Shown piece by piece: positions 1 through 38,407 of a DNA stretch of 38,407 bases. Position 1 is the stretch's first letter; each line of letters begins with the position of its first letter. Both the position numbers and the translations under genes were made by a program. The DNA comes from a virus (Duplodnaviria; Caudoviricetes). A model generated the notes under the pieces. It was not told the origin of the DNA. It did not search any database and saw only the letters and a list, made by a program, of their open reading frames with translations. The stretch is from positions 1-38,407 of the IMG/VR virus record IMGVR_UViG_3300033129_000175, one strand, 5' to 3'.

Positions 1-445
1 GGTGCTCAAGATTGAACCCACGATTGAGTACATGGAACAATTGCCCGAAGGCTCGACGCTGTACGTTGGCTTGCGTGCCGATGAAGAAGCTCGCCGTGGG
101 CTGTACGGCGAAGACATCGCCATTCGATTTCCAATGCGTGAGTGGGGATGGAAAGAAGCCGATGTGTGGGCATACCTTGACCAACGCGGCGTCAGCATTC
201 CTGTTCGCACCGATTGCGCTTGGTGCCCCTACCAGCGCCTTGGTGAATGGCGCGATCTGTACAACAAGTACCCCGTGATCTGGGCGCAAGGCGTGGCTCT
301 GGAAAAACAAATTGGCGCTACGTTTCGCAGTCCTGGCCGTGATGCGTGGCCTGCCGATCTGGAATCACTTGGCCAAGAGTTTGCCAGCGGCCGCAAACTG
401 CGCGAGTACAAGCGCAACACAACCTGCCGAGTGTGCTCACTATGA
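1..445 (+). CDS. PAPS/APS-reductase family (PP-loop) protein, C-terminal part; continues from 38151 across the junction (233 aa total)
   Basis: Terminal 'cg' plus first 'g' gives CGG, reading RWCTRVLKIEP. Also YVGLRADE..RR, FPMREW, RTDCAWCPY and terminal CRVC, typical of PAPS-reductase-like proteins. Confidence 0.85.
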   Translation, partial: VLKIEPTIEYMEQLPEGSTLYVGLRADEEARRGLYGEDIAIRFPMREWGWKEADVWAYLDQRGVSIPVRTDCAWCPYQRLGEWRDLYNKYPVIWAQGVALEKQIGATFRSPGRDAWPADLESLGQEFASGRKLREYKRNTTCRVCSL

Positions 446-2397
446 CCATCCTTTGGCTTGACTTTGAGACACGCAGCCGCTGTGATCTCAAAAGCAAGGG
501 CGTCTACAACTACGCCCAAGACATGAGCACCGAGGTGCTGTGCATGTCCTACGCATTCGATGACGGGGAAGTGCAGACGTGGCTACCCCATCAGGAATTC
601 CCAGCCGCTGTGCGCAATCATACCGGTTTGATCTACGCCCACAACGCCGCCTTTGAGCGGCTGATCTTTTGGTACGTGCTCCAGATCAATTTCGACCTGA
701 CCCAGTTCTACTGCACCGCCGCTCAGGCTCGCGCCAACTGTGCACCAGGCTCGCTTGAAGATGTCGGGCGCTTCAGTGGCGCCAGCATGAAGAAAGACCA
801 CCGCGGCAGCCAGCTGATCCGTCTGCTTTCGCTGCCCCGTGCTGATGGCACATTCAACGAATCGGCCGAGCTGATGCAAGAGATGGTGGACTACTGCGAG
901 CAGGACGTCCGCGCCATGCGTGCGATCAGCCAGTCCTTGCGACCACTATCTGCTGACGAATTGGCCGACTACCACGTCAACGAGCGCATCAACGACCGTG
1001 GCCTGCTGGTGGACGTGCCGCTGTGCGAAGCCGCCATCCGCTACGCTGGCGCTGAAATGCTCGAGATCGAGCAAATCGTGCAAGAGGTCACCGAAGGCGC
1101 AATCAAGTCCGTGCGTTCGCCCAAGATGCGTGAGTGGGTGCTTGAGCGCGTCGGCCCTGAAGCCAAGAAGCTGATGTGGACCGGCGAGAAATATTCAATT
1201 GACAAGACCGTGCGGGCTAATTTGCTTGCGATGGAGGACCACGATGAGATACCGCCCGCTGTTGCCGACGTTATACAGTGCGCCGATGACCTTTGGGCGT
1301 CGTCGGTTGCGAAGTTCAGCCGCCTTGCATCGCTGGCAGACGAGGAAGATGCCCGAGTTAGAGGTGCCTTTGTTTTTGCTGGAGGCAGTGCAACAGGGCG
1401 AGCTTCGTCGTACGGCGCTCAGGTCCATAATCTCCCGCGTAAAAGCGCTAAAGACCCCGACGCCGTCCGCGCAGCAATGGTTCGAGGCCATGAGATCGTG
1501 CCTCGATTCGAAAAACGCATTACTGACGTCCTAAAGAAGATGCTGCGTCCGGCTATCGTGGCCGCGCCTAATAACGTCCTGATCTCTTACGATTGGTCGG
1601 CCATTGAGGGCCGTGTGCACCCTTGGTTGTCCAACTGCAAGGCAGGCGAAGACAAGCTGGACGTGTTTCGCTCCGGCCTTGATCCTTACATCGTCAACGC
1701 TGCAGCCACCTTCCGCCTGTCCTATGACCACATCAAGGCAGAGCATGAAGACGGTCGCAGTGACATGCGCCAGATCGGCAAAGTGCAGGAGCTGGCCCTT
1801 GGGTTCTTGGGCGGTGCAGGCGCGTTCGAGGTGTTCGGCCGTGCCTATGGCATCCGTTTGTCTTCTAGTGAAGTCCAGCGAGCCGTGGACGGCTGGCGCA
1901 GGGCCAACCCTTGGGCGCAGATGCATGGCCAAGCCCTTGAAAGTGCGTACATGCGGGCGATGCGCAACAAGGGGCACGAATTCCGTGCCGGTCGCGTGGT
2001 GTACATGTTCGACGGCCAGACGCTGTGGTATGCGCTGCCGTCTGGCCGTGTGCTGTGCTACCCCAACGCCAAATTCGACGACGAGGGCAACATCACATAC
2101 ACCAAAGCCGCGTGGAAACCCGCTGCTGACGCCAAAGAGTGGCCCCGTGCCCGCCTGTGGCGCGGCTTGGCATGCGAAAACGTCGTGCAAGCCACAGCCC
2201 ATGATCTCTTGCGATACGCCATGAGACATATACCCGAGGTCGTTGGTCATGTACACGACGAAATTGTCGTGGAGTGCCCAGAAGATCAGGCAGAATCGGT
2301 GGCTCGGCGAGTGCATGAAGTCATGTGCACCCCGCCCGATTGGGCTGTCGGGTTGCCGCTGGCCGCCGAAGGCGTCACGACAAAACGCTATTCCTAA
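442..2397 (+). CDS. DNA polymerase family A with N-terminal 3'-5' exonuclease
   Basis: ATG 442 overlaps the upstream TGA (ATGA). Exonuclease motifs LDFETRS, AHNAAFE, YCEQDV. Polymerase motifs TGR.SS, DWSAIEGR (A), RQIGKVQELALGF (B), ENVVQ, HVHDEIV (C). Confidence 0.93.
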   Translation: MTILWLDFETRSRCDLKSKGVYNYAQDMSTEVLCMSYAFDDGEVQTWLPHQEFPAAVRNHTGLIYAHNAAFERLIFWYVLQINFDLTQFYCTAAQARANCAPGSLEDVGRFSGASMKKDHRGSQLIRLLSLPRADGTFNESAELMQEMVDYCEQDVRAMRAISQSLRPLSADELADYHVNERINDRGLLVDVPLCEAAIRYAGAEMLEIEQIVQEVTEGAIKSVRSPKMREWVLERVGPEAKKLMWTGEKYSIDKTVRANLLAMEDHDEIPPAVADVIQCADDLWASSVAKFSRLASLADEEDARVRGAFVFAGGSATGRASSYGAQVHNLPRKSAKDPDAVRAAMVRGHEIVPRFEKRITDVLKKMLRPAIVAAPNNVLISYDWSAIEGRVHPWLSNCKAGEDKLDVFRSGLDPYIVNAAATFRLSYDHIKAEHEDGRSDMRQIGKVQELALGFLGGAGAFEVFGRAYGIRLSSSEVQRAVDGWRRANPWAQMHGQALESAYMRAMRNKGHEFRAGRVVYMFDGQTLWYALPSGRVLCYPNAKFDDEGNITYTKAAWKPAADAKEWPRARLWRGLACENVVQATAHDLLRYAMRHIPEVVGHVHDEIVVECPEDQAESVARRVHEVMCTPPDWAVGLPLAAEGVTTKRYS

Positions 2398-2430
2398 AAA
2401 GAAAGCCCCCGTGGATAAGACGGGGGCTAA
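2397..2430. terminator. GC hairpin between polymerase and primase genes (terminator or attenuator)
   Basis: agcccccg (2404-2411) / cgggggct (2421-2428) 8-bp stem with an A-run on the 5' side, so it fits a minus-strand terminator better than a plus-strand one. Confidence 0.45.
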
Positions 2431-2456
2431 GTTCCAACCTACAAGGAGAAGTAACA

Positions 2457-4736
2457 GTGCTGGATTTTCTCACAAAACTGGCCCCAGAAGGTGAAACCTT
2501 CCTGATGGTGCGCCAAAAGCCCCAACTCAAAGACGGACAGTATCAGTACCACGCAGATGGCGCGATCAAGGCCACATGGCCTGCAATGCTGCCCACCGCC
2601 AAGATCAAGCCCGACTGGGCCATCTATGGCAACACCGCCAGCTTCATCATTGACCGGTTCAAGGACGGCCACCCGTCGGCCAGCGCTGCCTATTGCGAAT
2701 ACGTGCTGGTGATGGTGCTGGACGATGTGGGCACCAAGGCCGCCGTGCCGCCGCTTGAGCCGACATGGAAGATGGAGACATCCGAAGGGTCGTTCCAATG
2801 GGGCTACGTGTTCAGCGAACAGCCCACCAAGCGTGAATTTACCGCGGCCATCAAAGCGATTGCCGATGCGGGCTACACCGACCCTGGCGCCATCAACGCT
2901 GTGCGCAATTTCCGCCTGCCTGGCTCGGTCAACTTGAAACCTGGCCGTGACCTGTTCAAGGCCGTGCTGACCGAGTTTCATCCCGAGCGCGACTTCACGC
3001 TGCCCCAGATCTGCGATGCGCTGGGCGTCACGCCTGGCGATGCAGAAGATGTGCACCGCCCCATCCGCATCAGCGACGATGGCACCGATGACGTGATGGT
3101 GTGGCTTTCTGACAACGGTCTGCTGCTGTCGCGCCCCAACCAAGAAGGCTGGGCCGGTGTGATCTGCCCCAACTCGGCCGAGCACAGCGATGGCAACCCC
3201 GAGGGCCGCTACCTGCCGGCCAATCGGGCCTACTGCTGCCTGCACAGCCATTGCCTTGAGCTTGATTCGTCCGTGTTCCTCAAGTGGGTGGCCGACAACG
3301 GTGGCCCCGCCCATACGCCTGGCCTGCGTGAAGAGCTGCTCGCGCAGGCGATGGAGTCTGCGCTTTCCAAACTTCAACCCACGCCAGAGTTCCCCGACGT
3401 GGCCGCCGATGTGGTGGCCGAGGTCGAGCGCCGCGAGCTAGGCCGCGTGGAGAAAGAGGGCTGGTATGAGCGTTTCGCCTACTTGCAAGACGACGACGCG
3501 TATTACGACATGGTCGACCGTCAAGAGGTGGCTCGCCAATCGTTTAACGCCATCTTTCGGCACATCTCTTGCAAGTCCATCCACACCCAACGCAAGATCG
3601 AGGCGTCGGTCTGTTTTGACGAAAACCGCCAAGCCAAGGGCGCTAGGATCCTCAAAGGCGTGACCTATGCGGCCGGTGAGTCTATCCTTTGCGCCCGTGA
3701 TGGGCTGGTCTACGGCAACCGCTGGCGCGATGCTCGCCCGCCGGCCGTGACCGGCAACATTCAGCCCTGGCTCAAGCATGTGGAGCGCATGATCCCCGAC
3801 CAGCGCGAGCGCGAGCATGTGCTGAACGTGATGGCCTACAAGGTGCAACACCCCAACCGCAAGATCAACCACGCTGTGCTGCATGGTGGAAACCCTGGGT
3901 CGGGTAAAGACACCATGTGGGCGCCGTTCTTTTGGGCCATCGGAGGTGATTCGCTGCGCAATGTGTCTCTGGTGCGCAACGAAGAGATCACCAGCCAATG
4001 GGGTTATGCACTCGAGGCCGAGGTGCTGGTGATCAACGAGCTGCGCCAAGCCGAGGCCAAGGACCGCCGCGCCCTTGAAAACACCCTTAAGCCCCTGATC
4101 GCTGCGCCGCCAGAATTCTTGATGGTGCAACGCAAAGGGCTGGCCCCTTATGACCTGGTCAACCGCTTGCAAGTGGTGGCTTTTTCCAATGAGCGGGTGT
4201 CGATCAACCTGCCATCAGATGACCGTCGTTGGTTCGTCATCTGGTCCGATGCGCCCCGTATGACCGAGGCCGAGGGCGATGCGATTTGGGGCTGGCTGAA
4301 TGGTGGTGGCAGGGCCGCCGTGGCTGCCTGGCTGCATGCCCGCGATGTGTTGGCTTTTAATCCCAGCGCGACGCCGTTCTTGACTGAAGCGAAGGCCATT
4401 ATGGTAGAGGCGGGCATGTCTGGCGCGGAATCGTTCCTGGTGGACTTGATGCGCCATCGCTTGGGCGAGTTTTCCAAGGGTGTCGTCGGCGCCCCGTGGC
4501 ATGCACTGTGCGACCGTTTGCAAGGGTCCGCGCAGGGTAGCGTCAAAATTGTGCAGCCGGCCCTGCTCCACGCCCTTAAAGAGGCCGGTTGGGTGGACAT
4601 GGGGCGCCTGAAGTCGCGGCGCTATGACAACAAAAAGCACATCTTCTGCGCGCCAGAGATGGCCGAAATGCCCAAGTCAGAGCTTCGCGACATGGTAGAA
4701 GAGCCGCCCGCTAGCCATTTGGCGAGGGTGAAATAA
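2457..4736 (+). CDS. Primase (RepB/AEP-like N-terminus) fused to superfamily 3 helicase (DUF5906-like)
   Basis: GTG 2457 follows RBS aggag. Primase motifs VLDDVG, ETSEGSFQWGY, RNFRLPGSVN. Cys/His Zn-like motif CP..H..CCLHSHC. Walker A GNPGSGKDT, Walker B LVINE, motif C FSN. Confidence 0.88.
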   Translation: MLDFLTKLAPEGETFLMVRQKPQLKDGQYQYHADGAIKATWPAMLPTAKIKPDWAIYGNTASFIIDRFKDGHPSASAAYCEYVLVMVLDDVGTKAAVPPLEPTWKMETSEGSFQWGYVFSEQPTKREFTAAIKAIADAGYTDPGAINAVRNFRLPGSVNLKPGRDLFKAVLTEFHPERDFTLPQICDALGVTPGDAEDVHRPIRISDDGTDDVMVWLSDNGLLLSRPNQEGWAGVICPNSAEHSDGNPEGRYLPANRAYCCLHSHCLELDSSVFLKWVADNGGPAHTPGLREELLAQAMESALSKLQPTPEFPDVAADVVAEVERRELGRVEKEGWYERFAYLQDDDAYYDMVDRQEVARQSFNAIFRHISCKSIHTQRKIEASVCFDENRQAKGARILKGVTYAAGESILCARDGLVYGNRWRDARPPAVTGNIQPWLKHVERMIPDQREREHVLNVMAYKVQHPNRKINHAVLHGGNPGSGKDTMWAPFFWAIGGDSLRNVSLVRNEEITSQWGYALEAEVLVINELRQAEAKDRRALENTLKPLIAAPPEFLMVQRKGLAPYDLVNRLQVVAFSNERVSINLPSDDRRWFVIWSDAPRMTEAEGDAIWGWLNGGGRAAVAAWLHARDVLAFNPSATPFLTEAKAIMVEAGMSGAESFLVDLMRHRLGEFSKGVVGAPWHALCDRLQGSAQGSVKIVQPALLHALKEAGWVDMGRLKSRRYDNKKHIFCAPEMAEMPKSELRDMVEEPPASHLARVK

Positions 4737-4762
4737 AAAAGGCCCCGTATGGGGCCTTTTTT
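4735..4762. terminator. Bidirectional rho-independent terminator
   Basis: aaaaaaggcccc-gtat-ggggcctttttt between convergent gene blocks. Confidence 0.9.
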
Positions 4763-4820
4763 ATAGGTTTAAAAGCGCGGCCAAGAGGGCCGCGATTATG
4801 AGCGACACAATAGCGAGCAT
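4761..4820 (-). CDS. 19-aa hydrophobic micro-peptide MLAIVSLIIAALLAALLNL
   Basis: Own translation. GGAGG lies 7 nt upstream of the ATG and the stop abuts the terminator. Confidence 0.5.
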   Translation of the reverse strand: MLAIVSLIIAALLAALLNL

Positions 4821-4912
4821 GGCAGCGCCTCCCTGACTTTGCGGGCGTGTTCGCGTACTTGGTCCGGCGTCCAGGGCGTCGGTCCCGATGGGGGCGGGAA
4901 TGGCCAAGTCAT
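4796..4912 (-). CDS. 38-aa Pro/Trp-rich hypothetical protein (MTWPFPPPSGPTPWT...)
   Basis: Own translation; ATGA-coupled to the upstream gene. Confidence 0.55.
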   Translation of the reverse strand: MTWPFPPPSGPTPWTPDQVREHARKVREALPCSLLCRS

Positions 4913-5088
4913 GCTCGCGCCTCCGCCCGTCCTTTTTCGATCAGCTCTCGCGCATAGGACTGATCTTCGGGCCGCTCGCTTGAGAGCATGGCTCGCAGTT
5001 TGTAGGCGATCGCTCGCGCTGTTTCGCTGTTGATGGCTCGCTCATAACGGGCGCCTTCGGTGATGTAGTCGGCTTCGGTGTGGTTCAT
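4909..5088 (-). CDS. 59-aa hypothetical protein (MNHTEADYITEGARYERA...)
   Basis: Own translation; ATGA overlaps at both ends. Confidence 0.7.
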   Translation of the reverse strand: MNHTEADYITEGARYERAINSETARAIAYKLRAMLSSERPEDQSYARELIEKGRAEARA

Positions 5089-5399
5089 ATTTGGTCCAAT
5101 ATCTGTTTTGCGGCCATTGGATGCATCAAGATAACGTCGCAGGCGCGATTGACAGCCGTGTGCATGGCCGCGTTTTGCTTTTCAATTGCGGACAGCTCGC
5201 TCTCGAGAATTTCGCATTCTACGGTCTTAATTTTTAAGTCCGATGCCGCGTTTTTAAGCGTCGCAATTTCGGCCGTGGCTTGGCCAAGCGCATACTGCAG
5301 CGCATCGATGCGGGCGAAAAGCTTGGTCGCGTTTTCGAAACCCTCCGCATAGCATAGGCGTTCGGCTTCGCTGGCGGGTAGTTGCATATAGTCAATCAT
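5085..5399 (-). CDS. Hypothetical coiled-coil protein
   Basis: ORF track; ATGA-coupled chain with RBS ggag upstream. Confidence 0.75.
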   Translation of the reverse strand: MIDYMQLPASEAERLCYAEGFENATKLFARIDALQYALGQATAEIATLKNAASDLKIKTVECEILESELSAIEKQNAAMHTAVNRACDVILMHPMAAKQILDQI

Positions 5400-5533
5400 T
5401 TTCGGCTCTCCAAATATTCGGCCACCGATCGGCCGGTTAAAAAAGCATGCTCTGCGCTTGCTAAATCAATCGGCGCGTTGTCGGTCGCGTCGGCCAAATC
5501 GATCAGCCACTGCCAAAATTCTTTTACTCGCAT
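5396..5533 (-). CDS. 45-aa hypothetical protein (MRVKEFWQWLIDLADA...)
   Basis: Own translation; fills the gap, and its stop overlaps the next ATG. Confidence 0.6.
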   Translation of the reverse strand: MRVKEFWQWLIDLADATDNAPIDLASAEHAFLTGRSVAEYLESRK

Positions 5534-5724
5534 GGGATGAAATCCTGAAGGTCGGCTCGCATAACGCTATACGGGCCTATTTGAAATAGCGCGTACCATT
5601 GGAAATAAATTTCCATCAGTTGGACCGGCCTGCCCCTATGCGTGCCATGCGTGCCAGGCTTGGGCCAGCTCTCACGCGTAGGGTATCGGTCGGGCTTGGC
5701 GCGTGGGGTATATCCTATGTTCAT
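5524..5724 (-). CDS. 66-aa hypothetical protein (MNIGYTPRAKPDRYP...)
   Basis: ATG at 5724 overlaps the stop of the upstream gene. Confidence 0.65.
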   Translation of the reverse strand: MNIGYTPRAKPDRYPTRESWPKPGTHGTHRGRPVQLMEIYFQWYALFQIGPYSVMRADLQDFIPCE

Positions 5725-6473
5725 GCGGCCGCCATCATAAAAACGCGTTTTTTGTGGCCGACGGCGTGGTCGGCGATGACGATATCGCGGGCGGACTTGG
5801 ACGTCCCTCCGCAAAGCATGCACGCGTCGCATGTGGCTTTTTTGCCACCTTCGGCCGATGCTGGGCAAGTGACTTCGCCCGCTTGCTTGTCCACGCCGAC
5901 GGATACGCGAAACACGCGCATACCGTATAGGTTAGCCTGCGCGGCTTCGTCGATGCTATCGGCGCTGGCCATCACCAGCGGCGACCAAGCGGCGTGGTCA
6001 AATCCGACACTTTGCCACTGGTGCGAATATCCGACGATACCGGCCGCATCGGCCGTGATGGTTTGCCACATGCCGACGGGCGCGGCCGCTGGGTCCCCGT
6101 AGGTGCCAAGCCGGACCTTGCGGCCGGCCAAGATGCGACGCAAAGCATCTGGCGCGATTTTCTGATACCGGCCGCGCTTGTATGCTTCGAACACCGACCG
6201 CACCGACCGACCGACGTTTACATAACATGGGGCTTGGCCGTTGGACTTGGCCAAGAGCGGCCGATGCACACATTGCCCGCATATGCTGACGTCGTCGCCC
6301 GTCTTAAGCGCGTCAGTCGGTGCGACGTCGGACCGGATAATGAATGTCTGCACAAGGTCGGCGCCCGTTTTAGCGTTGTCGGACCCTTGCAATTTATTGA
6401 CGATGACGACGATGGGACGGCCGTCAATCTCTGACGGGCCTTCGTATGCGATATATCCAAGTGGCTTTTTCAT
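5721..6473 (-). CDS. Cys-rich phage protein, GP88-like / radical-SAM-like putative Fe-S protein
   Basis: SDNAKTG; CGQC...CY; RLGTYGD; GYSHQW; C-terminal CPA-x9-CDACMLC; RBS ggagg. Confidence 0.6.
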   Translation of the reverse strand: MKKPLGYIAYEGPSEIDGRPIVVIVNKLQGSDNAKTGADLVQTFIIRSDVAPTDALKTGDDVSICGQCVHRPLLAKSNGQAPCYVNVGRSVRSVFEAYKRGRYQKIAPDALRRILAGRKVRLGTYGDPAAAPVGMWQTITADAAGIVGYSHQWQSVGFDHAAWSPLVMASADSIDEAAQANLYGMRVFRVSVGVDKQAGEVTCPASAEGGKKATCDACMLCGGTSKSARDIVIADHAVGHKKRVFMMAAA

Positions 6474-6476
6474 GGT

Positions 6477-6596
6477 TTAACCCCTCCAAGCAAGCAAAAC
6501 ACCGATGAATGCATAGCAGACAATGGTGGCGACAGCCCACGGCCAGACAATAGGCGCGGGTTTTTTGTTCAAATCAAAATAGTGTTGTTCGTGCAT
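6477..6596 (-). CDS. 39-aa single-pass membrane peptide (...VWPWAVATIVCYAFIGVLLAWRG)
   Basis: Own translation; RBS gagg upstream; one hydrophobic segment. Confidence 0.65.
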   Translation of the reverse strand: MHEQHYFDLNKKPAPIVWPWAVATIVCYAFIGVLLAWRG

Positions 6597-6606
6597 GGTG
6601 CGATCC

Positions 6607-6924
6607 TCAGGAAATTGCGTCTTCATAGACGGCCGGATATTCAGCCATCAGCTGGGCTTGAGCGGCCATCAGGGCGTCGCGCAATGTGGCGTGTGAGCTG
6701 ATCGGGTCACCTTGATCGGTGACCAAGTAGTTGCCGTGGCCATCAAATGCGACGACAACCAAGCCGTCGCCGTCGGCGCAATAAAAGCCATTGACCGGTT
6801 GCCATACGACGCCGACAACCTCGCCCGCGTTGTAACCGAACTCCACATCGCCGTCGGTGTACCAGCCGTTGCGTTGCTCAGTGTAGAAATAACCGTCTTC
6901 AGTGGTGATTGCGTTGTAGTCCAT
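6607..6924 (-). CDS. Acidic hypothetical protein, first gene of the putative early operon (MDYNAITTEDG...)
   Basis: ATG 6924 with RBS ggag, downstream of a sigma70-like promoter. Confidence 0.75.
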   Translation of the reverse strand: MDYNAITTEDGYFYTEQRNGWYTDGDVEFGYNAGEVVGVVWQPVNGFYCADGDGLVVVAFDGHGNYLVTDQGDPISSHATLRDALMAAQAQLMAEYPAVYEDAIS

Positions 6925-6971
6925 ACAGTAGTTCTCCAGGTGGTTTGTTGCGTTTTGCCGAAGCAGCCCAT

Positions 6972-7000
6972 AGCGTAAGGCTTTTCTTTGCACAATGCAA
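6972..7000 (-). promoter_or_regulatory. Sigma70-like promoter for the leftward operon
   Basis: TTGCAT-17 bp-TACGCT on the minus strand. Confidence 0.6.
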
Positions 7001-7033
7001 GGCTCTGTTACAAACTGTTACAACTGTTTATTT

Positions 7034-7475
7034 TGTGGGTTATGTGGATAGCAGCGTGGGTTATGTTTCGCGCCAGCGTTGTCCACACGGCGCGGCCTGT
7101 ATTCATGCGGGTTGTAGGGCTTTGTGGATATTGTGGATAGTGTTTTTGTTTTGATACCCTAATCCATAATAGTATTACAAGTGATTTAGTCGGGTATTTG
7201 AGAACTATTACTAGCCGGCGATTTAAAACGCCCGTCCACATTGTCCACATGACCCACAAATCCACGCCGACGCCCACGCCACCAGGTTATGTAAGCGGCC
7301 ACTGACTTAATTGTGGACTGTCCACATTGTCCACAAACTCCAGTGCTTATACAGTGGTGTGTTTGCATACAGTATGGATGCCCGTACAGTATGGTTATTT
7401 GTACAGTACTGTATGCATGATCAGCCTGGTTGAAGCGGCCAGCCGATTGCTGTGGACTGTCCACATGACCCACAA
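7034..7475. repeat. Iteron-like 9-bp repeats around an AT-rich core; probable replication origin
   Basis: TGTGGATA/TGTGGGTTA copies at 7034, 7043, 7123, 7132. Inverse GTCCACA/ACCCACA copies at 7232-7258, 7327, 7458-7474. Palindrome TGTGGACTGTCCACA at 7312 and 7451. AT-rich core 7141-7227. Confidence 0.7.
7350..7424. promoter_or_regulatory. Tandem array of LexA (SOS)-box-like sites
   Basis: TACAGT at 7350, 7368, 7385, 7402 (17-18 bp period); CTGTATGCATGATCAG at 7409-7424 matches CTG-N10-CAG. Confidence 0.5.
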
Positions 7476-7623
7476 GGGGGAGGGGGTAGGGCCGACGGCA
7501 CTAAGGTCACAGCTACGGAGGGCCTGCAAAAACTTTTTTTTTCTTACGGCACACCGTCAAATAATTTTTTGCAAAAACTTTTTTATTTTTTGTAAATGCA
7601 AACTGCGTAAAGAAAAAGGTTAC

Positions 7624-7652
7624 TTGCGTAGTGGCTAAAAACCCAGTACCAT
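7624..7652 (+). promoter_or_regulatory. Sigma70-like promoter for the packaging/structural operon
   Basis: TTGCGT-17 bp-TACCAT, 30 bp upstream of terS. Confidence 0.6.
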
Positions 7653-7682
7653 CGGGCCACGCACTAACAGCGGCTCACACGA

Positions 7683-8111
7683 ATGAGATCACTACCTCTT
7701 ACCATCCGCGAAGTAAAGGCCACCGAGGCCACGCTTAACCGCATCTACGACGCAGCCAAGCTCGGCCTTAAAGGCGACTCGCTGGCGCTGGCTGCCGGAA
7801 TGCTACCTGCCGAGTACCGTCAGCTGTGTGTGCTGGACCCTGTCGCAGAGATGGCGGCGCAAAAAGGCAAAGCCGATGGCGAGCAAGAGCTTTCAACGGT
7901 TTTGCACAAGGCGGCGTTGGAAGGCGACGCTAAAGCGGCGCTTGAGATCTTGAAGCACCAGCACGGCTGGGTGGCCAAGCAGGCCATCACGGTGGATGTC
8001 GAGCAGCGCATCAGCATCACTGGTGCACTGGCCGAAGCCGCCAAGCGCACCCAAGACATCATCGACATCACGCCGACTGAGCCTCGACTGGCGCCACATA
8101 AAGTACAGTAA
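7683..8111 (+). CDS. terS: Terminase small subunit
   Basis: Directly upstream of and coupled to terL; size and helical character fit; GDAKAALEILKHQHGW motif. Confidence 0.75.
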   Translation: MRSLPLTIREVKATEATLNRIYDAAKLGLKGDSLALAAGMLPAEYRQLCVLDPVAEMAAQKGKADGEQELSTVLHKAALEGDAKAALEILKHQHGWVAKQAITVDVEQRISITGALAEAAKRTQDIIDITPTEPRLAPHKVQ

Positions 8112-9637
8112 TGCAGACCACCATCTACTCGGCCGAAGACGAACAAGAGTTGATGTCCAGGCTCTGGGCACCAGCAATCAAAGACAACCCTTTGGCGTTC
8201 GTCATGTTCACGTTCCCGTGGGGGCAACCAGGCACGCCGCTAGAGCATTTCAGCGGGCCGCGCAAATGGCAGCGCGAGGTGCTCCAATCGATTGCGGACC
8301 ACATCAAAGAGAACAAAGGCAAGGTGGACTTCGACACCCTGCGCCACGCGGTCAGCTCCGGCCGCGGTATCGGCAAGTCCGCACTGGTCAGCTGGATCGT
8401 GATCTGGATGCTGACCACTCGCATTGGCTCGACAACCATCGTGTCGGCTAACAGTGAGTCACAGCTCAGAAGCATCACATGGGCCGAGATCACTAAGTGG
8501 CTGGCCATGAGCCTCAACTCGCACTGGTTCGAGGTCAGCGCAACCAGACTGATGCCAGCCAAGTGGCTGACCGAGCTGGTCGAGCGCGACCTGAAGAAAG
8601 GCACTCGCTACTGGGGCGTTGAGGGTCGGCTGTGGTCGGAAGAGAACCCTGACGCTTACGCGGGTGTGCACAACTTCGACGGCGTGATGGTGATCTTTGA
8701 CGAAGCATCAGGCATTGCAGACGCAATCTGGGCGGTGACGGCCGGCTTTTTTACGGAGAACACACCAAACCGCTTTTGGCTGGCGTTCTCCAACCCGCGG
8801 CGCAACAGCGGGTACTTCTACGAAACGTTCCACAGCAAACGGGACTTTTGGGCGACCAAGACAGTGGACGCCCGCACGGTCGAAGGCACCGACAAGCAGG
8901 TCTACCAGCAGATCATTGACGAATATGGGCCAGATTCAGCCCAAGCGCACGTTGAGGTCTACGGTGAGTTCCCGAACGCAGGGGATGATCAGTTCATTTC
9001 AAGCATGGTGGTCGACGACGCAATGAAACGGCCGCAGTACAAAGACCCGTCAGCGCCGATCGTGATCGGCGTGGACCCTGCGCGGTTCGGGGCGGACGCA
9101 ACAGTGATTGCAGTGCGGCAAGGTCGAGACATTACTCGCATCATCCGCCACCGAGGAGATGACACCATGACCGTGGTGGGTTACATCATTGAAGCCATTG
9201 AGGAGTTCAAGCCTGCAATGGTGTTCATTGACGAAGGCGGGCTAGGCGCGGGGGTCGTGGACCGGCTAAAAGAGCAACGGTACAAGATCAAAGGCGTCAA
9301 TTTTGGCTGGAAATCAAGCAATCCAGCCATGTACGGCAACAAACGTGCGGAGATCTGGGGCAAGATGCGCGATTGGCTCAAATCCGCCAGCATTCCGGCC
9401 GACCGGTTCTTGAAAACCGACCTCATCTCGCCTATGATGAAGCCAGACTCCAAGGGTTCGATCTTTTTGGAGTCGAAAAAAGACATGAAAGCACGGGGAG
9501 TAGCCTCTCCAGACGCTGCGGATGCTATTGCGCTGACGTTCGCCTACCCTGTGGCCTCGCGGGAGTACAATCCCCGCACAGAACGCCGTGTAGTCACTGA
9601 GCGCGGTGCGGTATCAACTGGATGGATGGGGTCATGA
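8111..9637 (+). CDS. terL: Terminase large subunit
   Basis: Walker A SGRGIGKS, Walker B VIFDEAS, SNP coupling motif, nuclease GVDPARFG.D and SPDAADA. Confidence 0.95.
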   Translation: MQTTIYSAEDEQELMSRLWAPAIKDNPLAFVMFTFPWGQPGTPLEHFSGPRKWQREVLQSIADHIKENKGKVDFDTLRHAVSSGRGIGKSALVSWIVIWMLTTRIGSTTIVSANSESQLRSITWAEITKWLAMSLNSHWFEVSATRLMPAKWLTELVERDLKKGTRYWGVEGRLWSEENPDAYAGVHNFDGVMVIFDEASGIADAIWAVTAGFFTENTPNRFWLAFSNPRRNSGYFYETFHSKRDFWATKTVDARTVEGTDKQVYQQIIDEYGPDSAQAHVEVYGEFPNAGDDQFISSMVVDDAMKRPQYKDPSAPIVIGVDPARFGADATVIAVRQGRDITRIIRHRGDDTMTVVGYIIEAIEEFKPAMVFIDEGGLGAGVVDRLKEQRYKIKGVNFGWKSSNPAMYGNKRAEIWGKMRDWLKSASIPADRFLKTDLISPMMKPDSKGSIFLESKKDMKARGVASPDAADAIALTFAYPVASREYNPRTERRVVTERGAVSTGWMGS

Positions 9638-9638
9638 C

Positions 9639-9788
9639 ATGCCGCTGAAAAAATCTGCATCTCCTAAAGCATTCAGCGCCAACGTGAAAGCCGAAGTCAA
9701 AGCTGGCAAACCTGTCAAACAAGCTGTGGCCATCGCATATTCCGTTAAGCGTGAAGCCCAAAAACCAGCCCCAAAAGGCAAAAAATGA
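9639..9788 (+). CDS. Small basic protein (MPLKKS...KQAVAIAYS)
   Basis: Lys-rich 49 aa; the KQAVAIA motif is common in phage head operons. Confidence 0.75.
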   Translation: MPLKKSASPKAFSANVKAEVKAGKPVKQAVAIAYSVKREAQKPAPKGKK

Positions 9789-10027
9789 CTCTCAAAGCAA
9801 TGCAGAACTGCCTCATCATCGAGGTGGATGTCGAAAAACACGCGATGTTCGAGCTACTTTCGACAGAAAAGCAGGAAACGGGTATAGTCGTGTCCGCTGG
9901 CCCTGATTGCAAGGAACTGAAGGTCGGGGATCATCTTTATTTTGGCGTGGGGCAAGAATTTACGTTCGACAAGAAACAATATGTCGTCATGCGCGAACCT
10001 CACGTACTAGGAGTCTTGAATGGCTGA
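9785..10027 (+). CDS. groES: GroES/Cpn10-like co-chaperonin
   Basis: LKAMQNCLII...GIVVSAGP...LKVGDHLYF...YVVMREPHVLGVL aligns with the Cpn10 consensus (G.VVAVG, VKVGD.V, Y..M.E.DIL). Confidence 0.8.
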   Translation: MTLKAMQNCLIIEVDVEKHAMFELLSTEKQETGIVVSAGPDCKELKVGDHLYFGVGQEFTFDKKQYVVMREPHVLGVLNG

Positions 10028-12203
10028 CCCAACTGGCATGGTTGCTGCGGCTAACGTAGCAGCCGGTGGCAAACCCGCAAAATCCGACTCAGACATCCTG
10101 ACAGTCGCCCGTGCCCGCCTTGATATGGCGGTTGCCGCGCTCATGGAGTCCCGCGAGGATGAGATCGACGACCTGCGGTTCTACGCCGGTTCGCCCGACA
10201 ATTCGTGGCAATGGCCTGCCGATGTGCTGGCCACCCGTGGTGCGGTCCAAGGTCAAACCATCAACGCCCGCCCCACGCTGACCATCAACAAGTTGCCCCA
10301 GCATGTGCGTCAGGTGACCAACGATCAGCGTCAAAATCGCCCAGGTGCCAAGGTCATCCCCGTGGATGACAACGCCGATGTGCAGGTGGCCGAGGTGTTC
10401 AACGGCATGATCCGCCACATCGAGTACATCTCGGACGCTGATGTGGCCTACGACACTGCTTGCGAGAACCAAGTGGCCTACGGCGAAGGCTACATCCGCC
10501 TGCTGACCGAGTATTGCGACGACAACACGTTCGATCAGGACATCAAGATCGGTCGCATCCGCAACAGCTTCTCCGTCTACATGGACCCGCTGATCCAAGA
10601 CCCCACTGGCGCAGATGCCAAGTGGTGCTTCATCACCGAGGATGTGACCAAGGCGGAATATGAGCGCATGTACCCCGATTCCACCCCAATCACGACCCTT
10701 CAGTCGTTGGGTGTGGGTGATCAGTCGATCAGCAACTGGCTGAACGAGGACACCGTCCGAATCGCGGACTACTACTACATCGACTACGACAAAGCCACGC
10801 TGAATTTGTACCCTGGCAATGCAACAGCGTTTGAGGGCACCCCTGAAGACAAGGAACTGCGTGCCGTGTACGGCAAACCCAAGCGTAACCGTGTGTCCGA
10901 GCGTCCGAAGGTCAAGTATTGCAAGATCAACGGCTACGAGATCCTTGAGGAACGCGAGTGGGCGGGCAAGTGGATTCCGGTGATCCGCATTGTCGGCAAT
11001 GAGTTCGAGGTCGATGGCCGTTTGTACGTGTCGGGCTTGGTGCGCAACGCCAAAGATGCCCAACGCATGTACAACTACTGGGTGTCCCAAGAAGCCGAGA
11101 TGCTGGCGCTGGCCCCCAAGGCTCCGTTCATCGGCTACGGTGGCCAGTTTGAGGGCTACGAGGACAAGTGGAAGACCGCCAACACGAACAACTGGCCCTA
11201 TTTGGAGGTCAACCCTGACGTTACAGACGGTCAAGGCTCCATCTTGCCACTGCCACAGCGGGCACAGCCTCCAATGGCTTCCAGCGGCTTGTTGCAGGCC
11301 AAATCGGGTGCTGCCGAGGACATCAAGGCGACCACCGGTCAGTACAACGCCTCGCTGGGCATGGGTTCCAACGAGCGTTCTGGCAAGGCCATCTTGGCCC
11401 GCCAAAAAGAAGGCGATGTGGGCACGTACCATTATGGTGACAACTTGGCCCGTGGTGTGCGTCACATTGCCCGTCAACTGATCGACCTGATCCCCAAGAT
11501 CTACGACACCCAGCGTATCGCTCGGATCATCGGTGAAGATGGCGAGACAAAGATGGTCAAGATCAACCCTGACCAGACCCAGCCGGTCAACGAGATCCAA
11601 GACGAGCGCGGCATTGTGATCGAGAAGATCTACAACCCTGGCGTTGGCAAATACGATGTTGTCGCTGTGACCGGCCCAGGCTACGCCACCAAGCGCCAAG
11701 AGGCACTCGAAGCTATGGCTCAGTTGTTGCAGGGCAACCCTGACCTGTGGAAAGTGGCCGGTGACTTGTTCGTCAAGAACATGGATTGGCCAGGCGCTCA
11801 GGAGATGTCCAAGCGGTTTGCCAAGACCATTGACCCCAAAATCATGTCCGATGACGACAAGTCACCCGCGCTGCAAGCTGCCGAGATGCAAATGCAAGCC
11901 ATGGCGCAGGAAATGGAGCAGATGCACCAGATGATCCAAAACGTCAACAAGTCCATTGAGATGCGGGACTTGGAGCGCAAGGATTACGAGGCGCAAATCA
12001 AGGCGTATCAGGCCGAAACACAGCGGATTTCCGCTACTCAGGCCGGTATGAACGAGCAGCAGATCCAAGACATTGCCATGGGCGTGGTGGCCGCTGCCAT
12101 GGAGTCCAACGGTCAACTGAACGGCATCCCTGAGATGCCAGAGCAGCAGATGGACATTGGGATGGAGCAACAACCCATGCCCCCTGAAGGAGCAATGCAA
12201 TGA
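10020..12203 (+). CDS. Portal protein (P22 gp1-like)
   Basis: 727 aa; RPTLTINKL, G.G.IR, GLVRNAKDAQR.YN, SGKAILARQ; Gln/Met-rich C-terminal barrel coil. Confidence 0.92.
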   Translation: MADPTGMVAAANVAAGGKPAKSDSDILTVARARLDMAVAALMESREDEIDDLRFYAGSPDNSWQWPADVLATRGAVQGQTINARPTLTINKLPQHVRQVTNDQRQNRPGAKVIPVDDNADVQVAEVFNGMIRHIEYISDADVAYDTACENQVAYGEGYIRLLTEYCDDNTFDQDIKIGRIRNSFSVYMDPLIQDPTGADAKWCFITEDVTKAEYERMYPDSTPITTLQSLGVGDQSISNWLNEDTVRIADYYYIDYDKATLNLYPGNATAFEGTPEDKELRAVYGKPKRNRVSERPKVKYCKINGYEILEEREWAGKWIPVIRIVGNEFEVDGRLYVSGLVRNAKDAQRMYNYWVSQEAEMLALAPKAPFIGYGGQFEGYEDKWKTANTNNWPYLEVNPDVTDGQGSILPLPQRAQPPMASSGLLQAKSGAAEDIKATTGQYNASLGMGSNERSGKAILARQKEGDVGTYHYGDNLARGVRHIARQLIDLIPKIYDTQRIARIIGEDGETKMVKINPDQTQPVNEIQDERGIVIEKIYNPGVGKYDVVAVTGPGYATKRQEALEAMAQLLQGNPDLWKVAGDLFVKNMDWPGAQEMSKRFAKTIDPKIMSDDDKSPALQAAEMQMQAMAQEMEQMHQMIQNVNKSIEMRDLERKDYEAQIKAYQAETQRISATQAGMNEQQIQDIAMGVVAAAMESNGQLNGIPEMPEQQMDIGMEQQPMPPEGAMQ

Positions 12204-12562
12204 ACGCAGCACAACTGATGGGTCTGCTGTTTTTGGGCCGCAATGTGGCCCATTCAGTGCATCTGAACACCCGCAGCTATGCCAAACATGTGGCCCTGAA
12301 CACGTTTTACGACAGTGTCATTGACCATGCGGATGCCTTTGCCGAGGCGTATCAGGGCCGTCATGGTCTGATTGGTCCGATTGCCATTCCTGCGGCCAAG
12401 AAGACCACCAACATCATCGAGTTCTTGCAAGACCAACTTGCCGAGATCGAAAAAGGCCGTTACGATGTTTGTGACAAGGCCGACTCGTCGTTACAGCAAT
12501 TGATCGATAATATCGTCGAGCTGTACCTCACAACTTTGTACAAATTGCGCTTCCTCGCATAA
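12200..12562 (+). CDS. Ferritin/Dps-like four-helix protein (DUF5856-like)
   Basis: HSVHLNTRSYAKHVALNTFYD...DAFAEAYQG...LYKLRFL resembles Dps ferroxidase-type H/D/E spacing. Confidence 0.65.
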   Translation: MNAAQLMGLLFLGRNVAHSVHLNTRSYAKHVALNTFYDSVIDHADAFAEAYQGRHGLIGPIAIPAAKKTTNIIEFLQDQLAEIEKGRYDVCDKADSSLQQLIDNIVELYLTTLYKLRFLA

Positions 12563-12571
12563 GGATAGATC

Positions 12572-12874
12572 ATGGAATTTCTCAATCCTCTGGCCGCTGC
12601 CAACTTTCCCGCCCGCACCGTGGCATTCACCGGCACCGCTGGCTCCACTGGCACATGGCCTGCTGGCCCACAGGGTGTTGTGGTCTGGTCCGATGCCGCC
12701 TGCTACGTGGTTGTTGGTGAGGGCGTGACAGCCACCACTTCGGACACCCCGATCCCTCCCTTTACGCCGATTCCCTTCAAAGTGCCTCAGGGCGGCGGTG
12801 GTGTGTGGCGCGTGAGCGCAATCCAGATTTCTGCTGGCGGCAACCTGTACGCCAAGCCAATCAACATTCAGTAA
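12572..12874 (+). CDS. Small beta-rich putative virion protein
   Basis: ORF with RBS agga in the structural operon. Confidence 0.7.
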   Translation: MEFLNPLAAANFPARTVAFTGTAGSTGTWPAGPQGVVVWSDAACYVVVGEGVTATTSDTPIPPFTPIPFKVPQGGGGVWRVSAIQISAGGNLYAKPINIQ

Positions 12875-12892
12875 TCCACCGAAGGGTCGGGC

Positions 12893-14995
12893 ATGAGCTA
12901 TTTTGGAGTTTCCCTGCGAAACGGTGTCGGCCTTGGTCTGGGGACAGTGCCATCGCTGACCAACACCCCGCTGAGTTACCGCTTGGCCCCTTCACTGGAT
13001 CTGTCGTTCGCTGGCTCTGATGCGCTGAGTCCAGCCATCACCTTCAGCCGTACCACCAACGCCACGCTGACGAACTCGGCTGGTTTGGTTGCTTATGCGC
13101 CGCATAACCTGCTGACGTATTCGGAGCAGTTTGACAATGCGGCGTGGAACGTGCGCTGGGGTGGGGCTGGCGCCATTACAGCAAATGATGCAACGTTTTT
13201 AGCACCAAATGGAACGCAAACGGTCGATAAAAGCACCGCAACTGTTGGAGGTGCTGGTGTTGGTCAAGCGGTCACGTTGACTGCTGGCGTTACCTATACG
13301 CTTTCATGTTGGGTAAACACGTCATCAAACACCGCACCTTTGCAGATCGCTACAAGCAGTACTGGTGGCGGCGTTGTAGCAAGCGTCACCATTCCCGTTA
13401 GTAGCACATTGAATCGTTATTCTCTCACTTACACACCATCAACAACTCAAACGTATTACGTTGGTGTGGGCAACTCTGTGGCTGGACAAACCATCTACAT
13501 CTGGGGCGCTCAACTGGAACAGTCCAGCACAGCCTCAACGTACAACAGCACCACGGTCAAGAACCTGCTCGGCTACACCGAGAACTTTGACAATGCTGCG
13601 TGGACTAAGAGCAATGCCTCAATCACCAGCGGGTTCACCGACATTTACGGTCAACCGTTTGCTCAGAGTATTACAGCAACTTTGGCTAATGCGACCGTAT
13701 TGTCCTCGTACACCGCAGTTGCATCAACACCATACACATTCAGCGTGTATCTACAGCGTGTATCAGGAACAGGCAACGTGGACATTTCTGTTGACGGTAC
13801 GACATGGGTTACGCAGACTCTGACCACCACGTTGCAAAGATTCACTGTGACAGGCACGCTTACAGCGGGTGCAAAAACACCCGGAATTCGCGTTGTATCC
13901 TCTGGCGATGTAGTGATTGCTTTTGGTGCTCAGTTGTCCGACTCGGCCTCAGTTGATCCCTACGTCTACCAGCCTGTGGCGGCTCCAAGCTCTGTGGCCT
14001 ACTACGGCCCACGGTTTGACTATGACCCCGTGACGCTTCAGCCCAAGGGCTTGCTGATCGAAGAGCAGCGGACGAACTTGGTGTTGCAAAGCGGTGACCT
14101 GTCCAACGCAGCATGGGCCACCAAGAGTGGAACATTTACGGCCAACGCCGCAGTTGCCCCAGACGGAACGACCACTGCAACTTCTTGCGTGGCTACCAGC
14201 AGTGACCCGTATGTGTACCAGTCGGTGACTCTAGCTGCCACCACTTACACAATGTCCGTGTGGATCAAGGGAACGGGTGTTTCCGTAGGTAAGACAGGTA
14301 CGATTCGCTCGGGAGCTAACGTGTCTCCGGCCATCACCATCACGAATGCGTGGCAACGAATCACCTACACCTTTACTGCAACTGCTGGAGCCGTGAACTG
14401 TGGCTTTGAGTTCCCCGATGGGAGCACTACGGCAACAGGTGACACTGTTTACTACTGGGGCGCTCAACTGGAAGCCGGTGCATTTGCTACCAGCTACATC
14501 CCAACAGTCGCCTCCCAAGTGACTCGGGCTGCTGACAGCGCCAGCATGATCGGGAATAACTTTGCTCGGTGGTATAACGTAAATGCTGGCTCTTTGTTTA
14601 TCCAGTTTCAATTAATTTCTGGTAACGTGGCTGGCAACAACGCAAACATTGTAGCGTTTGAAGGCGCAGCCGGTGCAAACATGACACTGCATCGTGATTC
14701 TGCTGCTGGTTGGCGGTATCGCACCAACTTGGCAAACCTGAACGTTACCGGTGTTTTCGATGTGGCGTCCAACAAAACAGTTTTTGCTTACGCCACCTCC
14801 GACTACCCATTTGATGCAGCAGGAGGCGCTGTTCAACTTAACACTGGTGTTGGTGCACCTCCTGTGACAACCTCGCTCTTGATTGGCGCTGGAAGCAATT
14901 ACGCAGCGGCAAAACCGATCAACGGCACCATTTCCCGCATCGCCTATTACCCCAAGCGCCTGAGCAACACTGAACTCCAAGGGATCACAGCATGA
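12893..14995 (+). CDS. Virion fiber/spike protein with three repeated carbohydrate-binding-like modules
   Basis: TFSRTTNAT head; three NLL..S..F/L.NAAW...(W/F)GAQL modules; GLLIEEQRTN; ATSYIPT...TRAAD; LamG-like end (I.RIAYYPKRLSNTELQ). Confidence 0.7.
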   Translation: MSYFGVSLRNGVGLGLGTVPSLTNTPLSYRLAPSLDLSFAGSDALSPAITFSRTTNATLTNSAGLVAYAPHNLLTYSEQFDNAAWNVRWGGAGAITANDATFLAPNGTQTVDKSTATVGGAGVGQAVTLTAGVTYTLSCWVNTSSNTAPLQIATSSTGGGVVASVTIPVSSTLNRYSLTYTPSTTQTYYVGVGNSVAGQTIYIWGAQLEQSSTASTYNSTTVKNLLGYTENFDNAAWTKSNASITSGFTDIYGQPFAQSITATLANATVLSSYTAVASTPYTFSVYLQRVSGTGNVDISVDGTTWVTQTLTTTLQRFTVTGTLTAGAKTPGIRVVSSGDVVIAFGAQLSDSASVDPYVYQPVAAPSSVAYYGPRFDYDPVTLQPKGLLIEEQRTNLVLQSGDLSNAAWATKSGTFTANAAVAPDGTTTATSCVATSSDPYVYQSVTLAATTYTMSVWIKGTGVSVGKTGTIRSGANVSPAITITNAWQRITYTFTATAGAVNCGFEFPDGSTTATGDTVYYWGAQLEAGAFATSYIPTVASQVTRAADSASMIGNNFARWYNVNAGSLFIQFQLISGNVAGNNANIVAFEGAAGANMTLHRDSAAGWRYRTNLANLNVTGVFDVASNKTVFAYATSDYPFDAAGGAVQLNTGVGAPPVTTSLLIGAGSNYAAAKPINGTISRIAYYPKRLSNTELQGITA

Positions 14996-15222
14996 CCGAT
15001 GAAACGATCAATGACCTGCCCTACGGTGATCTGTACCTGAAGTTTGCCGATGAAGCTGAGGCCGCAGCCGCCCTTGTCGGGTATGAGAGTAGCGTTGACG
15101 TTTTGGGTGTGGTTGACGGCTACGAGGGCTACCTTGTGAACACCCGTGGCCCGATCACCCCAGAACTGCAACTTTTTGCCGTGGAACCACCACCTGTCAA
15201 ACCAATCAGAATTTGGGCATAA
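14992..15222 (+). CDS. Small acidic protein coupled to the fiber gene (possible chaperone)
   Basis: ATGA overlap; DLYLKFADEAEA. Confidence 0.65.
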   Translation: MTDETINDLPYGDLYLKFADEAEAAAALVGYESSVDVLGVVDGYEGYLVNTRGPITPELQLFAVEPPPVKPIRIWA

Positions 15223-15274
15223 TGCTCACAAAACTGTATCGGCCCAGTAGACCGAGGAATCTCAGGATTCATAA

Positions 15275-16066
15275 ATGACTGAAGAAGTCCAAGCCTTAGC
15301 GGAAGTTGACTCCGCGCCAGCAACAGCGGTGACGGCCACCACTGAAGCGACAGAAAATGCGCCGGAAGTCGTCGAGAATCAACCCGAACAGGTCGAGGAG
15401 AAGAAATACTCCCAGGCTGAAATCGATGCGATGATCGGCAAGCGCCTCGCAAGAGAGCAACGTAAGTGGGAACGAGAACAGCAACAACGTGCTGCGGAAA
15501 CGCAGATCGTCAAAGCTCCTTCGGCAACTTCTGCTGACCAGTTTGAAAGCCCTGAAGCCTATGCGGAAGCACTGGCCTATCAGAAGGCCGAAGAACTGAT
15601 CGCCAAGCGTGAAGCCGCCAAGCAGCAATCTGCCGTACTCGAAAGCTATCAGGAACGTGAAGAAGCAGCACGGGACAAGTATGATGACTTCGAGCAAGTC
15701 GCCTACAACCCCAAGCTCCCAATCACCAACGTGATGGCCGAAACGATCCAGTCTTCGGACATTGGCCCCGAGTTGGCTTACTACCTCGGCTCCAACCCCA
15801 AAGACGCAGAACGTATCTCACGCATGTCGCCACTCGCTCAGGCGAAGGAAATCGGGAAGATCGAAGCCAAATTGGCCGCTGAACCTCCCGTGAAACGCAC
15901 AACGTCAGCGCCTGCGCCGATTTCACCTGTTACTGCACGCTCCACTGGAGTTGGCACCTATGACACCACGGACCCACGGTCTACCAAGACCATGACGGAT
16001 TCGCAGTGGATTGAGGCCGAACGTGCAAGGCAGATGAAGAAGCTGCAAGCAATGGCAAACCGCTAA
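15275..16066 (+). CDS. Capsid scaffolding protein
   Basis: Acidic, coiled-coil, upstream of the coat gene; GPELAYYLG.NP..AERI, EIGKIEAKL, APAPISPV. Confidence 0.85.
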   Translation: MTEEVQALAEVDSAPATAVTATTEATENAPEVVENQPEQVEEKKYSQAEIDAMIGKRLAREQRKWEREQQQRAAETQIVKAPSATSADQFESPEAYAEALAYQKAEELIAKREAAKQQSAVLESYQEREEAARDKYDDFEQVAYNPKLPITNVMAETIQSSDIGPELAYYLGSNPKDAERISRMSPLAQAKEIGKIEAKLAAEPPVKRTTSAPAPISPVTARSTGVGTYDTTDPRSTKTMTDSQWIEAERARQMKKLQAMANR

Positions 16067-16109
16067 TTCTCTTGAAATCGGGTATGATGATTACCCGAAA
16101 TCAGGAGAA
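16067..16109 (+). promoter_or_regulatory. Hairpin sequestering the RBS of the HNH gene
   Basis: ttctcttga/tcaggagaa outer stem and tcgggta/tacccga inner stem; the aggag RBS lies in the 3' arm. Confidence 0.65.
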
Positions 16110-16114
16110 CCAAA

Positions 16115-16630
16115 ATGGAGAGTGATAATTTAGATTTGACGGCTGAAGAACTTAAGCGGCAACGCAACAGGGAAGCAGCGGCCAGATATAGAGAGCGCAA
16201 TCGTGAACGGTTTAACCAACGTATGCGGGACTGGCGTGAAGCGAATCGGGAGAAAGACCGTGAGCATAAACGTGAGCACCGCAACCGCAAGTTAGCAAAT
16301 GGAACGCCTGAGGAAGTCGCTGCAATACGCAAGGCCGAGTCAGAGAAAACCAAACGCGCACAAGCGGTTTGCAGAGAACAAGTGTATGAAGCCTATGGTG
16401 GATACAAGTGCAACTGCTGCGGTGAAAGTCAACCGATGTTTCTATCAATTGATCACATTGACAACAACGGCGCGGAAGAACGAAAATCGGGTCAGTATGC
16501 TGGCTCGGGTTACGGTTTTTACCGATGGCTAAGGAAATCTGGATTCCCTTCAGGTTACCAAGTTCTTTGTATGAATTGCAACACTGGGAAACATAAAAAC
16601 GGTGGCGTGTGTCCTCACCAATCTTCTTGA
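16115..16630 (+). CDS. Free-standing HNH-type (homing) endonuclease
   Basis: Basic N-terminus, CNCCGE, IDHIDN, LCMNCN..K, CPH; AT-richer than its neighbours; inserted between scaffold and coat. Confidence 0.8.
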   Translation: MESDNLDLTAEELKRQRNREAAARYRERNRERFNQRMRDWREANREKDREHKREHRNRKLANGTPEEVAAIRKAESEKTKRAQAVCREQVYEAYGGYKCNCCGESQPMFLSIDHIDNNGAEERKSGQYAGSGYGFYRWLRKSGFPSGYQVLCMNCNTGKHKNGGVCPHQSS

Positions 16631-16649
16631 ACTTTGAAAGGAATTTAAT

Positions 16650-17858
16650 ATGTCTAACAGCATTCTGACGATCGACATGATCACAAGAAAAAGTTTGGAA
16701 ATACTTGAAAACAACCTTGTGTTGACCCGCAACGTGAACCGCCAGTACGACGACAGCTTCGCTGTTGAAGGTGCCAAGATCGGTTCTACCCTGCGTATCC
16801 GTTTGCCCGACCGCGCTCTGGTGACTGACGGTGCCGCCCTGCAAGTTCAGGACGACAACGAACAGTACACCACCCTGACTGTCGCCAGCCAAAAGCACAT
16901 CGGTGTCAACTTCACATCCGCTGAATTGACCCTGCAATTGGATGACTTCGCAGAACGTGTGTTGAAGCCTCGTATCAGCCAGTTGGCATCCAGCATCGAT
17001 GCTGACGTTGCCAACGCATACAAGTACATCGGTAACTCCGTTGGTACACCTGGCACCACTCCTTCGACTTCTTTGGTGCTGTTGCAAGCCCAGCAGAAGC
17101 TGACCGAGAACGCTGCCGTGATGAACCCACGTTACGCTACCGTGAACCCTGCTGCCAACGCCGGTCTGGTCGAAGGCATGAAAGGTCTGTTCAACCCCAC
17201 CGACACCATCAGCAAGCAGTTCAAGAACGGCATGATGGGCACTGGCGTGCTGGGCTTTGACGAGATCAACATGTCTCAGTCGATCAAGCAGTTCACCACC
17301 GGTTCGCGCACTGCCACCGGCGGTACTCTGTCCGCATCCGTGACTGCTCAAGGTGCCACTACCATCGCCATCACCGGCGCTGGTGCAGCAGGCGTTGTGA
17401 AGCAAGGCGATGTGTTCACCGTGGCCGGTTGCTACGCTGTGAACCCACAGACCCGTGAATCCACTGGTTCGCTGTTCCAGTTCGTGGCCGTTGCTGATGT
17501 GACCCTGAACGGCTCTGGCGCTGGTAGCATCACCGTGGCTCCTATCTACACCGCCGCCAACGCTTTGGCTACCGTGGACAGCTTCCCTGCCTCCGGTGCT
17601 GCCGTTGTGTTCGTGGGTGCTGCTTCGACTCAGTACGCACAGAACTTGGTGTACCACAAGGATGCCATCACCTTCGCCACTGCCGACCTGTTGCTGCCTC
17701 AAGGCGTTGACATGGCCAGCCGTGCCGTCCACAATGGCATCAGCCTGCGCGTTGTTCGTCAATACGACATCAACAACGACCGTATGCCTTGCCGTATCGA
17801 CGTTCTGTACGGCTACAACGCGATCCGTCCTCAAATGGGCGTTCGTCTGTGGGGCTAA
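16650..17858 (+). CDS. Major capsid protein (P22 coat gp5 family)
   Basis: 402 aa, strong codon bias, RBS aagga; KIGSTLRIRLP, RIDVLYG motifs. Confidence 0.93.
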   Translation: MSNSILTIDMITRKSLEILENNLVLTRNVNRQYDDSFAVEGAKIGSTLRIRLPDRALVTDGAALQVQDDNEQYTTLTVASQKHIGVNFTSAELTLQLDDFAERVLKPRISQLASSIDADVANAYKYIGNSVGTPGTTPSTSLVLLQAQQKLTENAAVMNPRYATVNPAANAGLVEGMKGLFNPTDTISKQFKNGMMGTGVLGFDEINMSQSIKQFTTGSRTATGGTLSASVTAQGATTIAITGAGAAGVVKQGDVFTVAGCYAVNPQTRESTGSLFQFVAVADVTLNGSGAGSITVAPIYTAANALATVDSFPASGAAVVFVGAASTQYAQNLVYHKDAITFATADLLLPQGVDMASRAVHNGISLRVVRQYDINNDRMPCRIDVLYGYNAIRPQMGVRLWG

Positions 17859-17862
17859 TCTG

Positions 17863-17887
17863 AAACGGGGACTTCGGTCCCCTTTCT
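17863..17887 (+). terminator. cUUCGg hairpin terminator after the capsid gene
   Basis: ggggac-ttcg-gtcccc-tttct. Confidence 0.75.
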
Positions 17888-17915
17888 CGCATCTCAAATC
17901 TGAAAGGAAATTATC

Positions 17916-18323
17916 ATGGCTCTCCCTAATGGCGCAGGCGGTTACCAAGTCGGTGACGGCAACCTGACTGAAGTTATCCTCGGCTACGAAGCCACTCCCC
18001 AAACTGTTACGGCAACAGCAACCTTGACCACCGATCAAATCACCGGTGGTATTTTGGTGGCCAACCCTGGCACATCTGCTGCAACTTACACTTTGCCTAC
18101 CGCTGCGTTGATCGACAACGCAGTGAGCAGCGCAAAAGTGGGTAGCACTTTTGACCTGAACATTGTCAACATCGGCACCAGTTCTGGCGCTGTGACTTTG
18201 GCTGCTGGCACTGGCATCACCGATGGCGGCAACGCTTTGGTGGCTGTTGCCATCACTTCCAGCGCTCTGTTCCGGTTCCGCAAGACCGGTGACGCAGCTT
18301 GGACTGTGTACAAAGTGGCCTAA
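17916..18323 (+). CDS. Putative capsid decoration/minor head protein
   Basis: Follows the coat gene; Thr/Ala/Gly-rich; YTLPTA, FRFRKTG. Confidence 0.7.
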   Translation: MALPNGAGGYQVGDGNLTEVILGYEATPQTVTATATLTTDQITGGILVANPGTSAATYTLPTAALIDNAVSSAKVGSTFDLNIVNIGTSSGAVTLAAGTGITDGGNALVAVAITSSALFRFRKTGDAAWTVYKVA

Positions 18324-18326
18324 TTG

Positions 18327-18351
18327 AAACGGGGTCTTCGGACCCCGTTTT
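18327..18351 (+). terminator. cUUCGg hairpin terminator
   Basis: aaacggggtc-ttcg-gaccccgtttt. Confidence 0.8.
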
Positions 18352-18369
18352 GTCCTAAAAGGAACAATC

Positions 18370-18774
18370 ATGCCAAATACACAAGCTACAGGTGTCGCTT
18401 ACGCTGACCCCGAGTTCACTACCTGCTACGCCAGCCAAGAACTTGGTTACAGCGCAGCGGCTCAAGGCACTGTTACTCAGTTGACCGACAAATCGACAGC
18501 TGTGACTTTGAACAAGTCCTCTGGTCGCATCACGATGAACGCTGCCTCGCTGGCTACGGTCACCACGGTGTCGTTCACCTTGAACAACAACTTGATCAGC
18601 GCCAATGACACACTGATTGTCTGCATCTCCAGCGGTGCAACAACTGGTGCGTACTCGGTGTATGTGTCGAACTTGACCGCAGGTGCTGCAACGATCTCGT
18701 TGCGCAACTTCACTGCTGGCGCTTTGGCCGAAGCAGTGGTGGTGAACTTCGCCATCATTCACGCCGCAAGCTAA
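18370..18774 (+). CDS. Putative head decoration/spike protein
   Basis: Beta-rich; VTQLTDKSTAVTLN domain shared with the C-terminus of 21162-22553. Confidence 0.7.
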   Translation: MPNTQATGVAYADPEFTTCYASQELGYSAAAQGTVTQLTDKSTAVTLNKSSGRITMNAASLATVTTVSFTLNNNLISANDTLIVCISSGATTGAYSVYVSNLTAGAATISLRNFTAGALAEAVVVNFAIIHAAS

Positions 18775-18779
18775 ACCCA

Positions 18780-18802
18780 AAGGCCCCTTCGGGGGCCTTC
18801 TT
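18780..18802 (+). terminator. cUUCGg hairpin
   Basis: aaggcccc-ttcg-ggggcctt. Confidence 0.65.
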
Positions 18803-18807
18803 AAATC

Positions 18808-19020
18808 ATGGTCATTTACCTCACCCACCCAATCCACGGGGCCAAGGTTGCAACGATGCACCTTGAAGCCGAGATGGATGAAAAAAACGGCTGGACACGC
18901 TACAATCCAGAAACGCCTTCGGCTCCCGAAGATGCGGCTCCAGTGAACGCACTGGAAACCAAACGCAAATACACCCGCAAGGCCGCTGACCCTGTCGAGG
19001 TGCAACCCGAAGGAGTCTGA
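18808..19020 (+). CDS. Hypothetical protein (HPIHGAKVA motif)
   Basis: ORF between decoration and adaptor genes. Confidence 0.7.
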   Translation: MVIYLTHPIHGAKVATMHLEAEMDEKNGWTRYNPETPSAPEDAAPVNALETKRKYTRKAADPVEVQPEGV

Positions 19021-19022
19021 GC

Positions 19023-19736
19023 ATGGCAACATTTACGGCTGGCGATCAAATTAACCGAGCACTTCGTCTGCTTGGCGTGCTTGCCGAGGGTGAAACGCCG
19101 TCTGCTGCCACTTCTCAAGATGCATTGATGGCAATGCAACAGATGATCGAATCGTGGAACACTGAGAAGTTGTCCACGTTCGTGACCCAAGACCAAGTGT
19201 TCACTTGGCCCGCTGGTGAGATCAGCCGCACACTTGGCCCCTCGGGTGACTTTGTGGGCCTGCGCCCCATTTTGATGGATGATGCCACGTATTACGTTGC
19301 ACCCAATGGCGTGTCGTATGGCATCAAGTTCATCAACCAGCAGCAATATGACGGCATTGCCGTCAAGACCGTGACATCCACATACCCTCAAGTGGTGTGG
19401 ATCAACATGGGTTACCCTGACGTTACGCTGACCGTGTATCCCAAGCCCACACAGGACTTGGTGTGGCACATGATCTCGCCGCAAGAGTTGGATCAGCCTG
19501 TTGAATTGAGCACCCCACTGTACTTCCCGCCTGGTTACCTGCGGGCGTTCACGTACAACTTGGCTATGGAATTTGCGCCCGAGTTCGGCGTGGAGCCTTC
19601 GCCGCAGGTGCAGCGCATCGCCATGACCAGCAAGCGCGATCTCAAGCGGATCAACAACCCTGACGATGTGATGGCATTGCCTTATTCGCTGGTGGCCAGC
19701 CGTCAACGCTTCAACGTCTACAGTGGCAATTTCTGA
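19023..19736 (+). CDS. Head-tail adaptor (P22 gp4-like)
   Basis: I.RALRLLGVLA.GETP, D.L..M..M...W, YNLAMEFAPEFG; position in the operon. Confidence 0.8.
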   Translation: MATFTAGDQINRALRLLGVLAEGETPSAATSQDALMAMQQMIESWNTEKLSTFVTQDQVFTWPAGEISRTLGPSGDFVGLRPILMDDATYYVAPNGVSYGIKFINQQQYDGIAVKTVTSTYPQVVWINMGYPDVTLTVYPKPTQDLVWHMISPQELDQPVELSTPLYFPPGYLRAFTYNLAMEFAPEFGVEPSPQVQRIAMTSKRDLKRINNPDDVMALPYSLVASRQRFNVYSGNF

Positions 19737-21169
19737 TGCAAACGCCTATTCTTGGATCAGCCTACACTGCCCGCAGCGTCAATGCTGCGGCCAATCGCAT
19801 GGTCAATCTGTTTCCAGAAATCGTGCCCGAGGGTGGCAAGACTGCTGCGTTTTTGAATCGTGCGCCAGGCTTGCGTCTGCTGGTCACCGTAGGCACCGGC
19901 CCAATCCGTGGCATCCGCACCGTGGGCACCGACCTGTACGTGGTGTCTGGTCGATACCTGTACAAAGTTGACACCTCGTACACCGTGACGCAATTGGGTC
20001 TTGTCACTGACGCGACAACGCCTGTGTCCATGTCGGACAACGGGACACAGCTCGTCGTGGCCTGCGATGGTCCAATGTACGTCTACAACACGCTGACCAA
20101 CGCCTTTGCACAGGTCACCGATCCAGATTTCCCAGGCGCATTGACCGTGTCGTTCTTGGACGGCTACTTCGTGTTCATCGAACCCAACAGCCAGCGAGTC
20201 TGGGTGACTGCGATCAATGACCCGTTGTCCGTAGACCCGCTGGACTTTGCCAGCGCCGAGGCCGACCCAGACAATCTGGTGTCCTCCATCGTGGACCACG
20301 GTCAGGTGTGGCTGTTCGGCACCAACTCGGTCGAGGTTTGGTACGATACCGGTGGCGTAGATTTCCCCCTTCAGCGCATTGATGGTGCGTTCAACGAGAT
20401 CGGGTGCGCTGCCACATTCTCGGTGACCAAGTTGGACAACAGTCTGTTTTGGCTCGGCTCTGACCGCCGTGGCAAGGGCATCGTGTACCGCGCCAACGGC
20501 TACTCTGGCACCCGTGTTAGCACCCACGCTGTCGAGTGGCAGATCCAGCAGTACGCCGACATCTCGGATGCCGTGGCCTACACCTACCAGCAAGACGGTC
20601 ACTCGTTTTATGTGCTGTCGTTCCCATCGGCCAACGCCACATGGGTCTACGATGTGGCAACGCAAGCATGGCACGAACGCGCTGGCTGGAACAATGGCGA
20701 GTTCACCCGCCACCGTAGCAACTGCCAGACCTATTTCAACAATTTGAATGCTGTCGGTGATTACCAAAACGGCAACATCTACGCATTCGACTTGGACAAG
20801 TATTCCGATCACGACCGTATCCAAAAGTGGCTGCGGTCTTGGCGTGCCCTGCCCACCGGCCAAAACAACCTCAAGCGCACCGCGCAGCACAGCCTTCAGC
20901 TTGACTGCGAAACCGGTGTCGGTCTGGTCGATGGGCAGGGCAGTGACCCGCAGGTAATGATGCGCTGGTCTGACGATGGTGGCCACACATGGTCCAACGA
21001 GCAGTGGTCATCGATGGGCAGGATCGGGGAATATTTCCGCCGTGTGTTTTGGCGGCGACTGGGCATGACCCAAAAGATCCGCGACCGTGTCTACGAGGTG
21101 TCGGGCACCGATCCTGTGAAGATTGCCATCGTGGGTGCTGAACTACTCGTGAGTCCGACGAATGCCTAA
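19736..21169 (+). CDS. Tail hub / DNA stabilization protein (P22 gp10-like)
   Basis: 477 aa beta-propeller-like; FLDGYFVF, FASAEADPD, WSDDGGHTW, WRRLG. Confidence 0.87.
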   Translation: MQTPILGSAYTARSVNAAANRMVNLFPEIVPEGGKTAAFLNRAPGLRLLVTVGTGPIRGIRTVGTDLYVVSGRYLYKVDTSYTVTQLGLVTDATTPVSMSDNGTQLVVACDGPMYVYNTLTNAFAQVTDPDFPGALTVSFLDGYFVFIEPNSQRVWVTAINDPLSVDPLDFASAEADPDNLVSSIVDHGQVWLFGTNSVEVWYDTGGVDFPLQRIDGAFNEIGCAATFSVTKLDNSLFWLGSDRRGKGIVYRANGYSGTRVSTHAVEWQIQQYADISDAVAYTYQQDGHSFYVLSFPSANATWVYDVATQAWHERAGWNNGEFTRHRSNCQTYFNNLNAVGDYQNGNIYAFDLDKYSDHDRIQKWLRSWRALPTGQNNLKRTAQHSLQLDCETGVGLVDGQGSDPQVMMRWSDDGGHTWSNEQWSSMGRIGEYFRRVFWRRLGMTQKIRDRVYEVSGTDPVKIAIVGAELLVSPTNA

Positions 21170-22553
21170 CACCACCCCAGTCACACCTGCTCGGGTGCCG
21201 ATTGTTGACCCTGAAACAGGGTTTGTCAGTCGTCCTTGGTACATGTTCTTCACATCGCTTTTGGCAAACTCAGGCGGTGGAACAGGTAGCGGCACAGTGA
21301 CCAATGTGGCCACCGGCACTGGTTTGACGGGTGGTCCCATCACCACGACTGGCACGATTCAGTTGGCAACTGCCTACGGGGACGCACGCAACCCGTACGG
21401 CAGCAAAACAGCCAACTACGTGTTGGCCGCGCCCAATGGTGCGGCTGGTGTACCTACGTTTCGTGCTTTGGTTGCTGCTGACGTTCCTACGCTGAACCAG
21501 AACACGACAGGAAATGCCGCCACAGCAACCAAGACAACCAATGTTGCCGGTGGTGTTGCATATCAAATTCCGTATCAGTCTGCGGTTGACACGACTGCGT
21601 TTATTCCAGCACCCACCACAGCGTCAACGTACCTTAGCTGGAACGGCTCTGCGTTCACATGGGGTACTGTTTCTGCTACCGTGAATTGGGCTGTACCAGG
21701 CGCTCTTGGCTCAACCACACCCAACGATGTGTATGTGAGCAGCGGAAACGATAATGCAATTGCTTATTTTGGAGGAACGGGCGGCAAACAAGTGTTGTCA
21801 AGCACTTATTTGAAGGCGGATGTCACAGGCAACGGAACATTTGGCGCGTATACCGGAACCACAAATAAATACAACATTTCCAGTGCTTATGGGTATATTG
21901 CCGGAGGATTAGGCGCAACAAATTCTTGCTTTTTTGGAACCCCAAACAATGGCGCAGATACTTGCGTTGTTTCATATAACGCATATTGGGATCCAAGTTC
22001 AGGTGGCTCTGGAAATTACATTTACGACAAATCTACATCTGCTGCAATGTGGGCGGTTACAAGCGGTTCACATGCTTTTCGCACCGCATCTTTAGGCACT
22101 GCTGGAAACCCTATTAGTTGGAACACTCCACTCTCACTAAGCGGAAATCTTGTATACGCTGAAACATTTGCTACAAAAATTGTTTCTCAGTCTGCATCGG
22201 CAGGTGTCGGCTACGCAACAGGCGCAGGTGGTGCGGTAACTCAGTTGACCAGCAAATCGACTGGTGTGACGTTGAACAACGTTTGCGGCAAAATTACAAT
22301 GGCTGCAAACGCTCTTGCTGGAAACACCAACGTCAGTTTCACATTGACCAACAGCACGATTGCCGCAACCGATGTGGTGATTGTCAACGCATCCAACGTG
22401 GCTGGCGCTGCTCCTACGGCCAACACCTATATGGTGACAGTCGATTCGGTGCTGGCAGGGTCATGCCGCATCTTGGTTCGCAACGTATCCGCAGTTTCTG
22501 CATCTCAAGCACTGGTGCTAAACTTCGCAGTCATCAAGGCTGTGAACGCCTAA
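21162..22553 (+). CDS. Tail needle/fiber-like protein
   Basis: Position after the gp10-like gene; G.VSRPWYMFF N-terminus, GTVTNVATGTGLTGGPITTTGTI, PTFRALVAAD fiber motifs. Confidence 0.7.
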   Translation: MPNTTPVTPARVPIVDPETGFVSRPWYMFFTSLLANSGGGTGSGTVTNVATGTGLTGGPITTTGTIQLATAYGDARNPYGSKTANYVLAAPNGAAGVPTFRALVAADVPTLNQNTTGNAATATKTTNVAGGVAYQIPYQSAVDTTAFIPAPTTASTYLSWNGSAFTWGTVSATVNWAVPGALGSTTPNDVYVSSGNDNAIAYFGGTGGKQVLSSTYLKADVTGNGTFGAYTGTTNKYNISSAYGYIAGGLGATNSCFFGTPNNGADTCVVSYNAYWDPSSGGSGNYIYDKSTSAAMWAVTSGSHAFRTASLGTAGNPISWNTPLSLSGNLVYAETFATKIVSQSASAGVGYATGAGGAVTQLTSKSTGVTLNNVCGKITMAANALAGNTNVSFTLTNSTIAATDVVIVNASNVAGAAPTANTYMVTVDSVLAGSCRILVRNVSAVSASQALVLNFAVIKAVNA

Positions 22554-22563
22554 AGGACAAATC

Positions 22564-24180
22564 ATGGCATCCATCAACATCTCATCTTTTGCTGGCGCTG
22601 GTGCCCAGTTCTTTGACAACAACGGCACTCCTTTGGTTGGTGGTCTGTTGTACGTTTACGCCGCAGGCACCACGACACCTGTTGTCACTTGGACAAGCCC
22701 TTCGGGTACTGTTGCCAACACCAACCCCATCGTGCTGGATGCCGGTGGCCGCACCCCATACGAGATCTGGGTTACCGGTGGTGTGCTGTACAAGTTCGTG
22801 CTGAAAAACTCCACAGGTGTCACCATTGGGACATACGATTCGATCCCTGCGATTGATGACCCCACCGCCTTCAACAACATCATCACAGTCACCGGCACCA
22901 ACACGCTGATTGGCACATCGACACCGGCGAACACTGCCTACGCTCGAGGCATGACCTTGAGCTTCGTGGTGGTCAACACGAACACGGGTGCTGTGACCAT
23001 CGACGTTGACGGTCTGGGTGCCAAAGAGATCACGTTCTCTGGGTCCAACCCGCTGATCGCTGGTCAGTTGACCGCTGGCGCTCTGGTGACCATTGAATAT
23101 GACGGCACACGGTTCCAGTTGATGAACTCGTCCGGTGCCCTGGCGATCACGGCATCGTCGCTTAACGGTGGCCAGCTTGCGGGTTTCCGCAACCGTATCA
23201 TCAACGGTGCAATGGTCATTGACCAGCGCAATGCTGGCGCAAGTGTGTCTGCGTCCGGTTCGTTTCCGGTTGACCGTTTCCAGTCGTTCATGTCGTATAC
23301 ATCGAACTTCACCTTTCAGCAAAACGCTGGCTCGGTCACGCCTCCCACAGGTTTTAGCAACTATGTCGGCATCACGACTGGCACTGGCCGCACCATTGGC
23401 GCAAGTGACATTGGCATCTTCTTTCAGTCGATTGAAGGGTACAACGTGTCGGACCTTGCATGGGGTACGGCGAATGCAAAAACCGTGTCCTTGTCTTTTT
23501 GGGCACGGTCGAGTGCCACAGGCACGCATAGCGGCTCGGTGACCAACAGCGGCGACACCAGAAGCTATGTGTTCTCGTTCACAATCAGCGCCGCAAACAC
23601 ATGGGAATACAAGACCGTGGTGATTGCGGGCGATACATCGGGAACGTGGCTTACCGGTAACAACAAGTCGATTGTTGTTTCGTTCAACACTGGCTCAGGC
23701 ACCTCAAAGTTGACAACCGCTGGCGCATGGAACGCCTCTGGCTATTACGGTGCGACAGGTTCTGTGCAGATCGGTGCAACGACTGGTGCCACTTTGTACA
23801 TTACCGGTGTTCAGTTTGAACTTGGCTCTACTGCCACCCCATTTGAGCAACGTCTGTACAGCACCGAGTTGTCGCTGTGCCAGCGGTACTACCAAGCAAC
23901 TGGAATTGGCGCGGGTGGATGCGACACCACAATTAGCATTAACGCAGGGTTTATGTTCAGCGTGCCTATGCGTGCGGCACCGACTGTCACATTGCTCAAC
24001 ACCGCGCCACAAATTAGAGCAACCAACACAGTTTCCACCGGCTCATCTTCTGCAATTTCTGCAAGCTATGTGACCGCCCAAGGTGTTGTTGCTGTGATCA
24101 ACGGATTTACGGGGCTGACCGCAAACGCAGGTTTGTCTGTCATCACAGGATCATTAATCGGCTGTTCAGCGGAGATTTGA
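22564..24180 (+). CDS. Tail fiber/spike with P22-tailspike-like N-terminal head-binding domain
   Basis: [23 protein letters not shown]...[12 protein letters not shown]; distal [17 protein letters not shown]...[23 protein letters not shown]. Confidence 0.8.
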
Positions 24181-24182
24181 GC

Positions 24183-24338
24183 ATGTACCAATTCATTAAC
24201 GACCAAGTGGTGAAGCGCATCGCAGACAACGCCTTTATCCCCTTCGACCTTGCCAACAGCGACTATCAGGTCTACCTTGCGTGGTTGGCCGAGGGTAATG
24301 AGCCACAGGTACAATCGACCGGAAATGAGACTGCCTGA
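24183..24338 (+). CDS. 51-aa tail fiber assembly/chaperone-like protein
   Basis: Own translation: [41 protein letters not shown]...; follows the fiber gene. Confidence 0.75.
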
Positions 24339-24690
24339 CGATGTGTGGCAAGTGATTGCTGACTATCTCCTCGAGCGTAGGAAGATTGAGGCAACGCCAG
24401 AGTTAAGAGACTGGGCCGAGAACAACTTGGACATCACGCTGTTTGATGGCGGGGCGATCTTGGCAAAGGACAACGAGTTTGACTTGTTCGTGGTTCCTGA
24501 GAAGCGCGGCAGGTGGCGCATCAGGAGCGTAATCGGTGATTTTCTCAACACGATGCTTGAGAAGCATGAGAAAATCGTGGTAAAAATTTACGAAGACAAC
24601 ACCCCATCATTGCGTCTGGCAAGAGGGTTTGGCTTCAAAGATGTTGGCCGTGAAAACGGAATGATTCGATTGGAGAAGCAACATGGGTGA
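24325..24690 (+). CDS. GNAT-fold acetyltransferase-like protein
   Basis: FVVPEKRGR and [14 protein letters not shown] motifs; sits before the ejection genes as in P22-like phages. Confidence 0.7.
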
Positions 24691-25411
24691 CATTATCAAC
24701 GCAGGCGCGGACCTACTCGGTTTTGGACCCGCCAGCAAGCAAGCTGATGCTACGCAAGCCGCTGCTCGAATTGGCGCTGAATCTGCTGGTCAAGCCACCC
24801 AACTCCAACGCGAGATGTGGCAAGCGCAACAAGCGCAACAGCAACCTTGGATGCAAGCTGGTCAGACTGCGCTGAATGCTCTGACACCCTTGGCCACGAA
24901 CTACCAAAAGTTCGGCATGGACCAATTCCAGCAAGACCCAGGCTATGCGTTTCGATTGTCTGAAGGTCAGAAGGCGCTGGATCGCAGTGCCGCTGCTCGT
25001 GGTGGCCTGATCTCCGGTGCAGCCCTAAAAGCCGCTACCCGCTACGGTCAGGACATGGGTTCGCAGGAGTACACCAACGCCTTCAACCGTTACCAGACCG
25101 AGCGCAATGCGATGCTTAATCCTTTGCAGTCGTTGGCAGGTGTCGGTCAAACCGCAACCAACCAACTTGGTGCAGCGGGTCAGAACTATGCAAACACTGC
25201 GGGCAATATCGGCCTTCTTGGCGGCGCAAACCAAGCAAACGCATTGATGGCTGGCGGCAACATTCGAGCCAGTCAGTACAACACCGCAGGCCGTGCAATG
25301 GACCAGTTATACAACTATGGCAGCAAGAACAATTGGTTCGGTGGTGGGTCATCGCCTTCGGGAACTGAGATGTCTCAGCAAGACTATGCAATCGCAAGCG
25401 GCGGGTATTAA
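24683..25411 (+). CDS. DNA ejection/pilot protein (P22 gp7-like)
   Basis: Gln/Ala/Gly-rich; DPGYAFRLSEG, AAARGGLISG. Confidence 0.75.
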   Translation: MGDIINAGADLLGFGPASKQADATQAAARIGAESAGQATQLQREMWQAQQAQQQPWMQAGQTALNALTPLATNYQKFGMDQFQQDPGYAFRLSEGQKALDRSAAARGGLISGAALKAATRYGQDMGSQEYTNAFNRYQTERNAMLNPLQSLAGVGQTATNQLGAAGQNYANTAGNIGLLGGANQANALMAGGNIRASQYNTAGRAMDQLYNYGSKNNWFGGGSSPSGTEMSQQDYAIASGGY

Positions 25412-25420
25412 GGAATCAAC

Positions 25421-26674
25421 ATGAACGGACTCATTGATTTCGGCATCATTAAACCCGAACTGGCTGGCTCTTTCGGGGCTGGCTTTCGTGCTTCTCAAGA
25501 AGACCGAAACGCTCTTGCCCGTCAAGCACAAGCGCAGCAATTGACTGACCTCCAACTTCAAAACGCCTTACGTGAACAACGCATGGCAGGCGAAGAAGAA
25601 GCCGCGTATAAAACTGCGGGAAATGATTACGCAAAACTGCAAACAGAACTAATGCAGCGCGGTTTGGGTAAGCAGGCTATGGCAATCGGCGCACAACAGG
25701 CCAAAATGCAAGCCGACAAGATTGCTATGCTCAAGGGTACAACCGAGTTGATGAAGTCTGCAGCCTCCAGCGTCATGGAAAACCCAACCCTTGAGAATGC
25801 GTTAGCCGCGGTAAAAGATCTTGGCCAGCGTACAGGCACGGATGTTTCCCGCGATGTTGACGCGCTCGCCAAAACAGGCGGAAACCCAGAAGCCATTTAC
25901 AAGTGGGCAGCGGGCCACGCTGTTTCTGCCGATAAAAGGTTGAACGAATTTAAGCAATTTAGCGTCCCAGGTGTGGGTGTGCAGACTGGAACAACTGACT
26001 TTACGGGTAAGTTTACGCCTGGTCAGGTGTACCAAGAGACAATGTCGCCAGCACAAATCAAACAGGACGAGCGTGATCGTCAACGCCTGAACCTTGAAAA
26101 TCAACGTGTTGGGCTGGAAGGCGAGCGCGTGCAAATTGCCAGAGATGAAGCCAAGCGTAAAGAACTTGGTTTGGAAGCATTACCGCCCAAAGAAATCCAA
26201 AAGCGTGAAGCTGCGTACCCGCAAGCCACTTCGTCAATCAAAGGTTTTGAAACCAAGTCGGATGACTTCATTAAAGACCTTGAAAAACTGCGTGATGATC
26301 CTGGCCTTAACCTGATTACAGGTTCGGTTTACGGGCGCACGCCAAGTCTGTCCCGCGAAGGCAGCCGCGCACAAGCCACGTACAACAAAATCTTTGCCAA
26401 AGGTGGTTTTCAAGCACTGCAAGACATGCGCGACGCATCCAAGACTGGCGGCGCGTTGGGCAACGTGTCGAACCAAGAAGGCGAGCGTCTTGAACGATCC
26501 GTGGTTGGAGGCTTAGACCGCACGCAAAACGTGGAAGATGTCAAAAAAGGCATTAACGATTTGATCGATCAGATCAAAGGCTCCAAAGTACGCATGCGTG
26601 AAGCGTATGATATGACCTACGACTACAAACGCGCCAAACCCGCCGCCACAGGTGGTGGCTGGAAGGATCTGTGA
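25421..26674 (+). CDS. Putative internal virion/ejection protein
   Basis: Position; helical composition; GGALGNVSNQEG motif. Confidence 0.65.
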   Translation: MNGLIDFGIIKPELAGSFGAGFRASQEDRNALARQAQAQQLTDLQLQNALREQRMAGEEEAAYKTAGNDYAKLQTELMQRGLGKQAMAIGAQQAKMQADKIAMLKGTTELMKSAASSVMENPTLENALAAVKDLGQRTGTDVSRDVDALAKTGGNPEAIYKWAAGHAVSADKRLNEFKQFSVPGVGVQTGTTDFTGKFTPGQVYQETMSPAQIKQDERDRQRLNLENQRVGLEGERVQIARDEAKRKELGLEALPPKEIQKREAAYPQATSSIKGFETKSDDFIKDLEKLRDDPGLNLITGSVYGRTPSLSREGSRAQATYNKIFAKGGFQALQDMRDASKTGGALGNVSNQEGERLERSVVGGLDRTQNVEDVKKGINDLIDQIKGSKVRMREAYDMTYDYKRAKPAATGGGWKDL

Positions 26675-29202
26675 TGGAATGGCAAGCCGCTGAACGAGTA
26701 CAGAAAAACGACGCAGGTCAGTTTCGTGCCTTGATCGGCGGCGAATGGGTGCCGGCTGAAAAAGCGCAAAAGAATGAAGCTGGTGAGTTTCGGGTGCTAT
26801 TGGCCGCGCCAGCATCTACGCCGCCTCGCACTGGTAATCCTTTGGTGGACCAAATTCCTGGCTCCAATGTCAAAGCACCTGCGTCAACAGCCGCGCCAGA
26901 AAAACCTGAGTCTGGGTTTATTGGCAAACTGATTTCGCCGCTGGAAACCGCAGTTGCACTGGGCACAAGCGCAGTCACCGCGCCTATCGTAGGTGCGGCC
27001 AAAATTGGCGGTACGCTGACAAGTGGTAAGTTTGGCACGCCCGCAGGCATTCGTGCAGGTGAAGAAACTGGTCGTAAAGTTCAACAGTTCTTTCAGCCCG
27101 AACTCAGCCGCGAAGCTGAAGGACAAACCCAAGCCATCGGCAACGCTTTGTCTAGCATTGGCATGGAAGGCGTACCCTTGAATGTGCTGGGTGAACTCCA
27201 GCGCGGACTGACGCCTGCTTTGCGTGCTGGTGCTGACATGGCAAGAGCGCCTGTCGCCGCCCGCGCCGCCCGCATCCAAGAGGCCAACGTCGCCAAGAGC
27301 TACGCCAACGCTCCAATGATTGACGCAGTGCAATCCGCGCAGCGTATCGGCGGCGCAGTCCCGCCTGCCATTTCTAACCCCACGACATCAAACGTGATCA
27401 AGGGTAAGTTGGCTGGACCCGAAATCGAGCAGCAGTTTGCCAAGAAGAACGAAGCGGCTGTGACCGAGGCTGTTCGCAAAGACTTGGGCATTAAGCCGAC
27501 AGAAAAGCTGATTCCTGAAGTAGACGAAGCCACTGGAAAGCTCAACGTCAACAGCCCCATCGCACGGGCGCTCGACGAAGCCAGCAAGCCTTACGAGCCA
27601 ATCCGCAAGATGGAATCGCTGGCTGTACCCGCAGAGTCTATTGAAGCGCTGGAAAAGCTGCGCAAAGCCGCGCCTATTGGCGGCGACGCCAAGACAGCCG
27701 CCATCAACGGCGTGATTGACGATGCACTTGCAAAACTGCAACAGACCACAACCGGCCCGTTTTCTGGTGTGGGTGGCGGTCCCGTTGCTGTCGGCCGTAG
27801 CGGCGCAATGGTGTTGGATGACATCCGTTCTTTGAAACGTGACGCGCAAGCCACTCGCCGCGCTCAACAACTCAATCCTGATCCTTTGGCGATTGCCAAA
27901 GCAGAAGCGCAAGAGTCCATCGTTAAGATTTTGGAAGGGGTCATTGACGCCAACGCGCCTTCTCCTAAGATTTTGAACGACATGAAGAAGGCGCGGACTC
28001 GCATGGCTCAAATTTATGAGCATGAGAATGCGATCAACTACGGGCAGCAAAAGATCGATCCGCAAGCCTACGCTAAGATGTACGAGGAGCGACAAGGCGG
28101 CATGACGGGCTTGAACGCTGACATCGCCAAAGCAGCGTCAATGTTCCCCGACTACTTCACGCTGACGCCAGCCGAAATCAAGGGTATGCCTCGCCTCACT
28201 CGTGGTGGTGTGGGTGCGGCTTTTGGCGGCGCTTTGGGCGCTCCCTTAGGCCCGCTTGGTTTTGTGGCCGGTACTGCCGCTGGTATGGGCGTAGGTAGTG
28301 CGGCGGGCAGTTTGGCCGCACGCCGTATGTCTACGCCTGCTTATCAGCGTGCCAACGCCATGCCTGCGGATTACCGGCCTGTGCCTAGTGGACTGACGCC
28401 TGCGGACATCAACTACGGCCCAAATCAATTGGTGCCGTACAACTACGCGCAACAGACGACACAAGCTCCTAACTTCGTGCTGCGCAGTGGCCAACAAGCA
28501 CCAGCCTACGAACCGCCGTCGTACCCCCAACTGACACAGTTTGGTGATTACGAAACCACGGTTAATGCTTTGCGCAATCAAGAAGCGCGTGCTGGAGAGC
28601 GTTCTCGTGTGGCAGGCCAGCAAGTTGAGGCTCAACAAGCCGCCGCTGAAGCATCTGCCCGCCGACCAGCGCGTGGTGAGGTCATATTGGACTGGGATCC
28701 AATTACCAAAACTTACCGCGAGGCCAGCCAAGGTCTCAAAGGCGCTACGCCAGAAACATTCCAAAACTTTGGTTCTTCGTTGGCGTCAGCAGCGGAAAAA
28801 GCCACCGCAGGCAAAACCTTTGACATGTCCGCTGCCGAGAAAGTCGCATGGGACAAGACCAAAGTCGATTTGGCCAAAGTGATGCCTGGTTTAAAAGGGC
28901 TGGATGACAAAGCCGTTGCCACCAAGATGATGGACCGCGAATGGGTTCAGCAGGCCATTGACAAGGCCAAGCAGATGGCCAAAATGCAAGATGAGGCTAT
29001 CGCACGTTCGACCAATGAGCGGGCGCGTCAACTTGCTATGATTGAACGCGAAAAGTTGCAAGGCAGCTTGGAGATGCTTGAAGAGCAGTTTCGCAAAGCC
29101 CGTCCAGTCAAAACCGGTGGCCAAGGCCCCAAGACCCGTGCCCATCAACGCAACATGCTGCGTCCAGAGGGTGATGATATTCAAAACGCATTGGTGAAGT
29201 AA
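26674..29202 (+). CDS. Large internal virion/ejection protein
   Basis: 842 aa, Ala-rich, with a Gly-rich hydrophobic segment; last structural gene before lysis. Confidence 0.65.
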   Translation: MEWQAAERVQKNDAGQFRALIGGEWVPAEKAQKNEAGEFRVLLAAPASTPPRTGNPLVDQIPGSNVKAPASTAAPEKPESGFIGKLISPLETAVALGTSAVTAPIVGAAKIGGTLTSGKFGTPAGIRAGEETGRKVQQFFQPELSREAEGQTQAIGNALSSIGMEGVPLNVLGELQRGLTPALRAGADMARAPVAARAARIQEANVAKSYANAPMIDAVQSAQRIGGAVPPAISNPTTSNVIKGKLAGPEIEQQFAKKNEAAVTEAVRKDLGIKPTEKLIPEVDEATGKLNVNSPIARALDEASKPYEPIRKMESLAVPAESIEALEKLRKAAPIGGDAKTAAINGVIDDALAKLQQTTTGPFSGVGGGPVAVGRSGAMVLDDIRSLKRDAQATRRAQQLNPDPLAIAKAEAQESIVKILEGVIDANAPSPKILNDMKKARTRMAQIYEHENAINYGQQKIDPQAYAKMYEERQGGMTGLNADIAKAASMFPDYFTLTPAEIKGMPRLTRGGVGAAFGGALGAPLGPLGFVAGTAAGMGVGSAAGSLAARRMSTPAYQRANAMPADYRPVPSGLTPADINYGPNQLVPYNYAQQTTQAPNFVLRSGQQAPAYEPPSYPQLTQFGDYETTVNALRNQEARAGERSRVAGQQVEAQQAAAEASARRPARGEVILDWDPITKTYREASQGLKGATPETFQNFGSSLASAAEKATAGKTFDMSAAEKVAWDKTKVDLAKVMPGLKGLDDKAVATKMMDREWVQQAIDKAKQMAKMQDEAIARSTNERARQLAMIEREKLQGSLEMLEEQFRKARPVKTGGQGPKTRAHQRNMLRPEGDDIQNALVK

Positions 29203-29384
29203 TGGCCAACATCACAGAAACAGACGCTCGACTGAACTCACACGAGGCCGTCTGCGCTGAACGATACGAACAAATCAATTCACGCCTCAAGCGCCTTGAG
29301 GGCATCTTGATGAAGGCCAGCGGTGTCATGCTGTTGGCCATGTCGGGTGTGATCTGGGCATCGGTTTCCCATCTTCCAAAGTGA
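29202..29384 (+). CDS. Small coiled-coil plus transmembrane protein (lysis cassette)
   Basis: HEAVCAERYEQINSRLKRLE followed by a C-terminal hydrophobic helix. Confidence 0.7.
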   Translation: MANITETDARLNSHEAVCAERYEQINSRLKRLEGILMKASGVMLLAMSGVIWASVSHLPK

Positions 29385-29391
29385 GAACGAC

Positions 29392-29559
29392 ATGAAAGAT
29401 TACATCCTCGCACGCGCCAAAGAGCCGTCTAGCTGGCGTGGCCTGTTCCTCATCCTGACAGCCATCGGCGTGCCCGTGGCCCCCCAAATGGCCGATGCCA
29501 TCATCACCGTGGGTCTGGGTCTTGCGGGCGCCATTGGCGTGGCTACCGCTGACAAATGA
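29392..29559 (+). CDS. Putative holin (55 aa)
   Basis: Own translation MKDYILARAKEPSSWRGLFLILTAIGV...; two hydrophobic segments; coupled to the endolysin. Confidence 0.7.
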   Translation: MKDYILARAKEPSSWRGLFLILTAIGVPVAPQMADAIITVGLGLAGAIGVATADK

Positions 29560-29999
29560 CCCACATCACCCCGCACTTCACTCTTGACGAACTCACCTTC
29601 ACCGATCACCGTGAGTTCGACAACACACCTGACCCCACAGAACTGGCGAACCTGAAAAGACTCGCTGATCTGCTGGAGCAGGTGAAGGTGGTGCTGGGTG
29701 GTAAGCCGATCATGATCAACTCGGCTTACCGGTCCAAGAAGGTCAACGATGCCGTGGGGTCCAAAGACACCAGTCAGCACCGGCTGGGGTGCGCTGCTGA
29801 CTTCAGGGTGCCAGGCATGACCCCTGACCAAGTGGTCAAGGCGATCATGATCTCATCGATTCGGTTTGACCAACTGATCCGTGAGTTTGACCGCTGGACG
29901 CACATCAGTGTTGCGAACACAATCGACACACCTGTGCGCAGGCAGGCGCTCATCATTGACAGCATGGGCACACGACACTACGCCGACAAGAAAGCCTAG
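29556..29999 (+). CDS. Endolysin, peptidase M15A family
   Basis: HFTLDEL, INSAYRS..VN.AVG, SQH..G.AAD, WTH Zn ligands. Confidence 0.9.
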   Translation: MTHITPHFTLDELTFTDHREFDNTPDPTELANLKRLADLLEQVKVVLGGKPIMINSAYRSKKVNDAVGSKDTSQHRLGCAADFRVPGMTPDQVVKAIMISSIRFDQLIREFDRWTHISVANTIDTPVRRQALIIDSMGTRHYADKKA

Positions 30000-30176
30000 C
30001 CACATCAGGCCAAGGATGCTCAGTAGCATCCATTTGGCCAAGTATCGCAGGTAGACGCGCCACACAGACGGTGGCAGTGGATCAGCGGCTTTCATCAGCG
30101 GGCGGGCTGTTGCCACACGGACCGGACAATCCCGTCCTTGACGGCAGTTTCCGTAATCGTCACAGCAGTTTGGCAT
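29853..30176 (-). CDS. Cys-rich membrane protein (CCDDYGNCRQGRDCP)
   Basis: RBS ggag; Cys motif plus a transmembrane segment; the 3' end overlaps the endolysin antisense. Confidence 0.6.
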   Translation of the reverse strand: MPNCCDDYGNCRQGRDCPVRVATARPLMKAADPLPPSVWRVYLRYLAKWMLLSILGLMWLGFLVGVVSCAHAVNDERLPAHRCVDCVRNTDVRPAVKLTDQLVKPNR

Positions 30177-30325
30177 GGTGTCTCCATTGTTTTATTCAGC
30201 AGTTGCTGGAGCCAGCGGCTACCACCAAGGCGGCGCAACTGGATCTGTTGTTCACGGGTCAAGCTGACCGATGTCTTGCACCTGATCTCCCCTGTCACAA
30301 GAGCAGGGCGGCCAACGGATCTCAT
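30095..30325 (-). CDS. Small ribbon-helix-helix-like DNA-binding protein
   Basis: GRP...TSVSLTREQ..QLRRLGGSRWL pattern; ATGA-coupled. Confidence 0.5.
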   Translation of the reverse strand: MRSVGRPALVTGEIRCKTSVSLTREQQIQLRRLGGSRWLQQLLNKTMETPCQTAVTITETAVKDGIVRSVWQQPAR

Positions 30326-30654
30326 TGCTTGCTCCGAGGGATCACAACCTTTGGTGGCTCATTGGCCAACCAGATCATGTAGGTTTTGGTCTTGTAGTCC
30401 TTGTGCTGGCGAATGGTTACCTGCTGACGAAGACCGCGATTGTCCATAAACCGTTGGAGTGCTTTGCGCACGGCCTGGAACTCGGCTTCAGGCATTGACA
30501 GAGCTTGCTCAAAGTCCAGCAACTTCTGAAATTTATCGTCATGCGCCGTCATCCCTTTGCGCTTGGAATGAACATTGGGTATAGGGACAAACTTCATGAG
30601 ATCTTGGCCCGTGAACGGGTTGGTCTTGGATGCAAATGTGGAAACGTGATTCAC
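30322..30654 (-). CDS. Hypothetical protein
   Basis: GTGA/ATGA-coupled chain. Confidence 0.7.
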   Translation of the reverse strand: MNHVSTFASKTNPFTGQDLMKFVPIPNVHSKRKGMTAHDDKFQKLLDFEQALSMPEAEFQAVRKALQRFMDNRGLRQQVTIRQHKDYKTKTYMIWLANEPPKVVIPRSKQ

Positions 30655-31100
30655 ACAAACCCCCGCAGGTTTGGTGGCTTCCAGCCCTCGGGCTTGCCGA
30701 TCTTGCCGCCCTCAAGGATGACGGGCTTGCCATCCACCAGCTTGGCATCGTTGCTGGCCAGCACCGCCTGATCTGCGGCATCCTTGTCGAACCCTGCCAA
30801 GTAGGACACACCGTCACCGGTGACCTGGATGTCGCATCGGGCATCAAGGGCATCGACGCGCAAGTGGGTCGGGATGTACACGGACTGCTCACGGCGCTTG
30901 AGTTTGCTGGCGAACCATTCAAGGTCGATGCGGGTGCGCTCAAGCAGTTTGGCGTACCCCTCGCTGTCGGTGCGCAGGGTCTTGAGGAACTCGCAGTATT
31001 CCTCAATGTCACACCCGATCTGGACGCTCAGGTTCTCAGGTGTTGGTTCTTTGCCGCAGGCTTTGAGCCACTCGGCGGTGCGTTGGAAATTCGATTTCAT
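30651..31100 (-). CDS. MazG-like / PRA-PH-like NTP pyrophosphohydrolase
   Basis: IEEYCEF, LDARCDIQVTG, VLASNDAK, GKIGKPEGWKPPNL. Confidence 0.8.
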   Translation of the reverse strand: MKSNFQRTAEWLKACGKEPTPENLSVQIGCDIEEYCEFLKTLRTDSEGYAKLLERTRIDLEWFASKLKRREQSVYIPTHLRVDALDARCDIQVTGDGVSYLAGFDKDAADQAVLASNDAKLVDGKPVILEGGKIGKPEGWKPPNLRGFV

Positions 31101-31330
31101 AGGTTCACCTGCTTCAGTGCTGCTTGCAGACCGGCCAAACCGCCGACACGTTGACCGTCGATGAAGATCTGGGGCATCTGGCGCAGTTCAGGGTAAGTGG
31201 AGGAGAACACCTCAAACTCTTCGGGGTCGCCCATGTCGCGCTCCTCGTAGCTGAGGTGCTTGCTTTGCATGAGTTGCTTGGCGTGGTCGCAGTTGGGGCA
31301 GTTGCTCTTGGTGTAGATGACGATGTTCAC
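31097..31330 (-). CDS. Glutaredoxin
   Basis: GTG start after ggag; IYTKSNCPNC, MPQIFIDG..VGG. Confidence 0.9.
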   Translation of the reverse strand: MNIVIYTKSNCPNCDHAKQLMQSKHLSYEERDMGDPEEFEVFSSTYPELRQMPQIFIDGQRVGGLAGLQAALKQVNL

Positions 31331-31671
31331 AGTGTGGCTCCTCTCCGGTTTGATGGTGCGCAAGGCCATGTCTGTTTGAGCGCGTACAGGATGATGGTGT
31401 CTCCGGTGTTGTTGCGGGTGGCAGGGGCGCTGGCAACGTGTTGACGCACGACATCAATCACTTGACGCAGGGACACCGTCTTGGGGATGCAGTGGTTTAC
31501 ACCATTGCCCGTGTCAGACACGCCAGAGATGTAGCCGTAGAGCATTCCAAAGTCCAGCGTGTTGTCGTTGGCGGCATAACCGTCAGCCCACTTCTGGATG
31601 TCGTTGCCGGTAAAGTATTCAGCGTGTGCTGTGCCGCACAACAGCGCGGCGATCACAATCAGGTGTTTCAT
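31327..31671 (-). CDS. Secreted Rap1a/Tai4-like immunity-family protein
   Basis: Signal peptide MKHLIVIAALLCGTAHA; TGND, GYISGVSD, CIP..V...Q...VV, ALKQTWPC. Confidence 0.7.
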   Translation of the reverse strand: MKHLIVIAALLCGTAHAEYFTGNDIQKWADGYAANDNTLDFGMLYGYISGVSDTGNGVNHCIPKTVSLRQVIDVVRQHVASAPATRNNTGDTIILYALKQTWPCAPSNRRGATL

Positions 31672-31787
31672 TTGATGTCTTTCAAAAAGGTGAAGATGTT
31701 TGCGCTGCATCTGGCGCACCGGTATAGGTAATGTGTTGGGTGGCGATATGCGTAGTTGATTTCTTCCCAGCGGTGTTTGCAGGTCAT
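31668..31787 (-). CDS. 39-aa Zn-ribbon-like peptide (MTCKHRW...RCARC)
   Basis: Own translation; ATGA-coupled at both ends. Confidence 0.65.
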   Translation of the reverse strand: MTCKHRWEEINYAYRHPTHYLYRCARCSANIFTFLKDIK

Positions 31788-32179
31788 GTGTTCTTCTCCT
31801 TGAGTTTGGCTTCGATGGCAAAAGCCAAAGTAACGGGAATTTCTCTAAGCTCAACGGTAAGTTTTTCAATCTCCTCATCCGTCAGCCCAACCCATGTGCG
31901 CTGTGCTGGTGGGGCGGTATAGAGGTCTTTACCAAGCATTGACCAGTCCCCATCAATTCGGGGAACAAAAACATGGCCTTCATATGGGTCTGACTCTAAG
32001 CGTCCGACAGGCTCCTGCTGTGCTGGCTGCTCTGCCAGTGCTTCGCGGATAACGGTAATGACTTCTGGACACCAGACAGTAATTGCCTCAACTGTTCCAT
32101 CGTTGTGGTCTGTGCAACCGCCTTGCAGTTGCTCCAACGCCTCCAGCGCCAGCTTCAGTGCTTCTGTTTGTTTGCTCAT
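31784..32179 (-). CDS. Modular hypothetical protein (EALKLALEALE / EQPAQQEPV / WVGLTDEEI)
   Basis: ATGA-coupled start at 32179; shares modules with its neighbours. Confidence 0.75.
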   Translation of the reverse strand: MSKQTEALKLALEALEQLQGGCTDHNDGTVEAITVWCPEVITVIREALAEQPAQQEPVGRLESDPYEGHVFVPRIDGDWSMLGKDLYTAPPAQRTWVGLTDEEIEKLTVELREIPVTLAFAIEAKLKEKNT

Positions 32180-32879
32180 GTGTTCTCCTTGATGCCGTGG
32201 GCGGCTTCGATGGCTCGGGCTGCTTTCCTCATAGACTTGCTGTCCACAGGGCAATATGGGTTTCCTGTGCTGAAAGTTTTTTCGCGCAGCTTTTCAATCT
32301 GCTCATCCGTCATCGGCTTGCGCTGTGGTGGTGGGGATGTGTAGACCAGAAGTTCACGATCAAACCCGCATTGCTCAATCACTGCTTCATCGAACAGTTC
32401 GTTTACCTTGCCAACAGGCTCCTGCTGTGCTGGCTGCGGCTGTTCCATGAACTTTGCAATCACGGCTTCGGCTTGCAGTGCCCGTGCTTTCCACACGTCA
32501 AAATCGTCAGGCTCCTGCTGCGGCTGTGCTGGCTGCTCGGCCAGTGCGTCAATCGCATCACAAATAGCTTCATTCAAAATCATCCACGACTCAAAATGAG
32601 ATTCGTTTTGCCTTGCGTCTGTCATAGCCACGCGAAGGCTACTAATGATTGCTTTAATGGATTTCATCAGTGATTCCTCATAAATTCACGCACTCGCGCT
32701 ACGGCTGCTTTTTCGCGCTCAAAAGATTCGTTGGGATCAAATTTTGGTGACTCTTTTGGTTGCTCTGCCAGTGCTTCTCGCAGGGCGGTGATAGCATCAA
32801 AAAATTGCTTGTCTCGTTTCATGTTGAATCCTGTTGGCGTAGTGTTCTCCAACGCCTCCAGCGCCAGCTTCAGTGCTTC
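32132..32879. repeat. 33-bp identical direct repeat (32132-32164 and 32847-32879) plus nearby 24-bp and 17-bp repeats
   Basis: ctccaacgcctccagcgccagcttcagtgcttc twice; acaggctcctgctgtgctggctgc at 32007 and 32414; tgctctgccagtgcttc at 32028 and 32761. Confidence 0.9.
32176..32667 (-). CDS. Modular hypothetical protein (two QQEP modules, RKPMTDEQI, ARAIEAAHGI)
   Basis: ORF track; coupled chain. Confidence 0.75.
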   Translation of the reverse strand: MKSIKAIISSLRVAMTDARQNESHFESWMILNEAICDAIDALAEQPAQPQQEPDDFDVWKARALQAEAVIAKFMEQPQPAQQEPVGKVNELFDEAVIEQCGFDRELLVYTSPPPQRKPMTDEQIEKLREKTFSTGNPYCPVDSKSMRKAARAIEAAHGIKENT

Positions 32880-32954
32880 ATCCTTCTTGGTTGTCTTCGG
32901 GATGCACCCGTGGCTGGTGCAGTGCGCGACTGTTTCGCATTCGTTACAGATCAT
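32667..32954 (-). CDS. Modular hypothetical protein (CNECETVAHC..HGC plus EALKLALEALE)
   Basis: ORF track; RBS gaggag. Confidence 0.75.
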   Translation of the reverse strand: MICNECETVAHCTSHGCIPKTTKKDEALKLALEALENTTPTGFNMKRDKQFFDAITALREALAEQPKESPKFDPNESFEREKAAVARVREFMRNH

Positions 32955-33099
32955 TTGGTTTCTCCTCTTGCGGGAAATAAATGGTTTGGAATTTCACGGC
33001 GGTTTCCCCATCCTTGGTCAGCACAACCAGCGTTGCGGCAGTTAAATCCATGCCGTAAATGGCTCGTAATGCTTCCCAAACTTTTTGTGAGTCGGTCAT
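32944..33099 (-). CDS. 51-aa hypothetical protein (MTDSQKVWEALRAIYG...) bounded by 21-bp direct repeats
   Basis: Own translation; RBS gaggag lies inside the repeat. Confidence 0.65.
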   Translation of the reverse strand: MTDSQKVWEALRAIYGMDLTAATLVVLTKDGETAVKFQTIYFPQEEKPNDL

Positions 33100-33116
33100 T
33101 TGGTTTCTCCTCTTGC
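32951..33116. repeat. 21-bp identical direct repeat containing RBS and start codon
   Basis: tcatttggtttctcctcttgc at 32951-32971 and 33096-33116. Confidence 0.9.
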
Positions 33117-33392
33117 TCGGATGGCGGCGGCAAGGTCAAACGCCAGTTCAGCCCCTTGTTGGACTTCGTGGTGATAGCCAACTCGGTCACACACCTTCGC
33201 ACACGCCTCACGCTCGGCAGCAGCGACAAGGGCGGCGAAGCGTTCAAACTTCTGCACACCAATAAACTCAACAATGCCATCGCCAAAACCAGCCTCACGC
33301 GCCATGCGGATGATGTCTTGTTGGTTCATGATTTCGCTCCATGTTTTGTTTGCCCAGTCTTTCAATTCTTGATGGGTTAATGGTCTGCTCAT
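33096..33392 (-). CDS. Hypothetical protein (DIIRMAREAG / EREACAKVC / AIRARG family)
   Basis: ATGA-coupled start at 33392. Confidence 0.75.
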   Translation of the reverse strand: MSRPLTHQELKDWANKTWSEIMNQQDIIRMAREAGFGDGIVEFIGVQKFERFAALVAAAEREACAKVCDRVGYHHEVQQGAELAFDLAAAIRARGETK

Positions 33393-33541
33393 GCCGTCAC
33401 CTCTTTCATCTCCCAACCCATGCGGAAATACAGCCAGCGGGTTTGCAAGCTGCTGTTGATGTAACGACCCCTGGTCATCTGGAAGTCATCGTAGCCCTTG
33501 ACTCGCATGATGCCCTCAAATACTTGTTGTGCTTTGCTCAT
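33389..33541 (-). CDS. 50-aa hypothetical protein (MSKAQQVFEGIMR...QTRWLYFRMGW)
   Basis: Own translation; RBS aggaa; coupled at both ends. Confidence 0.7.
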   Translation of the reverse strand: MSKAQQVFEGIMRVKGYDDFQMTRGRYINSSLQTRWLYFRMGWEMKEVTA

Positions 33542-33723
33542 TTGATTGCTTCCTTTAGGATCTCCTGGCGCTCGCGGGCGGCGCGCAGGGTGGTGTAACG
33601 CTGGTGCAAACGCTCCAGCACTGATACGCGCTTAGTTGTCGCACGTTCGTTGTCCAACAGCGCCAGCACGTCTTGTTCCGACATGAGCGCCAGCTGGTCA
33701 TTTAATTTTCGCCATGTGAGCAT
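33538..33723 (-). CDS. Hypothetical protein (LERLHQRYTTLR)
   Basis: RBS ggagg; ORF track. Confidence 0.75.
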   Translation of the reverse strand: MLTWRKLNDQLALMSEQDVLALLDNERATTKRVSVLERLHQRYTTLRAARERQEILKEAIK

Positions 33724-33862
33724 CAATCTTGCCCTCCAGTTGAATGATCAGTTGAATGGTGCGGGCCAGGCTACGCTCGGCAGCGTTGTACTGGCGCTTC
33801 TTGTGTTTGAGTTCGGACCGCGCTGTCTTGAGCTTGATCTTCCATTGGTCTATTCGTTTCAC
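33698..33862 (-). CDS. 54-aa basic coiled-coil protein (MKRIDQWKIKLK...)
   Basis: Own translation; GTGA-coupled to the helicase stop. Confidence 0.65.
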   Translation of the reverse strand: MKRIDQWKIKLKTARSELKHKKRQYNAAERSLARTIQLIIQLEGKIDAHMAKIK

Positions 33863-35145
33863 TTCAATGCCTCCAAAGCAATCTCAGACACGGAGCGTTT
33901 GGCGTGCAACGCCCCCCAGATCTTTTCGTCCACTGTCTTTTCGGTCATGAGTGCATACACCCAGACGTCGTGCTTTTGTCCTGACCGGTGCAAACGTCCG
34001 ACGGTTTGCTCGAAAAGTTCGAGACTCCACGGCAAGGACAAAAAGACCATGTGACAGCCCCCATGTTGCAAGTTAAGCCCGTGACCTGCGGATTTTGGGT
34101 GCACGGCCAGTAGCTCAACGTCGCCCCGATTCCATCGCTCAATAGCGTTGTCAGCATCAAGTGTTGTGACGTTGAGGCGCCTTTTAAGCTCGGCCAGCTC
34201 TTCCTGGTAGTTGTAGACGATGATGGTGTTGGCATGTTGGTTCTCGTTGATTAAGTCTTCCAGCGCGTCGAACTTGTGCGGGCTAAACCACACAGGCTCT
34301 GGCGTATATACAAAGCCGCCAGCCATCTGCTGGAGCTTTTGTGTCACGACGGCCGCGTTGATCGCAACCGCCGCTTGATCGCCGAACTCGACCACGAAGT
34401 CTTTCTTCATCGTGTCGTACTCGGTCATGACCATCTTGCTGCGCAACTCGACCATGTGGCAAGGCGGCAGTTTGTCCTTGTACTCGCCAGGCTCCAGCAC
34501 AAACGTGGCCGGCTTGATCTTCTTCATCACCAAGGGCAGCGACTCCGGCCGTGGCTGCCAGTCGTTGAATTCCTGATTGATTAAATAGAAGTACTGCTGC
34601 ATGAACGCGCCTTTGGAGCGGCCCAAGAGCGACTGGTCAACAATCTTGCACTGGCCAAACACGTCTTCCAAACCGTTGCTGGTGAACGAGCCAGTCAGGC
34701 CCCATCGGACTTTGATGGGATCCATGACCTTGAGCAGCGCTTTGAAGCGTGTGCCGGACGGGTTCTTGAGTTTGGTCAATTCATCGAACACGATGGCGTC
34801 AATGTGGCTCAAGTTCTGTTCGGCCAGCCACTGGATGTTGTCGTAGTTGCTGACGATGATCCGAGCGCCGCTGTGCAGCGCAGCCTTACGCTGGGCGGGT
34901 GTGCCCACAGCAACCGCCAGCGAGGCCATCGGCGCCCACTTGGGTTGCTCGACTGGCCACACGTCGGTGCACACACGCTTAGGTGCCAGCACGAGGAAGC
35001 GCTTGACGTGCTCGTCGCGCAGCATCTCCCACATGGCCGTCAGCGTGATGGCTGTCTTGCCAGCGCCCACCGGAGCCAAGATCATGGCGCGGTCGTGCTC
35101 GTACAAGAAGTCAGCCGCTGTCTCTTGGTAATCACGCAGTTTCAC
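33859..35145 (-). CDS. SNF2-like superfamily 2 helicase
   Basis: LRDYQ, APVGAGKT, VFDEL, LTGS, SAGHGLNLQ, QTVGRLHRSGQ. Confidence 0.92.
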   Translation of the reverse strand: MKLRDYQETAADFLYEHDRAMILAPVGAGKTAITLTAMWEMLRDEHVKRFLVLAPKRVCTDVWPVEQPKWAPMASLAVAVGTPAQRKAALHSGARIIVSNYDNIQWLAEQNLSHIDAIVFDELTKLKNPSGTRFKALLKVMDPIKVRWGLTGSFTSNGLEDVFGQCKIVDQSLLGRSKGAFMQQYFYLINQEFNDWQPRPESLPLVMKKIKPATFVLEPGEYKDKLPPCHMVELRSKMVMTEYDTMKKDFVVEFGDQAAVAINAAVVTQKLQQMAGGFVYTPEPVWFSPHKFDALEDLINENQHANTIIVYNYQEELAELKRRLNVTTLDADNAIERWNRGDVELLAVHPKSAGHGLNLQHGGCHMVFLSLPWSLELFEQTVGRLHRSGQKHDVWVYALMTEKTVDEKIWGALHAKRSVSEIALEALK

Positions 35146-35357
35146 TTGCGTGTCTCCAGTTCGATCAACAACGCGATGTAGTGCTTGGCCTTTTCCAGAT
35201 CAGCGATGCCGTTCTTCTTGCGCCAGCGCGAAATATATTTCACGACATTTCCTTCAAAGTAACCCAGCCCGTTGGCGTGGATGTATTCGACCGGCTGGAT
35301 GGGCAAGTCCTTGTAATGGTCACCAGCGACCTGCTTGTCGAGGGCATTAGCTTCCAT
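35142..35357 (-). CDS. DUF3310 (SaV / T7 gp1.7-like) protein
   Basis: QVAGDHY, GNVVKYISRWRKKNG..DLEKAKHY. Confidence 0.85.
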   Translation of the reverse strand: MEANALDKQVAGDHYKDLPIQPVEYIHANGLGYFEGNVVKYISRWRKKNGIADLEKAKHYIALLIELETRK

Positions 35358-35625
35358 AGTGATTGATAAAGTCATCGATCTGCTCCTTGTTCCATAAACA
35401 CACATACTTCTGATTCATCCGCGCCATGTCGGACGCGAACACTTTTTGCAAGGGCGACAGCCTGCCGCCCTCAGTCTTCAGCTCCACAAACCATGTCTGG
35501 CCGTTGGGCAGGCAGACGATTCTGTCGGATACGCCTTTGTGCGCGGGGCTGGTGAACTTGTACGCCATGCCGCCGAGCGCTTTGATGCGCTTGACGAGGT
35601 AGGCTTCAATCTGACGCTCAAGCAC
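35347..35625 (-). CDS. VRR-NUC domain nuclease
   Basis: ERQIEAYL, GVSDRIV, FVELKTEGGRLSPLQ. Confidence 0.9.
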   Translation of the reverse strand: MLERQIEAYLVKRIKALGGMAYKFTSPAHKGVSDRIVCLPNGQTWFVELKTEGGRLSPLQKVFASDMARMNQKYVCLWNKEQIDDFINHYGS

Positions 35626-35797
35626 GATGTTTAAACTCGTCTGCGGTCACAAGGCCGTTAGGCTCCAGTTCGACCGTGATTGTTTTGTCATAGCTGAAAA
35701 TGCTTACGCAGCTTGGGTTATAGCCGCGTTGCAAGCAATACTCACGCAGAGCCTCTTGTAATTCGCCGAGCGTTAGCTCTATGGTCTGAACCTTCAT
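35618..35797 (-). CDS. 59-aa hypothetical protein (MKVQTIELTLGELQEALREY...)
   Basis: RBS aaggag; first gene of the leftward operon. Confidence 0.75.
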   Translation of the reverse strand: MKVQTIELTLGELQEALREYCLQRGYNPSCVSIFSYDKTITVELEPNGLVTADEFKHRA

Positions 35798-35818
35798 GTC
35801 GTTTTCTCCTTTTTCGCA

Positions 35819-35868
35819 ATCGTAGCACAAAAAATATGTTGTGCAAAAGTTTTTTACAGTGTTATACT
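35819..35868. promoter_or_regulatory. Overlapping divergent sigma70-like promoters with palindromic operators
   Basis: Plus strand: extended -10 TGtTATACT (35860-35868). Minus strand: TTGCAC-16 bp-TACGAT with TGn extension. Imperfect palindromes gcacaa..ttgtgc and tgcaaaa-gtt-ttttaca. Confidence 0.65.
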
Positions 35869-35898
35869 GAGCACCTCATCAACTAAACTGGAGTTCAC

Positions 35899-36057
35899 AT
35901 GAAGATAGAGTTCACCCGCGCCGAGATCGAGCGCATCATCTTGGATTACGCCAACGCATTGGTCCCCAACGCTGGCTTTAACGAAGTCAGCACCAGCTAC
36001 AGCTACATCCCAACAACTGTGACTGTTGAACGCAAGGAGCAAGAAAATGTCGAATAA
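35899..36057 (+). CDS. 52-aa hypothetical protein (MKIEFTRAEIERIILDY...)
   Basis: Own translation; RBS ggag. Confidence 0.75.
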   Translation: MKIEFTRAEIERIILDYANALVPNAGFNEVSTSYSYIPTTVTVERKEQENVE

Positions 36058-36262
36058 CAACACAGGCGGCCCAGCGTTTCCAACGGGCACTGGCGTGACT
36101 TCATACAACCCAGGTATGACTTTGCGCGACTACTTTGCGGCCAAGGGGATGCAGGGAGAAATATCGCGCACTGGTTATTACCAAAGTGAAGATTTCATGC
36201 TGATAGCCGCCAAACGCGCCTATGCGATGGCCGACGCCATGCTGAAAGCGAGGGGAGTGTAA
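36047..36262 (+). CDS. Conserved phage protein (GGPAFP / GMTLRDYFAAK / AYAMADAMLKAR)
   Basis: Recognisable widespread phage motif; RBS aaggag. Confidence 0.8.
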   Translation: MSNNNTGGPAFPTGTGVTSYNPGMTLRDYFAAKGMQGEISRTGYYQSEDFMLIAAKRAYAMADAMLKARGV

Positions 36263-37386
36263 TGCAACACAGTAACATCGTCGGTGGTAGCACCGCCAAG
36301 CGCGTCATCGCCTGCCCTGGTAGCGTGGCGCTCGTCAACAAGATGCCCAAACAGCCGTCCAGCGAACACGCCGACCGCGGCACCATGCTGCACGACGTGA
36401 TGAGCGAGATCCTCGGCAAAGACTTGGACCCGCGCTCGTTCATCGGCACTACCTATGAAGGCCAAGTGCTGACCGAAGAACTGTTTGACGAAAAGATCGT
36501 CGTGGCACTGGAGGCCCTCAATGAAATTGGCCCACATAATCGACTGGAGTACGAGGTTGAGACACGCGTTGGCTTTGGTGATCTCTTACCTGGTGTTTTT
36601 GGCAGCACTGACCTTGTCGGTCGTATTGGTGATCGGGCCATTGTTCTTGATTGGAAGTTTGGCGATGGCGTTGTCGTGGATGCTGAAGAAAACCCACAAC
36701 TGATGTTCTACGCTGCCGCGTCCATGCGCACAGAAGAAGCCAAGTGGGCGTTCGCTGGCGCATTGGAAGTTGAGCTGATCATCGTACAGCCACCTATGAT
36801 CAAGCGTTGGGTGACGACCAAGGAGCGTATCCATCAGTTCGAGCAAGAACTGGTGCAGGCCGTCAAGGCGGCGCAGTTGCCAAACGCTAAACTGCAACAC
36901 GGCGAGCATTGCCGCTGGTGCACAGGCAAACCTATTTGCCCCAAGATGACCGGCGCAGTGGACCGCGCCTTGCAAGTGCAACTCAAAGAAATAGATGTTG
37001 ACATGCTCGGCAAATACCTGAAGAATGCAGACCTTCTTGAAGGTTGGATCAAAGACCTGCGCGGTCTGGCGTTGCAACTTTTGGAAAAGTCCTTGCCTGT
37101 GCCTGGCTACAAGCTGGTGCAAAAGCAAGCACGACGTAAATGGGCCGATGAGGGCAAAGCCAAACAGGCGTTGCTCGACATGGGCTTGAAAGAATCTGTC
37201 GTCATCGAGACTTCGGTAATGTCTCCGGCACAAGCTGAGAAAGCGCTTAAAAAACGCTTCAGCGAACTGCCTGAGGGATTGGTGAAGTCCGAGTCGTCGG
37301 GTACAACACTGGCAAGCGAGGATGACCCTCGCCCAGCAGTGTTGCAAATCGGGCAGCAGATCTCTGCGGCCCTCTCTAAACTGTAA
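36262..37386 (+). CDS. DUF2800 / Cas4-like PD-(D/E)xK exonuclease
   Basis: CPGS, RGTMLH, FGSTD, VLDWKFG, NPQLMFYA, GEHCRWC...CP. Confidence 0.88.
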   Translation: MQHSNIVGGSTAKRVIACPGSVALVNKMPKQPSSEHADRGTMLHDVMSEILGKDLDPRSFIGTTYEGQVLTEELFDEKIVVALEALNEIGPHNRLEYEVETRVGFGDLLPGVFGSTDLVGRIGDRAIVLDWKFGDGVVVDAEENPQLMFYAAASMRTEEAKWAFAGALEVELIIVQPPMIKRWVTTKERIHQFEQELVQAVKAAQLPNAKLQHGEHCRWCTGKPICPKMTGAVDRALQVQLKEIDVDMLGKYLKNADLLEGWIKDLRGLALQLLEKSLPVPGYKLVQKQARRKWADEGKAKQALLDMGLKESVVIETSVMSPAQAEKALKKRFSELPEGLVKSESSGTTLASEDDPRPAVLQIGQQISAALSKL

Positions 37387-37398
37387 TAGGAAACTGAA

Positions 37399-38031
37399 AT
37401 GCAATTGACTACCTTCTCCTCGGCAAATCTGCCAGCTGTCTCCACCTTGTCTACCGCTCTGCGTGCTTTGGAAAAAGACGTCGGTCCTGCGGGCACTGTC
37501 ATCCTGAAAATGGACAAGACAGGCCACTGGGTCTTCGGCGCTGACCAGACCGAAGTCGAAGACGACGCCACTTGGGCGATCAACCCTTACTCTTTCGTGC
37601 ATGGCTTTATTGCCTGGGGCGACGGCGAAGTGTTGGGTGAAAAGATGGCATCCGTGACGCAACCCTTGCCTGAACTTGACGCAGCACCTGCTGGCGCCAA
37701 GCGCGGCTGGGAGATGCAAATCGGCATGGCTTTGAAGTGCCGCAACGGCGAAGACAAGGACATGGAAGCCCGCTTCACCACGACCTCGGTCGGCGGTAAG
37801 AAGGCCGTGCAAGCCCTTGGCATCGCCATCGCCACGCAAGTGGACAAAGACCCTAGCAAGCCTGTGCCAGTGGTGCGCCTGAAGAAGGACCACTACACCC
37901 ACAAGTCCTATGGCCGCATCTACACCCCCGTGTTCGAGATCCTTGAGTGGGTGGGCATGGACGGTGCAGAAGCTGAAGAAGTAGCGGCAGAAGAGCCAGC
38001 ACCTGCTGGTCGCCGCCGCCGCGCAGCCTAA
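37399..38031 (+). CDS. Putative single-stranded DNA-binding protein
   Basis: Position between the DUF2800 nuclease and polymerase; beta-rich with aromatic residues (HKSYGRIYTPVF) and an acidic tail. Confidence 0.6.
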   Translation: MQLTTFSSANLPAVSTLSTALRALEKDVGPAGTVILKMDKTGHWVFGADQTEVEDDATWAINPYSFVHGFIAWGDGEVLGEKMASVTQPLPELDAAPAGAKRGWEMQIGMALKCRNGEDKDMEARFTTTSVGGKKAVQALGIAIATQVDKDPSKPVPVVRLKKDHYTHKSYGRIYTPVFEILEWVGMDGAEAEEVAAEEPAPAGRRRRAA

Positions 38032-38039
38032 GTAAAAAT

Positions 38040-38130
38040 CGGGGGCTGTCAAGCCAGCGTTCGAGGATGGTGACTTGCGGATTTTCTGGCTTTCTCCCGC
38101 AACTTGTCGAAACCCAAATCGAAGCCCCCG
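38040..38130 (+). ncRNA. Candidate structured RNA with pseudoknot (unassigned)
   Basis: Nested stems 38040-47/38123-30, 38061-64/38119-22, 38072-74/38106-08, 38075-80/38097-102, and a 7-bp pseudoknot 38051-57/38086-92. Confidence 0.6.
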
Positions 38131-38150
38131 CCTATAAAGTAAAGTACAGT

Positions 38151-38407
38151 ATGAAACACATTGTTGGATTGAGCGGTGGCAAGGATTCCACCGCACTGGC
38201 GTTGCGATTGGCTGAAGTTGAGCCACGCGATTACGAGTACATCTGTAACGAAACGGGTAACGAATTGCCCGAAATGCTCGACCACTGGAAACGCTTGGAA
38301 GACATGCTGGGCAAACCCATCATCCGAGTGCGGTACGACAAAGACCTTGAAGGCACCATCCAGCAGATGAAGATGCTGCCTAGCGTGTTTGCTCGCTGGT
38401 GCACGCG
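38151..38407 (+). CDS. PAPS/APS-reductase family protein, N-terminal part (continues at position 1)
   Basis: Own translation MKHIVGLSGGKDSTALAL...NETGNELPEM...FARWCT; PP-loop SGGKDS; missed by the ORF track. Confidence 0.88.
   Translation, partial: MKHIVGLSGGKDSTALALRLAEVEPRDYEYICNETGNELPEMLDHWKRLEDMLGKPIIRVRYDKDLEGTIQQMKMLPSVFARWCT

What the first reader, a model, noticed from the sequence alone, without database searches (positions are those of the whole stretch)
38040..38130. Compact pseudoknotted RNA-like element 20 nt upstream of the PAPS-reductase/polymerase unit
Seen: most of this 91-nt stretch is self-complementary. There is an 8-bp closing stem cgggggct/agcccccg, a stacked tcga/tcga, then gac/gtc and ttgcgg/ccgcaa. 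The terminal loop (ctggctt, 38086-92) is perfectly complementary to a 5' bulge (aagccag, 38051-57). There is no U-tail, so it is not a simple terminator, and the downstream ATG has no clear Shine-Dalgarno. Inference: a cis-regulatory RNA (riboswitch-like or protein-bound operator), a self-cleaving ribozyme, or a small RNA. I cannot match it to a family I know.
Basis: partly seen in the sequence, partly recalled or inferred. Interest (0 to 1): 0.78.

Follow-up and report, generated by a model that had tools for sequence, protein, structure and literature searches.

The report
Phage copy of bacterial stress RNA
This knotted 91-base phage RNA is real and is a short, distant form of the Agrobacterium small RNAs At1 and Ti2; it is not tied to the gene behind it and likely works on its own, probably by binding a host protein or machine that is still unidentified.

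Summary
The fold is real. The stems and the 7-bp pseudoknot covary: 94% of cells paired in 62 phage copies, and 116 of 120 hits to a structure-free pattern have complementary knot strands. About 1,600 viral stretches are estimated to match.

The cis-regulator reading fails. The PAPS-reductase-like gene is an accessory insertion. A relative keeps that gene with only a plain hairpin in the same stem, and the slot holds other RNA cassettes in most relatives.

The element is a shortened subtype of Rfam Atu_At1 (15 bits, cut-off 60). The family also includes the VirG-induced RNA Ti2 (80.5 bits). At1 and Ti2 are published intact 113-115-nt RNAs, which argues against self-cleavage. In rhizobia, 21 of 28 copies have a general-stress (EcfG-type) promoter motif, and 11 of 21 with an identifiable next gene face it head-on, so they are stand-alone genes. 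The Rfam model lacks the pseudoknot.

Best reading: a stable trans-acting RNA, likely trimmed to its closing stem, whose knot probably binds a host factor. The partner is unknown; Ro60 and Ku were not supported. New variant of a known, functionless family. Interest 0.5.

The parts
38040..38130 (+). At1/Ti2-family structured RNA, short phage subtype (no P5 hairpin); single copy in the window
38040..38047 (+). P1 closing stem, 5' strand (pairs 38123-38130); also the generic stem of the cassette slot
   Evidence: 8 of 8 pairs change on both sides; same stem closes other cassettes
38048..38058 (+). Conserved GYYAR-N5-C strand; pseudoknot 5' strand at 38051-38057
38061..38066 (+). P2 5' strand (pairs 38119-38122) and GG (pairs CC 38114-38115); AAA bulge 38116-38118 on the 3' side
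38067..38069 (+). AUG bulge: conserved in the short phage subtype, variable in rhizobial copies; in frame with the next gene here only by chance
   Evidence: 17 of 18 phage members keep GGAUG in place when it is left free; 6 of 28 rhizobial copies; 143 of 195 frames stop inside the RNA
38070..38080 (+). P3b (38070-71/38112-13), weak P3c (38072-74/38106-08) and P4 5' strand (38075-80/38097-102)
38081..38096 (+). Apical loop: UUUU (38082-85), pseudoknot 3' strand (38086-92), UC (38093-94)
38123..38133 (+). P1 3' strand and GCC(U) tail; RCC tail is a possible RNase P handle (inference)
   Evidence: RCC after P1 in 48 of 188 phage copies, background 2.2%; copies are not independent
38131..38153 (+). 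A/U-rich translation start region shared by several cassette types and several downstream genes; lies outside the RNA
37399..38031 (+). Upstream gene, SSB-like by position (between DUF2800 nuclease and PolA) and acidic tail only; no Pfam hit, PHROG 9528 labelled nucleotidyltransferase
38151..38407 (+). PAPS-reductase-like gene, 5' part; continues at window 1-445 (circular record) and overlaps the PolA start at 441; accessory, not a partner

Best explanation
The element is a short phage form of the At1/Ti2 family of pseudoknotted small RNAs, likely released from the replication-gene transcript as a stable unit closed by its outer stem and probably acting in trans by binding a host protein or RNA-handling machine through its knot. 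Shown here: the fold; homology to At1 and Ti2; independence from neighbouring genes; exchange with other RNA cassettes in one stem-bounded slot; a general-stress promoter motif before most rhizobial copies. Shown in print for At1 and Ti2 only: discrete RNAs whose ends bracket P1, induced in late growth or minimal medium (At1) or by VirA/VirG (Ti2). Inferred: the phage copy is cut out by host nucleases in the A/U-rich flanks and trimmed to P1, possibly with RNase P using the RCC tail; the U-rich loop strand packs on the knot helix; the knot is a shape-recognised surface that titrates a host factor (an RNase or a ribosome-associated factor are my lead candidates), so the phage borrows a host stress RNA as an auxiliary gene. 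My odds: real At1-family RNA 0.95; acts in trans 0.8; does so as a protein- or complex-binding RNA 0.5. The partner is not identified.
For: Homology: full-length Atu_At1 match. An architecture-only pattern pulls At1-type RNAs from rhizobial and sphingomonad genomes, with 5/5 complementary knot strands in 52 of 120 hits. The iterated model R2 scores At1 40.9 bits and Ti2 34.4 bits, against at most 16.6 for six decoy loci (4 of its 21 training rows were rhizobial). Another phage copy reaches 35 bits with RF02496. Long and short forms both occur in viral contigs. Trans: of 28 model-collected rhizobial loci, 21 have GGAAC-N16/17-NNTT directly upstream (consensus in PMC7083833 and PMC3892343); in the pattern-collected set 30 of 46 have GGAAC there against 75 of 5663 control windows. 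The next Pfam-validated gene is convergent in 11, same-strand in 10 and unidentified in 7. Phage copy L454 has its own sigma70-like promoter and a convergent neighbour; L452 abuts tRNA-Asn. Slot census of 75 usable relatives: this RNA alone 6, with a second cassette 2, other cassettes 17, plain hairpin 2, another hairpin class 28, none recognised 20; the closest relative (96% identical upstream protein) has a different cassette. Not base-pairing: the knot strands change freely with compensation; At1 and Ti2 coordinates were not found in the Hfq-enrichment tables of PMC4201532.
Against: No partner, no phenotype: deleting Ti2 did not change tumour formation (PMC3384568). Many copies are 5' leaders: At1 lies 51 nt before ligD, Ti2 93 nt before atu6155-virK, and PMC3738593 reads Ti2 as part of a 5' UTR. 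Both a Shinella and a Zwartia copy precede a PNPOx-like stress gene. In phages the next ORF is on the same strand in 100 of 116 cases, 40 of them within 40 nt. The phage model alone finds rhizobial copies only weakly (4 above E=1, best 23 bits). RCC is missing in 140 of 188 phage copies. Expression of the phage copy as a discrete RNA was not shown. The family is patchy (22 of 61 rhizobial-family genomes; 3 real copies in 301 genomes of the Zwartia family), unlike a housekeeping RNA.
Confidence: 0.5

Rival explanations
1. A cis-acting nuclease barrier: the knot and closing stem protect the 5' end of the downstream mRNA or the 3' end of the upstream one, and the 113-nt RNAs are stable leftovers.
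For: At1 and Ti2 head transcripts and pile up far above the downstream mRNA. Most phage copies are co-oriented with their neighbours. A plain hairpin can fill the same slot.
Against: 11 of 21 rhizobial copies with an identifiable next gene have their own promoter motif region and face a convergent gene. If a plain hairpin suffices in the slot, the conserved knot needs another reason.
Confidence: 0.2
2. A small-molecule or ion-binding RNA (riboswitch-like aptamer, or a free ligand sponge).
For: A pseudoknot with a conserved U-rich strand and a compact conserved core is aptamer-like (general knowledge). Several downstream genes are stress genes.
Against: No common downstream function, no expression platform, convergent and end-of-transcript copies. 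No link to the PAPS-like gene. No riboswitch family in Rfam at E<=10.
Confidence: 0.12
3. A ribozyme, self-cleaving or ligand-activated, that punctuates phage transcripts.
For: Position-independent, pseudoknotted, between phage genes and next to tRNAs, as known ribozymes are (recalled).
Against: At1 runs at 115 nt and Ti2 at 113 nt on denaturing northerns, the whole P1-to-P1 length. No ribozyme family match. The GGAUG core is not invariant family-wide.
Confidence: 0.08
4. An ordinary base-pairing small RNA that targets host mRNAs.
For: Own stress-promoter motif and discrete size, like other EcfG-dependent small RNAs.
Against: The loop sequence is locked in a covarying knot with 28 different 5' strands among 182 phage copies. 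Not found among Hfq-enriched RNAs (searched by coordinates only).
Confidence: 0.07
5. A cis operator or riboswitch specific to the PAPS-reductase/polymerase unit.
For: It lies 20 nt before the ATG; polymerase genes form two of the larger downstream clusters (10 and 7 of 116 copies).
Against: The start region lies outside P1 and is shared by other cassettes. The same genes work behind a plain hairpin. Only 8 of 75 relatives carry this RNA in the slot.
Confidence: 0.03

Closest known systems
Rfam RF02496 Atu_At1 (At1 = pAT_55271R of Agrobacterium fabrum C58 pAt)
   Same: Same order of parts: P1, GYYAR-N5-C, P2, GG/CC between two 3-nt bulges, P4, UUUU-N5'-UUUC loop; same 7-bp knot.
   Different: About 91 instead of 108-115 nt; lacks the P5 hairpin (a few phage copies have another hairpin there); scores 15.3 bits against a cut-off of 60; no GGAAC promoter motif (3 of 195 phage copies). 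The Rfam consensus has no pseudoknot and draws a small hairpin over the knot's 5' strand.
Ti2, the VirA/VirG-induced 113-nt RNA of pTiC58 (PMC3384568)
   Same: Scores 80.5 bits with RF02496 and has the same knot, so it is a second family member in the same strain; discrete, abundant, no deletion phenotype reported.
   Different: Driven by a vir box, not a stress promoter; long subtype; heads the atu6155-virK transcript.
C4 RNA of phages P1/P7 and CI RNA of P4 (recalled, not from a call)
   Same: Small phage RNAs cut from longer transcripts as stem-closed units by RNase P and acting in trans.
   Different: Those are antisense RNAs with known target sites; here the loop is locked in a knot, no target is evident, and there is no Rfam match.
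Type III antitoxin RNAs such as ToxI and phage pseudo-ToxI decoys (recalled)
   Same: Pseudoknotted RNAs that bind a protein; phages carry copies as decoys.
   Different: No repeats and no recurring toxin gene among the neighbours scanned.
Stress-linked orphan structured RNAs (raiA motif, OLE, ROOL, GOLLD; recalled apart from search listings)
   Same: Conserved, knotted, trans-acting, often phage- or tRNA-associated, function open.
   Different: Much smaller; no sequence or model match.

Membership tests
Atu_At1 (RF02496) | Score at or above the gathering cut-off of 60 bits | tested here: not met
   15.3 bits, E 7.4, model 1-108; best other phage copy tested 35 bits
Atu_At1 (RF02496) | Conserved GYYAR-N5-C and UUUU-N5'-YUUC motifs at the same spacing, with P1, P2 and P4 | tested here: met
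Atu_At1 (RF02496) | P5 hairpin with AACGAA loop 3' of P4 | tested here: not met
   segment after the loop is 16-18 nt in most phage copies and 29-30 nt in rhizobial ones
Atu_At1 (RF02496) | Reciprocal detection by a model built mainly from phage copies | tested here: met
   R2: At1 E 2e-8, Ti2 E 1e-6, decoys at most 16.6 bits; the phage-only R1 gave only weak hits
Atu_At1 (RF02496) | Expressed as a discrete RNA closed by P1 | tested here: inconclusive
   only contigs were available; they hold the element but cannot show ends or level
EcfG general-stress regulon small RNA | GGAAC-N16-CGTT-type promoter directly upstream | tested here: not met
   absent in the window and in 192 of 195 phage copies; present in 21 of 28 rhizobial copies
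Riboswitch | Consistent 5' position before functionally related genes, with an expression platform | tested here: not met
Riboswitch | Ligand-dependent structural change | not testable with these tools
   needs probing
Known self-cleaving ribozymes | Match to a catalogued ribozyme model | tested here: not met
Known self-cleaving ribozymes | Site-specific self-cleavage | not testable with these tools
   full-length northern bands of homologues argue against it
Y RNA / Ro60 system | Ro60 (TROVE) gene in genomes that carry the RNA | tested here: not met
   0 of 22 At1-positive genomes; 2 of 61 overall
Type III toxin-antitoxin RNA | Repeats next to a cognate toxin gene | tested here: not met
   single copy; no recurring toxin among scanned neighbours

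The most novel reading that the evidence does not exclude
At1/Ti2 RNAs are an unrecognised class of knot-folded effector RNAs that bind a core host machine (the RNA degradosome or the ribosome) whenever a cell runs a massive expression programme: general stress, virulence induction or phage infection. Freshwater phages carry them as auxiliary RNA genes in a mix-and-match toolkit of stem-closed cassettes that RNase P releases like tRNAs.
Probability: 0.2. Interest if true: 0.8.

Novelty: new variant of a known kind. Interest (0 to 1): 0.5.

Why it matters
At1 and Ti2 have been orphan small RNAs since 2012; Ti2 is the most abundant Ti-plasmid transcript under virulence induction. This work gives them a corrected, covariation-backed fold with a pseudoknot missing from Rfam. 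It puts Ti2 in the At1 family, ties most rhizobial copies to a general-stress promoter motif, and shows that an estimated 1,600 viral stretches carry a minimal form below the Rfam cut-off. The minimal phage form and natural compensatory variants make the function directly testable by pull-down and structure. If a host machine is the target, phages would be using a borrowed host stress RNA as an auxiliary gene. As it stands the family is known and its job remains open, which caps the score.

Tried and rejected
Rfam at cut-off over the window and 20 related loci: nothing. BLASTN against cultured phages: only short chance matches. The upstream protein has one close relative among cultured-phage records, from a freshwater spring, so the host stays unknown; Betaproteobacteria is only a guess from phage-type copies in Zwartia and Polaromonas bins. 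A first structure string was out of register except for the knot and was replaced. The joint MAFFT alignment A3 misplaced the rhizobial 3' half and was not used for counts. The first anchored parse undercounted P2 through an off-by-one anchor and was redone. 'GGAUG is invariant' was an artefact of my patterns for rhizobial copies but holds in the short phage subtype. AUG as a leader start codon: rejected. Ro60 as partner: rejected. Ku as obligatory partner: not supported, 17 of 22 against 23 of 39, p 0.17. A tRNA next to most copies: only 1 of 60 loci scanned. Upstream C-R-C-C cassette ends: 35 of 192 against a 10% background, weak. Sequencing runs: 14 runs with shares of 0.05-0.16; 7 different runs were laid, all contigs. 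In X9 and X11, contigs cover the element with 2-3 differences but run on beyond it; no ends, strand or level can be read, so there is no expression claim. Literature: searches gave no paper on the function, the pseudoknot, phage copies or At1-Ti2 homology. The largest supplements of PMC10690425 (10,006 viral candidate RNAs) could not be searched (files 1 and 2), so the phage subtype may be listed there.

Full report
Setting. The window is a circularly permuted 38.4-kb phage genome with P22-like portal and coat, PolA and a DUF2800 nuclease. The element lies between a 210-aa gene (SSB-like by position only) and a PAPS-reductase-like gene that runs over the join into PolA. Its relatives are uncultured viral contigs; the host is unknown.

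Observation. Folding energy alone is unremarkable (z -1.15). Three pattern scans of viral contigs collected homologues (each stopped at about 120 rows; estimated totals 460, 260 and 1,600 stretches). In an alignment of 62 of the first 109 distinct copies, 94.3% of cells pair and 23 of 32 pairs change on both sides; the knot is 99.8% paired. Related sequences can beat the shuffle control without structure, so the stronger tests left the knot bases free. 116 of 120 viral hits had 5/5 complementary strands, and 36 of 41 distinct strand combinations paired fully against 3.8 in shuffles (226 of 273 parsed sequences were kept by a P4 filter). P2 and P3b also covary. The fold is an irregular helix whose apical loop bends back to pair with the strand between P1 and P2.

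Family. Rfam gives no hit at cut-off but a weak full-length match to Atu_At1 (15.3 bits). Reading At1 itself shows the same parts, including a knot that the Rfam consensus does not draw. A pattern made only of shared motifs found 120 hits in bacterial genomes, 52 with a perfect knot; these are mostly Rhizobium, Ensifer, Shinella, Devosia, Mesorhizobium and sphingomonads, plus a few phage-type copies in freshwater bins. The phage-only model finds rhizobial copies weakly. After one iteration with 4 rhizobial rows among 21, At1 scores 40.9 bits and Ti2 34.4 bits against at most 16.6 for decoys. Ti2, the VirA/VirG-induced RNA of pTiC58, scores 80.5 bits with RF02496, so it is a family member; I did not see this stated in the passages read. 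The window's copy is a short subtype without the P5 hairpin; long forms also occur in viral contigs. It fails the Rfam cut-off, so I file it as a divergent variant. GGAUG is kept in 17 of 18 phage members when left free but in only 6 of 28 rhizobial copies; the family-wide core is the knot module.

What is in print. PMC3384568 (passages): At1 113-115 nt and strongest at high density; Ti2 113 nt, the most abundant Ti transcript under induction, sharing its promoter with atu6155-virK, deletion without effect on tumours. PMC3738593 (passages): At1 confirmed by RACE (118 nt; about 140 on northern), up in stationary phase and minimal medium; Ti2 may be a 5' UTR. The mapped ends bracket P1. PMC4201532 (passages and coordinate searches of 7 supplementary files): At1 and Ti2 coordinates not found among Hfq-enriched RNAs, a weak negative. 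PMC7083833 and PMC3892343 (passages): EcfG promoter consensus. PMC6180224 (passages): nothing on this RNA. PMC10690425 (abstract, appendix, 7 supplementary files searched, 2 unreadable). No paper on function, knot or phage copies turned up in searches.

Cis or trans. In 80 relatives found by the upstream protein (5 too short to judge), the slot before the polymerase holds this RNA in 8, other stem-closed cassettes in 17, a plain hairpin in 2, another hairpin class in 28 and nothing recognised in 20 (the classes are my own motif definitions). The closest relative has a different cassette. None of the 8 has the PAPS-like gene next. A contig of run X13 has the same two flanking genes with the 81-nt core replaced by a 16-nt hairpin top. 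The start region lies outside P1 and is shared across cassettes. Across 116 of 197 distinct phage copies with enough flank, neighbours fall into 101 clusters, among them exonuclease, terminase, two polymerase families and endolysin. Copies also end arrays of other small folded RNAs. In a model-based sample, 22 of 61 rhizobial-family genomes carry 1-4 copies. Of 28 of the 29 loci fetched, 21 have the stress-promoter motif, 23 of 27 parsed have a 7/7 knot, and the next validated gene is convergent in 11, co-oriented in 10 and unidentified in 7. Against this reading: several copies head stress genes (ligD, exonuclease III-like, DUF892, PNPOx-like), and 100 of 116 phage copies are co-oriented with the next ORF.

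Mechanism. A stand-alone, stem-closed, apparently Hfq-independent RNA whose conserved bases form a knot rather than a free seed most likely works by shape. I therefore infer that it binds and titrates a host protein or complex, and that the phage uses it as an auxiliary RNA gene riding in a generic hairpin slot. Release by host nucleases is inferred from the mapped ends of At1 and Ti2; RNase P is a possibility because RCC follows P1 in 48 of 188 copies (background 2.2%, copies not independent; the role of RCC is recalled knowledge). A U-A-U triple helix between the UUUU strand and the knot is a guess from topology, untested. Ro60 and Ku are not supported as partners. Rivals: nuclease barrier 0.2, ligand binder 0.12, ribozyme 0.08, base-pairing RNA 0.07, PAPS/polymerase operator 0.03.

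Earlier scan notes reached the same family in four other phages; they are unchecked AI notes and not independent support. They do mean the phage-At1 link is not new to this scan. Added here: Ti2 membership, the cassette exchange, the convergent-gene count and the size of the short subtype.

Verdict. Observation confirmed; interpretation partly supported; new variant of a known family with no known function; interest 0.5.

Noticed in passing
L001:3640-3745, L003, L015:3640-3745, L049:3619-3655, L042, L056, L076, L077, L080 (after the upstream gene's stop): A second cassette class (my type B): a stem, a loop-E-like GAAA/GAGUA motif and GCGGAUGC, with a very variable top; 14 of 75 slots, also in arrays after an exonuclease gene. 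No Rfam hit at cut-off in the loci scanned.
   Followed up: partly
L004:3638-3692, L057; L017:3312-3412, L020, L059: Two further stem-closed cassettes in the same slot (types C and D); folds z -2.4 and -3.1; no Rfam hit at cut-off for L004, L017, L059.
   Followed up: partly
L013, L016, L018, L021-L023, L025-L027 and others, just before the polymerase start: A hairpin class with tandem U-G pairs that covers the ribosome-binding site of the next gene; 28 of 75 slots; possibly a translational brake or RNase III site.
   Followed up: no
L441, L444, L447, L450, L457, L478, L479, L480, L486, L501, L509 (upstream of the element): Arrays of small stem-closed RNAs with recurring CUUCAC loops and C-rich (UCCCC) loops, many ending in ACC; candidates for anti-Shine-Dalgarno or decoy RNAs.
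   Followed up: partly
L454:2614-2688 (- strand), L473: A short ORF that looks like the PQQ precursor peptide PqqA (label recalled, not from a call) just upstream of a stand-alone copy with its own sigma70-like promoter; hints at methylotroph hosts.
   Followed up: partly
L450:4695-4820: A Betaproteobacteria-1 RNA (RF02932, 94.6 bits) in a phage contig that also carries the element.
   Followed up: no
L558:3671-3784 and many Ti plasmids (H58-H79): The Ti2 copy is widespread on Agrobacterium plasmids of Ti size and has swapped the stress promoter for a vir box.
   Followed up: partly
G343:C1 (L567-L570): One genome with four diverged copies, one before a MucR/Ros regulator gene.
   Followed up: partly
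L562, L561, L564, L563: Phage-type short copies in betaproteobacterial bins outside obvious prophages; L562 lies between a HipA-like gene and a PNPOx-like stress gene.
   Followed up: partly
window 31327-31878 (-): An ORF with a Rap1a immunity-protein domain in a phage genome (E 1.8e-14).
   Followed up: no
window 38151-38407 and 1-445: The record is circularly permuted inside the PAPS-reductase-like gene; the true PolA start is probably the ATG at 441, not the GTG at 346.
   Followed up: yes
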